Assembly: GCA_053919585.1 (NCBI GenBank)
Contig: CM132787.1
Direction: 5' to 3' (one strand)
DNA from: Euprymna scolopes
Taxonomy: Eukaryota
Length of the DNA stretch: 64,000 nucleotides
Below, piece by piece: positions 1 through 64,000 of the stretch. The position numbers were made by a program, and so were the translations under genes. Every line of letters begins with the position of its first letter. The first letter of the stretch is position 1. The notes under the pieces were generated by a model, which did not search any database, was not told where the DNA came from, and saw only the letters and a program-made list of their open reading frames with translations.

Positions 1-145
1 AATTAAACAAAATTACAACAAAAGTACAACAAAATTGCAACAAAATTACAACAAAATTGCAACAAAATTGCAACAATATTACAACAAAATTACAACAAAA
101 TTACAACAAAATTGCAACAAAATTACAGCAAAATTGCAACAAAAA
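1..145. repeat. 11-bp tandem repeat (AACAAAATTAC/AACAAAATTGC), resuming at ~836-885 after a LINE insertion
   Basis: Repeat units read directly on both sides of the LINE fragment. Confidence 0.85.
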
Positions 146-838
146 TGTTTTTATTTATTTATGACATTTTCACCCCAAACAAGGAAAATTGCCACTTTGG
201 TGTAGGGGGCTACTATCAGGGGCAACAACTACTGGGGTATTATGTAGGGATTTTGGGCAGCAAGATGTCGGTTCACGTTACACTTGAACTTCTGCACGTC
301 AGTACTGTTTGGGAAGCAGGGACCTGGAATGGAATTCCAGAGTCTAGCGGTTCTGGGGAAGAAACTATTGGAGTAAAAATATATTTTACATCTAGGGATC
401 TCTACAGTGTGGGGTGGGATTTAGCAGCCTGACGGGTTTGTCGAGGGTACTCACGTCGTGGGGACACAGTGATTGCAGTTCGTCAGAGCATTCACCACTA
501 AAATACTTGTAGAAAAGGCAGAGGGCTGCAACATTTCGTCGATGGGACCGAGGCTGAAGCTTAGATGCCAGTTCAGGGCCTATCAGGTTTGCAACTCTCT
601 TTTGAACCTTGTCAAGGAGCGAGAGACTAGTAGCAGATGCACCAGCCCAGATGTGACAGCAATACTCCATACATGGGTGAATGGTGGCTTTATAGAGGTA
701 CAGGATACTTTCGGATGTTAGTAGTTTTCTAGCACGGTAGAGAGAGCCCACCTTTCTTGCAGCGGCCCTGGCAATGCTTTCAATGTAATTATTCCAACTC
801 ATGTTTCCTGTGAACGTTAGGCCAAGGAGTTTGAAAAT
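146..838 (-). mobile_element. CR1/Zenon-type LINE, 3' fragment
   Basis: Near-identical to 16060-16745; encodes IHPCMEYCCHIWAGA...HRRNVAALCLFYKYF; 3' UTR and A-rich tail present; frameshift near the end. Confidence 0.93.
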
Positions 839-1759
839 TACAACAAAATTACAAAAAATAGTAGCAAAATTACAACAAAATTGCTGGACACAGAGCAATG
901 CAAACACATGAAATATACTCCAGTATTTGCTGCGAAGAATCTCATGCTGCAAATGCAGTTACTCTTTCTATACCTTGTAACGGTATGGCACTGTTTCTCA
1001 TTAATGTATAAACGTACATTGGTATTATCGTATATTTCGGTAATTCTGTGTAATCATTCTTGGTTAGAGGATCAAGCGACCTCCTTTATCCTCTACATGT
1101 GTATCTGCGTCAACAGCCAGATGTTATTCTTCCGGCCAAGTGAGATGTTTCTGCATCAACAACCAGATGTTATTTCTCAGGTCAGGTGAGATAGTTTGGC
1201 TCGGTGTTATGTTATTCCTCCGGTCAGATTTGTTATCTGTGCGTTAATATTATTCTTTTGGCCAGACGTTATCTGTTAATAGTCTCCATAACTTCCGGCC
1301 ATTCCGGTAACAGAGACAAATGTTCAATATGTATTCTCTATCACTATTAAACACCAACTGAATTACTTAATTTTAACTATTGCAAACACACCTTTTCTCT
1401 CTCTACATGATCTTAATCAACCGATCTGAGCTATTGGTGCCTGCTATGCTTCATTTCCTATCTAGCACAATGTTTAAATATAAAGTTTACATTAAGTGCT
1501 AAAAATAAGTTATGTGAGTAGTATGATTGAGTTGTGTATTAATTGATGTACATATTATTTTGAAGTTATGTGTAGACGTATATCTAGGTGTGAGATGATG
1601 ATTGCACATTCATTTCTTTGCATTCCATCCCTTGACGTGTACCTAAATCTTTTCTGCTCTTTATATTTCTAATGATATTCTAAGATCATTCGTTGATATC
1701 TATGTAGGAGGCACAACTGTCTATGGCAACACTTCGAAGATATTTCTGACTCTCTCTCT

Positions 1760-2370
1760 CTCTCTCTCTTTCTCTCTTCCGATTTGGAGTAACTTTTATA
1801 AGTGGTTTGTCACTTGGAATGCATTTCAGATGAAGCTTATCTTTTTGCACCACCAATGCTCGGACCCACACTTCTCACCAGTCGAAATGAATGGTTCTCT
1901 CCTCGAGAAATCCCTCTTTTTTATAAGTTTAGAGGTCTGACTTTTTACCCCAAACATTAATTGTATGAGATCTGTTGCCAAAGTTGATGTAAAAATACAT
2001 CATTCTACCGTTCTAGAAAGTACCTCACACCAAGATGGATACTGCTGCCCATTTATCTCTTGACAAAGCACCAAACTGACTCTGCATCTTAGTGGGCGAT
2101 GTTCTTTTCTCATCCCTACAGTCTCATTTACGTAGAATAAATGTGGTTAACCTTTCTCTTTTCTACCGATATGTTCATCATAATTGTCAACTCAACTCTA
2201 ACATCTAGGACCCCCTTGAACATTCACAGCAAGAACCCGTCTAGCTACAGCATGAAACTGCCTTTTATCTCTTTCCTTACCAAACACTAACCGAAACTTA
2301 TATGAGTAAATCTATTTTCCTAAAACATTCAACCTGTGGAACAAACTATCACGAATTGTCTCCCCAGCTA
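1760..2370 (+). mobile_element. Degenerate CR1/Zenon LINE fragment (family of the 40 kb copy)
   Basis: Translates to WFVTWNAFQMKLIFLHHQCSDPHFSPVEMNG, matching WLVTFNASKTKLLSLHHQRSDPHLASIEMDG in ORF 40088. Confidence 0.8.
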
Positions 2371-2910
2371 CCAGATCAGACTGTCTGAAGATACTGGCTT
2401 TCTGACCTAAAATGCGCCAGACATTAATGTTATTTTTTTCCTTTCCCTTTTCAAAACTCAATTATGTTCTGCAAAGTAAAAAACAAAAAAACAAATACAA
2501 TTTCCCCAAGCAAAAAACAACAGTAAACAAAAACTATGAATAAATATTTGACGATATAAAGAACATAATTTGTTTTTTTCCAAAATTACTCGCTTGAGAA
2601 TATAATAACCTGAAAAGAGTTGATATGCTAGGATACAAAACAATCAAACCAAATACAATATTATAATCTTCAAGTCTATCAGCACAAATGCTTGGCGAAA
2701 TTTTGATTCGAACATCAACAAGATTGTAACAGTGACATTGAAAGGTTCTACTGACAAACGTCTGGAAGCAAAACGATTCGAGAACGTCGAACAAAATGTC
2801 ATTCGACCGTTAGGAGTGAGCCAGGAGAGTTTATGAATGGCCACGACGTTATAAATATCCAATGTCTGAAAGTGCACTAGCAGAAGGTAAATCAGAGACT
2901 GATCGCATCG

Positions 2911-2954
2911 GCGTGGTGAAGTGTTGAAAGACACGAAACTCTAGTAATCCACGC
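2911..2954 (+). ncRNA. Relic hammerhead ribozyme with partly deleted core
   Basis: GCGTGG-TGAA-GTGTT(GAAA)GACAC-GAAAC-TCTA-GTA-ATCCACGC: stems I, II and III and GAAA present; CTGA of the core missing. Confidence 0.5.
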
Positions 2955-3420
2955 AGAAACATCACTGACGACGCACTCAAGCGCACTACTATGATGCGTA
3001 TGTTTAAACTTAATTCGTCTAAAACTTCGATATCAAAAAGTTAGAGGATGCCATTTATGTTGAATAATGGGTGGATTACTAGGAAAGCGGAGCGGGAGAA
3101 GACGATTGTTAAATGTGTTTTAAAGTGTAGACAGTTCAATAAGAGACAGAATGTTGTTTGAAAATCGTAATGAAATCGTTTGAAATTCAATTTTATTGAA
3201 CAATAAGATATTGCAGATATGTGTCTATGTAATGAAATAGGTTCGGAATTTTAATTTCATAAACAATAACTCATTATAAACAATTACAATAAAATTGACC
3301 CGTGACGTCAGTTAGAGACACACGTTGATATATATACTTTATAATATATCGATTTAGATGCACCATAGAGATACGAAGATCTGTGTAACATCTATATCTG
3401 ATTTTTTGAGATAAGGATCG

Positions 3421-3835
3421 GTTATTCGTATTATTTAAATTCTTCGTATTGCTGTTCTCATCTTGTTATTTTCACAAAGTTTCGGTCGATTTTACTTCAG
3501 GTGTTGAACTTGGGAATCGTGGAAGTGGCGCAGTGGTTAGAGCACTTGGAAAAAACAATTGTAAAAGTGATAATCTTCCTAACGTTCAAGGTTCAATTCT
3601 AAATGTGGGCAACCAAATTACTTAGGACCTCTATCCAGTCAAGGTGACGGAACGAGTGCATGCTGCCCCCGTGAAGTAAATGAAGGGTTTGTTCGAAATT
3701 CCATTCAGATTCTCGAGTTCGAAAGAAACATTCCAGAGTACAAGATACACCTGAAGAAATTGGAGGTTATATCGACCGAAACGGTGTGAAAATAAAACTC
3801 AAGATGCGAATAGTAGATGGAATATGGAATAATTA
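3421..3835. mobile_element. Fold-back element with inverted HHR-like arms and an internal tRNA-like promoter
   Basis: Left arm (~3421-3518) is the reverse complement of the right arm (~3708-3835). Right arm has CAC-CTGAAGAA...CGACC-GAAAC-GGT-GTG. Internal A box TGGCGCAGTGG (~3526) and B-box-like GGTTCAATTC (~3590). Confidence 0.7.
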
Positions 3836-4484
3836 GAGGGTGCATATGTCATGATCGAGTCGAAAGAATATTCCATTTTGACAAAATTTCCTAGTTAGCA
3901 TGAATGATGTGTTCTGGACTGGTAAGCAAACCAGTCTGCGAACCAAACATTCTTAACGCTGGCCAATATTAAATATTAAGGACACCTTCGCTAGTAATCA
4001 TTTTAAAAACAAAAGTTCACTGAAAGATTGTTGTTCGGTTAAGCAGGATGTAAGGAGTTAGATCGTTCTACTTTAGAAGCCATCGTCTTCCGATGAAAAA
4101 ATAAAGAACCAATGAGTTTGACTTGAGAATGTGATTTGCGATCGAACGCAAAACAAAATTATTTAAATATCAATAATAAACAAAAAAGGGGCCGAGGTTC
4201 CAAATCATTAACACCAAATCTTTTTTTTTTTTTACCTCGAACGCTAGCAAAAATAAAAAAGTTAAAAATAATGTCCCTTGGTTAGATCTTTTTTTTATCA
4301 TTATAGCGGGAATGGCCCGTTATTCGGCTGATTTTTTAATTACGACGAATAATATAATTTATAATATGTTTATATTTATTTGAAACGTTGCTGCTTTAAA
4401 TGATTTATGCATTTTATCTTTATAACTAATTATGTTAGTTTATTTGCCGCAAAGAATATCAACGCAACAACAGCAACAACAGAT

Positions 4485-4960
4485 AACGGTGGCTAAATGG
4501 TTAACGAGAGGACTGAAATTTGGGTGTGACAAGTTCGAATCTTGTTCATTCTCTAGAAACACTTTTACTGATGGATGTTGGCAACTTTCATCTGGTTCTT
4601 CCCGTTAATAAGTATCTTATAGCTTTCTAGATATAATCCTGACTAGAAAGATAGTAGAGAAACGAATGCCATCAAAAATCATCTGATTCATACGAAATAA
4701 ATGAATAATGATCAGCAACAACAACAACAACAACAACAACAATAATAAGAAGAAGAACAGGGAGGTGACGGTGGCTAAGTGGTCAACGACATGGACTGAA
4801 AGCCTGGTTATGTCTAGTTCGAACCCAGTTTATTCCACAGAAAGACTTTCAATTAGGGATGTTGGCAAACTTCACGTGGTCCTTCTAGTAAGTACCTTGT
4901 ATTCTTTTAGAAATAATTCGCAATATCGGGGAAACGAATAGCAACAAAATCATCATGGGT
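4485..4960 (+). mobile_element. Two tandem copies of a tRNA-derived SINE
   Basis: A box TGGCTAARTGG, B box GTTCGAA, shared body GGATGTTGGCAA..CTTCA..TGGT, (CAA)n tails; a third copy lies at 48240-48445 (-). Confidence 0.75.
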
Positions 4961-5239
4961 TATTCTCACCACCATCACCACCACCACCACCACCAACAAC
5001 AACACACACACACACAGACAACTATTGGAATACGACGGAAGATCACGTGGATAATTTTGAATTGGCTATCCTCAGTTTCGGAGAATCGTCATTGCTGGAG
5101 GGGAAGAAACGAGGTATGATTTAATTGTGTTTTTGTTCAATTGTATTGGTTGTGTTTTTATTTGATTGTGACATCCAGAGAAATGCAACAAAATGACCAC
5201 CGATATAATTCTCAACATTTCCTTTTACTCTTTTTTTAT

Positions 5240-5690
5240 CCACAAACAAAACATACTGTCACTTAGAATTAACAGGAGACTGTGGAGAGTTTAGCAGCAA
5301 GATGTCTGTTCACATTACATTTAAACTTTAGCTGGTTAGAGAAGTCAGAAAAGCAAGAAACAGGGAGAGAATTCCAAAGTCTAGAAGTGTGAGGGAGGAA
5401 ACTATTAGAGTAGAAGGCTTTCTGGCATTTAGTAATCTTAACAGTTAAGGGTGGGATTTTGCTGCTTGTCAAGTTAGTTGGGAGTATGTACGGGGCACAA
5501 ATGATATGAGTTCATCAGAGCATCTTATATTAGAGTATTTGTAAAACAGGCACAGGGATGATTGGTTGATACTGCGGAACTTAAGAGATTTGAGACCTTT
5601 CTTTTGGACTTTGACTAAAGGTAAAAGACAAGTGATATATGCACCAATTCGGATCTGGCAACCATGCTCCATTCATGGGCGAATTGTGGC
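5240..5690 (-). mobile_element. Degenerate CR1/Zenon LINE 3' fragment
   Basis: ORFs 5269-5672 give LCLFYKYSN..CSDEL and YSNSFLPHTSRLWNSLP..FKCNVNRHL. Confidence 0.85.
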
Positions 5691-6334
5691 TTAATAACCT
5701 TCGTTGATGTTAGGAAAGGCAGGATTTCAGCGTGATAGATATTAATAATTTTTAATATATTTCGAAACTTTTAACAAATCTCTAAAAATATTAGATGACT
5801 TTTCGATTGGATTTATTTCGGAATTCATACGCGAAAGAAATAAAGAAATCAAAGCAGTTAATCGTTTTCCAATAAGCGAAGATTAATCGATTTTCATGAT
5901 CTGTCGTTAATCGAAAGCACTTGAACAATCCTAAACATGCCCGAAGGTTTTGCATAGATTAGCGACACCAATTAGTCAGAAATCACAACGTCGTCATATG
6001 TCAACGGGATATTATGAAGTCGGTGGTATAATAAATGTCTGATCCCTGGACTCAGACTGAAAAGGGATCAAAGAAGCACATTAGTGAAGGTGGCGGTTTA
6101 GGCGGAGACACCTGAGGTATTAAATGAGTTTTAGGTTGGTGACAGTCAACTCCGGTTCGTAATCCACGCAAGTCTCATCCGTAATCACGACTAATCCAAA
6201 AAGCGATTTGACAATGTCGAACGGCGAAGGCACTTCACTAACTTTTACTGACTTCTTAAAAAACAATTCGTAATAAAATAAAGTAAAATACAAACAAGTG
6301 GGGAATATCCTTATGGTATTATTTGTAATCTAAG

Positions 6335-8170
6335 TATGACAGACAACCGAAAATGATATTTCTAACCTAACCTAACTTTCTAACCAAAACGTGACAGACA
6401 ATCGAAAATGATATTTTTAACCCAAACGTGACAGACAACCAAAAATGATATTTCTAACCCAAACATGACAGACAACCGAAAATGATATTTCTAACCCAAA
6501 CGTGACAGACAACCGAAAATGATATTTCTAACCAAAACGTGACAGACAACCGAAAATGATATTTCTAACCAAAACGTGACAGACAACCGAAACGTCTGTT
6601 TTAAAACATAAGCCTGAAAGATAAGAGAAAATATTATTTAAAACACAAATATGACAGACAACCGAACGTGTTAATTCAATTTTTTCAATAAGTTTCCAGT
6701 CGTTTTTCATACGGGCATTTCCATTAGAGTACTTGTAAAGTAGGCAAAGAGATACTTGTCCGATGCTGCGTACGGGCATTTAAAATTGTTATAGGCTCTT
6801 GAAAATTCAGCATGTTATTGCTATACATCTTATAAGAGGACTGACATATTTTTATAGTTTCAAGTTTAAATAAACAGTGGAATACACCCTACTAAAGCCT
6901 GATTGTAACAGCTAGTGAATATCAAAAATTTAATCTGGACGTGAGTACATTTTAGAAGAACGATATGCAATAAAATTCTGTTTTAAACTTGAAAATAAAT
7001 GCCACAGAAACGTATGGAATGCTTCAGACTGCTTTTGGACCATCTTCCATGAATTGAGCATCAGTTTTTGAGTGGCATAAGAGATTCAAGGAAGGCAGAT
7101 GTCTGTAAGGGATGATGAAAGGTGTGTGATGAGTTAGGAAGTCAGAACACCAAAGTTGATTAGCCAAATAAAAGATTTCATAGATAAGGACCGTCATGTG
7201 TCTATAGAGATAATAAGTTCACAGTTTAATGTCAGTGTGGGAACTGTATACACAAGGAACACGAGGAACTGAAGATGCAGAAGATTTGCGCAAAGTTTGT
7301 CCCAAGGGTTCTTCATCCTTGTCACAAAATGTTTGACCAAGATGGGCATCTAAACAGTTCCTCATCCTCCCTATAGTCCAGACCTTGCTCCCTGCGACTT
7401 TTGGTAATTCCCTAAGCTCAAGGAAAACATCAGAGGCTGTCATCATGAGACAACTGACGTGATGAAAGAGGCTGTGACGAAGGTCATTGACACGCACACA
7501 CAAGAGGGCTTCCATGGGGCTTTCCAGAAGTTGTTGGAACGGTACACTAAGTGCATTGCAACAGGAGGAGATTACTTTGAAGGGGAGTAGAGTTTCATAT
7601 GTGTACTATCAATAGAATTCTCATCCAAAAAAGTTTGGAAACTTATTTAAAGCACCTCGTAAACTTCACAGACAGCCAAAAACTTTGTTTCAAACTTAAG
7701 CATGATACAGACTTAAAATGTTATTTAATATCTAAACCAGAAAAACAACGAAAATGTTATTTCAAACATATTCGCAACAGACAACCGAAAATATAAATCT
7801 AAGCATGACAGACGGTCGAAAATCGTATTTTAAGCATACGTGTGATATATAATTTGAAATTTCAATATCAACTTAAATGGGACACACAACTGAAAACGTT
7901 ATTTCGATGATAATCGAAAAATTTTGTTCCAACCTTAACGTGACAGACAACAGAAAATATTATTAAAAATTTAAACGTGAGATACAACATCAAAAAATTA
8001 TTCCATGCCCATCAGTACAGAGAACTGAAAAAATATTTCATATTTAAGTGTTACAGACAAACGAAAATCATATTTCAAGCTCCAGCGCGACGGACAAGAG
8101 AAAACGCCATTTCAAACTAGCAGAGAAAGAAAATATTTTAAACGTAAATGTGACGCACAAAAGTGATATA
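6335..8170. repeat. 37-bp minisatellite (GTGACAGACAACCGAAAATGATATTTCTAACCCAAAC) split by a mariner
   Basis: Period of 37 (e.g. 6391 to 6428); homogeneous at 6390-6595, degenerate at 7665-8170. Confidence 0.8.
6685..7661 (+). mobile_element. Mariner transposon relic, internally deleted
   Basis: ERYAIKFCFKL...RASVFEWHKRFKEGR and HPPYSPDLAPCDFW motifs; right TIR ...GGAAACTTATTTAAAGCACCTCG followed by TA; partial left TIR TCAATAAGTTTCCAG. Confidence 0.9.
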
Positions 8171-8563
8171 CAGTATTGATACTCGACAGACAATTCTTTT
8201 TATGTCGAATCGCGGCCGCACCTAAATATGTGAATGCAGAAGAAAAGGGTGTCAGTAATCTATCATGATGGTTTGATAAACATCACTGTCATGATTTGTG
8301 ATGAACGGACATGTTCTTTATTCGATAAATCTCCGGGATTTACAAAAAAAAAAAATTAAAGATTTTATCGATAAACTTTGAAAATTCGATTCAAAACCCC
8401 AGAAACATTGGAGCCAATAAAATAGCGCATAAAAACAACGTTAACAGATTTTTTAAAATCTGTCAAAATTGAATATACATGATAAATTTTACAACGAATA
8501 AAACTGAGTGCGGCAAACACATACACATATATGTTGAAAGCATTCCAATACAATTGGAAACAC

Positions 8564-8618
<55 letters not shown>

Positions 8619-8879
8619 TAACTGCCTAAGGTACACGTATGCACATATATAAATATATATGAGAATAGTGAAAACAATATATTTACAATAATAAAATAAA
8701 CTGACTAAGGTACACGCATACACATATATAAAAATATATATGGGAATGTTTAAAACAATATATTTACAATAAATAAAAAACTGACTAACGTACATGTATA
8801 TGAAATACTAGAACTTCAACCAAAATGGAATGGTTAATGTATAAAATTAATGGATAAATATGTAAACAAACTAGTTAAA

Positions 8880-9110
8880 ATAATGACGTAGACATATCTC
8901 TAATATCAACCCATATTTAAGTTGTATCAACCTCTGTCTTTCATGAAATAAGGGTTCATTGAAAAAAGAAACATTGCATACCTAAAGATGTTACTTACGT
9001 TAAATATATAGACGACATCTTAATTAAAATGCAAATACGAAACTTAGTTCACATCATCAATAAAAGAGAAAAAACATAAAATTGATATTCAAATCTGAAT
9101 AAAACCATTA
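8880..9110 (+). mobile_element. Probable Penelope-like RT relic
   Basis: Translates to IPKDVTYVKYIDDILIK (YxDD catalytic motif in a PLE-like context); otherwise decayed. Confidence 0.4.
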
Positions 9111-10142
9111 TACACTTGTGCGAAGCTATTAGATGATGTAATAGGTGCGAGTGTCTACCTCTCCATTATTTAAGGAGAGTTACGTCATAGCTGGAAATGT
9201 GCAAGATGACTTTATCAAACATGTCAGATGCTTGTTCCAAGATCGTTCGATTGCTCCATCTCCTTAAGATACTAAAAACAATGTTTTGCCTAGGTTGATC
9301 TCCAATTAAACTAGTGAACTTTCTCTGTGTAGCATGTTATCTTATTTTGAGGACACTTTTTAACCCAGCATAACAAACATCCGTTGACTCAAAGCTGGCG
9401 AACTAGGAAGACCACAATCATCGCCACCGTCACCAAAAGATGTATAGGGTCAAATTAGTTAGCAAACCAGCTCTTATGAAGGAAAACGATCAACCAATTT
9501 TAAACGTATGTACCATGTAAGATATATATTTTAATTAAATTGAAATATACAATTAAAATTAGTACAGTTCTAATTTTAGAGGAAAACGTACGTAATCCTC
9601 GTACAGATTTTATAGATTGAATTTGTTTCTGTGTTGGCATTGGAAAATTAATTCACTTTTATAGTATAATATAATTTTATATTCATACTTAAAAATAATA
9701 ATGTTCTCTAGGCTGAGGTGGCATATTTAAGTGAAACTATTACTGACAAAAAAAAAAAAACGATCAGAAAAATTAGGACAGTTTATTAGAACAGGAAAAA
9801 TCCCTACAGGTTATTTGTTTATGTTATTCTAAAATCAAAATATATTAATATATATTTTTTTCTAATATATGCTGCAAAGTATATTGTACAATTTAGTTAC
9901 GTGTGTGTGTATATATTAATGTATGTACGTATAAGTTGTGGTATGTGGGGGGTAGACATACAGAGATATGATAATTTAAATGTGAAGCTGATTCAAAACA
10001 AACAGACTCAAGCAACTTCACATTATTCTATCGATTAATTAATTTGTTTAAAAATTAAAAAGAGGAATATATCTAACTATTATGACATTTAAACATTTGT
10101 TAAAAAATTAAAAACGAATGTGAATTTTTTTACGTTATTATA

Positions 10143-10880
10143 GTACAGTTGCTCATACGTCACTTTACATTTTAAAAATTTAATAACTTTTTTTCTTTTG
10201 ATATATTTCTTTTCAGAATCATAAAATAGAATCTTTGGAAAGTTTTGGTATGGATAAGTTTACAACATAACAACGAGTGAAGAAAATTGAATTTTACTTT
10301 AAAAATTGACGGTCAATTGTTGCAACGCAAATATCTTATATGCGCCATTTCAATGTTCGACATCCTCCTAGTAGGCCTGCATTAATGAACTTAGTGACGC
10401 GTTTTCAAAAGCAGAGTTCTGTAACTAATAAGTTTAGACGTGGACGAGGTCGCTCAGTATGTACACCTGAAAATATTGAAGATGTGAGGCGTAGCATTGA
10501 AGAGAACCCAACCACATCCACTCGAAGGCGTTCTCAAGAACTTGCCATCTCACGGAATTTTCTACGGTGCATTCAAAGAGATTTGCACATGTATCCTTAC
10601 AAAGTTCAATTGTGCAATCTTTACAACCAACAGGCTTTCAGAAACAACTAAATAACGATGTTAGGTTTCAGGAAACGGCAAGAAATGACAATGAGTTTAT
10701 TCACAAGTTGATCATCGGAGATGAATCTCATTTCCATTTGAATGGGTATATCATTAAGCAAAATACCGGATTCTGGGGCACCGAAAATCCATGCCAAGTT
10801 CATGCGAGTCCAATGGACTCAGTTAAAGTCACAGTATGGTATGGAGTAACCTCAAAAAGGGTTATTGAGCCCCCTACTTC
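10143..10880 (+). mobile_element. Tc1/mariner-superfamily (maT/DUF4817-type) transposase relic, 3'-truncated
   Basis: GRGRSVCTPENIEDVRRSIEENPTTSTRRRSQEL..LHMYPYKVQ; IGDESHFHLNGYIIKQN..FWGTENP..KVTVW; frameshifted. Confidence 0.85.
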
Positions 10881-11184
10881 AAAGTGGCACTGAGCCTTGT
10901 TTGGCATGAAAATTGAATAATAATAAGAAAGAGACAATTTTAAAACATCTTATGATAAATAAAATTGTTGTCATTATTATTACTATTATTATTACTATTG
11001 TTGTTGTGATTATAGTTGTTATTATTATTGTTATTATTATTGTTGTTGTTGTGATTATAGTTGTTATCATTATTGTTATTATTATTGTTGTTATTTTTCT
11101 ATTGTTATTTTAGTTATTGTTATTATCAATTTAGTTGTGATTACAGTTGTTGTTCTTTTAAGTATTGTTTTTGTTATTGTTATT

Positions 11185-12360
11185 ATTAGGAATAGTCACA
11201 CAACCCATCATCATGGCGTTCTCTAGAGCCTAAGTGACAATAAATCTCCCCAGATTTCCAGTACTCTCGACTTCTTTTGATAACCTTTGCAGTTTAATTT
11301 GCGTTATCGCAACAGACACTTAATATTGATTTCTTGTTGGCAGCGACAATTGGTATTCACTAAAATTTGGGTGGTAATAAGCCTCCCCAAGGTCGCAGTC
11401 TGCCTTGCACTCATCCAGCAGAGGTCTGGCTAGTGCTTTCTCTCCTCGATCTTTCCATCCTCCTTGACTCTCCTCAATTACTGGGTGTGGTGCCATTTTA
11501 TGGTGACACACGCACACACACAAAAAGTTTGTGTATGGCAGGGGCGTTCAACTTACAATTGTACAGTTTCAGTTTTATAATTTCATGTGATGTTCCTTTG
11601 TGTTTTCTGTCCAGTTTGTGTCGGTAGCTCACGTGTGTTACTCTCCTCATTCAAGCGTTTTCTTTAATATTTCTGTAATTTTCATTATTGTTATCCTTTG
11701 TATCTTCTCAGCCATCACTCTGATTCCAACCTCTCCCAATCTTTTTTCAAAGTTTTTCGGTATTTTAGTCCTCCTACTATTAGTGGTGCTATTTTTACTT
11801 TCTTTATCTTCAAGATCTCTTTGAGTTCTCTGACCAGTCTCATGTATTTGCTCCGCTTCTCCGTCACTCTGTGGTCTGCTGAAATGGCAAAACCTATGTC
11901 CCATAAGAGCTTGTAACTTTCATTTTCTGCTACTGCTGCCGGTTTGTGCGTGTAGCATTCGTCTGTGTGTTCAAAATGCAATCGTTTGTCTAACTGTCAA
12001 TGTACTACGTTTCATACTTGATTGTGTCTATTTTTATATTCATTTTGGGCTAGTTTGCTGCATTCACTTTTTATGTGATTTACTGTTTTGTATGTTGTCC
12101 ACAGAGTCTGCATTTGCTGTTTTCTTGTGTCTTGTCGATCTTTGCTTTGATGTGGTTGGTTCTAATTGTGTTATTTTGTGCGGCTGTTATTAGCGATTTA
12201 ATTTCCCTGTTTAGGTTTCATTGTTGCAGCCACTTCCAAGTATTTTCGTTTGTATGAATTGTTTGTGTAGTTGTTTCTCTTCCCATTTTTTTCCTCGTCT
12301 TTATTCCTCGTTTCTTCTTTTTCTATATTGTTTGTTTCTTCAGTGTCTCTTGCTGCAGTG
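11185..12360 (-). mobile_element. R4/Dong-clade LINE relics (restriction-like endonuclease end)
   Basis: HKPAAVAENESYKLLWD..SADHRV..KRSKY..L..EL; abuts (ATT)n/(AAT)n at 12361-12427; a second 3'-end piece at ~11185-11290. Confidence 0.8.
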
Positions 12361-12383
12361 ATTATTATTATTATTATTATTAT

Positions 12384-12428
<45 letters not shown>

Positions 12429-12999
12429 TTTTTCCTCTGTGGGGAATTTTAAGAACTTATCACAGAAAACATTTAAGAGAACATTTATATGATTTTAATG
12501 TCAATATTTTGTGAAATGTCACATCCGATAAATCCAAAAAATTCCTCTTAATAATCATACAAGCATCGTCGAAATCCCGGCATTCTACTTGACTAATATA
12601 GCCGGAATTTCCTTGAATATCAACATGTTGCATCAATATTGTCTCTAGGCAATTTAAAGGGCAGTATATGTTCCTTCATGAGGGAAGAGAGAATGCCCCC
12701 TCAAAAAGGAAATATAAATATTTATATATATTTATATCACACATGGTAGCACGATCCTGAACAAGCTCGTCCACACAATCCCAAACACCTCTGATGATTC
12801 AGCACGGCATGATCTCGAATGATATCATTGACTTGACACGACATGATCCTGAACAACACCGTTGAATCGACATAAAATTATCTCAAACAACACTGTCGAT
12901 TGACATGACACAATCCCGAACAATACTGTCAAATTGACACACCACGACATGATCATGAATGCAGTTACATGCAACACCTTGCAAGAGCAATCTTTTTCA

Positions 13000-14420
13000 A
13001 CTACCCCGAATGACTTATCGGTTTGTTTTTTATAGCCGTTGGGCGAAACTTGATCATCGATGTGCATAGGATGGATGTAGTTCATTTGTAGACTTTTGAT
13101 TTACAATCTAAAGGCTCCGGATTTGCTTTTTGCCACAGGTAGGCCTGACTTATACACTGACACACAACTCTTGTGCACTTCCGTGCATGTTCGTCACACT
13201 CCTCCCTGATCTCGAGATCACACAAATAATAATGTTAGGCCGTTTTCTCTTAGTACTTCACCTTGATGGTGCTCATGAACTTCCTCAGTGATGTCTTTGT
13301 CTATGGCATCATTAAACTCTTCCGGTTCTCGATCCTTGGATGCGTCATCTTCTTCATCTGTTGTTCATCTGATGAGATAATTTCATCACTAATTACACAG
13401 TTATGTTGGCATGCTGGGCGCACATCTTTTATCTGGCATGGTGTTCCATCAACTGAGATTGAGTGTTGGCTATTGGTTTTTGTTACCGTTCCTGTGCCGA
13501 ATTGCATTGTACATCTTCTCTGCAGATTCTTCACCAAAACCAAATCTCCCTCCTTGTACGGATTAGCAACTGTAGTGTCGGGCATCATAAATACTCTTGA
13601 TATAGATCCTATAAGTATATAGCACATTAGAAGGTGCCATCATGGCTGTCTTGTTGTCTTTAGGTGTGACGTTGTTCCAGTACACTGTCTCTAAGATCAT
13701 GCACCATATTCCTTCTGCAATGTGCTTTATTCTGTGATAAGACCTCTTAATTATTTCGTGTACATGGGCGCACCAAAATCGTCTGTGCACATCCCAAATC
13801 TGTATAAACTCAGCAAATATCTTTTCATAAAAAATGCTGCACTTTTATCCATGAGCAATTCGATTAGTGGCCACCTTTCACAGAATATACTCTCCAACTG
13901 CTTAATGATGCTAGCAGAATCCTATCGGTACAACTCCCTCCAAATGGCAAAACGGCTAGAGCCACAGTCTATCAACGTCAAGTACAACTGTTCCAAAATA
14001 GGTTATATGCATAGCAAGCCTGCTTCAGGTTTCTGTGACATCAAGCCAATCAAACCTACCTGGCTTACAATAATCTATAGACTGGCATTCTTTGCAATCC
14101 CCAACCACCGCCCGTCCCTCAGTTTCAGTTATTAATGAATTGACTAAATTCACAAAGTACCATGCCTTTTTCATATCGAGATATTGTTTGGGATGGCTAA
14201 AGAGATTTGTCAACATGTACTTGCAAATAGGCTCAGCGTAGATCCAGCATTGCACCGTTTGGTCCCTGCTTTCGTCATTTCCTCAATTTTTGTAAGCAAG
14301 CATCCACATTGGCTGTATGCACGTCCACATACTCATTTAGCTCCCGATAATAAGAGTCAAAGATGATGGAAAGCTCGCAGAGAGAAATCACTAATCAGAC
14401 CTTCACTGGATAAGTTCAAA
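13000..14420 (-). mobile_element. Gypsy LTR retrotransposon integrase relic
   Basis: CKECQSID zinc-finger remnant, IIKRSYHRIKHIA..VYWNNVTPKD, NPYKEGDLVLVK; many frameshifts. Confidence 0.75.
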
Positions 14421-16043
14421 GAGAACTGTCATCCAATGCTTATTACCAGCGAGAAGTCAATGGTAAACAGCTGTTGTGATGATGCAAATTCATTTGCAAA
14501 GAGAGGTGGAGAGTTTTTATCAGTGAACAATCTTCGATGATGATCTGCGCTAGAACTCGTAGTGAATACCAACACTAATGGTTGGTAAATAAAACTATTT
14601 TGATTTGATTCCAAATTGAATCGAATAATTACAAAATATTATTTATCATGTCACAATTAAATAAACTTGCATTCTAATTTCAAAGTATTTAATATTACAT
14701 GTGTTAATCTTAAGTCCTATTTTCACAAAATTTCGCCCGATGTAACTTCTGACCTTCTTCGGGTGTCTCTTGTCGAACTCGGCAATCTTTCTGCCAAACT
14801 CAGGAATTCACACAGAGTTCCAAACAGAACGCTTTATTTTATCCATCTCATTAGCCCTTATCCTCGAGTGACATTTAGCTTGATAACTAGTGACTCATGA
14901 GTATAAAATCCTCTCACAATATTATTCATCATTCAACTGTCAATCTATTCATCTCGTTAACACTTATCCTCGCTTATATCATTGAAAAGCGGTAATTCAT
15001 GAGTAAAACAAAAACAAAATAATTTGAATATTTTAAATGAAATTTTTCGTTCTTCTCGTTAATAGAACATAAAACTCCTAGCAAATGAAATCAGTTTTTT
15101 TTTAAAATCGACTGAAGAGTCGCACGTATTTCGCCTTAAGTGAAGATAGCTTATATTAAAAAGAAGTGAAAATTAAAAAGTTGCAACTCTTTCTTTTATG
15201 GTCAGAATCCCGTATTCTTTTTTTGTGTGTGTTGATATCTCGAACAGATTAATACCACGCCCTAATTGCAAGGCCTGACATCGTGTGTCACTGGCTATTT
15301 AATAGCCGTTGTTGGCAATGCAGACAAATGCTTATAAAATCGGAAGAGTCAATAAACTTATATGTGAAAATAAATGACTAAATTGTTGAATACGTTTTCT
15401 GATACCTGCTGCTAATAGATCGGGTTGTCAGAAGATACCAACTTTCTGACCTAAAATGCACCAAACATTGATGTTATTGTTTTTTTCTTTTCCCGTTGCA
15501 AAACTCAAAGTTTTTTTCTTAGAATTTGCCACCATTAGAACTTTGTTCCGCTGGCCTGCATTCCAGCTGACTACATCATAGTCGTCTTCAAGTCCAATGT
15601 AACCAAGTCCTTGCTGAGCCACCCTCTAAATAATCCATGTCTCATTTATTTTTCTGTACATTCCACCTTATCTTCGAGTGGCCTTTAGGCCTTGATAAAT
15701 AATGACTTCCATATTAAACAATTTCCTACCAAAACAAAAATATTTTTCTTTTACAAAACAATATGATTAAATATCTGAAGATATAAAGAACCAGCACCCT
15801 CACCCTATAAAAAAGAACTCCTCGCTACAAAAGCATGTACACATGTTGTAGATGGCCTATGCCCCTCCAGGGGTTCAAGGGCTATGGGACGGGGGGGGGG
15901 GGATTCACTGAGACTTTTTTTGTGATTAACGCTATTATTTAGAAATCCATTATTAACACAAGATGTGGAAACCTTTGTTAATAATTCTGTCACTACACCG
16001 TATTTTGTATACTTATACTTGTATTCCTCTGTTATTTTAAGTG

Positions 16044-18400
16044 TTTTTTTTTTTTTTTTTTTTTTTTTATTACATTTTCACCCCAAACAAGGCAAATTGC
16101 CACTTTGGTGTAGGGGGCTACTATCAGGGGCAACAACTACTGGGGTACTATGTAGGGATTTGGGCAGCAAGGTGTCGGTTCACGTTACACTTGAACTTCT
16201 GCACGTCAGTACTGTTGGGGAAGCAGGGACCTGGAATGGAATTCCAGAGTCTTGCGGTTCTGGGGAAGAAACTATTGGAGTAAAAAGATCTTTTACATCT
16301 AGGGACCTCTACAGTGTGGGGGTGGGATCTAGTAGCCTGTCGGGTTTGTCGAGGGTGCTCGCGTCGTGGGGGCACAAGTGATTGCAGTTCATCAGAGCAT
16401 TCACCACTAAAATACTTGTAGAACAGGCAGAGGGATGCAACATTTCGTCGATGGGACAGAGGCTGAAGCTTAGATGCCAGTTCAGGGCCTATCAGATTTG
16501 CGACTCTCTTTTGAACCTTGTCAAGGAGCGAGAGACTAGTAGCAGATGCACCAGCCCAGATGTGGCAGCAATACTCCATACATGGGCGAATGGTGGCCTT
16601 ATAGAGGTACAGGATACTTTCGGGTGTTAGTAGTTTTCTAGCACGGTAGAGAGAGCCTACCTTTCTTGCAGCGGCCCTGGCAATGCCTTCAATGTAATTG
16701 TTCCAACTCATGTTTCCTGTGAACGTTAGGCCAAGGAGTTTGAAAGATGGACTCTCAGATAAAGGGTCGTTGGCCATTGCTATTGGTGGTAGAGAGGGTT
16801 TCTTGTAATTATTGAATGAAACTAGTTTAGTCTTGGCAGCATTGAACGCGACCAACCACTTTTGTCCCCATTCCACTACAGATTGGAGGTCTTCCTCTAG
16901 TGTTTCTGCCATTTCTTTAGAAATGTGTTCATTCGTCTTCCTGTCGTGTCTGCCATAGAGTGTAGTGTCATCAGCATATATACCCATCTCAGAGGCAATG
17001 TTGTCGGGGAGGTCATTTATGAATATCAGGAACAATAGAGGTCCAAGGATAGAACCCTGGGGCACTCCCGCATTTATATCATATTGTTTAGATGTGCGAC
17101 CGTCGAGGACTACCTGGATTTTTCTCTTATCTAAGAAGGATTTAATTATGTTAAGTATTCTACCAGTGATACCGTAAGATCTAATCTTCCTGAGGAGACC
17201 CTCATGCCATACCCTGTCAAAAGCCTTAGATATATCTAGAGCTACCGCTCTGCCTTCCCCCGCTTTGTCCAGTGATTGGTATATACGTTCAGAGATCACG
17301 GTGAGGATGTCTGCTGTGGAACAGGCTTGTCTAAATCCATATTGTTTGTCAGTCAGTAGTTTAGCATCTGTAAGATGCTGGACTAGAGCATGGTTAATTA
17401 TGGTCTCAAATATTTTGGCAAAAAGTGGGAGGAGGCTAATGGGGCGATAATTTGATGGGTCTGTCCTTTCGCCAGAATTCTTGAATACTGGTACAACAGA
17501 AGCAGTTTTCCAACAGCCCGGAAAGCAAGCTTCATTAAGACATTTGTTGTAGAGTTTGGAGAGAACTGGAGCTACTTCGGCTGAGCACTTTTTTAATAGC
17601 ACAGCTGGGATAAGATCGGGTCCACATGCTTTTGAGGTGTCAAGGTTTTTTATGATAGCATGCACCTGAGCAGGGGTGGTTTTCAGATCGTCTAGTGTGG
17701 CGTCTGTCCGCATAGGAAAGTCAGGTAGGGGGTGGTTGGAAGGGTCCAGTGTGGAGTTTGAGGCAAACCGACTGGCAAGCATGTTAGCCTTGTCGGTTGC
17801 TGAGGAGACAACCTCGTGATTGTTGGTTAGTGGGGGAATTGTTGATTGCCCATTATTTACTACACTGTTGTAGATTTTCCAGAAGTCTCGAGTTCCTAGT
17901 TTTTGTGCTTCGATGCGCTTTTTAGTGGTTTCCGTAAATTCTCTCTTAGCTGTCGCTATTTCTTTCTTAACGTTATTTCTAGCTTCTATATACTTCAGTC
18001 TGTTTGAACTGGACTTATGTCGGTTAAACCTACGGTATGCATGCTGCTTTTGAGTAATGGCAGTTGCACAAGTCGACGTAAACCATTGGGGAGAGTGGGG
18101 CTTACTATAAAATTTCCGCATGGGAACATGCGCTTCGATTGCAGTTTTGAACCAGTCAGTGGTCTCGTTTGCACACTGTTCAGCAGGGAGAGAGAAAATA
18201 TTTTTCCATGGAGCATCTCTAATTAGTTCCCTGATGGCTTCCCAGTCAGCCTTATTATAATATCTCGTTGTTTTGAGCACTGGCTCTTCAGTTTTGGGAC
18301 TAGAGTTTAGGGCGATTTCAACCATTATCACTGCATGATCAGCGTTCCCGAGTGGGCTGTGGGCCTTCGCTATGCAGTCATCGGGAACTGTGGTCAAAAA
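16044..18400 (-). mobile_element. Young 5'-truncated CR1/Zenon-type LINE
   Basis: Intact ORF, 3' UTR with GGCAA-T-TTGCC stem-loop, ~25-nt poly(A), possible target-site duplication AAGTGTT. Confidence 0.95.
16148..18397 (-). CDS. LINE ORF2 reverse transcriptase (end of APE domain plus RT plus C-terminus; true start missing)
   Basis: 749 aa open: PLGNADH, NYRPISLL, QYGFR, LDISKAFDRV, GVPQGSILGP, YADD, MEYCCHIWAG. Confidence 0.92.
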   Translation of the reverse strand: MTTVPDDCIAKAHSPLGNADHAVIMVEIALNSSPKTEEPVLKTTRYYNKADWEAIRELIRDAPWKNIFSLPAEQCANETTDWFKTAIEAHVPMRKFYSKPHSPQWFTSTCATAITQKQHAYRRFNRHKSSSNRLKYIEARNNVKKEIATAKREFTETTKKRIEAQKLGTRDFWKIYNSVVNNGQSTIPPLTNNHEVVSSATDKANMLASRFASNSTLDPSNHPLPDFPMRTDATLDDLKTTPAQVHAIIKNLDTSKACGPDLIPAVLLKKCSAEVAPVLSKLYNKCLNEACFPGCWKTASVVPVFKNSGERTDPSNYRPISLLPLFAKIFETIINHALVQHLTDAKLLTDKQYGFRQACSTADILTVISERIYQSLDKAGEGRAVALDISKAFDRVWHEGLLRKIRSYGITGRILNIIKSFLDKRKIQVVLDGRTSKQYDINAGVPQGSILGPLLFLIFINDLPDNIASEMGIYADDTTLYGRHDRKTNEHISKEMAETLEEDLQSVVEWGQKWLVAFNAAKTKLVSFNNYKKPSLPPIAMANDPLSESPSFKLLGLTFTGNMSWNNYIEGIARAAARKVGSLYRARKLLTPESILYLYKATIRPCMEYCCHIWAGASATSLSLLDKVQKRVANLIGPELASKLQPLSHRRNVASLCLFYKYFSGECSDELQSLVPPRREHPRQTRQATRSHPHTVEVPRCKRSFYSNSFFPRTARLWNSIPGPCFPNSTDVQKFKCNVNRHLAAQIPT

Positions 18401-18957
18401 GTGTTGCTAAAACTCTTTAAAGCACACTCCGAGTGACACTTGCGCAACACATATTTGGTCATCATTTGGAAACTTTTACTTCTGCTGTTCGGAAACATAA
18501 TAAAAAATGACGTAAAATCATCGAGTAGTTTCATTTGTAAATAAGAAATAATGTACTTGTACAGTATTCTACCCAGGAGATAAGGTGCTTGTACAGTATA
18601 GTACCTATATGAGAAAATCTTACCCGTGATGTACATAAACGTTATTAAAACAAAAAATCATGTAAAATTATCGAGTAGTATGACTTCTAAATAAGAAACA
18701 AGATGCTTTTCAACGCCTTTCAGGTGAAAACATTATTACGTACTTAAATGTCATGTCGAAATAAGTAAAACCATAGGATGCTTTTGTTGATTAGGGATCT
18801 TTTATTTCTCTTACGTGTCATATATTTGTATAAATTAGTATAAATTCTAAAAAACTATTGAAAATGCATCAATAGAAATTATTATAGGAAAACCATCGGG
18901 TGCTTATATTGATTAGGGATTATTTAATCCAACACATTTCTGGTGAGAACATTATTA

Positions 18958-20355
18958 CAGTGCAAACCAAATTATTATGCAAATGGTTTTTCTTTTTAAA
19001 TTTTTATTCGTTACATATTAATGTAAGCTCCTCGTGCTTTCTTTGGTATATTGCTGGACTAGTTATGCAAAGATTTGTATAAAGATTCGATTCCAAAATG
19101 TTACCTAGAGTAAAATATATAAAAAAAATTGATTTTCAATTGAACCAAGTTCTTATGCCAACAATTGTATAAACATTTATTCCAGGTATAACATCACAAT
19201 AAAGCATCAAAATTAGTACAATTATAATAAAAAGTCAGAATTATGAAAGCCAGCAACCAAGAAATATCTGTTTTGAAACAATGTGATGTCCTTCACTTGC
19301 TTTCTTCTCCATCAGAAAAAGAAATCTGTCATCCATCAATGATGTCAAATTTTCAATTTCAGTTGATTTAATGGATTTTGCTGCCTTCAAGATATTCTCC
19401 CATAAGTTATCTTTTAATGTATACTGTTTACCATTTTAATAAACTCGCCTTTTCAAGATAGCCCAGAGGTTCTCTGTGCAATTTAAACCAGGGCAGCAAG
19501 CAGGTCACTCCATAACACAATCTTTTTTTATCCTTTCGATGCTAACAACTCAGCAATGGTTGCAGATGCATGGCTAGATGCATTATCATGCACAAACATC
19601 AATTTCTTACGTTGAAAAACAGGTTTCTTCTTTTGCCTATTCAAGAAATTTTTTCTAAAAATTGGCAATAGTTAACGGAGTTCATTTTAACTCCCTCAGC
19701 AACTCATTTTTCATGATCCTTTCCGAAATTATCACTCCACCTCCACCTTGCTGCACTGCAATGGAGCATTGAATCCTTCAGCAACCCAACCACTTGCCCA
19801 ACCATCAAGACTTGCTCTCGTTTTATTTGTCCAAATTACCGAACTGAAATCCAATTTCATGTACTTTTTGCGCCAAACAAATCATTGATCTTTGTGTGGT
19901 TGCTTCATTGGTCTTTTTTGTGCTTTTAAAAAACTTTTCCAAGCGTTTTCAGGACATGATTGCGGGAAGTCTTGGGGAGTATCACCAAGTCACACTGCAG
20001 AAAGGATGCTGGAACTTGAGCTAAAGGGCTGCTTGGCCATTTCCCTTTTTACATCAAATATGTCACGATAAGTGCTTTTTCATTGCTCTTCAGATTCTTC
20101 TTTTTATCCATTTTTAACTTACAATGTATTGATACGTTATAGTTTGTAAATTTGCATAATTATTTGGTTCAGGCTATTTTCATTAAAATCCATTTTTATT
20201 CAAAGTATGGCTTCTGACCTTTTATTGTATTTTCGCGATACAATTTTGAATAGGGATTGCTTGGATGCCACTAGATCCCAATCAGAATATTTTCGGATGT
20301 AAAAAAACAAAAAACAAAAAAAAAAACGATTTGCAAAATAATTTGGTTCGCACTG
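18958..20355 (-). mobile_element. Tc1-like transposon, full-length but decayed
   Basis: TIRs CAGTGCAAACCAAATTATTATGCAAAT / ATTTGCAAAATAATTTGGTTCGCACTG, TA on both sides; minus-strand FVHDNASSH and CPGLNCTENLWAILK motifs. Confidence 0.88.
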
Positions 20356-21368
20356 TACCTAATTACTTGTCATGTCTAAAATAAAAAAATTAAGGAAAAT
20401 TTATGAATCAAAAACTAATAGATTATTAGTGTGATTTTATAGGTTGGTGATACTTGAAACTGAGGCATTTCAAGTGAAAACACTATTAATTACTTACGTG
20501 TCATGAAATTAATAGAAATTACAAAAAAAAATATGAATAGAAAAATATGGCTTCTAAGTTTTATTTTTTTACTTCTAACTTAAAAAAAAATCTATTCTAG
20601 GTGAGTAAACTTGGTTTTAGTAGTGCTTGTAAAGCCTCCTTATTTTTATTAAGTTTTTATTGCAGTTAAGGAAGCCTCCTACGTTTTATTTTATCCAGTG
20701 CCCACCTAAACAAATAATTTTTCCTTTAGCAGAGTGGTAGAAACTAGTAGTACTCTAGGTGCTCCTTACTTTTATTTTGTGCTTGTACTAGGGCACTGGA
20801 GGCCTTCTGAGTGTTATTTCTTTTGGTTCTCACTTAAAAAATAACTTCTCCACTAGCAGGGTTTTAGAAATTTGGTTTTAGTAATGCTTTGGGTGCCTCC
20901 TGATATTTTTCACAGCTCACTAATGAAATTGTTTTTGCTTTATTCATTATATTTTACTTCAATTGCTCCATAAACATGGCATTAAAACAAATGAGTTCCA
21001 GGATAAGGATAATGGCAGATAAAGAAATAAGTTTTAACAGAAATATGTTAAGCATTCATTTTTTAATACTGCGTTGTTATGTACGACCACGGTCAATAAA
21101 CTGAAACAAACTCTAGAGCAATAATTTTTTCATAAAGTAGGACACCTGGTAAATAATATATACTACATAAAATAGTGATTAATTTAATAGATGTATCAGG
21201 TGTGTGCAATAACGCAGTAGGCCACTTTCAACGTGGTAAATGCTGAATTCAAATATACTCAATACTCTAAATATAGATGATATGTGTAATAATATGTTTT
21301 GACTCTTATTAAGCTTCATGTGGAAGTGTACAGTCTTCAATAACCTAGTATGAATATATATACGAGCT

Positions 21369-21425
<57 letters not shown>

Positions 21426-22429
21426 AAAGTAGATATACAAAGAAGAAATAGAAGGAAAGAAGAGAGGTGAGAAGATAGAAGGTTTAATTGTATATGGTAT
21501 TTAAAAAAAAATATGTAAAATGTGTCAATAATTTTTATTACAGAAAATTGTACTCTTTCATCCAAACAGAACATTGAAACGAAAAATAATTTCAACTTTT
21601 GACAGGCATGCAAAAGCATATTGACTTAAAAAATTTTTAATCCAAAACTTGAGTAAAAAAATAATCTTAAAAATATGATACAAGTTAGAAAAGCATTTCT
21701 TTCAAGGCACGAAAATGGTTATAAACAAAACGTTTTCATTACAAACTTTAAAAATTAAAGAACAGATTTTAATGAAATTCTTCAATTTTCAAAACTTTAA
21801 AGTAAAATATAAAATTTTAATTTAAAATGAATCTAAAAATTACAATGGATTTATTCTATGTTATGCACTTTTCAAAAATATTGAAAATTATGTATCTCTA
21901 TCATTAATTGCTAAATAATAAATAAATTTAATTTCTTTTAAATTCACTCTTTTGATAAAAATGTTAATAAACTCAAATTTGCCATGGGTTATTGGGTTTT
22001 ATGTGAAGAAAACTAATTTTAATGCACTATGCAGAAAATTATTAGCTTTATCAAAACATAATTGTTGATTTCTCATTCTGTGGAATTTCCACGGGTTCTG
22101 CTAGTTTTCATAATTATACGTATTTACATTTAAACACTTTTTAATTTTAGCATTCATCTTAACTTTTATTAATTTCCTCAAAAATGTTAAGTATTAAATG
22201 TTAAAGAAAAGGGAAACATGATGGGACGCAGATGCGTTTTAAAACAAACATTTGCTGCAGTTGTTGCTTATGGCTGGTGAGTGATCAAGAAACGAATAAA
22301 AAAACGATAAGGTGAAAAAAGAAATTTGTGAAAGGAAGCGAAATGTTCACAGGGGAGATAATTAAGTTCTGTTGCTTATGTCACGTGACGAACATAATTA
22401 AAAATGTCACACAAAATTTATTCCCATAG

Positions 22430-23985
22430 AAATAGTGAAAGAATATATCGAAACCACCAGAACATGCATCGAAGCACAGACATTAGGAAGCTGTGATTTT
22501 TGGAAAATCTACAACAGTATAGTAAATAATAGGCAATCAACAATTCCTCCACTATCCAATAATCATGAGGTTGTTTGCACGGGAACCGAGAAGGCTAACA
22601 TGCTTGCTAGTCAGTTTGCCTCAAACTCCACATTAGAACCAGCAAACCACTCCCTCCCTAACTTTCCTTTGCGGACAGATGCTACACTTGATGATCTGAA
22701 AATCACCCCTTCTCAGGTGCATGATATCATAAAAAACCATGACACCTCAAAGCATGTGGACCTGATCTCATCCTGGCTGTGCTATTAAAAAATGCTCCAC
22801 TGAGGTTGCTCCATTTCTCCAAACTTTACAACAAATGCCTTAACGAATCTTGCTTTCCTGCGGAAAACTACCTCTGTGGTACCAAGAATTCTGGTGAAAG
22901 AACCGACCCATTAAATTATTGTCCCATTAGCCTCCTCCAGCTTTTTGCCAAAATATTTGAGTCCATAATAAACCAGGCTCTAGTCCATAACCTTACAACT
23001 GCTAAATTTCTGACCGACCAACAATATGGATTTTGGCAAGTTCGTTCTACAGCAGATATCATAACTGTAATCTCTGAACGTATATACCATACACTGGACA
23101 AAACAGAGGAGGGTAGAGCGGTAGCCCTAGATATATCTAAGACTTTTGACAGGATATGACACAATGGTCTTCTCATGAAAATCAGATCATATGGTATCAT
23201 TGGACAAATACTTAATATAATTAAATCCTTCTTAAATAAGAGAAAAATCCAGGTTGTTCTCGACGGTCATACATCTAAACAATATGATATAAATGCAGGA
23301 ATACCTCAGGGGTCTATCCTGGGACCATAATTATTCCTAATATTCATAAATGATTTCCCTGATAAAATTGTCTCAGAGATGGGTATATACGTTGATGACA
23401 CCTCTCTACAACAGGTATGATGAGAAAACAAATGAACACATATCTAAGGAAATGGCAGAAACACTAGAGGATGACCTCCAATCTGTAGAATGGATGGTCA
23501 CATTCAATACTGCCAAGACTAAGCTTATTTCCTTCAATAATTACAAGAAACCTTCTCAACAACCAATAGCAATGGCGAAAGACACATTATCTGAAAGTAC
23601 TGTTGCATCACTCTGCCTGTTCTATAAGTATTTTGATGGTGAATGCGCCAACGAACTACAAGCACTTGTACCCTCTCAACATAAATATCCCTGACAAACC
23701 CAACAAGTAGCGAAATCTCACCCCTACACAGTAGAGATCCCTAGATGTAAGAAAGCCTCCTATCCCAATACTTTGTTCCCCAGAACTTCTAGAATTTGGA
23801 ATTTCCTTCCAGGATTCTGCTTTTCCAACTATACTGACATGTAGAATCTCAAGTGTAATGTGAACAGACATCTTGCTGCTCAACTCCCTACATTGTATCC
23901 ATGCAACTTATGTCCCTGACAGTAGTTCTCTACATCAAAGTGGTATTGTGCCTTGTTTGGGGTGAAAATGGAATAAAAAAAAATA
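22430..23985 (+). mobile_element. CR1/Zenon LINE copy with frameshifts and an internal deletion
   Basis: ORFs 22435, 22779 and 23350 are collinear with the 749-aa ORF; 3' UTR and A tail present. Confidence 0.93.
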
Positions 23986-24196
23986 CAGACACAAAAAAAA
24001 GAACAACAAAAAACAAAAAAACAAAAAACAAAAAAACAAAAAACAAAAAACAAACAAATTTGACTTCTTTGAAATTACTGTTTTCTATAATCTTTGGATA
24101 TGTTACTATTTGATACCTGACAATGACGTAGGTAACACTTGTTTCACTTGAAATTCAATATATTTTTTGTTTGCATAATATAGAAGCACCTATTTG

Positions 24197-24280
<84 letters not shown>

Positions 24281-24789
24281 TACATCTGATAAATTTGAAC
24301 TATCACCCATCCACAGTTTTAAAATTTTTTTGAAATTCAAGAAATTCATGTCTTTTAAAATTATTTAAAGAACTATACTTTTATTTAATGTAGCGTTCAA
24401 ATTTCACCTTCAAAATATTCAACTACTTGTGGTACCAATGACAAAATATGTGTGATTAAAAACAGGTAGTCAAACAATTTAATATACAGTTACATATGAC
24501 AAAATAGTATACAAAGCCGGGAGATAATGGTAACCAAAAGCACAAAAGCAATAACCAGCAATAAATAATAAAAAAAAAATAAATAAATAAAAAAAAAAAA
24601 AAAAAAAATCCAGAAATGAAATAATCCAAACCGAAACAGTGAAAACGTGAAAACGTAAAAATAATGGATAAAGGTACGTAACTCTGCAAGGTATTTAAAT
24701 TTTAAAATTTTCAAGAAATTATTATTAATACTCAAACAATGAATTAGTTTTAATGTTATTTATTTATTTGAGGATTGCTTTCCATACCT

Positions 24790-24945
24790 CCATAGTTATT
24801 GTTTCGACCAACTATTCCTTTGGCCTTCGTCATTTTTTTAATTGTATCCTCGGTAATTTCATAGTTGTTGTTGTTGTTGTTGTTGTCTCACGAGGTTTTA
24901 CCCAACTAATACTCTGGCCGGCTTTGAATAGGATTGTAATCGTTA
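24790..24945 (-). mobile_element. Partial copy of the 61.8 kb HHR fold-back family
   Basis: Reverse complement of 24801-24832 is TGACGAA-GGCCA-AAGGAATAGT-TGGTC-GAAAC; also shares CTCTGGCCGGCTTTG..TAGGATTG. Confidence 0.7.
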
Positions 24946-26139
24946 TCTTGAAACAATGCTTACCTGGAACTATAGAGAAATAACTGCCTCTGTCCCATGC
25001 GTGACATGCCCCAAAGGTCGATCACGGTGGATTTTTTAGTATATAATTTCAAGTTTTTCTTTCTTATCTTTTTTACGGTTTTATTATAAAATTTATAGAG
25101 GAATTGAAAAATTAATTTTAAGATTAAAAAAAAATATTAATTAATTAAGGTAATCCTATTTGTTGTAATAAATAAGAATTGGTTGTGTGATTTGAATTTT
25201 TAGTTACTTTTTTTTTTCGTGGTGACGCAATTTATTTTCAAACGATAAATGAAATTAATCATTTTTAAATTAAAGTAAAAATGCATTTGAAGTGTAAAAA
25301 ATGTCAATTAAAATCGCTGATTACACTTAAATTTATTCATTGAAAAAAATAAGCAAAAACAATTTAATAATTAAAGAAAATACAACGAGTCTGTTTCCTT
25401 TGATTTTTTTTTTTTTTTTTTTTACAATTTTGCCCATCCGTATTTGTCTAAATTAATTGTTATTAAAAATAATACCATTTTTTAAATTATTTTTTTCTTA
25501 GTGATCCTGGATCTCGATTTTGTTTCAATATTTTTTATTTTCAGGATTATAAAAAAATTCTTACGCTCATGTTTGCATAATGCATACAAGAAAAATATTA
25601 TAATATTACATTTGAAAATTTTGTGAGAATTGTTATTAAAATTACATGAAATATTTTTTTTTCAATTATATTATTTTGGGGCAAAATATTCAATACACAT
25701 TACTTAATTCAATGGTAATATCGATCGTTCGAGATATTAATTTTTCTTCTAATTATATTGATTGTAGTTTTTTTTTCATAATGTTCCTGAAATGTTAAAA
25801 AAATTGTTTAAATTGTTAACAGCTGCAATGATTTATACTTTTTAAAAAACAAACATAAATTCATGCATCTTTTTTTTTAAAAGTTGTTTTTGTTTATAAA
25901 AATAATACAACAAAAATTAAAATAATACAAAAATTAAAAACAAAATAATGGATTCATTATATTCTGTGATAGTTAATTAATAAATACTGAAAATGTCATT
26001 AAAATTGGTTGATTTCCTGAAATTTAGTGAATAGTTAAATGAAGGGGCCATTTTCGGGATCGGCTATTCATTTTGCATGTATATATATATTATATGATTA
26101 CTTAATTTGAATTTAAATTTTAATTTGTTGAATCCTGCT

Positions 26140-27280
26140 TCTCTAATAGTTGGAAGATGGTTTTTGGTGTATCAGTGTACAAGAATTCTTGTGACAGGAC
26201 CGACTCTCTCAATTATAAATCTCCTCCCCCTCTTCGCTAAAATATTTGAGACGTTAATCCATCAAGCATTAGTCTACCACCTTGCAAAAGCTAATCTTGT
26301 TTCTGACAAACAGTACAGATTTAGGCAATGCATTCTACTGCAGATATTTTAACAATCATCTCTGAACGTATATACCATGCACCGGCTAAGGCCGGCTAAG
26401 TCAGGGCTGTAGCCTTCGATATATCTAAAGAGTTTGACAAAAGCTGCTAAGTAAAATTAAATCATACGCTATAACTGGACGAATATTAAATATAATTAGA
26501 TCCTTCTTAGACAATAGGGTCATCCAAGTTGTCATTGATGGATTAATGCAGGAGTGCCTCAGAGGTCGATCCTGAAACCACTATTATTCCAGATATTCAT
26601 CAATGAACTTCCTGATAATATTGTGTCTGAGATGGGTATATTTGCTGATGACACAACGCTCTATAATAGGCACGAGGAAGGAACGGATGTTCATAAATCT
26701 AAGACAATGGCTGAATCCTTAGAAAATGACCCCAGGCCATTGTGGAATGGGGCTGTAAATGGATGGTAACATTTAATGCGAGTAAGACTAAGCTGCTCTT
26801 TTTTAATAATTACAAGAAGCCTCTCCAACCACCGATATCGATGACAAATAACTCCTTACCTAAGAATATTCTGTACTTCTACAAAGCCATCATTCACCCA
26901 TGCATGGAGTATTGTTACCACATCTGGGCTGGTACATCTACCATTACTCTCCCTCTTGGATAGGGTCAAAAAAAGGGTTTGCAATCTAATAGGTCCCACT
27001 TTATCAACTAGGCTCCAACCCCTGTCGCATCACGACAATGTTGCATTCTTGTGCCTGTTTTACAAATATTTTAATGGAATGTGCTCTGATGAATCCATTG
27101 CAATTGTGCTCCCTCAACGCACATATCCCCGATAAACCTGCTTAGCAGCAAAATCGCACCCCTTCACTGTTGAGATTCGTAAATGCCAGAAACTTTTCTA
27201 CTCTAATAGCTTCTTCCCTAGAACAGCTAGACTTGGAATTCCCCTTCCTCCTACCTGCTTCCCTAACTGTACTGATATAA
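26140..27280 (+). mobile_element. Decayed CR1/Zenon LINE
   Basis: LLPLFAKIFE, FADD and MEYCYHIWAG motifs. Confidence 0.88.
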
Positions 27281-27289
27281 AGAATATTA

Positions 27290-28140
27290 AAAAAAATTCC
27301 ATTTTCATCCCCAACAAGACACAGTACCACTTTGATGTAGGGGTCTACTATCGGGGACATAAGTTGCAGGGATATTATGTAGGGAGTTGAGCAGCAAGAT
27401 GTCTATTAACATACACTTGAACTTCTGTATTTCAGTACAGTTGGGAAAACAGGAACTCGGAAGGGAGTTCCAGAGTCTAGCAGTTCTGGGGAAGAAGCTA
27501 TTAGAGTAAAAGGCTTTCTTACATCTAAGGATCTCTACTATGAAGGCGTGAGATTTTGCTGATTGTCAGGGTTGTCAGGGGTATTTACGTCGAGAGGGTG
27601 TAAAGCTAGAGCATTCACCATTAACCGATTACTTAAATACTTTTAGAGCAGGCAGAGGGATGCAACATTTCGTAGATGGGACAGAGATTGAAGCTTGGAT
27701 GACAGTTCAGGATCTATCAGGTTGGTGACTCTCTTTTGAACCTTGTCTAGGAGTGAGAGACTAGTAGCAGATTCACCAGCCCAAATATGACAACAATACT
27801 CCATACACAGGTGAATGGTGGCCTTATAGGTACAGGATACTTTCAGGCGTTAGTAGCTTTCTAGCATGGTAGAAAGAACCTACCTTCTTCGCAGCGGTCC
27901 TGGCAATACTCTCAATGTAATTGTTCCAACTCGTGTTCCCTGTGAATGTTAAGCTGAAGAGTTTGAAAGAAGTACTTTCAGGTAATGTGTCTTTAGTCAT
28001 AGCTATTGGTGGTTGGGAAGGTTTCTTGTAATTATTGAAGGAAACAAGCTTAGCCTTAGCAGCATTGAATGTGACCATCTATTTATGTCCCCGTTCCACT
28101 ACATATTAGAGGTCTTTTTCTAGTGTTTCTGCCATTTCTG
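27290..28140 (-). mobile_element. CR1/Zenon LINE 3' fragment, tail-to-tail with the previous copy
   Basis: ORF 27824-28078 matches the 749-aa ORF; 3' UTR at 27295-27380. Confidence 0.9.
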
Positions 28141-28912
28141 ACTCAATTTAACGACAGTGTAAGTCAAAGGTAATATGGGTTTGGGATTTGAAACAAGCGA
28201 TAGCGCCATGATGGTATGCATTTATATCTGGAATTAACTATCAATTAATAAAAGTTTAAATGTAATGTAAACTAATATCTTAATCGTTCTTAAGCATGGT
28301 CTCAATTACTAGCCCCCTACGTCCAAGTGGCAATATGACTTATTAGGAGTGAATGTGAGTTAAAAAAAATAGTATGTGTATTTGTGCATAAAACTAATAC
28401 ATTAGATAATAGTTTTGAAAAAACTTTTGAAAAATTAAAATTTATTTTTATACATGTACGTGACAGATCTGTGTATTTTATAAGAAAGGCAAAAAAAAAA
28501 AAAAAAAAAAAAAATGAACGTAGCCGCTAATATTGGTATATGCATATACAATAGTTTACATATTTAAAATTGTACAAAATACATTGAACATAGACTAAAG
28601 ACTTTAAGGGGAGATAACCTAGATTGTTGAAAAAAGAGTTATGCACCTTTATTTTAAATCGGTTTATAAAATCTGAATGAGCTTTGATTATATTTCAAGT
28701 TTCTGCTGTCTTACTGAAATCGAAAAGGTTTTACATTTAAGTAATCGGTTTATTATTCGAATAACATCAAGTTTTCGACGAGACAAAATAATTTATATAG
28801 TTCAAAAGTATTGACAAATTGTTAAACATTCTCACGGTAATCGTATTGGAAATAAGTTGTTGAAAATATCTTACAAAGTATAAGAATGTAATCTACACAT
28901 ATACGCTCACAA

Positions 28913-28963
<51 letters not shown>

Positions 28964-29130
28964 AGTATACAAGTTGGATTCAACAAAAATTTGTTCCACC
29001 AAGGCCGCAACTGAACTCCACAAAATACATGTTACAATATTTTAGTTTTCGTATTGAGTTGCTGAATGAAACTGAGATGTAAAAATAGTAATAATAATAT
29101 TCTTCAACTCTAATCTTCATTGACCGTTCC

Positions 29131-29161
<31 letters not shown>

Positions 29162-29756
29162 TTTCTCTCAACTAAAAAAAAACAAAAAAACAAAAAGCAA
29201 ACAAAAATACTGCAGAGTGTTTTCCCCTTCATTCGTTTTCACAACAGTAATTATCCTCATATGCAAATTAATGCCACATGTATGTTAATAAACCGTCTAT
29301 AGACAATAGTTTTTATTTTCTCTTTCCTTTATTGAATCCGTCACCTTGCAGGATAGACAGAGACGCTGTGGCTTGTGTAAGTCACGTTTTTCATTACTTT
29401 CGCTACAGTTGTGTTTGAAGAAATCCATTTTAATTTTTCTAATTAACAATTTAGTCTCCAAATGTCGCATTTCATCCAGTTTCATCTCTATTTATCTTTT
29501 GAAATCTTTAGTAGCAGAAAACTAATTCTAAAACAGAAGATTGACTTTAATTTCTATTAAAAATAGGAAATATCATCACAACTACTGAAACTATTTGATT
29601 CGCAACCTGAAGAAGCCATTTCTGGTTTTGGTTTTCTTTGTTTTATACATTTGACTGACTTTGCAAACTTTTTATCGGAGGAGTCTCGGAGGCTACAGAT
29701 TTGAGCATGCATTGAGAGTACTTTCTACCCCCCGACAATATGACCTCCATTGGACC

Positions 29757-29812
<56 letters not shown>

Positions 29813-30016
29813 GTAGTAGTAGTAGTAGTAGTAGCAGTAGTGGTATTTACTAGTTCTCAAACAGGTTATAATCAGTGATTACTCATTGATGATAATCCTT
29901 GTTGTTTCTTTTTACCTTCGTTGCAAATGGTCTTCTCGGCTGTCTTGCATTGTATTATCTCAATATTCCTTTAGATTCAAGTTTTCTTTTTCCATATTCT
30001 TTTGTATTGCTTGTAG

Positions 30017-30430
30017 TGTCATCTAAGCTTCAGCCTCTGTCCCATCAACGAAATGTTGCATCCCTCTGCCTGTTCTACAAGTATTTTAATGGTGAATGCT
30101 CTGACGAACTACAAGCACTTTTATCCCCTTCGATGTAAATACTCCCGACAAACCCGACTAACAGCTAAATCCCACCCCTACACAGTAGAGATCCCTAGAT
30201 GTAAGAGAGCTTTCTACTCCAGTAGTTTCTTCCCCAGAACTGCTAGACTTTGGAACTCCCTTCCGGGTCCCTGCTTCCTCAACTGTACTAACGTGCAGAA
30301 GTTCAAGTGTAATATGAACAAACATCTTGCTGCCCAACTCCCTACATAGTACCCCTGTAGCTTATGCTCCCTACATCATAGTGGCAATATGCCTTGTTTG
30401 GGGTGAAAATATAATAAAAATTTAAAAAAA
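30017..30430 (+). mobile_element. CR1/Zenon LINE 3' end
   Basis: SKLQPLSHQRNVASLCLFYKYF...FKCNMNKHLAAQLPT, followed by 3' UTR. Confidence 0.9.
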
Positions 30431-30593
30431 AGTGCTTTTACTATTATTGTTATAAATGTAATATATGTTATATATATGTAATATAGGTTATATATGTTAG
30501 ATATATTATATATATGTAATATATGTTATATATATGTAATATATGTTATATATATTATATATATCTAATATAGGTTATATATATGTATTATAT

Positions 30594-30626
<33 letters not shown>

Positions 30627-30627
<1 letters not shown>

Positions 30628-31019
30628 CTATATATCTATAAAAATGAAAATAAAAATGTGTGCGCGCGCGTGTGTACACTTCCCTACCAAATAACTCTGT
30701 CAATTTTCCGTCTACAGACTCGAGATTGGACACAAGGGGTATTGAGATTTGATAAAATCTTTTTAATAGGTTTTCGGACAGAAATTTTGCTGTTAAGGGG
30801 TCAAAGTTCAACGATTTGACCATTGAGAACTCTACCAAACTCCTCCGCCAATCTTGGGTTTAAACCCTTGAAATTTTAGATATAGGTTACTTAGACATGG
30901 ATCTAACTTTATAAGTTGATTTGAACCCAAATTAAATTAAACTTTTTACGTAACCTGACGAATAATTTTGGTTTCTTGCAAACCAATTTGTCTGAAATAT
31001 TAGCAGGTTCAGTGTAGCG
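30627..31019 (+). mobile_element. Non-autonomous Helitron (sister of 58750-59209), running into a gap
   Basis: 5' TCTATA...AAAA start; body alignable by eye with 58760-59060. Confidence 0.7.
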
Positions 31020-31161
31020 NNNNNNNNNNNNNNNNNNNNNNNNNNNNNNNNNNNNNNNNNNNNNNNNNNNNNNNNNNNNNNNNNNNNNNNNNNNNNNNNN
31101 NNNNNNNNNNNNNNNNNNNNNNNNNNNNNNNNNNNNNNNNNNNNNNNNNNNNNNNNNNNNN

Positions 31162-31589
31162 GGACAGCCCGGCTTTGTCCGAGCATAAAATACGCTTAAA
31201 TATGATATTTTAATTTGTCCAGATTTCGCATATATTATTATAGAAGCGTAATTTCAAAAGTAAAAAAAGAAATATTTGGATGCCATCAGCTAGAATCAAA
31301 ATCAAAACTGTAGCATTCAAAGCTGGTGACGTTACCACTATACCAACGTGACACACATATGAACTGAATAAAAATTAAAAATTAAAATAAACTAATATGA
31401 ATGTACAAAATGTATAACGATTTTTTATTCAATTTTGACCCATTTTTGACCCCTTAAAAACTTTTGTAACCTGCTAAAAACCAATAAAAGAACGCCCCAT
31501 AAAATATCCAATCATTTGAGGCCCTAACACCGCTCTGCGACTTTTAGTTTCGGAGAGACAGACAGACATATAGTCTTTTATATATTAGA
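31162..31589 (-). mobile_element. Non-autonomous Helitron carrying a decayed tRNA-like segment
   Basis: 5' TCTAATATATAAAAG, 3' GC hairpin next to the gap; TGGTATAGTGG A box on the minus strand at ~31335-31345. Confidence 0.6.
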
Positions 31590-34535
31590 TATATAATATA
31601 TGTTATATATATGTAATATATGTTATATATATGTAATATATGTTATATGTGTAATATATGTTATATATATGTGATATATGTTATATATATGGTATATATA
31701 TATATGTTAGGTATGTAATATATGTAATATATATATAATATGTGTTATATATACATGTAATATATGTTATATAGATGTAATGTATATTATATAGATGTAA
31801 TATATATGTTATATATATGAAATATATGTTATATGTGTAATATATGCTATATATATGTGATATATGTTATATATATGTGATGTATGTTATATATATGTAG
31901 TATATGTTATATATATGTGAAATATATATGTAATATATGTTATATGTATATATATATATGCTATATATATAATATATATTTTATATCTTATATATTTTTT
32001 TGGAAAAAGATTTCCGCCTCAACAGTAAAATATTAAACAAACTGTTTAACTGGAAAATTATTTTACTGAAAACGATTGATTAATATCAAAATATAAAAAA
32101 GAAGATACTAGAATTAAAAAAATATTTTATTTACACTAAATCAGATGTTCCTTATGAACTAATGAAAATGAAATTGACATTTTTTTTTTGCATTTTTTAA
32201 GATTTATAAATATTTATAAATTCTCTCATTATAAAAATACGATTATTATTGGTATATATATTATATTTATGCAATATTTATATATGTGTATGTTATATAT
32301 ATGTGTGTATGGTATATATATATATGTGTGTATGTTATATATATGTGTATGTTATATGTATGTGTATGTTATATGTATGTGCATGTTATATACATGTGTA
32401 TGTTATATGNNNNNNNNNNNNNNNNNNNNNNNNNNNNNNNNNNNNNNNNNNNNNNNNNNNNNNNNNNNNNNNNNNNNNNNNNNNNNNNNNNNNNNNNNNN
32501 NNNNNNNNNNNNNNNNNNNNNNNNNNNNNNNNNNNNNNNNTATGTTATATATATATGTGTATGTTATATGTATGTGTGTATGTTATATATATGTGTGTAT
32601 GTTATATATCTGTGTATGTTATATATACATGAGTATGTTATATATGTGAGTATGTTATATATCTGTGTATGTTATATATATGTGTGTATTATATATATAT
32701 GTGTATGTTATTTATATGTGTATGTTATATGTATGTGTGTATGTTATATATATGTGTATGTTATATGTATGTGTGTATGTTATATGTATGTGTGTATGTT
32801 ATATATATGTATGTTATAGATGTGTGTATGTTATATATCCGTGTATGTTATATATATGTGTGTATGTTATATATCTGTGTATGTTATATATATGTGTGTG
32901 TATGTTATATATATGTATGTTATATATATGTGTATGTAATATGTATGTGTGTATGTTATATATATATATGTATGTTATATATATATGTGTGTATGTTATA
33001 TATGTGTGTATGTTATATATATATGTGTGTGTATGTTATATATGTGTGTATGTTATATATATGTGTATGTTATATATGTGTATGTTATATATATGTGTAT
33101 GTTATATGTATGTGTGTACTTTATATATATGTGTGTATGTTATATATATGTGTGTATGTTATATTTCTGTGTATGTTATATGTACATGTGTATGTTATAT
33201 GTTTGTGTGTACGTTATATATATGTGTGTGTATGTTATATATATGTGTATGTTATATATACATGTGTATGTTATATATGTGAGTATGTTATATATCTGTG
33301 TATGTTATATATATGTGTGTATTTTATATATATGTGTATGTTATTTATATGTGTATGTTATATTTATGTGTGTATGTTATATATATATGCGTATGTTATA
33401 TGTATGTGTGTATGTTATATATATGTATGTAATATATGTGTGTATGTTATATATCCGTGTATGTTATATATATGTGTGTATGTTATATATNNNNNNNNNN
33501 NNNNNNNNNNNNNNNNNNNNNNNNNNNNNNNNNNNNNNNNNNNNNNNNNNNNNNNNNNNNNNNNNNNNNNNNNNNNNNNNNNNNNNNNNNNNNNNNNNNN
33601 NNNNNNNNNNNNNNNNNNNNNNNNNNNNNNNNNNNNNNNNNNNNNNNNNNNNNNNNNNNNNNNNNNNNNNNNNNNNNNNNNNNNNNNNTGTGTGTGTATG
33701 TTACATATATGTGTATGTTATACATATGTGTATGTTATATATATATGTGTATGTTATATATATGTGTATGTTATATATATGTGTGTATGTTATATATATA
33801 TGTGTATGTTATATATATGTGTGTGTATGTTATATATGCGTGTATGTTATATGTATGTGTGTATGTTATATATGTGTGTATGTTATATATATGTGTGTAT
33901 GTTATATATATATGTATGTTATATATATGTGTATGTTATATATATGTGTGTATGTTATATATGTGTGTGTACGTTATATATATGTGTGTGCATGTTATAT
34001 ATATGTGTATGTTATATGTATGTGTGTATGTTATATATGTGTGTATGTTATGTATATGTGTGTATGTACTATATATATGTGTATGTTGTATATGTGTGTG
34101 TATGTTATATATGTGAGTATGTTATATATACGTGTATGTTATATATATGTGTGTATGTTATATATATGTGTATGTTATATATATGTGTGTATATGTTATA
34201 TATATATGTGTATGTTATATATATGTGTGTATTTTAGATATATGCGTGTATGTTATATATATGTGTGTGTTATATATACGTGTGTATGTTACATATATGT
34301 GTGTATGTTATATATGTGTGTTTATTATATATATGTGTGTATGTTATATATATGTGTATGTTATATATATACGTATGTTATATATATGTGTGTATGTTAT
34401 ATATATGTTTGTGTTATATATATGTGTGTATGTTATATGTATATGTGTATGTTATATATTTGTATGTTATATATGTGTATGTTATATATATGTGTATGTT
34501 ATATGTATATGTGTATGTTATATATTTGTGTGTTA
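31590..34535. repeat. Compound TA/TG-derived satellite (TGTATGTTATATATATG variants) with gaps
   Basis: Read directly; explains all the YICVCM-type ORFs. Confidence 0.95.
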
Positions 34536-35164
34536 TCATGAAATAATTTTCTACATTTACTTTTTCTTTTCTCACTATGTTTGTTTCTTGTTTAGTATCT
34601 CCCTATTTTGTTCCTATTCCTATTCCTTGCTACGATAATACACCTTTCTGTTTGTTCTGGTTTATATACTTGTTTGTTATATATTATTATATATTTATTG
34701 TTATATATATTATATTATACATGGTTATATATACTTCTATTGTTTTTGCAATCCACACAGTTTAATTATTAGTCCACTTCCCACTTTTTCTCCTTTGTAC
34801 GTATTTTACGAATTTTGAACAATGCAGACAGTTCTGAATGATCTCATATTATTCGTTAATTATGACATGTATAGATATTTTTTTATCACAAAATTTGAGA
34901 AATAAGGGAATTAAATCGCAATCAAGAGATTCTGCAATCTGTCATGGATAATATTTTGGAAAGAACACAAATATGCTAAGTGGAAAATTGACAACATTTT
35001 AAAGACATTATTTTTATAAATAAAGACTAATTGAATTTCGCATTGTTTTTATTTAATTCCCCAATGTGTTAGTCAGATCGTGTTCAAATTACAGACGCAT
35101 ATAATAAAAAATAAAGAATTTATTTAAATTCAAAATCCTTCAGTGACTTTTGGACACCCTGTCT

Positions 35165-35980
35165 CTATGATTTATATGTTAAATCGCAACTCTTAACTAA
35201 TTGTTGTTTAAGGTTTACATGTGTTTGGACAGGTGCACAATGGAACCTGTTGAATGTTGCACAGTGATCCAGTTTTTGTATTTGAAAAGATGTACAAAAG
35301 ACTTTTGATGAAAGGAAAAAGTAATTATGCGAATATTATATGACCTTGTAAAATTATGCGAATATTATATGACCTTGTAAAATTATGCAAATATTATATG
35401 ACCTTGTAAAATTATGCAATTATTATATGACCTTGTAAATCGCTGACATTGTGATTTCAAGCTTGGCTGGAAATCTGTGCAAATAGCTCCCAGACCTGGT
35501 TGACTCCATCTTCTACCATCGTAGAGGCGTGTATCAGTCAATTTCAGGTTCGGAGATCGACACATAACTATTCACTAAATAGCGCAGGAGATCAAGATTA
35601 GTACAAGATCAATGGAAACTCTCATTCATCACCATTTGCATATGCGTAAGTCGTTTGCCAAATAGAATCACAGGTTACTGACATCTTGCCAGAAATGAGA
35701 AAGCGTCGAGATAAATTTGGAGATGTGCCAAGAAGACAAGTCAAGTTTTTCCAGAAGACTGATGGCACAGGATGAAACATGGGTCTATAACTTTGATCCA
35801 TACACCAAAACCTAGTCAATACAGTGGAATCACTTGGACTAACCATATTCAAAGAAGTATTAGCACAGCCTTCTACTGGCAAGGTCATGCTCATAGGGAC
35901 CAGGACAGATTTGTGATGGTAGATTTCCTGACAAAGAGTATCAGAATAACAGGAGCCTATTATGCTTCACTTTTGAGATG
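35165..35980 (+). mobile_element. Decayed mariner, same family as 48943-50230
   Basis: ATGGAACCTGTTGAATGT start, QDETWV motif, GAYYASLLR. Confidence 0.85.
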
Positions 35981-36030
35981 AAATATGAAATGATTTTAGG
36001 TGATTTTGTTCCCTGCATTCAAGGAAATGC

Positions 36031-36097
<67 letters not shown>

Positions 36098-36481
36098 CAC
36101 GAAGAGTGTTTTAGCTTAGGTTAATAGGAGCCTGTTCAATTTGCAATTTGTCTTTTGACTGTTTTTGAGTTTTTAAAGGAATTTCTAAGTTCGCGTCGGC
36201 TTATTATTTTTACGTAAACTTTTCTTTTGGTGGTTTGCAACGATTTTCATACCGGGAGTTAAAAAAAAACTTACTTGCTTTCTGAGAATGACTACGAAAG
36301 CGAGTTTGAACGAGAAACTGGAAAGAAAGAAGGCAGCAATTAGAGTTATTTGCTTTGTAGTGTTCTTAGGAATCACTTTCTGATTCAGTCACAATAATGT
36401 AAAACATATTTAACCCATAAAAACATATTTAACCCATAAAAAGATATGCATAATCATATTCATTCTTAAGAATCGATGGAC

Positions 36482-36950
36482 TCATTCTATGCCGTAAACC
36501 TGAGAGTATCCCTGAGCAACAAATCTCGCCTTGTACTGTTCAACGCCTGACGTAAAGATCCATCGAGAAGAAATTACATGTTTATAGTTTTGGGGAAGCA
36601 CTACCGAATAAGTACTATTTTCTGTTAATGCATCTATTTCATTGTTCAGTGCCATTCTCCATTGCTGACAATACTCTGAATTGATTGCTTCGTTAAAGCC
36701 TTTTGGCGTATTATCCGTGTAATAGCAGTAGTCGACTTGATAATCAACCAAATTGTCACCCCCCCCCACTAAAAAAAAAAAACAAAAACAAAAAAACATC
36801 CGGTCGTGTCCTCTACTTCTTTTGGGGTAACGTTTTGATGAATTTCCAATTTTAACATCAGCATCATCGCTGTCATCATCATAAATACTCTTGTCCTCGT
36901 CAGCATCGACTTCATTGTCGTCACTTGATTTGTGAATTTAGGAAAATATT
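36482..36950 (-). mobile_element. Ty1/Copia RT N-terminal relic
   Basis: PKGFNEAI..WRMALNNEIDALTENSTY..SRWIF..YKARFVAQGYSQVYGI. Confidence 0.85.
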
Positions 36951-37770
36951 AATTTTATATAATGGGTCTTCGTCTATAAAATTAAACGTGTCTGTGAATG
37001 TTACACATCGGATTTTTGTTATTATTTTCATGCATAACTGTTTTTTTTTAGACTTAAAAAAAATGTTTTACTCAACAAAATTAAAATCGATATTCACAAC
37101 TTCACTTGCCTTATCTTTAAATCCCATTCGCACATTTTACGATGGTAATAACTGTTTGCTTTCGGTGTAGTTTGCTTCTTTGCACGTGTGTCATCATTTG
37201 GAACCTGTCAAGGGACGTGTCTTCTTACTAGTACATAACAGATTTCTAATCTATTTTTAATCTACATTTTGTCTAAAGCATCCGATAAGTCGTCAACAGT
37301 CTTATCTATGGAAAGCAAATCTCATCCTCCTCATCATCCGCCATCTTGTCATTGACGATCTGCAAAAGTGGTCACATTGCAAACACTTGCGACGCAGTTG
37401 GCATTGAAGCATCGAAAGATTTTATTTTCGTTTTATTTGATAAAGGGGCGACAAGAGTTTTTTGTTTGTTCTTTTTATTTTTTGTACAGAACAATTTTCA
37501 CGCTTGTTGAAAAAATGACAGAAATAGCTTAGCATATTCTTATCCATGTATTTTTCTAATGAGTGTTTTCTCTGAACATATTTTCTTAACTAGACAAAAA
37601 AAATTACGAGATAATAGATAAAAAAGTAATCATTTACAGTATTAAGTACATTCATAAGTAATTATTTACTTTTTTGGAAAGTAAATAATTAGAAACAAAA
37701 TATATAAAATCCTAAAAAATGTATCATTATTAAAATAAATAAAGCATTGATTGTATAATAAACAATTTAA

Positions 37771-37797
37771 CACTGATGAGTTGTGGTATAGCGAAAC

Positions 37798-37802
<5 letters not shown>
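37771..37802 (+). ncRNA. Truncated hammerhead-like motif
   Basis: CTGATGA-GTTGT(GGT)ATAGC-GAAA-CATTTC, then (AT)n. Confidence 0.45.
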
Positions 37803-37870
<68 letters not shown>

Positions 37871-39475
37871 CTACTTCATTTACTCACATAAAATTAATAT
37901 ACGAAAGTATAGATTTATGCGTAAACTTTAAGTATTTACTTCAAAAGTATGTAGGTAGAGCTAGTTTGTAATTTATAAAATATATATGGCGATTAAGCTA
38001 CACTGAATATTCGGCGTTTCATACTAGTTTTATTTTGATGTCTTTAACTGCCCCCCCCTATTTTTGCTGATGAGAAGACTTTGGTTTTAAAAGCCAAAAC
38101 TTTTGTCAAATTATTGTCAAAAAGTGCCACGTGCTGAACAGTCATTTTTAGATCACCAAAGATGAAAACGAGAAATGGTCATAGGGACAGTTAACAAGGA
38201 GGCTAATGAATCTTTAAGACAAAAAAGAATTTGAAATAAAAAAACGAAAGCAGTAAATAAAGTTGCCATACTAGATGAAGGACCTTCAACAAGATTAGAT
38301 CACATCAGTAATTCAGTTCAAACTCGGATTCTTCTTCTGAGGACATTTATGAAGATGAAGAATCACATAGAGCATCTAAAAATATGACGTCACTTCCTAC
38401 TTTGGCCAGAGAATGTGACAGATATGGTGTTTTGAATACAGTTGGTGCTGCGATGGCACAGCTACTATTAATGATTATGGAAGAATGACTGAAATTGACA
38501 AAACGTAGGCAGTTGATTGATCGAAATTGTGGAGAGAACACGAACGTCTGAGAAGCCAACTTAGAGATAGTGCCTCAGAAGAACTTCAGGCATTTTTTGA
38601 TGGAAGAAAAGATGTTATTAGATGTCTCCCATTTGTGAACACGAAGTGTCGAATTACAAGTGGATCATCTGCTAACATTTTTACTGCTATGACTAATTTT
38701 TTTGATGAAAATGTCTCTAAATGATGTAAGGGCTGTAGGATGTGATGGAACAGCAATAAATACAGGATCCCACAATGGCGTAATTCGATGACTTGAGGTG
38801 CATATAAATAGACCCCTTCAGTGGCTGGTTTGCAGGATGCATAGGAATGAATTACCTCTTAGAAGCATCTTCAGCTTTTTGGATGGCACAACAAGTGGTC
38901 CTAGTGCTTTCAGTTGAAAAATTGGTAAAGCTCTTATCACGCGTCAATTGCTAGCAATTGTTGAATTTGAAGCCATAAATGGAAACTTACCAGAGTTTAA
39001 AGATCAAAAATACCTGCATGATATTTGTATGGCTGTCAACAATGGTGTTGTACCATCATTTCCTGCATTAAAAGAACCAGGAGCCATGGTGCATTCAAGG
39101 TGGTTAACTATGGCCAATAGAATTCTGAGACTGTATATTTTTATCTTGAATTCATCGGAGGAGTTAAAGATCATGGCAGAATATATAATGGAAGTGTATG
39201 CTTCAACTTGGTTTAGCATTAAACTGAGACCCCAATAACATTCCATAGAATATGGAGCTCAACACCTGTGGAATGTTATTCATCTCTCCATGTACCTTCC
39301 AGAAAATGTTCGAAAATCAGTCGATAAATGTATTCAGTATAACGAGTCATCCATTCTGTTAGCAATGATGAAAGATGAAATAGAAGAAATAGAAGGAGAA
39401 TTGCAAGATCAAGAGAAGTGAAAACTAAAGGAGTAACAAAGTTCCAAATTTCAACATTGAATTTCAATGCTGACG

Positions 39476-39811
39476 ACTATTATGAATATTTATATATATA
39501 ACTATTATGAATATTTATATATATAACTATTATGAATATTTATATATATAACTATTATGAATATTTATATATATAACTATTATGAATATTTATATATATA
39601 ACTATTATGAATATTTATATATATAACTATTATGAATATTTATATATATAACTATTATGAATATTTATATATATAACTATTATGAATATTTATATATATA
39701 ACTATTATGAATATTTATATATATAACCATTATGAATATTTATATATATAACTATTATGAATATTTATATATATAACTATTATGAATATTTATATATATA
39801 ACTATTATGAA
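39476..39811. repeat. 25-bp minisatellite, 13 copies (ACTATTATGAATATTTATATATATA)
   Basis: Period of 25, near-perfect copies. Confidence 0.95.
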
Positions 39812-40087
39812 ATGGTTGACTGGATCGAAATTCCGAGATGTGAACCTCCACTGACAAGAATTTTCAGGGATCATGAAATTGAGGAAGGCATCAGAAGCCG
39901 AATCAGTTTTTGAATTGGATAAGTTTCCCTGCCATACACAAGCATCAGCGACAGTGGATGGATACATTCATGCTAAGATTGAACCACGAAAGCAAATGGC
40001 TAAATACAACACAAAGAGAGACTGAAACGCTTAACTCCGATAGGCTCTCTGATTAAATCATTTCTCTCCGATAGGCTCATAAGAGTA

Positions 40088-41059
40088 GTGATTGATGGAC
40101 AAAAATCAGAGGCCTGCAGTATTAATGCTGGAGTCCCTCAAGGGTCAATCCTGCGCCCAACTCTCTTCCTGATCTACATCAATGATCTCCCTAAACACAT
40201 ACTTAAATCATTCGTTGACATCTATGCTGATGACACGACCATCTACGGTAACACATCAAAGGCTGTAAATGACAAAGCTCTCTCTGACTCTCTCTCCTCT
40301 GATCTCGAGCGCATGGTTCAGTGGGGGAAGTCGTGGCTGGTTACCTTTAATGCATCTAAAACCAAACTCCTATCTTTACATCATCAACGCTCTGATCCCC
40401 ATCTGGCATCAATTGAAATGGATGGCTCTCGTCTAGGAGAAGCCCTATGTTTTGACAAGCTTCTGGGTTTGTCCTTTACTCCTGATCTGAAATGGAACAC
40501 GTACATCAAGTCTGTTGCCAAGGTCGCTGGAAAGATGGTGGGATCCTTCTACCGCTCCAGAAGATATCTCACTACTGATGCAATTCTCTATCTATATAAA
40601 AGTCAAGTACGTCCAAGGATGGAATACTGCTGCCATATCTGGGCAGGAGCTGCTATAAACAGCCTATCCTGCCTTGACAGAGTACAAAATATACTTCGTG
40701 GCTTAGTGGGAGATGCCCTTTTCTCTACCCTGCAACCTCTTTCCCACAGAAGAGACGTTGCGAGCCTATCCTTGTTTTATCGTTATTTCAATGGCAGGTG
40801 CTCGTCTGAACTTCAATCTCTGGTCCCCCCTCGCCAATCCTTTACGAAAAACACCCGTCTAGCTGAATCCACTGTGAAAAATTTCCCCCACTCTTTATCT
40901 GTGCCTAAATCAAAGCGTAGATTCCATGAACAAAGCTTCTTTCTTAGAACTGCACGCCTGTGGAACTCTGTTCCGTCTGCCTGCTTCCCACCTGACTACA
41001 ACTTGGATGTCTTCAAGTCCAACGTTAATAAATTCCTAATGAACCGCCCTCTTAAGTAA
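40088..41059 (+). CDS. RT C-terminal half of a second CR1/Zenon LINE family (5'-truncated, ORF open)
   Basis: 323 aa: GVPQGSIL, YADD, QVRPRMEYCCHIWAGA, RTARLWNS. Confidence 0.9.
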   Translation: MIDGQKSEACSINAGVPQGSILRPTLFLIYINDLPKHILKSFVDIYADDTTIYGNTSKAVNDKALSDSLSSDLERMVQWGKSWLVTFNASKTKLLSLHHQRSDPHLASIEMDGSRLGEALCFDKLLGLSFTPDLKWNTYIKSVAKVAGKMVGSFYRSRRYLTTDAILYLYKSQVRPRMEYCCHIWAGAAINSLSCLDRVQNILRGLVGDALFSTLQPLSHRRDVASLSLFYRYFNGRCSSELQSLVPPRQSFTKNTRLAESTVKNFPHSLSVPKSKRRFHEQSFFLRTARLWNSVPSACFPPDYNLDVFKSNVNKFLMNRPLK

Positions 41060-41764
41060 ACACTTCATTAAATCTCCACACTATGGTATAACTGAGTCAT
41101 AAATTTTCTTTATTTAATTTATGCATTTGTAGTCAAATTTTCAACTTTTTGGCGGCAAAGGAAAATGTCTCTGAAAAATACTGAAACCTTTTCTAAATTT
41201 ACTTTTACATATAGCAGCAACTTTTAGCACTTTCGAAAAGCAAACTGTATATGTCACTACACCCTAATAGAGAGAGAGATAGATAGATGCTATTTTATTT
41301 TTTTTGCTTTTGCTATACGTTTTGAATGAATTCAATTATTTATACCAAAGTGCATTTTTACCTAAATGCGAGTTGGGAATAATTTTCCCTTTGACCAATT
41401 TAGTACCCCAAAAAGGGATGTTGAACAGTATGGAGTGTTTCTGCTTAATAATCTTTCTTATAATTTCTTCAGTTTTCGTATGGGCCTTCTAATATTTCGG
41501 TCGAATTTGTGTAAGAAAGTTGCATAGTCGTTTTCGTCGCTCTGTTTTTTTTTTGCAAGTTCGTTCAACTGATTTTCTTCAGTCGTCTTTTTTGAATATT
41601 GTTTAAAATCTGGATGCTTTTATATGCTTCAGTTTAAATTACATTTCAAATTAATTAAAATAGTGAATGGTTAAGAACGTAGCTAAAATAAATGTACAAT
41701 GGTTTAAAAGTGTCATTTACAAAATAGCATGGAAGTTACAATTACAACGTAGTTAAATTTTAAC

Positions 41765-41820
<56 letters not shown>

Positions 41821-41822
<2 letters not shown>

Positions 41823-42600
41823 TGTGATGAAAAATTATGGCAATGGCTTAGAGGTGGGTATCTAGCTAAGAGTACTGAAGTTTTTGTTTGTGCAGCACAA
41901 GAGAAAGCATTAGGAACGCGACTTGCAAAAAAAAAAGTGGTCTAGGAGGGGCTGTTGCTGCAGAATGCCGGATTTGTGGAAAGTTTTCAGAGTCAATTGC
42001 GCACCTTGCAGCATGGTGTAACGAATTGAAAATACTGCAAAAGACACGATCACAGGGGGCTTCGGATATACTTGGAGATTTGTAAGAAGTTTGGGCTGAA
42101 GAAAGTAGTTCAAGTAGTAAGAACAAGAGAAGATGGCAACATAGAGATGTTGTGTGACAAAAGTGTAATTACGACTAAGCAATTGGAACATAATCGTCCG
42201 AATTTAGTCGTCATTGACATGGCCTCAGAATAGTGGCAAGCTTCTCAGTACCCTGCGACAGAAATGTGAGAGAGAAGGAGAACGAGAAGTGAAGCAATTA
42301 GCCCCCGTTCGCCGTGAAGATAAGGCGTATACACGAGGTTAAAACACAAATAATCCCGGTCGTAGTTAATACGCTAGGTGTAGTATCAAGTCGTCCGGAA
42401 GGACATTCGGGAAAACTATGAATCCCTTATGTTTTAGTTGGTGTTCAGACCTCTAATATTGTAGGTACCACCAATATTCTTAGGAAATCCCTTGATCTTT
42501 GAAGCTCCTGATTTGGAACCGGGATTGAGGGAAAGTTCTCTGAGAATGAATTCCATCTCTTTTCAGGGAGACGTTGGTAAACGAAATCAGAATTATTATT
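41821..42600 (+). mobile_element. R4/Dong LINE 3' relic inserted in (TAA)n
   Basis: AAQEKAL..CRICG..ESIAHL zinc knuckle, HNRPNLVVID; flanked by (AAT)n at 41768-41820 and ATT repeats. Confidence 0.8.
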
Positions 42601-44284
42601 ANNNNNNNNNNNNNNNNNNNNNNNNNNNNNNNNNNNNNNNNNNNNNNNNNNNNNNNNNNNNNNNNNNNNNNNNNNNNNNNNNNNNNNNNNNNNNNNNNNN
42701 NNNNNNNNNNNNNNNNNNNNNNNNNNNNNNNNNNNNNNNNNNNNNNNNNNNNNNNNNAATGGCAGTTATAAAAAACATTGATTCTTTCTAAAGTTTACAG
42801 GCGTTGAGAGAATATTAATATCTCGGGTTTAAATTTCTCATAGTAGTTTATTATTATTGTAATGCTGTTTTTGCCGTATATATATTTGATAAAAAACGAC
42901 ATTATTTTTGAACCAACCTAATATCTGTGTACAATATTTCTATCGCTTTTTATTCTAATTTTAAGTTTAGTTGCATTTTACCATAGTTGTAGAAGCTAAT
43001 AGTGTTTGAGATATGACGTTGGGTATTGGTATTTTAAAAGTTTTAACTCAGTAATGCTATTATTTTATCGACGATATAATTAGAGCATTCGTTTTTGATA
43101 AGAATTTGGTTGATATGGTTTATTAAATTTTTAACAAATGGTTATTGAAATTTCAAAGACAAGAATTTGAGCGGATTGGTTTTTATAATTAATAACTAAT
43201 AGTGCTAATTATTAGCATAAGAACATCAAGGAATAGGATTTTATTTTTATGTTTCATTCTACTGGAATACGATAAGAGTATACGGAAAGCATTTTGGGAA
43301 GATGAAATTAAAGCACAATAAACAGATGCAGGCAGTGTTCGCTAAATCTGAATTCCGTTAAACCTCTATTCTGGAATGTCGAAAATCTTAAGTTTAATCA
43401 TTTCTTTTTAGTTTAAACACAATAGTTTGTTTAAATATTTATAAGGAATAAAACATAATTAAGTAGCTTACGTTAACGGAAGCTGACTGTGCGTAAATAT
43501 GTTATTATGCCCAAAATATTATAATGCAAATAAATAAAAATAAAGGAGCAGGATCGTTTGTGTAAGAAAACTTTCGCCGGCTGAATATCAATTTGATAAT
43601 CTGGTATTCCGTCAATTGAGAATGTAAACGAAAAGTCTTTGGAATAGCAAATCAAACACCACCTTAAAGAAAATATAGGTTAGGGAGACGTTCTGTACTT
43701 GGGTGGAAAATGTAGTTATTTAGCTTCCTCACGGTGGGAAGATGTGACACAAGGCTCGAAAAGTTGAACTGACGAGTTAGCGCCCTAGTGGAATAGCAGT
43801 CTGTCCTGCAAAAAATGCATGAACAGCTCCGTCAGTATTTCCGGTAGGAGTGTAACGTTATTTGAATAATCTTCGCTAACGTTTTATGACTCCATCGCAA
43901 AGGCAAATAATTAACTTTTGCACAACTCTTCTTAGTGGAGTGCAAAGGGATTTATTTCATCATTTCACATAACTAAAAAGGTATTCGCTATTAATACAGA
44001 AAACTAATCCGTGATCCCCACTGATACGGCGACCAGTTTTACAAAGTTCGACTTTTCTTTAAAATAGGGAGAGAGAATAGACTCGCGCGTTCGCCGAATG
44101 TCACTGCCAACGGCGGCTTCTTTTCCTTTTCTGACATTCCCCTCTCCTCTTACCTATCCTCTTGCTCAGCTTCTGCTATATTTGATATTCAGCTATACAT
44201 TTTTGTATTTGAGCCTGTGACGTCATACTTACACCAGGCTCTCAAATGCTAACGCGATTATGTTACAGAAGTGCATCTGGCATA

Positions 44285-45125
44285 ACATTAATGCAAGAGT
44301 GATTCAGGGGTCGATCCTTAAACCACTATTATTCCTGATATTCATTAACGACTTCCCTAATAATATTGTGTCCGAGATGGGTATATTTGCTAGGAATACA
44401 ACGCTCTATAATATGCATGAGGGAAGAACTGATGTACATAAATTAAAGACAATGGCAGAATCATTAGAAAATGACCTCCAGATCGTAGTGGAATGGGGCG
44501 GTAAATGGATGGTAACATTTAATGCTAGTAAGATTAAGTTGCTCTCCTTTAACAGTGAGGATATTGCGAAGACTGCTGCAAAGAAGGTGGATTTCCTCTA
44601 TCGAACTAGACGACTACTGGCCAGCATTCGCCCGTGCATGGAGTATTATTGACACATCTGGGCTGGTGCACATACCACTAGCCTTTCACTCTCAGATAGG
44701 GTCCAAAAAAGAATTTTCAATCTAATATATCCTACTTTGTCAAATAAGCACCAACCCCTGTCCCATCGCCGCAATGTTGCATTTCTGTACCTGTTTCACA
44801 AATATTTTAATGGAATGTGCTTTGATGAACTTTCTGCACTTGTGCTCCCGCGACGTACATATTCCCGACACACCCGCTTAGCAACAAAATCTCACCCCTT
44901 CACTATTGAGGTTCCTAAATGCCAGAAAGCTTTCTACTCTAATAGCTTCTTCGCTCGAACAGCTAGACTTTGGAATTACCCTTTTTGTTACCTGCTTCCC
45001 TGATTTTCAGAAATTTAAATGTAACGCAAACTAACATCTTAATCTTTTCTAGATAATGTCCTAAATAGTAGCCCCTTACGTTCAAGTGGCGATATGCTTT
45101 GTTGGATGTGAACGTGAGTAAAAAC
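44285..45125 (+). mobile_element. Decayed CR1/Zenon LINE 3' fragment
   Basis: ORFs 44260 and 44737; 3' UTR present. Confidence 0.88.
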
Positions 45126-45947
45126 AAAACTTTTTAATATTTAGATTACATTTTTTTAGGCATTTTGAAGCGATTGTTAGTTATATCCACTATTTTTGTT
45201 GTAAATACTAACGTAAAGAAATCCACTATATAACGGTTTTAGCTTTAGTTAATCAACATCTGTTTCGATTCTGGTACTGTGACGTAGAATCTAGTAATAT
45301 GACGTCACATCCGTCGTAGATCTCTTAGAACTGCACAAGATTAGAAACATGGCGCTAAGTGAAAAAAATCTCTGGCTGTGAAAAAAAAATGTAAAATAGC
45401 TAACATACAATAACAATTATGAAGAAAATATGAATTATAACGGTGCTAAGAAGAAATAGTTTTCTTGTATGTAAGACTTCCCGGTGACCGTGAGTAATAG
45501 TGAAAGCAGACCTGCTTCTAAGAGTAAACATTTCTTTTGTTTTCTCCTATTGAATTGAAACATATTCACATATGCAACTTTTACATAATAAGCTATAGTC
45601 ATTAAAAATAGAGAAGTCACTTAATTTTATTATTACGATTTTCAATTGTTAATTAACAGCTGTATGTAAGATATTGGCCGAAAGGTTTGCTGGTCGACGA
45701 TTATTATGATCGTTATTAATATTTGTAAAAATAGAGTGTCAAAAAATGTTATCATAGCGAAATAAATATTTACAAATAAAATTATATGTGTTAAACTATT
45801 TTAATAAAAAAAATGTTAGAACACAAGCATTAATTTAAAAGTAGATATGATCTCTAGAGTCTGACGTAGTATAACGGAAAAGTCACTTTAGATGACGTGA
45901 ATCTTAGGGTAGAGCTTGAAAGACACGTAGCATTAAGTCGAGTCGGG

Positions 45948-45996
<49 letters not shown>

Positions 45997-46046
45997 GAGA
46001 GCAGACCGAGTGGATAGCTAGAGGGAGAAAAAGAAGTATTCAGATC

Positions 46047-46103
46047 ATGATGGCTCCGAGTAGAGTGGGTAAAAAAATGGCGAAATTGCAGTTTTCCAAT
46101 GGG
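46047..46103 (+). CDS. Candidate first coding exon of an unidentified host gene (MMAPSRVGKKMAKLQFSNG)
   Basis: Non-repeat island after (GA)n; ATGs in good context (ATCATG, AAAATGG); donor GG|GTAAGC, phase 0. No homology recognised. Confidence 0.3.
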
Positions 46104-46254
46104 GTAAGCATCCAGAATAAAGTTGCTGTAAATATCACCACAACTTTGAGTCGTACGAATTTTCATTGCAGCGTTTCTCGAAGATCCGTCAAATCAAGAC
46201 ACAATTTAATATTTGATTAAATCTTCCCATAATTCCCTACCGAGACTAACACAC

Positions 46255-46516
46255 ATTCCTGATGATGTGAAGACGATTTCACGAAAAGTTCAGAGAGCGG
46301 GCACTTCGAATGCTTGGACCATACATCCATACCTACGACTTATCTACAAAAAAGATAATACGAAAAATAAAAAAAATAAAAAACAGGTATTACTAAACAG
46401 AAGCTCTCTGTTGCTTTAAACAATGTCTGCTTAAATGAAAAAATGCTAACTAAATACACGCAATTCAAACGTATATATATATATATATACGTTTGAATTT
46501 CGTGCATTTAGTTAGC

Positions 46517-46520
<4 letters not shown>
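46255..46520 (+). mobile_element. Penelope-like element 5' end: HHR-like motif followed by the ORF start
   Basis: CTGATGAT-GTGAA(GACGAT)TTCAC-GAAA at 46259-46286; ATG at 46310 gives MLGPYIHTYDLSTKKIIRKI and, after a frameshift, LNNVCLNEKMLTKYTQFK (PLE N-terminal-like). Confidence 0.6.
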
Positions 46521-46579
<59 letters not shown>

Positions 46580-47462
46580 ACGTATACATAATATATACCA
46601 CCGACAATGAGACGTGCATGCTTATATTACTTGAGAATATCCGTTCAAATCTAAGTTTATCTCCTGCATCATCTTCAAATGTTTATCCACTTCATAATTT
46701 CAGGCGGCTCGATTACTGAATTAAAACGAGTTATTCCAAGGAGATTAAACGGAGGTTTCTGCATGAAACTAAACGTGTCACGTAGCATATTGCAGTTCGC
46801 ATAAGTTACCGTCGATAATTCAAAGTAGCCATAAAACTACGTAGCCTTTTACTTTCAGATGTCGATTTGAATCACTACAATTCACACAGGGGGAAGGGAG
46901 AATCAAACAGGGACTGAGAAACCCTAAAATACTGACTTATTGATCCAGGTTGAGAATAGCTAATAGGTGAAATGTACATCTATTTAAGGCGAAAAAAATG
47001 CGAAAGTCAGTTCGGTTCAATACCCCAAGTTGCTTATAGACTTTCCGTATAAAACATTCAAAATTGGCCGATTTCTTTTTATAGTCAAAACGGATGATGG
47101 AAATAGGAAAAGTAGAAATAGGATTTTTTTTATCCTCTTCTTCTTCTCCTCGTTCTCCTACCTTTTTTTTTAATCATTTTTTTAAATCATTTTTTTTCAA
47201 TTGTTCTTTTCTAATATCTACATGTGTACCTTTTTAAATATCTCTATAAACAGCTATTTTGTAAGGATATCGTCGTTTCCATATTTATATGAATTTTTTC
47301 TTCAGTTCTCCTTTTCTTTCTTTTTTCTTTCTTTTTATACATTTAACTTTTTTGATAGTTTATTATTCCCTTTCATATTTGATTTCAACCGTTTCTCCCA
47401 TATTTACTTTATCTATTTTATATTCCATTTCATTCCTTTTTTCTTTTTTCTACTATTCAATA

Positions 47463-48149
47463 CTAGCAGGTAATCCGACATTGCCCGGGATCGAATGATG
47501 ATCAACAAATGTTTCACATTTCCATATTTTTATTATCATCGAAATCGATGAAATCGCCCATTATTTAATCAAATCGATTGATTGACTGTTCTAATTGGGG
47601 ACCAATCGCAGTGCACATTCCTCTCGCAGTGTCAAAGTTCACAATACATTGTAGTCTACATTGCACTGAAGAGAACATGCTGTTTATTTTATAAAATATG
47701 TTTTATATATAATAGTTTGCATTAAAGTTTAAAATGCAAAAGTCAAGTATCATGGCGCAATTGTGCTTTAAACAGTAACATTCACTTCGAACACGCCCCT
47801 GTCATATCAAAGAACCTACTGTTGATTTTTATATGTCGAGAAACAAAGTTAACACCTTATACAACCTAACATCACAAAGCTGGAAAGTTATTTAGCTTCC
47901 TCACGGTGGAAAGCTTTGTGATGTTAGGTTGTATAAGGTGTTAACTTTGTTTCTTCTTCCATCTGATTATTTCATCTTCATTACTTATCGAATACATTCC
48001 GATACAAAATCTATTTAAGAACACGGATAGCCGCATAAAGTACCTTCATGTGAAATTTCATAAAAATAGGCCGATCCGCTTTCAAATCTATAGGGAACGA
48101 ACTTACGCACAAACACCCCTAGACAAAGTTCGTTTTATACAATAGTAGA
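47463..48149 (-). mobile_element. Non-autonomous Helitron
   Basis: 5' TCTACTATTGTATAAAA; 3' CCCGGGCAATGTCGG hairpin followed by CTAG. Confidence 0.65.
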
Positions 48150-48239
48150 AAGAGATTAAAAAATAATTCCATTTGATTTTACGTTTTTTCATTTTCACTT
48201 GTTCTATCCGTAATGTTGTTGAGCAACATTCATTTAAAA

Positions 48240-48445
48240 GAATCAGATGATTATTGTTGGCATTCGTTTTCCCTATGTATTTCTTATTAGAATTCTTTCC
48301 AAAGAGACATCGAATACTAATGGAACGGGGGACCAGGTGAAGGTTGCCAACATCCATAAATGAAAATGGAGTAATGGAACGAACTGGGCTCGAAAGTGGC
48401 ATCTCCAGGTTGTGAGTTCGTATCGTTAATCACTTAATCAATATC
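48240..48445 (-). mobile_element. tRNA-derived SINE (4.5 kb family)
   Basis: Reverse complement contains GGATGTTGGCAACCTTCACCTGGTCC and GAAAACGAATGCCAAC. Confidence 0.7.
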
Positions 48446-48734
48446 ACCATCATCGATCCGTAATGAAATAAACCGATAAATGATTAAACGGTTTCTTTTT
48501 TCATTTTCTCTTTCGATTATTCAATATTGCTTGTTCTTTCTTTCATTATTTCGTTTTCCATCTTTGTTATTTTCTTTTTTATTAACGTATCTTGTTACTG
48601 TTTCATCCGTCAGCTATGATGAAATTTGTTTTGATATTTTTTTAATAGCAGACCGCCTGCGTTGCCCGGTTGTAAGATACGCTTAAATATGACATTTTAA
48701 TTTATGCAGATTACGTATTTATTATTACAGAGAA

Positions 48735-51300
48735 AATTCTGTAGCAATTATTATATGGTACGCACTGCTAGTTATAAGAAGAGGGAAAACTGGAACCAGT
48801 GAAGGTATGAAACTGCTCAACGAGGTGAACATGACACCGACAAATATTTGTGAGTTTTGGAAGCAGACAACACGAAAGCAACAGAAATGAAAGAAAATGG
48901 AAAAGGAATATATCAAAAGAATAAGAAATATTAAGTAAACTACGAGGGGCTTGCAATAAGTAATGCCCCTGACCCACTTCCAATTATCTGATCTAGCTGA
49001 AATTTTGCATGTGCAATGATTTATATCTCTACGGGTTATGTGGCAAATTACAGCTCTGAAATAATTGTGGTTTATGTTTTACAGGTGTTTGAATTAAGTC
49101 AGGCGTGAAATGGAACCTGTTGAATGTCGAGCAGTGATCCGGTTTTTGTATTTGAAAGGACGCACACCACAGGAGACTTTTGATGAAATGAAAGAAACTT
49201 ACGGTGATAATGCCTCATCATATGACTTTGTAAAACGCTGGCATCATGAATACAAACATGGCCGGAAGTATGTGGGAACAGCTCCCAGACCTGGTCGCCC
49301 CCCTTCTGCCATTGATGAGGCATCTGTCCGTCAAGTTGAGGCTGCGATTTTGGAAGATCGGCGCATTACTATTCGCCAAATAACCCCAAGATGTCAAGAT
49401 TAGTACAGGATCCGTGGAAACTATCATTCATGACCATTTGCATATGCATAAGGTGTCTGCCAGATGGATTCTCAGGTTGCTCACGCCATTCCGAGAATGC
49501 GTCGAGTGCTCGAGGATGAATTTGGAGATGTGCCAAGAAGATGAGTCAAAGTTTTTTAAAGACTGATTACACAGGATGAAACCTGGGTCCATCACTATGA
49601 TCCAGAGACCAAAGCCCAGTCAATGCAGTGGAAGCACTTGGACTCACCACCTCCAAAGAAGGCAAGGGTGCAGCCCTCCGCTGGCAAGGTCATGCTCGTA
49701 GTCTTCTGGGACCAGGACGGAGTAGTGATGACAGATTTCCTGACAAAGGGTACCACAATTACAGGAGCCTATTATGCTTCACTTTTGAGAAAATTAAGGG
49801 AAGCTATCAAAATCAAGAGGCGGGGCAAGATCAGGAAAGGTACCCTCCTTCTGCAGGACAACGCTCCGGTCCACAACTCGCATGCCGCCAGATCAGAAGC
49901 ACAGGCGTTCGGTTATGAAATCCTTCCCCATCCTTCCTACTCTCCTGACCTTGCACCCTCTGACTTTCACCTCTTCCTAGCCATGAAGTTGTTTTTGAAA
50001 GGAAAGTGTTTCCCAGATGATGTAGCCTTGATTTCTGAAGTCACGTCATGGTTGGAGGACCAACCTGGGATGTTCTACAAAAAACGGTCTCCACAGCTGC
50101 ATCAAACGATGGGAAAAATACATAACTCTGGGTGGTTTCTATGCAGAGAAAGACTAATAACTGTGCCAAGTTTCGTTACTCTACTTCTATGGGAAGTGGG
50201 TCAGGGACATTGCTTATTGCACGCCCCTCGTATATAGTATAAAATCCTAATAAAAGGCATAAACACATAGACAGTGCAACTATTAAGATATTCTAGATCA
50301 TTTATCGGTTGAACCAAAGAAGAACTGAAGCATCTAGATTAGAAGACTAGGAAACTTATGACTATGCATAATGCACTGCATTCAAAGGATGATGTTGGCT
50401 GATTCTACTTGAAAAGAAAAGACGGAGAAAGAAGACTGGTTTGTATAGAAGACTGTATTGATTGGCACAAAAAATAGAAAAATACATAATGCAGAACACA
50501 GAAAAGATAAGTACTGCAATAAGAGACACCGAAAAATTTAAAAAAAAAACCCAGAGAGGTAATTGATAAGACAAGAACAAAAATGGGAACAGAAACATCT
50601 GCATGGACGATTCATAAAGATGACAAATGATGAGATTAACGCAAAAACGAAACCTAAACATAGAAACTAAATCTCTAATAATAGCCGCAAACGATAACGC
50701 AATTAGAACCAACTACGAAGCAAATATCGACAACACACAAGAACACAGCAAATGCATACTCTGTGGACAAAGAGACGAAACATTAAACGATATAATAAGT
50801 AAATTAGACCAAAAAGGTATAAAAGAATAGACACGATCAATTGGAGAACACAGTACACTCGGGATTATGCAGATAACTGCATCTTAATTATCTAAACAAA
50901 TAGTACAAACACAAACCGGCAGCAATACTTGAAAACGAAAATCACAAAATCCTATGGAATATGAGCGTACAAACAGATAAATCCATCCAAGCAAGAAGAC
51001 CGGATGTCATAATTGTTAATAAGAAGGAAACGTCTTCTTAGATTGTAGAATTTTCCGTTTCAGCAGATCACAGAGTGAATATCTTGGAGAAGAAAATACA
51101 CAGAACTGGTTAGAGATTTGAAAAAAATATGCAAGATGAAATAAGTTAAGATGACACCAATAATAGTAGGAGCAGTAAGAACAATCCCGAAAGACTTAAA
51201 AAAAAGATGGAAAAGGTTTGAATCAGAGGGATGGCTAAGAATATACAACGGATAACAATTACGAAAACGGCTGAAATATTAAGGAAAATCCTTAAATGCA
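48735..51300 (+). mobile_element. R4/Dong LINE relic interrupted by a mariner
   Basis: KEYIKRIR before and KGINT..KTRKLMTMHNALH..LIIAANDNAIRTN..CILCG..RRPDVII after the mariner. Confidence 0.85.
48943..50230 (+). mobile_element. Full-length mariner (DD34D), frameshifted transposase from 49110 to ~50150
   Basis: ~39-bp TIRs CGAGGGGCTTGCAATAAG.../...CTTATTGCACGCCCCTCG, TA duplication, QDETWV, QDNAPVH, YSPDLAPSDFHLF. Confidence 0.96.
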
Positions 51301-52380
51301 GAAACTAATACACATGAATTACAAATACTAACCGGGCATATAAAAACTACAACAGAATTAAAAGAAAAAGATAGAGGCGTACCACATGGAATAAAGAAAA
51401 CTGAAATTATATAATTGTATATTAAACCCCTCTCCCCGAAAAAGTGTTGCCCTTAACTGGCACTACAAAAATAGTCATTGAATGTCAAGGAAAGGCCGAG
51501 GAGTCAAAATCTTAAATGAATAAACTACTTCTTAAGTAATAGGGTTAGGGTTAGGGTTAGTAATAGCTTAAGTAATAGGGTAGGTTGAAAATTGTCATAT
51601 GTATAGTCTATAAATTATGGAGCTACAATATAAAAATCTCAAAAATTTACAATAAGAATAAGATTAGTTAGAGTAATAGAAAATTGTCATATGTATAGTC
51701 TATAAATTATGGAGCTACAATATAAAAATCTCAAAAATTTACAATAAGAATAAGATTAGTTAACCCTAACCCTAACCTGAGGCAACCATATTAAAACATG
51801 ATTAGTACTACTATAATTATTAATATAAATAAGAGTTTTCAGATAATTTTAGGTAGAAGTATTTTAAAGGAATATTTATTTTATTTTTGTTATTTGTCTT
51901 ATTAAAGTCTATTTAATTGAGATATCTTGGAAGAATTGTATCGGATCCCAATTCTGCAGACGAAAGGAAATTATGGAACAGTACATAAGATGAGTTGTGG
52001 CTGAGCAAATCAAGTTTTTATTTCAATGTAAGCTGTGAAAGGTGCTTCAGAGACATGTTAATTTAATATGAAACTTACGAGTTAGAATAGTAGAAAAGTA
52101 TTACATGTAGATGAATATAAGTATTTAAATAATATTAATGGTGTTTTCTAAAGGTAGAACTCAAGGGACAAGATTTGACGTGTAACATGTAAACATGTAA
52201 TTGGTGGGAAATGAAAGAAGAACTATTTTAAATAAGAAACAGTCGATTAAACTAATTGAAAGATTTCTAATATATTATATATAAGAGAATATGTTAAGAC
52301 TGAGTATATTTAGTAAATGATAATATATTGTGGGTATTATTTTTTATTGCCTGGTGTTAAAATTATGTTATTTAATATTG

Positions 52381-52620
52381 GCTGTGTTTAAATTTTCTCT
52401 TGTGTCTGCATTGTGAGACTAATTCGTTTTTAATATTTATTGTAGGTTTAGAGAAAGTGATTATTTTATCTGCTTCGGAGATGCAAAGATAGCAAAATTT
52501 AGACCCTAGTGTGTATGCTTTTGCTATTATTAATATACCCCATCTGATTGAATAAGGAATCTTCTTAAGTGTTGCTTTTAATTAAGGTACTTATTATGTG
52601 TATTTTCGTTTTTGAAGGAA
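52381..52620 (-). mobile_element. Penelope-like (Naiad-type) endonuclease C-terminus relic
   Basis: 52542 to 52381 translates to WGILIIAKAYTLGSKFCYLCISEADKIITFSKPTINIKNELVSQCRHKRKFKHS (CxxC...N..E....CRH). Confidence 0.7.
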
Positions 52621-53623
52621 TGTAAGAGATTTGAGATTCTCAGTTTTATTAAAGTAGAAGTCGCGCCTAAATATGTGTGAGTTATTATATCGGATTTCAA
52701 TTTTGTTCCATTATTTAAGTGTCTGTTTAGGTTATTATCGGGATTGGCATTTAAAATAGGGTGCTTTTGAATTGAATAACTTTCAGGAGAGAGCCAAATG
52801 TATGTTGATCAGTTTACTGTGGTAAAACCATTATAGGAATTAATTTGTGGGTTGTCGTTATTTAATGTGGCCATATGGTTTACTGTATTTGGAATATTTT
52901 GGTCGGAGTCATCGGTTAATATGCTATCTTAATGGGCTTCATGCATGGGCAATTGTGTCACCTTGCAAGACTATACAGCGTCTTTATGTCTTTATTACAT
53001 ATATATTTTATGTTGTCACACACACACACACACACACACATACACACACACATATATATATACATATATTACATACATTATTATTCAGAGGGGGATGTGA
53101 GTTTTTTTTTATTTTCATGTTATTGGAAGATATGACTGTTTGCGTTAAATTCGGCATAGTTGAGTATGATACTTTTTTGATAGTTGAGTATGATATTTTT
53201 TAAAAGTCTCTCTTTTTTATTTTTTAATTTTTGTCTTTATTTTAAATCTAAAAATATCGGATTTCAAATTCTAAATATCTTGATTTTATCAAGACTAATT
53301 AACTATTTGGACTATTAATTTTGAACAAGTGGATTTTACTTTATAAAGAAGAACATCTTTCTACGGATATTTTCTACGCATACTACACCACCAAAAAATG
53401 AGGCATGAAAAATGGGTAAATCTGAATTCCCAAGAATTATTGCCTCTTACTCTAGATTGGATTGGAATCTATTCAAGAATTACTATTCCAAATCTTATTT
53501 TTGTTTCAACCCTTATTTTCATTCTCTATGTTCCTTAAAAAGATTTAATCTTTAATATATTTTCTATGTATGTGCAGAATAGCAAAATTATATCAAACCA
53601 GATTTAATATTTTGTTAATGACT

Positions 53624-53672
53624 TTTCCTCTGAGGAGATGAGCCCACATCGAAAATCCATGGATTAAAGAAA
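53624..53672 (+). ncRNA. Type I hammerhead ribozyme, near-canonical
   Basis: TTTCCT-CTGAGGA-GATG(AGCCCA)CATC-GAA-AATCCATGGATT-A/AAGAAA; one mismatch in stem I. Confidence 0.7.
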
Positions 53673-54047
53673 TTATTTTGAATATTGTATTCTTTGTTCA
53701 AATAATAATTTTTTGTTTTGAAAAATCATGTTTTTCTGAATGAAATTTATGTATAAAAACTATAAATTTTTTATTTGCTCTATCTAGTATATTGAGAAAT
53801 TTTTATTTGGCTGGGATTGTCTTATATAAAAATATTACTCCTCAAAAATATTTTTAAGACTTTATATCACAAAATTCAATAATTTATGATATAATTCATC
53901 TCATTATTCTGTTATTTATTTGTTTTTTTTTTTGCAATATGTTTTTGAATGAGTTCACTTATTTATAGGAAAGTGCATTTTTATCTAAATGTGAGTTCGG
54001 AAGAATTTTCCATTTTACCAAATTTGTACCGCCAGATGGGGAGCGGC

Positions 54048-54365
54048 ATATATATTGTTTTTAAAATATAATTATCCACTGACACGTGTTTCGTCGTCTA
54101 GGACTTATCAGAGTGGCTAAATCTAGTGAGATTCGAAATCGGGACCCCGTGGTAAGAAGCCCAAACTTCTACCACTGGACCATCTCGCACGACTGTTTGG
54201 ATAGATCGCGATTTACGTAGATGTTATTTATTTATTTTGTTTTTTTGCGATACGTTTTCGAATGAATTCAATTATTTATACGAAAGTATATTTTTACTTT
54301 GATTCACCACTCTGATGAGTCGTAGACGACGAAACACGTGTCAGTGGATAATTATATTTTAAAAT

Positions 54366-54372
<7 letters not shown>
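54048..54372. mobile_element. Fold-back element: ~68-bp inverted arms containing HHRs, with an internal tRNA-like promoter
   Basis: 54048-54116 is the reverse complement of 54307-~54372; minus-strand A box TGGTCCAGTGG and B-box-like TTCGAATC at 54122-54188. Confidence 0.85.
54307..54347 (+). ncRNA. Canonical minimal type I hammerhead ribozyme
   Basis: CCACT-CTGATGA-GTCG(TAGA)CGAC-GAA-AC(ACGT)GT-C/AGTGG: all core bases present, three perfect stems, GUC cleavage after 54342. Confidence 0.9.
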
Positions 54373-54430
<58 letters not shown>

Positions 54431-54599
54431 CGTGTGTGTGTGTGCGTGTACTTCATTTCATTTTTATATTTTTATTTTCTATCCATTATACACTGTTTTT
54501 AAACACGTCTGTCACAAAATCTATTTCTATCCCCCTCTCCCTCACTCTTTATATGTTGTTCTATCTGTATTTTCTTTCCATTATTTATTCAAGTTTTTT

Positions 54600-54900
54600 A
54601 TTAAGTTCTTTTGTATCTCTCCTCAAGTTCTTCGTCTCGAGAATGTCGAGCTTGTCCTTGATCGATATGTCCAGTGGTGGTCATTTTTAGAAGCGGCAAC
54701 CAGATCTGTCTGCGATGAGGGCCGGGCAGGCATTGGCGGAGGCGGAGGCGAAGGGCAAAGGGTCATGTGAAAGCGAACTTACTCAAGATGAGGACCTCAT
54801 TTTAGAACGGACACAGAAGTTAGTGCGATGCTTATCAGAGAGCACTGAGAGGCAGGGTCACCGAAACACACCAGCAGGCTAATCTACGCATTGGCGTATC
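54600..54900. promoter_or_regulatory. GC-rich unique island, candidate promoter or exon
   Basis: Minus strand: TCAGT at 54848-54844 and GTAAGT donor at 54782. Plus strand: TTTTTAG acceptor-like site followed by 63 open codons; AGGGCA-AA-GGGTCA direct-repeat motif. Confidence 0.3.
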
Positions 54901-55171
54901 AGTGTGTGTGTATAGATATGTCTTCCTGTATGGCGGTTTGAACGACAAACACGTACAAGTACACCTCGATTGCGAGGTTTCATATTAAAATTGTTGATAA
55001 TTGCTCACGTTAGCAAGAACACAATTTAACAAACTGCACATCACATACACAAGCGCATACACACACACACGCATATGATTACTTCATTTAATCACATAAA
55101 TAAATATACGAAAATATCATTTATGCGTAAATTTTTCAGTATTTAATGCGCAATAGATAGGTAGAGCTAGG

Positions 55172-55309
55172 TAGTAAGTTATGAAAACATATATGGCAAT
55201 TAAGCTACACAGAATATCCCGCGTTTCATTCTCGTGAGAATTTGTCAGACCAGAGAATGAAACGCGAAATATTCTGTGTAGCTTAATTGCCATATATGTC
55301 TTCATAACT

Positions 55310-55314
<5 letters not shown>
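55172..55314. repeat. 62-bp-arm palindrome with a decayed HHR at its centre
   Basis: Arms 55172-55233 and 55253-55314; minus strand CTGACAA-ATTCTC(AC)GAGAAT-GAAACGCG; related copy at 37871-38022. Confidence 0.75.
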
Positions 55315-55352
<38 letters not shown>

Positions 55353-55440
55353 CAAAGAGTAAATCTTTAACAAAGCCAAACTTATCTTATAAGAACAGCT
55401 CAACACTATTAAGAGGATCAAACAATAATTTATACATAAC

Positions 55441-55516
<76 letters not shown>

Positions 55517-55573
55517 CATCAGAACAAACAGGAAAACCAAAGGGGGGAATTATATAAAAAACCCATGTAGGCC

Positions 55574-55610
55574 ATTGCATTTCGAAGCTAAATACTTCTC
55601 ATCAGAAGAG
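55574..55610 (-). ncRNA. HHR-like motif (core and stem II intact, cleavage site decayed)
   Basis: CTGATGA-GAAG(TATTTAG)CTTC-GAAA. Confidence 0.5.
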
Positions 55611-56127
55611 GAGAACGGATAGAAGCATACAAAATGCAAATATAGATAAAAACTTGTTTAATGATATTTAGGAATGAAATTAAAATGAAAGAATATGATA
55701 ATATGATAAATATGAATTAAAAGTAGGTACAGCATATAAGGGTAAATTGGACTACATTATCACAACGTATTCACGTAAATACTTGAAAAATAGGCACCTG
55801 GGGTGTAACATAGCTGTGATGGGACAGAAGTCGGAGCTTAACTGATAATGCGGCACCTATTAGATTTTAGACTCTTTATTGCATCCTGTTTAAGAGTAAG
55901 AGACTATTGGTGGTTGCAAAGAATTATGCTACGAAGTGTGTTTTGTTGTTAAAACTGTAGTTTTCTAATCTGTCTTTTACTTTTTGCAGCGTGACTTAAT
56001 CCTGTTCCATAATATTAAGAAATTTTGATATATTTTTTTGTTTTTCGGTGACGTTAGGCCTTGGACAAAAATTGTCCATTTGAACAGATCACTTAATAAT
56101 TCCGTTATTTAAATGCCCCACCCTGTG

Positions 56128-57035
56128 CATTAACCATACCATGCGTTAACCATACCACACGTTAACCATACCATACGTTAACCATGCAATACGTTAATCA
56201 TACCATGCGTTAACCATACCATACGTTAACCATACCATGCGTTAACCATACTATGCGTTGACCATACCATACGTTAACCATACCATGCGTTAACCATACA
56301 ATACGTTAACCATACCATGCATTAACCATACCATACGTTAACCATACCATGCGTAAACCATATCATACGTTAACCATACCATGCGTTAACCATACCATGC
56401 GTTAAATATACCATACAATAACCATACCATGTCTAAACCATACCATGCGTTAACCATACCATGCGTCAACCATACCATGTCTTAACCATACCATACGTTA
56501 ACCATATCATGCGTTAACCATACCATGCGTTAACCATACCATGCGTTAACCATACCATACGTTAACCATACTATGCGTTAACCATACCATGCGTTAACCA
56601 TACCATGCGTTAAATATACTATACAATAACCATACCATTTCTTAACCATACCATTTCTTAACCATACCATTTCTTAACCATACCATGTCTTAACCATGCC
56701 ATGCGTTAACCATACCATGCATCAACCATACCATGCATCAACCATACCATGCGTCAACCATACCATGCGTTAACCATACCATGCATCAACCATACCATGC
56801 GTTAACCATACCATACGTTAACCATACCATGCGTCAACCATACCATGCGTCAACCATACCATGCGTTAACCATACCATGCGTCAACCATATCATGCATCA
56901 ACCATACCATGTGTTAACCATACCATACGTTAACCATACCATGCGTTAACCGTACCATCGTTAACCATACCATGCGTTAACCATACCATACGTTAACCAT
57001 ACCATGCGTTAACCATACCATGCGTTAACCATACA
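56128..57035. repeat. 16-bp satellite (GTTAACCATACCATGC), ~56 copies
   Basis: Read directly; gives 16-aa periodicity in ORF 56733. Confidence 0.95.
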
Positions 57036-57389
57036 TACGTGACAAAATTTTTGATAAAATTTAATTTTTTCAAAATAGCATGTTCCCAGGTTTCTGAAAG
57101 AATTACATTTGCGGTTTTAGTATTTTCTTCTGTTGTCAACTTTTGTAACAATACCGTGACTTTTTTTTTTATCGTTAAACTATTATTCACGTCTTTCGTA
57201 AGTATTGCATTAAAAAAAAAAAAGCTGGAAACATTGAACCAATATCCGGGTCATAATTGAATTTCAAGAGTGAATTGAAAATACCTTCGCCGAAAGATCT
57301 TCGAACGTAATGATTTTGTGTTCCATGTTGTCTTCCAAAGGACATTTAATTTCTCTTGCCTTTGTTTAAATAACTTTCTAAACATCTCT

Positions 57390-58445
57390 ATTTGTTTGTG
57401 ATGTTTTGTGGTTCCAAATGTTATGCTGTTTTGTTGTTTTAATTGTTATTTTGTTGTTGGCGTTATTTTATTGTTCCAATTAGTGTTGTAGGTGTTGTTT
57501 TGTTGTTCTAATTATTGTTTTCAGTGTTGTTTGGTTGTGTCAATTGTTGTTGTTTTGTTTCAATTATTGTTGGTGTTATTTTGTTGTTGTTATTTTTATT
57601 GTTGATGTTGTTTTGTTGTTCTAATTATTGTTGTTAGTGTTGTTTTGTTGTAATTATTGTTTTAGTATTTGTTTTTTTAGTTGTAATTGTTGTTATTGGT
57701 TTTTTGTTGTTATTGTTGTTGTCAGTGTTATGTTGTGGTTCTAATTGCAATTGTTTCTGCCGTTCTAATTGTGCATTCTTCTTGTTCTCATTGTTGTTGT
57801 TAGTGTTGTTTTGTTGCTTAAATTGTTGTTTGTGGCGTTGCTATTGTTGTTCAAATTGTGTTTAATGTTGTTGTTTTGTTGTTCTAATTTTAATTGTTCC
57901 TGCTGTTCTAATTTGTTGTTGTTCCCATTGTTGCTATTGGTGGTGTTTTTGTTCTTCTATTTGTTGTTTATGGTGTTATTTTTTGTTTAAATTGTTATTG
58001 GTAGCGTTGATTTTGTTGTTCCAATTGTGTTGATTGTTGTTTTGTTGTTCGAATTTATGTTGTTTCTGCTGTCCAAGTGTTTGTTAATGCATTTTTGTTG
58101 TTCACGTTGTTGTTGCTGTTTTTTTTTTGATCCCCAACTGTTGTTGCTGGTGTTGATTTGTTGTTCAAATTGTGTTTTGTGGTGTTGTTTTGTTATTCAA
58201 ATTGTTGTTGGTAGTGTTGTTTTCGTTGTTCCAATTGTTATTGATTGTGTTGTTTTGTTGTTGTAATTGTTGTTGGTGGTGGTATTTTGTTCTTCCAATT
58301 GTTCATGGTGTGTGTTGTTTTTGTTGCTTTAATTGTTAATGTTTGTGTTTGTTGTTGTTGTAATTGTTCTGGTTCGTGTTGTTTTGTTCCAATTGTTGTT
58401 GTTGGTGATATTTTGTTGTTCTAATTGTAATTTTTCGTGTTGTTT
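57390..58445. repeat. TTG-rich degenerate low-complexity array
   Basis: Recurring TTGTTGTTC(C/T)AATTGTTG units. Confidence 0.85.
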
Positions 58446-58711
58446 CAAATAAATAAAAACTTTAAAGATATTTTTGCAAATTATATGTAAAAAATATGCG
58501 ATATAAAAGGAGTATTTATTTACTTTCTTCCTAGGAAGCTACATACAAAGTTATCTATTACCCATCTGATAGTCAGGAACTCGAACCTTGGATTAATCAC
58601 TAAGGAGGCTGTCCTATCAGCAGGTACGAAGTACTAGGGCTGCTATATATTTATCATGGACTACAAAATAATTATTTCTTCATTTCTTTCCCACTCTTAT
58701 TTACTTATATA

Positions 58712-58749
<38 letters not shown>

Positions 58750-58763
<14 letters not shown>

Positions 58764-59208
58764 TGAAAGTGTCTGTTTGTCTCTGTGTGTGTCTGTGTGC
58801 ATATATTTCCCTACGCAATAACTCTCTCAATTTTAAGTCTACAGACTCCAAATTTGATATACAGAGTACTGAGATTTGGGAAAATCGATGTGATTGGTTT
58901 TCAGTCAGAAATTTGGCGATTAAGGGGTCAAAGTTCAACGATTTAACCTTTGATAAATCTACCAAACTCCTTCGACAATTTTGGGTCTAAACACTTGAAA
59001 TTTTAGATATTGGTTCCTTGGACATGGATCTAACTTAATAACTTGATTTAAGCCTAAAACAATAAATGTTAAGAGGTCATAATAGGGGTCAAAGTTAAAA
59101 AAATGTTAAGAGGTCATAATAGGGGTCAAAGTTAAAAAAATTGACCACTTTTTTTTTTTGCTCAACATACATCTCTAAATACCCGGGCAACGCCGGGAAC
59201 CCATGCTA

Positions 59209-59209
<1 letters not shown>
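58750..59209 (+). mobile_element. Non-autonomous Helitron
   Basis: ATATAAAAGTGAAAGTGTCTG start; CCCGGGCAACGCCGGG hairpin then CTAG|T; embedded in (TA)n. Confidence 0.8.
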
Positions 59210-59277
<68 letters not shown>

Positions 59278-59292
59278 GTTCCATACATATTT

Positions 59293-59593
59293 TCTATGAA
59301 AATGAGAATGTATGTGCGTGCAACCTATGTAACGGGTATTCAGACATGAAGAAAACTTTGTAATTGGTTTTCTTCCGAAATAAAGGCCTACTAAAGGGTG
59401 AAAATGGGAAAATTGGTACTTGGGGGTCATCGGATTTTTATCCGTTTATCAACTGTTTCACGACTACGCATGCGCAAGATTACTACGTAATTTCACTACT
59501 ATATAAAAACCCCTATGTCCGAGAGTCAACTAATTATATATACAAATGTAACTGGTTAATCCAGCATCCGGACAAACTGGGTTCATCAGCTAG
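59293..59593 (+). mobile_element. Non-autonomous Helitron (second family; inverted sister at ~61300-61581)
   Basis: 5' TC, 3' hairpin plus CTAG; shared GACTACGCATGCGC. Confidence 0.7.
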
Positions 59594-60164
59594 TACACTT
59601 TAATGACGGCTTCACAAGGAACGAATATTGTTGTTCAAAATGTTAGATTTCATTTGTAACACTTTGCTTACAATTGTTTCGGAACAATGTTGGCATACAT
59701 ATATATAATGATTCATTAATTATAAATAATACCAACTAAACAGCTCCATTTCACATAAATAAATTTTTTCTAAGTAACAAAAACCTACGAACAAGTTACT
59801 CTTGATTAACAGGGCGGTATTCATTTTCCAACAACATGTTATGTGTCAAGCATACATTATCGAAATATCATGAAATTTAGATCAGCCGATAACGAATAAG
59901 GTTAAAGAGTTACATGTTTTGGTTTCGATTCAAGCTTATGGCAAGCAAGTCATTTTTTTTTTTTTTTTACTTTTGAAATTATTACTGATATTGGGTACAA
60001 CATAATAATCAGTAGAACATTACCTCTTTAATAATAAATACGAACTCTGCATTAATTGAAATATCAGATTAAAGCTTATTTTACGACCAGACCACGTCGG
60101 GCGGACACTACTATATATTAGGTACAATATAATAATTAATAATTAATAAAAATTGCTCCTATAA

Positions 60165-60744
60165 TCTATATTTATAAAAGCGAACATGTATGTATGTATG
60201 TATGTATGTATGTATGTGTGTTTGTGTGTCTGCTAAAACCTTTCGACACGGGTCACGGATTTTCGCCAGATCGGTATTATTTTAAAACTCGATCCTTCGC
60301 CCGACAAATATTGAAAAATTGGCCCAAAATCCTAAAATGATCAGTTTTCTACAGGTGGGGTGGGGGTGTGAGCAAAAACCGTCCTCTCATGACGATGTCG
60401 CTTCTACGCATGCGTCATACGACGTCGTAACCTGATTTAGTTTAAAGATTAAAAAAACTGACCTAATTTCATCGACGTCGTCTTAGGTCAGTTGGTTAGA
60501 GCGCAGGGGCATTATCTAAAGGTTTTGGGTTCGAATCGTGCTGTGAGATGTCATTTTTTAAAATTTAATATTGAAGCAGGGTTATTTAAGCCATTTTTTC
60601 ACGTGTTTTTCAGATTTTTTAATGCTCGTTTTTTCTGTTTTTTTTTTTACTTCGCTTATTCTTAGGTTTTCATTAACACCCCTACCCCCGCCCGACCACA
60701 CACACCCCAAAACACCCGGGCAACGACGGGTACCCCTCGCTCAG
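60165..60744 (+). mobile_element. Non-autonomous Helitron with an internal tRNA-like sequence (60480-60549)
   Basis: TCTATATTTATAAAAG plus (TATG)n start; ACCCGGGCAACGACGGGT hairpin; A box TAGGTCAGTTGG, B box GGTTCGAATC. Confidence 0.75.
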
Positions 60745-60999
60745 ATTTTTAAATGAAGTTTTAACATTCGTTTTTTTTCCATCACATTCGCGTTTTCTTT
60801 TTTTTTTTTGTTTTTGTTTTTCCGATTTTTATTCTTATTTATTATAAACAGAAATACCGTAGGTATTAAACGTAACGTTGAATTCCTTAGAAAAAATTAA
60901 GTTAAAAACAAAAACAAAAACAAAAAGAAACTGAAGCTTGTGTATTAAAGTAAAGTAGAACCCCGGGATGCGGTGGTCCTAGGATACGTTTTTTTTCAG

Positions 61000-61041
61000 G
61001 TTACAATGTGGAAGACTATGTTTTTCCAGACCTTGGTTACG
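61000..61041 (+). CDS. Candidate 42-nt symmetric exon (xYNVEDYVFPDLGYx)
   Basis: TTTTTTTTCAG| acceptor, G|GTATTT donor, length divisible by 3, open in phase 1. Confidence 0.35.
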
Positions 61042-61756
61042 GTATTTTCCCCACCTTACGGTGTTATTTATAATGTTATTTGATTATATACATGAGTATT
61101 ATATACTGCACTGTATTTTATCACTAATTTTTAATGTTGTATCTCAGGATTCTACTGTCTTATGTTTTTTTTTCTAAACAGTTCACAATTTGTAAGAAAG
61201 AAAGGAAATACTTGAGCTGAGATCGAAACCACAATCTAAAGACAGTGAGTCAAGTACAATAATCATTACAACAGCTTGACATGACTTTTAAAAAAGATTT
61301 TCAAACCAACTCATACTTTACATAAGATAGCTGTCATATTTCACGACCGCGCATGCGTAGTCGTGAAATAGTTGAAAACAGATAAATATCCGGTGGCCTC
61401 TCACGAACCAATTTTTCTATTTTGATCTCTTAACAAACCTTTATTCCGGCTGAAAACGATTAAAATTTTCTCCACATATCTGTATACTCTATCTGTCAAA
61501 TTTCAAGTCTATAGATGAAACATTCATTGAGTATATAAATCTGGGTGTCCTCACACAGACACACATTCTCACTTTTATAGATATACTAGCTGGACGCCCG
61601 GCGTTGCCCAGTCGTACAATATAATTAAACATGATACATTAACTCATGCAAATTTCGTATGTATTATTATAGAAGCAATCCTCTATTGATTATTATGTAT
61701 TACGAGGAATAATCTGGAAGGTGGACTAATTCGCAAAATGTTTTTAGAAAATAAAA

Positions 61757-62080
61757 TTTTTTAGTTGTTGTTTTACGACGTTTCAACCAATTATTCCTTT
61801 GGCCTTCGGCAGGTGATAACCGCGACAGGAACTCCGGATCTCCAAAATGCATCCACAGCAATTGCTGCCTTCTGTAGTCATTGTCGTCTCACCATGTCTT
61901 TTGACCAAGTAAGCCTCTGGCCGGCTTTGGGTAGGATTGAAACCGCGGCGGTGAGACGACAACAACAATAATTGCTGTGGATGCAGTTAGGAGATTCGGA
62001 GTTCCTATTCCGTCGCGGTTACCATCTGACGAAAGCCAGAGGAATAGTTGGCCGAAACGCCGTGAAACAACAGCTAAAAA
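61757..62080. mobile_element. ~320-bp fold-back element with HHR motifs in both arms
   Basis: Right arm CTGACGAA-AGCCA...TGGCC-GAAAC-GCC-GTGA (62026-62065); left arm inverted at 61773-61816; inner inverted repeat TTGTCGTCTCACC/GGTGAGACGACAA. Confidence 0.8.
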
Positions 62081-63659
62081 GATGAGAATAAATAAATTAA
62101 TAAATAATACTCATCTCAATAATGAATTCCAATTAAAATAAATAATTAAAAAATAATGTCGTTCATTAAATTCATCTGTGTTTGTTTACAGTACCACGTT
62201 AGATAATATTTGGGCTTGACGATGAATGCCCTGGAAAAGTCACTTCTGATTAATTAAACACACATAAACACACAAACACAGAGGCAAACACAAACACACA
62301 CGCAAACACACACACANNNNNNNNNNNNNNNNNNNNNNNNNNNNNNNNNNNNNNNNNNNNNNNNNNNNNNNNNNNNNNNNNNNNNNNNNNNNNNNNNNNN
62401 NNNNNNNNNNNNNNNNNNNNNNNNNNNNNNNNNNNNNNNNNNNNNNNNNNNNNNNNNNNNNNNNNNNNNNNNNNNNNNNNNNNNNNNNNNNNNNNNNNNN
62501 NNNNNNNNNNNNNNNNNNNNNNNNNNNNNNNNNNNNNNNNNNNNNNNNNNNNNNNNNNNNNNNNNNNNNNNNNNNNNNNNNNNNNNNNNNNNNNNNNNNN
62601 NNNNNNNNNNNNNNNNNNNNNNNNNNNNNNNNNNNNNNNNNNNNNNNNNNNNNNNNNNNNNNNNNCACACATGCAAACACAAACACACACACAAACACAA
62701 ACACAAACACACACATAAACACACAAACACACAGGCAAACACAAACACACACGCAAACACAAACACAAACACACACAAACACAAAATGACTTTTATATAA
62801 TAGTAGAGATAAAGATAAGCTGAACAAACGCTATCGAGCAGTGTGGTAACTTGTTACTGGTTTAAGACGAGGTAACAAACAAAGCGAAAAAATAAAAATA
62901 AAACGGATAAATCGCAGTGTGGTCTGGCACAGACCTGTTAGTCCCTTGACTTTTATCGCTTACTCAAATATAGTTTGTAATAGTGATTAATTTCTGGGTC
63001 AATAATTATACTGATAACCAACGATAATCACGTGAAGAATGTCGTTTTGATAAGGCGCATTCGAAGTTATGACGGTTTAGTGGCCATCAGGTTATTCACC
63101 GAAAACGCCCTAGTGACAGATTGATTTATAAAAAAAGAAGCAGAAGATTATGATGATGATGATGAAGAAAAAGAGGGGAGGAAGAAAACATGATGATGAA
63201 GAAAAAGAAGACGAATATAAAGAAGATAAAGAAAACGAAAAAGAGGAAGAGAGAAGATGATAATGAAGGAGATGATGAAGATTAAAAAGAAGAAAAGGAG
63301 GAAAAGTAAAATGATGAAGATAAAGAAGGAAAAACGAAAACAAAGACGAAAAAATAAGGAAAAGAAAAAAGAAGAAATTTCATCAATAAAATAAAAAAAA
63401 TATTACGTTATTTAAAAAAAGAAACATTAGCTGAAGTTAATTTTATCCTTAATATAAAGAAGCTTAAAAAGTAGACGGATGTGACGTCATAGCACTAGAT
63501 TCTACGTCACACTATCAGAATCGAAACAGATGTTGATTAACTAAAGCTGAAACCGTTATGAAGTGGATTTCTTCAAGTTGGTATTTACAACAACAAAAGT
63601 AGTGGATATAACTAACAATCGCTTGTAAATGACTAAAAAATAATCTAAATATATATAAA

Positions 63660-64000
63660 AAAATTGCTTACGTTCACACTTAAGAAGATATATCACCCCT
63701 TGGACGTAAGGGGTTACTATTTGGAACCATGCCTAGGAAAGATTAACAAGATGTTGGTTTACATTACATTTAAACTTCTGCTGCATATCAGTACAGTCAG
63801 GGAAGGAGGTAGCAGGTAGCAGAAAGGAAATTCCAAAGTCTAGCTGTTCTAAGGAAGAAGCTATTAGAGTAGAAAGCTTTCTGGCATTTCTTCAACAGTG
63901 AAGGGGTGTGATTTTGCTGCTAAGCGGGTTTGTCAGGGATATGTTGAGAGGGCACAACCGGAATGAATTTATTAGAGCACATTCTATTAAAATACAGGAA
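63660..64000 (-). mobile_element. CR1/Zenon LINE 3' end
   Basis: Reverse complement gives CQKAFYSNSFFLRTARL and the same 3' UTR variant as 45000-45125. Confidence 0.85.

What the first reader, a model, noticed from the sequence alone, without database searches (positions are those of the whole stretch)
54048..54372. Intact hammerhead ribozyme in a palindromic element with a tRNA-like Pol III promoter
Seen: the plus-strand arm is a complete minimal type I HHR (GUC site, palindromic ACACGTGT helix III). The inverted arm has the same HHR with a G8-to-A change and a stem II mismatch. A tRNA-like A/B box lies between them, pointing at the minus-strand HHR, and TA runs flank the element. Known: Schistosoma SM-alpha repeats combine a tRNA-like promoter with an HHR in direct orientation. 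Inference: this is a self-transcribing, self-cleaving fold-back SINE-like element. If it is intronic in a plus-strand gene, the intact arm could cut the pre-mRNA. An internal segment recurs at 41285-41400 and 53905-54020.
Basis: partly seen in the sequence, partly recalled or inferred. Interest (0 to 1): 0.8.

Follow-up and report, generated by a model that had tools for sequence, protein, structure and literature searches.

The report
Hammerhead retroposon copy with inverted arm
This is one ageing copy of a very abundant short non-coding jumping element of a large mollusc genome that pairs a tRNA-like promoter head with a small self-cutting (hammerhead) RNA motif. Its palindromic shape is most likely a scar of how the copy was inserted, not a working design.

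Summary
Two 69-76 nt inverted arms (54048-54123 and 54301-54375, 93-96% alike) each carry a minimal type I hammerhead. The plus-strand one has every core nucleotide and a GUC site at 54342|54343. The minus-strand one has G8-to-A and a stem II mismatch. A tRNA-like A/B-box head (54194->54119, minus strand) lies between the arms, and TA repeats flank them.

Contigs from other genomic copies show that the family normally has head and hammerhead in the same orientation. The plus arm is therefore a 5'-truncated inverted copy. In other loci the inverted junctions fall at different positions.

This architecture matches published Penelope-like-element insertions: an inverted 5'-truncated copy, a possible partial tandem, TA-repeat flanks and 5' truncation. 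The promoter-like head points at the mutated hammerhead. The intact hammerhead has no promoter and a 2-bp helix III, the type that needs a dimer partner. In any transcript spanning both arms it would be buried in a ~75-bp hairpin. PolyA RNA reads show no ends at the predicted cut site and come almost entirely from other copies.

This scan has already reported the same kind of element on other DNA of this genome. It is a new member of a known kind (Penelope-associated minimal hammerheads, Schistosoma SM-alpha, animal retrozymes). Interest is modest.

The parts
54298..54375 (+). Inverted 5'-truncated copy ('plus arm'). It keeps about 9 nt of the head's 3' end, the complete minimal type I hammerhead (54307-54347, predicted cut 54342|54343), and the tail ATAATTATATTTTAAAATCA plus the first TA repeats.
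   Evidence: Loose ends at 54307 show that other copies carry the sense head here, so this copy is truncated. The arm matches the family-majority letters at the hammerhead positions (table 3).
54048..54118 (-). 3' part of the full-length copy. It holds a hammerhead with G8-to-A (54106) and a stem II C-C mismatch (54101), with the predicted cut at 54081|54080. It also holds the tail with a T4 run (54066->54063, a possible Pol III terminator) and (TA)4.
   Evidence: At 54106 and 54101 most family contigs carry the letters of the plus arm, so both changes are private to this copy (table 3).
54119..54194 (-). tRNA-like head with A box 54182->54172 and B box 54139->54129. It ends 2 nt before helix I of the minus-strand hammerhead.
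   Evidence: boxes. Searches find no tRNA. ARAGORN at a relaxed threshold finds a cloverleaf at 54194->54119 once five family-majority letters are put in.
54195..54221 (-). 5' leader between the end of segment X2 and the head. Another genomic copy has a roughly 65-70% similar 25-nt stretch in the same place.
   Evidence: table 5c (54195->53910 with CTGGACATATCATTACTTACGTGGG between). Compared by eye.
54222..54297 (-). Segment X2, a truncated copy of the abundant 'X' repeat. It is cut at 54297, where 115 DNA contigs of other copies continue with X sequence. It shares its T-rich terminus (A-rich on the minus strand) with X1 and X3.
   Evidence: Loose ends at 54297.
53907..54047 (-). Segment X1, a near full-length X copy placed 312 nt in register with X2. 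It abuts the (TA)4 and the tail of the minus-strand hammerhead copy. It is either the body of the same 312-nt unit or an adjacent insertion.
   Evidence: 79 contigs carry X sequence before 54036. RNA first mates show a 3:1 strand bias over 53950-54039.
41284..41423 (-). Segment X3, a solitary X copy without a hammerhead. It has the same terminus as X1 and X2 and lies next to a (GA)n(GATA)n run.
54368..54448 (.). Right-hand compound microsatellite, a (TA) run to 54414 followed by (TG)n.
   Evidence: In other copies the tail also abuts (TA)n (104 DNA contigs at 54048).
53895..53905 (.). Candidate target-site duplication TTCATCTCATT, matched by TTCATTTCATT at 54452-54462. If real, the whole of 53906-54451 is one insertion.
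   Evidence: 11 nt with 1 mismatch. 3% of random pairs of pieces from the window do as well, so this is only suggestive.

Best explanation
The locus is a single, complex, now inert insertion of a high-copy, non-autonomous retroposon.

Sense orientation of the element: the sense strand is the minus strand. The element consists of a short leader, a tRNA-like head with Pol III A and B boxes, and a minimal type I hammerhead that starts 2 nt after the head. An AT-rich tail with a T4 run and TA repeats follows. The X body, ending in an A-rich terminus, probably belongs to it too.

How the inverted arm arose (inferred): a Penelope-like-element (PLE) reverse transcriptase/endonuclease most likely made the copy. 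Such insertions typically carry an inverted 5'-truncated copy next to the 5' end, partial tandems, 5' truncation and TA-repeat targets. Here the inverted 5'-truncated copy is the 76-78 nt plus arm. It was made in the same event as the main copy, either by priming from the second target strand or by snap-back of the cDNA. That would explain why the two arms were once identical to each other and to the family majority.

Decay since insertion: three substitutions have accumulated between the arms. Two of them hit the hammerhead of the full-length copy (G8-to-A and stem II).

Role of the hammerhead (family level, inferred): it would process multimeric or read-through element RNA as a dimer through its palindromic ACACGUGU helix III.

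At this locus nothing is expected to work. The Pol III-type unit (about 54200->54063) contains the dead ribozyme. The intact ribozyme is promoterless and has no same-strand partner. In a read-through transcript it is locked in a long hairpin.

Shown versus inferred: the anatomy, the family boundaries, the variable inverted junctions, the dimer and hairpin energetics and the lack of cleavage-site ends in polyA RNA are shown. PLE as the mobilising enzyme, Pol III transcription and ribozyme activity are inferred.
For: Anatomy.

Family evidence (14,152 DNA contigs laid at 85% likeness or more):
- 89 contigs have the sense head before 54307.
- 115 contigs continue with X after 54297.
- 104 contigs have (TA)n before 54048.
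- Joints from 54076/84/90/92/94/100 to 54306-54338 show inverted arms of different lengths elsewhere in the genome.
- Summed contig depth is about 230-290 thousand over hammerhead and tail, 106-141 thousand over the 3' half of the head, and only 6-24 thousand over the 5' half and leader. This is a 5'-truncation gradient.
- Family-majority letters at 54101 and 54106 equal the plus arm. The majority letter at 54365 equals the minus arm.

Folding: the dimer is -28.1 kcal/mol against -19.8 for two monomers, with an 8-bp intermolecular helix. The fold-back is -150.8 kcal/mol.

Literature:
- PMC8557442 describes PLE insertions with partial tandems, an inverted 5'-truncated copy that forms flanking inverted repeats, and (TA)n targets.
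- PMC4209133 reports dual minimal hammerheads 100-700 bp apart on opposite strands. It also reports short palindromic helix III motifs that need dimers and cleave poorly in vitro.
- bioRxiv 10.64898/2026.07.22.740005 argues that animal retrozymes are non-autonomous PLE derivatives.
Against: - No PLE reverse transcriptase or GIY-YIG gene lies in the window. The RT ORFs present are LINEs. No PLE with a matching hammerhead or tail was shown.
- A textbook PLE inverted copy should end with the same 3' terminus as the main copy. If the unit includes X, the main copy ends at the X terminus (53907). The arm instead ends at the tail and TA run. That needs priming on the element's internal TA tract, or a second event.
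- TA flanks make target-site duplications unreadable. The alternative 11-bp duplication is only suggestive.
- The tRNA-likeness of the head is weak.
- Only the best-supported joints were listed (226 were not shown), so the spread of arm lengths rests on a handful of contigs.
Confidence: 0.68

Rival explanations
1. Retrozyme-array fragment. The true unit is a ~312-nt repeat made of head, hammerhead, tail, (TA)n and X. It propagates as hammerhead-processed, ligase-circularised RNA that is copied by rolling-circle reverse transcription. The minus strand carries 1.25 such units (54297->53907), and the plus arm was added at integration. This overlaps the best explanation. It differs in making X part of the element and a circular RNA the template.
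For: - X2 and X1 lie 312 nt apart in register.
- The terminus of X abuts the leader and head here and in at least one other contig with a similar 25-nt leader (table 5c).
- 79 contigs carry X sequence directly before 54036.
- X reaches a depth close to that of the hammerhead module (87-245 thousand against 230-290 thousand).
- Unit size and low GC fit published animal retrozymes of 170-400 nt (PMC7229834).
- Earlier notes of this scan describe 284-345-bp tandem units with a head fused to a hammerhead in this genome. I did not test those notes.
Against: - The locus has no two hammerheads in direct orientation, which is the defining feature of a retrozyme array.
- The leader and the 5' half of the head are 10-40 times less deep than X or the hammerhead. 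Most X copies and most hammerhead copies are therefore not joined through a head.
- X3 stands alone.
- The 'goes back 310' reads are explained by the paralogy of X1 and X2, not by a circular junction.
- Another contig joins X to the antisense tail after only 26 nt of the X extension, so the junction varies (table 5c).
Confidence: 0.2
2. The palindrome is a functional design: a fold-back SINE whose internal tRNA-type promoter transcribes it and whose hammerheads cut it. The intact arm could also cleave a host pre-mRNA.
For: - The core of the plus-arm hammerhead is intact.
- The arms are 93-96% alike.
- A and B boxes are present.
- Inverted hammerhead pairs recur in the genome.
Against: - The arm junctions vary among copies, and the usual context of the hammerhead is a head in the same orientation.
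- The promoter drives the G8-mutated motif.
- The intact motif has a 2-bp helix III and needs a partner (PMC4209133).
- The predicted hairpin buries it.
- No ends were seen at the cut site and no sign that this locus is transcribed. Only 12-13 reads per run are 99% alike or better.
Confidence: 0.05
3. A DNA transposon or MITE with 69-76-bp terminal inverted repeats and a TA target duplication (Stowaway or mariner type) that happens to have captured hammerhead-bearing sequence.
For: - Terminal inverted repeats are flanked by TA on both sides.
- A mariner-type transposase fragment lies in the window at 49623-50237.
Against: - The depth gradient and the variable truncation points are those of reverse-transcribed copies.
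- Most copies have only one arm, preceded by the head.
- The flanks are long TA microsatellites, not a TA dinucleotide.
- The arm ends carry no recognisable transposase-binding terminus shared with the mariner fragment. I did not align them.
Confidence: 0.05

Closest known systems
Minimal, dimer-dependent type I hammerheads of Penelope-like elements (Cervera and de la Pena 2014, PMC4209133; Lunse, Weinberg and Breaker 2017, known to me only through its citation in PMC8490949)
   Same: - A complete core with a very short helix III and a palindromic loop that allows a two-molecule helix.
- Massive copy number.
- Pairs of motifs 100-700 bp apart on opposite strands.
- Low expected monomer activity.
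   Different: Here the motif is not in the terminal repeat of a coding PLE. It lies directly behind a tRNA-like head in a short non-coding element. Helix II is 4 bp, as in canonical motifs, not the 7-8 bp reported for the schistosome min-HHR.
Schistosoma SM-alpha SINE-like elements (Ferbeyre et al. 1998, as described in PMC8490949)
   Same: A short (~335 bp), highly repeated, non-coding element that combines a Pol III-type tRNA-like promoter with a type I hammerhead in direct orientation.
   Different: The host phylum and the sequence are different. The schistosome ribozyme is a canonical motif with loop-loop contacts, a statement from my own knowledge. This one has a loop 2 but no closed loop 1, and a palindromic helix III. 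This copy also carries a PLE-style inverted arm and TA-repeat flanks.
Animal non-LTR retrozymes (Cervera and de la Pena 2020, PMC7229834; Li, Clavereau and Pollet 2026, bioRxiv 10.64898/2026.07.22.740005)
   Same: Low-GC, ~300-nt non-coding units with type I hammerheads. A link to PLEs is proposed. A mollusc (mussel) is among the described hosts.
   Different: Retrozymes are defined by direct tandem units giving circular RNA. This locus has one hammerhead per strand, in inverted orientation. Retrozymes are not described with tRNA-like heads.
PLE insertion architecture (Craig, Yushenova, Rodriguez and Arkhipova 2021, PMC8557442)
   Same: An inverted 5'-truncated copy abutting the 5' side, a possible partial tandem, heavy 5' truncation and (TA)n microsatellites at the ends.
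   Different: That description is for coding PLEs of 3-4 kb. Here the cargo is a ~170-310-nt non-coding element, and the 3' ends of the arm and the main copy may not coincide.

Membership tests
Hammerhead ribozyme, type I (Rfam RF00163) | Conserved core: C3-A9 CUGANGA, G12-A14 GAA, the A15.1-U16.1 pair, H17 at the cut site, and open ends in helix I | tested here: met
   Plus arm 54307-54347 has all of these, with C17 at 54342. The minus arm fails at G8 (A at 54106).
Hammerhead ribozyme, type I (Rfam RF00163) | Score at or above Rfam's gathering threshold (34 bits) | tested here: not met
   25.4 and 20.7 bits. Minimal PLE-type motifs commonly fall short because helix III and the loops are reduced. 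That last point is from my own knowledge.
Hammerhead ribozyme, type I (Rfam RF00163) | Self-cleavage at the predicted site | tested here: inconclusive
   No pile-up of read ends and no drop in depth across 54342/3 or 54081/0 in two raw polyA RNA runs (table 6 and depth table). PolyA libraries and cross-mapping from other copies make this weak evidence.
PLE-associated dimeric minimal hammerhead | A short helix III with a palindromic loop that forms an extended intermolecular helix | tested here: met
   ACACGUGU is self-complementary. Cofolding gives an 8-bp intermolecular helix, -28.1 against -19.8 kcal/mol.
PLE-associated dimeric minimal hammerhead | Location in the terminal repeat (pLTR) of a PLE with RT and GIY-YIG genes | tested here: not met
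   No PLE ORF lies next to it or anywhere in the window. The RT ORFs are LINE-type: homologues carry APE endonuclease domains, and two fragments have a CR1-like C-terminus. Whether a PLE elsewhere in the genome shares the module could not be tested.
tRNA-derived SINE (SM-alpha-like) | Internal Pol III A and B boxes in a tRNA-related 5' head | tested here: inconclusive
   A box fits 10 of 11 positions, B box 8 of 11, with starts 43 nt apart. ARAGORN and Rfam tRNA are silent. A cloverleaf appears only at a relaxed threshold after five family-majority letters are put in. Lax box pairs are not rare by chance (1.8 per shuffled window).
tRNA-derived SINE (SM-alpha-like) | Short, non-coding, very high copy number, with 5'-truncated copies | tested here: met
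   Thousands of DNA contigs match at 85% or more, with a 10-40-fold depth gradient from the 3' to the 5' part. No ORF lies in the element.
Animal non-LTR retrozyme | Two or more direct tandem units, each with a type I hammerhead | tested here: not met
   There is one hammerhead per strand, in inverted orientation. Only the X segment repeats in direct order, at 312-nt spacing.
Animal non-LTR retrozyme | Unit-length linear and circular RNA | tested here: inconclusive
   The 'goes back 310' joints are explained by the paralogy of X1 and X2. PolyA libraries are unsuited to this test.
PLE-type insertion | An inverted 5'-truncated copy at the 5' side, with a different length at each insertion | tested here: met
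   The plus arm is cut about 9 nt upstream of helix I. Other loci break at 54076-54100 (table 5). This matches the description in PMC8557442.
PLE-type insertion | Preference for (TA)n microsatellite targets | tested here: met
   TA repeats lie at both arm ends. 104 DNA contigs of other copies have (TA)n before 54048. An element-internal TA tract is an alternative source of these repeats.
MITE / DNA transposon | Fixed terminal inverted repeats on most copies and a short fixed target duplication | tested here: not met
   Arm lengths vary, and most copies have the head rather than a second arm next to the hammerhead.

The most novel reading that the evidence does not exclude
These head-plus-hammerhead elements could be a true class of SINEs mobilised by Penelope-like elements rather than by LINEs. 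They would use an internal TA tract to prime on TA microsatellites. They would be abundant in a decapodiform-size cephalopod genome, although a recent cuttlefish genome paper reports 'almost no SINEs' and mostly unclassified repeats for such genomes (PMC13218726). As a by-product, their integration scars would scatter many near-perfect ~70-bp hairpins through transcribed DNA. Such hairpins are potential substrates for the very active RNA-editing or small-RNA machinery of cephalopods.
Probability: 0.3. Interest if true: 0.55.

Novelty: new member of a known kind. Interest (0 to 1): 0.3.

Why it matters
The locus itself matters little. It is one decayed copy, and the scan has already reported the family elsewhere in this genome.

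The family has some value. It links three things usually treated separately: tRNA-headed SINEs such as SM-alpha, PLE-type minimal hammerheads, and retrozymes. It does so in a host group where I found no published description. This copy also shows plainly that 'palindromic ribozyme elements' in such genomes can be integration scars rather than designs. That point helps when reading other hits of this kind.

A census could test whether PLE enzymes have their own SINEs. It could also test whether part of the 'unclassified' repeat fraction of large cephalopod genomes consists of them.

Tried and rejected
- Rfam at gathering thresholds on the whole window found nothing. At lax E-values only the two arms appeared as hammerheads.
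- ARAGORN found no tRNA in the window or in the head at relaxed settings.
- A metagenome scan for the ribozyme core found one contig, L001. It holds an unrelated element that shares only the GAAACACGUGUC helix III, so it gives no information about this family.
- I spent one large protein search on the 749-aa RT ORF at 16148-18397, hoping for a PLE. It is a LINE whose homologues carry an APE endonuclease. The RT fragments at 40088-41059 and 44260-45003 are CR1-like LINE tails.
- I tested whether an older copy of the element lies beyond the right-hand microsatellite, which would mean insertion into an older copy's TA tract. The local alignment score was 30 against a null mean of 29, so I rejected it.
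- I tested whether 53690-53810 is a fourth X copy. The score was 60 against a null of 45 +/- 6 with a maximum of 69, which is not significant.
- I checked the mix of change types (A>G, T>C, C>T, G>A) in RNA against DNA for signs of editing over the hairpin. The proportions are broadly similar in both, and they are dominated by differences between copies.
- A search of the scan's notes by sequence returned nothing.
- The paper of Lunse et al. 2017 is not held in the library.

Full report
**What is there**

The window is AT-rich (34% GC) and full of repeats. At 54048-54375 there is an inverted repeat. Arms 54048-54116 and 54307-54375 are 69 nt long and 96% complementary, with 190 nt between them. 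blastn extends them to 76 nt at 93%. A 58-nt module from helix I through the tail occurs exactly twice in the window, once per strand, and never in 100 shuffles.

Rfam's type I hammerhead model matches both arms below threshold. The plus arm scores 25.4 bits and the minus arm 20.7 bits, against a gathering score of 34. It matches nowhere else in the window.

Read by hand, the plus-strand motif is complete:
- Helix I is CCACU/AGUGG.
- The core strand is CUGAUGA.
- Stem II is GUCG/CGAC with loop UAGA.
- GAAA follows, then a 2-bp helix III closed by the palindromic loop ACGU.
- The site is GUC, with the predicted cut at 54342|54343.

The minus-strand motif has A instead of G8 (54106) and a C-C mismatch in stem II (54101).

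**The head**

Between the arms, on the minus strand, lie an A box (TGGTCCAGTGG, 54182->54172, 10 of 11 positions) and a B box (ATTTCGAATCT, 54139->54129, 8 of 11). They point at the mutated hammerhead, which begins 2 nt after the head. A T4 run follows at 54066->54063.

The tRNA relationship is weak for this copy:
- ARAGORN finds nothing, even at relaxed thresholds.
- Rfam's tRNA model is silent at E up to 10.
- Box pairs at my lax thresholds occur 6 times in the window against 1.8 in shuffles.
- After substituting five letters that most other copies carry, ARAGORN at a relaxed threshold draws a cloverleaf at 54194->54119.

I call it tRNA-like and do not claim it is proven tRNA-derived.

**The recurring segment X**

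All three share the same T-rich terminus on the plus strand, which is A-rich on the minus strand. They differ at the other end. This is the pattern of 5'-truncated retrocopies whose sense strand is the minus strand. RNA first mates over 53950-54039 show a 3:1 strand bias. That bias only shows that one strand of X dominates in RNA. It would favour the minus strand if the library is of the usual stranded type, which I could not check.

X2 and X1 lie 312 nt apart in register.

**What other copies look like**

I laid Logan contigs of a DNA run, contigs of an RNA run, and raw reads of two polyA RNA runs on 53500-54376 at 85% likeness. 14,152 DNA contigs matched, so the whole stretch is repeat.

Loose ends mark the family boundaries:
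- Before 54307, 89 DNA contigs and 38 RNA contigs carry ...GAATCTCGCTAGATTCAG. This is the 3' end of the head in the same orientation as the hammerhead. The plus arm is therefore a copy truncated about 9 nt upstream of helix I.
- After 54297, 115 contigs continue with X sequence, so X2 is cut at that point.
- Before 54048, 104 contigs have TA repeats.
- Before 54036, 79 contigs carry X sequence.

Other observations from the same call:
- In other loci the antisense arm breaks off at 54076, 54084, 54090, 54092, 54094 or 54100 before a sense copy resumes. Inverted arms therefore recur, but with different lengths.
- Summed depth is about 230-290 thousand over hammerhead and tail, 106-141 thousand over the 3' half of the head, and 6-24 thousand over its 5' half and the leader. 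This is a 5'-truncation gradient.
- At 54101 and 54106 the family majority equals the plus arm. At 54365 it equals the minus arm. Both arms therefore began as consensus-like sequence, and three substitutions have accumulated since.

**RNA evidence**

About 1,200-1,300 raw reads per run matched. Only 12-13 were 99% alike or better, and about 87% ran on into unlike sequence. They come from other copies, in both orientations. There is no evidence that this locus is transcribed, and its gene context could not be established.

No position passed the tool's test for many molecules beginning or ending. Depth does not drop across either predicted cut site. The libraries are polyA-selected, so this is weak negative evidence.

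**Folding**

Two plus-arm motifs cofold at -28.1 kcal/mol against -19.8 for two separate monomers. They form an 8-bp intermolecular ACACGUGU helix with helix I made in trans. This is the dimer geometry described for metazoan and PLE hammerheads (PMC4209133).

A transcript of 54040-54380 is predicted to fold back at -150.8 kcal/mol on the plus strand and -140.8 on the minus strand. The hammerhead is then paired along its whole length with its antisense arm.

**Interpretation**

The anatomy matches published descriptions of Penelope-like-element insertions. [quoted passage not shown] They also report (TA)n as a preferred target (PMC8557442). Cervera and de la Pena report dual minimal hammerheads 100-700 bp apart on opposite strands (PMC4209133).

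I therefore read the locus as one complex insertion of a non-autonomous, tRNA-like-headed, hammerhead-bearing retroposon that was probably copied by a PLE enzyme. The palindrome is the integration scar.

The locus looks inert. The promoter-like head drives a G8-mutated ribozyme. The intact ribozyme has no promoter and no same-family partner on its strand, and its predicted fold is a hairpin.

**What remains open**

(a) Is X the body of the same ~312-nt unit or a separate element that often lands beside it? In favour of one unit: the 312-nt register, a second contig with X next to a similar leader, and the 79 contigs at 54036. Against: the depth trough over the leader and 5' head, the solitary X3, and a contig with a different X/tail junction.

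(b) Why does the arm end at the tail and TA run, while the main copy may end at the X terminus? Priming on an element-internal TA tract or cDNA snap-back would explain it, but neither is shown.

(c) A candidate 11-bp target duplication (53895-53905 / 54452-54462) would make 53906-54451 a single insertion. However, 3% of random pairs of pieces do as well.

(d) No PLE gene lies in the window. The RT ORFs are LINEs.

**Comparison and novelty**

The element works like SM-alpha (a Pol III-type head plus a hammerhead; PMC8490949 citing Ferbeyre 1998). It also resembles PLE minimal hammerheads and is close to animal retrozymes (PMC7229834; bioRxiv 10.64898/2026.07.22.740005). This locus fails the retrozyme definition because it has no direct tandem of hammerheads.

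I found no paper describing hammerhead elements in cephalopods. A recent cuttlefish genome paper reports almost no SINEs in decapodiform genomes (PMC13218726). I did not establish which species this window comes from. Earlier notes of this scan call it a 5.9-Gb cephalopod genome.

Those notes already describe tRNA-headed hammerhead elements, some with Penelope-style inverted arms, on other pieces of this genome. I treated them as leads, and my tests agree with them. The verdict is a new member of a known kind, already seen by this scan, of modest interest.

Noticed in passing
window 53624-53672 (+): A second hammerhead-like motif from a different repeat family. It reads CUGAGGA, stem II GAUG/CAUC, GAAA, a 12-nt palindrome AAUCCAUGGAUU as helix III, and a UA site. 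Most other genomic copies carry G at 53668, which would restore a helix I pair. Rfam does not call it even at E 10, and the minimum-energy fold is not the hammerhead fold.
   Followed up: partly
window 4470-4560 and 4755-4850 (+): Two copies, about 282 nt apart, of another SINE-like element with a good tRNA-type head (TGGCTAAGTGG ... AGTTCGAACCC). Each is followed by a body and a (CAA)n-type tail. No hammerhead is present.
   Followed up: partly
window 16148-18397 (-): A 749-aa open reading frame of a LINE. It has an RVT_1 domain, and its homologues at 45-60% identity carry APE-type endonuclease domains, so the N-terminus is truncated here.
   Followed up: yes
window 40088-41059 (+) and 44260-45003 (+): Two fragments of a CR1-like LINE: the end of the RT and a C-terminal domain with the ...FF.RTARLWN... 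motif. The first ends about 225 nt upstream of the solitary X copy at 41284, with a (GA)n(GATA)n run between them.
   Followed up: partly
window 49623-50237 (+): A mariner-type transposase fragment (Pfam Transposase_1, E 4e-22).
   Followed up: no
window 37773-37807 (+): CTGATGAG...GAAAC lies directly against a long (TA)n run (37802-37869). It fits only a loose hammerhead descriptor, with no clear helices. It may be a decayed relic or chance. The descriptor gave 6 matches in the window against 1.4 expected.
   Followed up: partly
window 39482-39800: A tandem array with a period of about 25 nt, seen as a ladder of blast hits to the AT-rich tail.
   Followed up: no
window 31020-34640: A long TA/TG-rich, microsatellite-like stretch interrupted by three N runs. 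The long 'ORFs' listed there are artefacts of the repeat.
   Followed up: no
L001 1250-1420 (-): A metagenome contig with a complete type I hammerhead (CUGAUGAGUCCCAAAGGACGAAACACGUGUC). It shares helix III with this element but nothing else. It is followed by imperfect repeats of GGTGTTGGAAAAGTATGTAAGAGTGCCTTGAGCAAGCACTCTAC.
   Followed up: no
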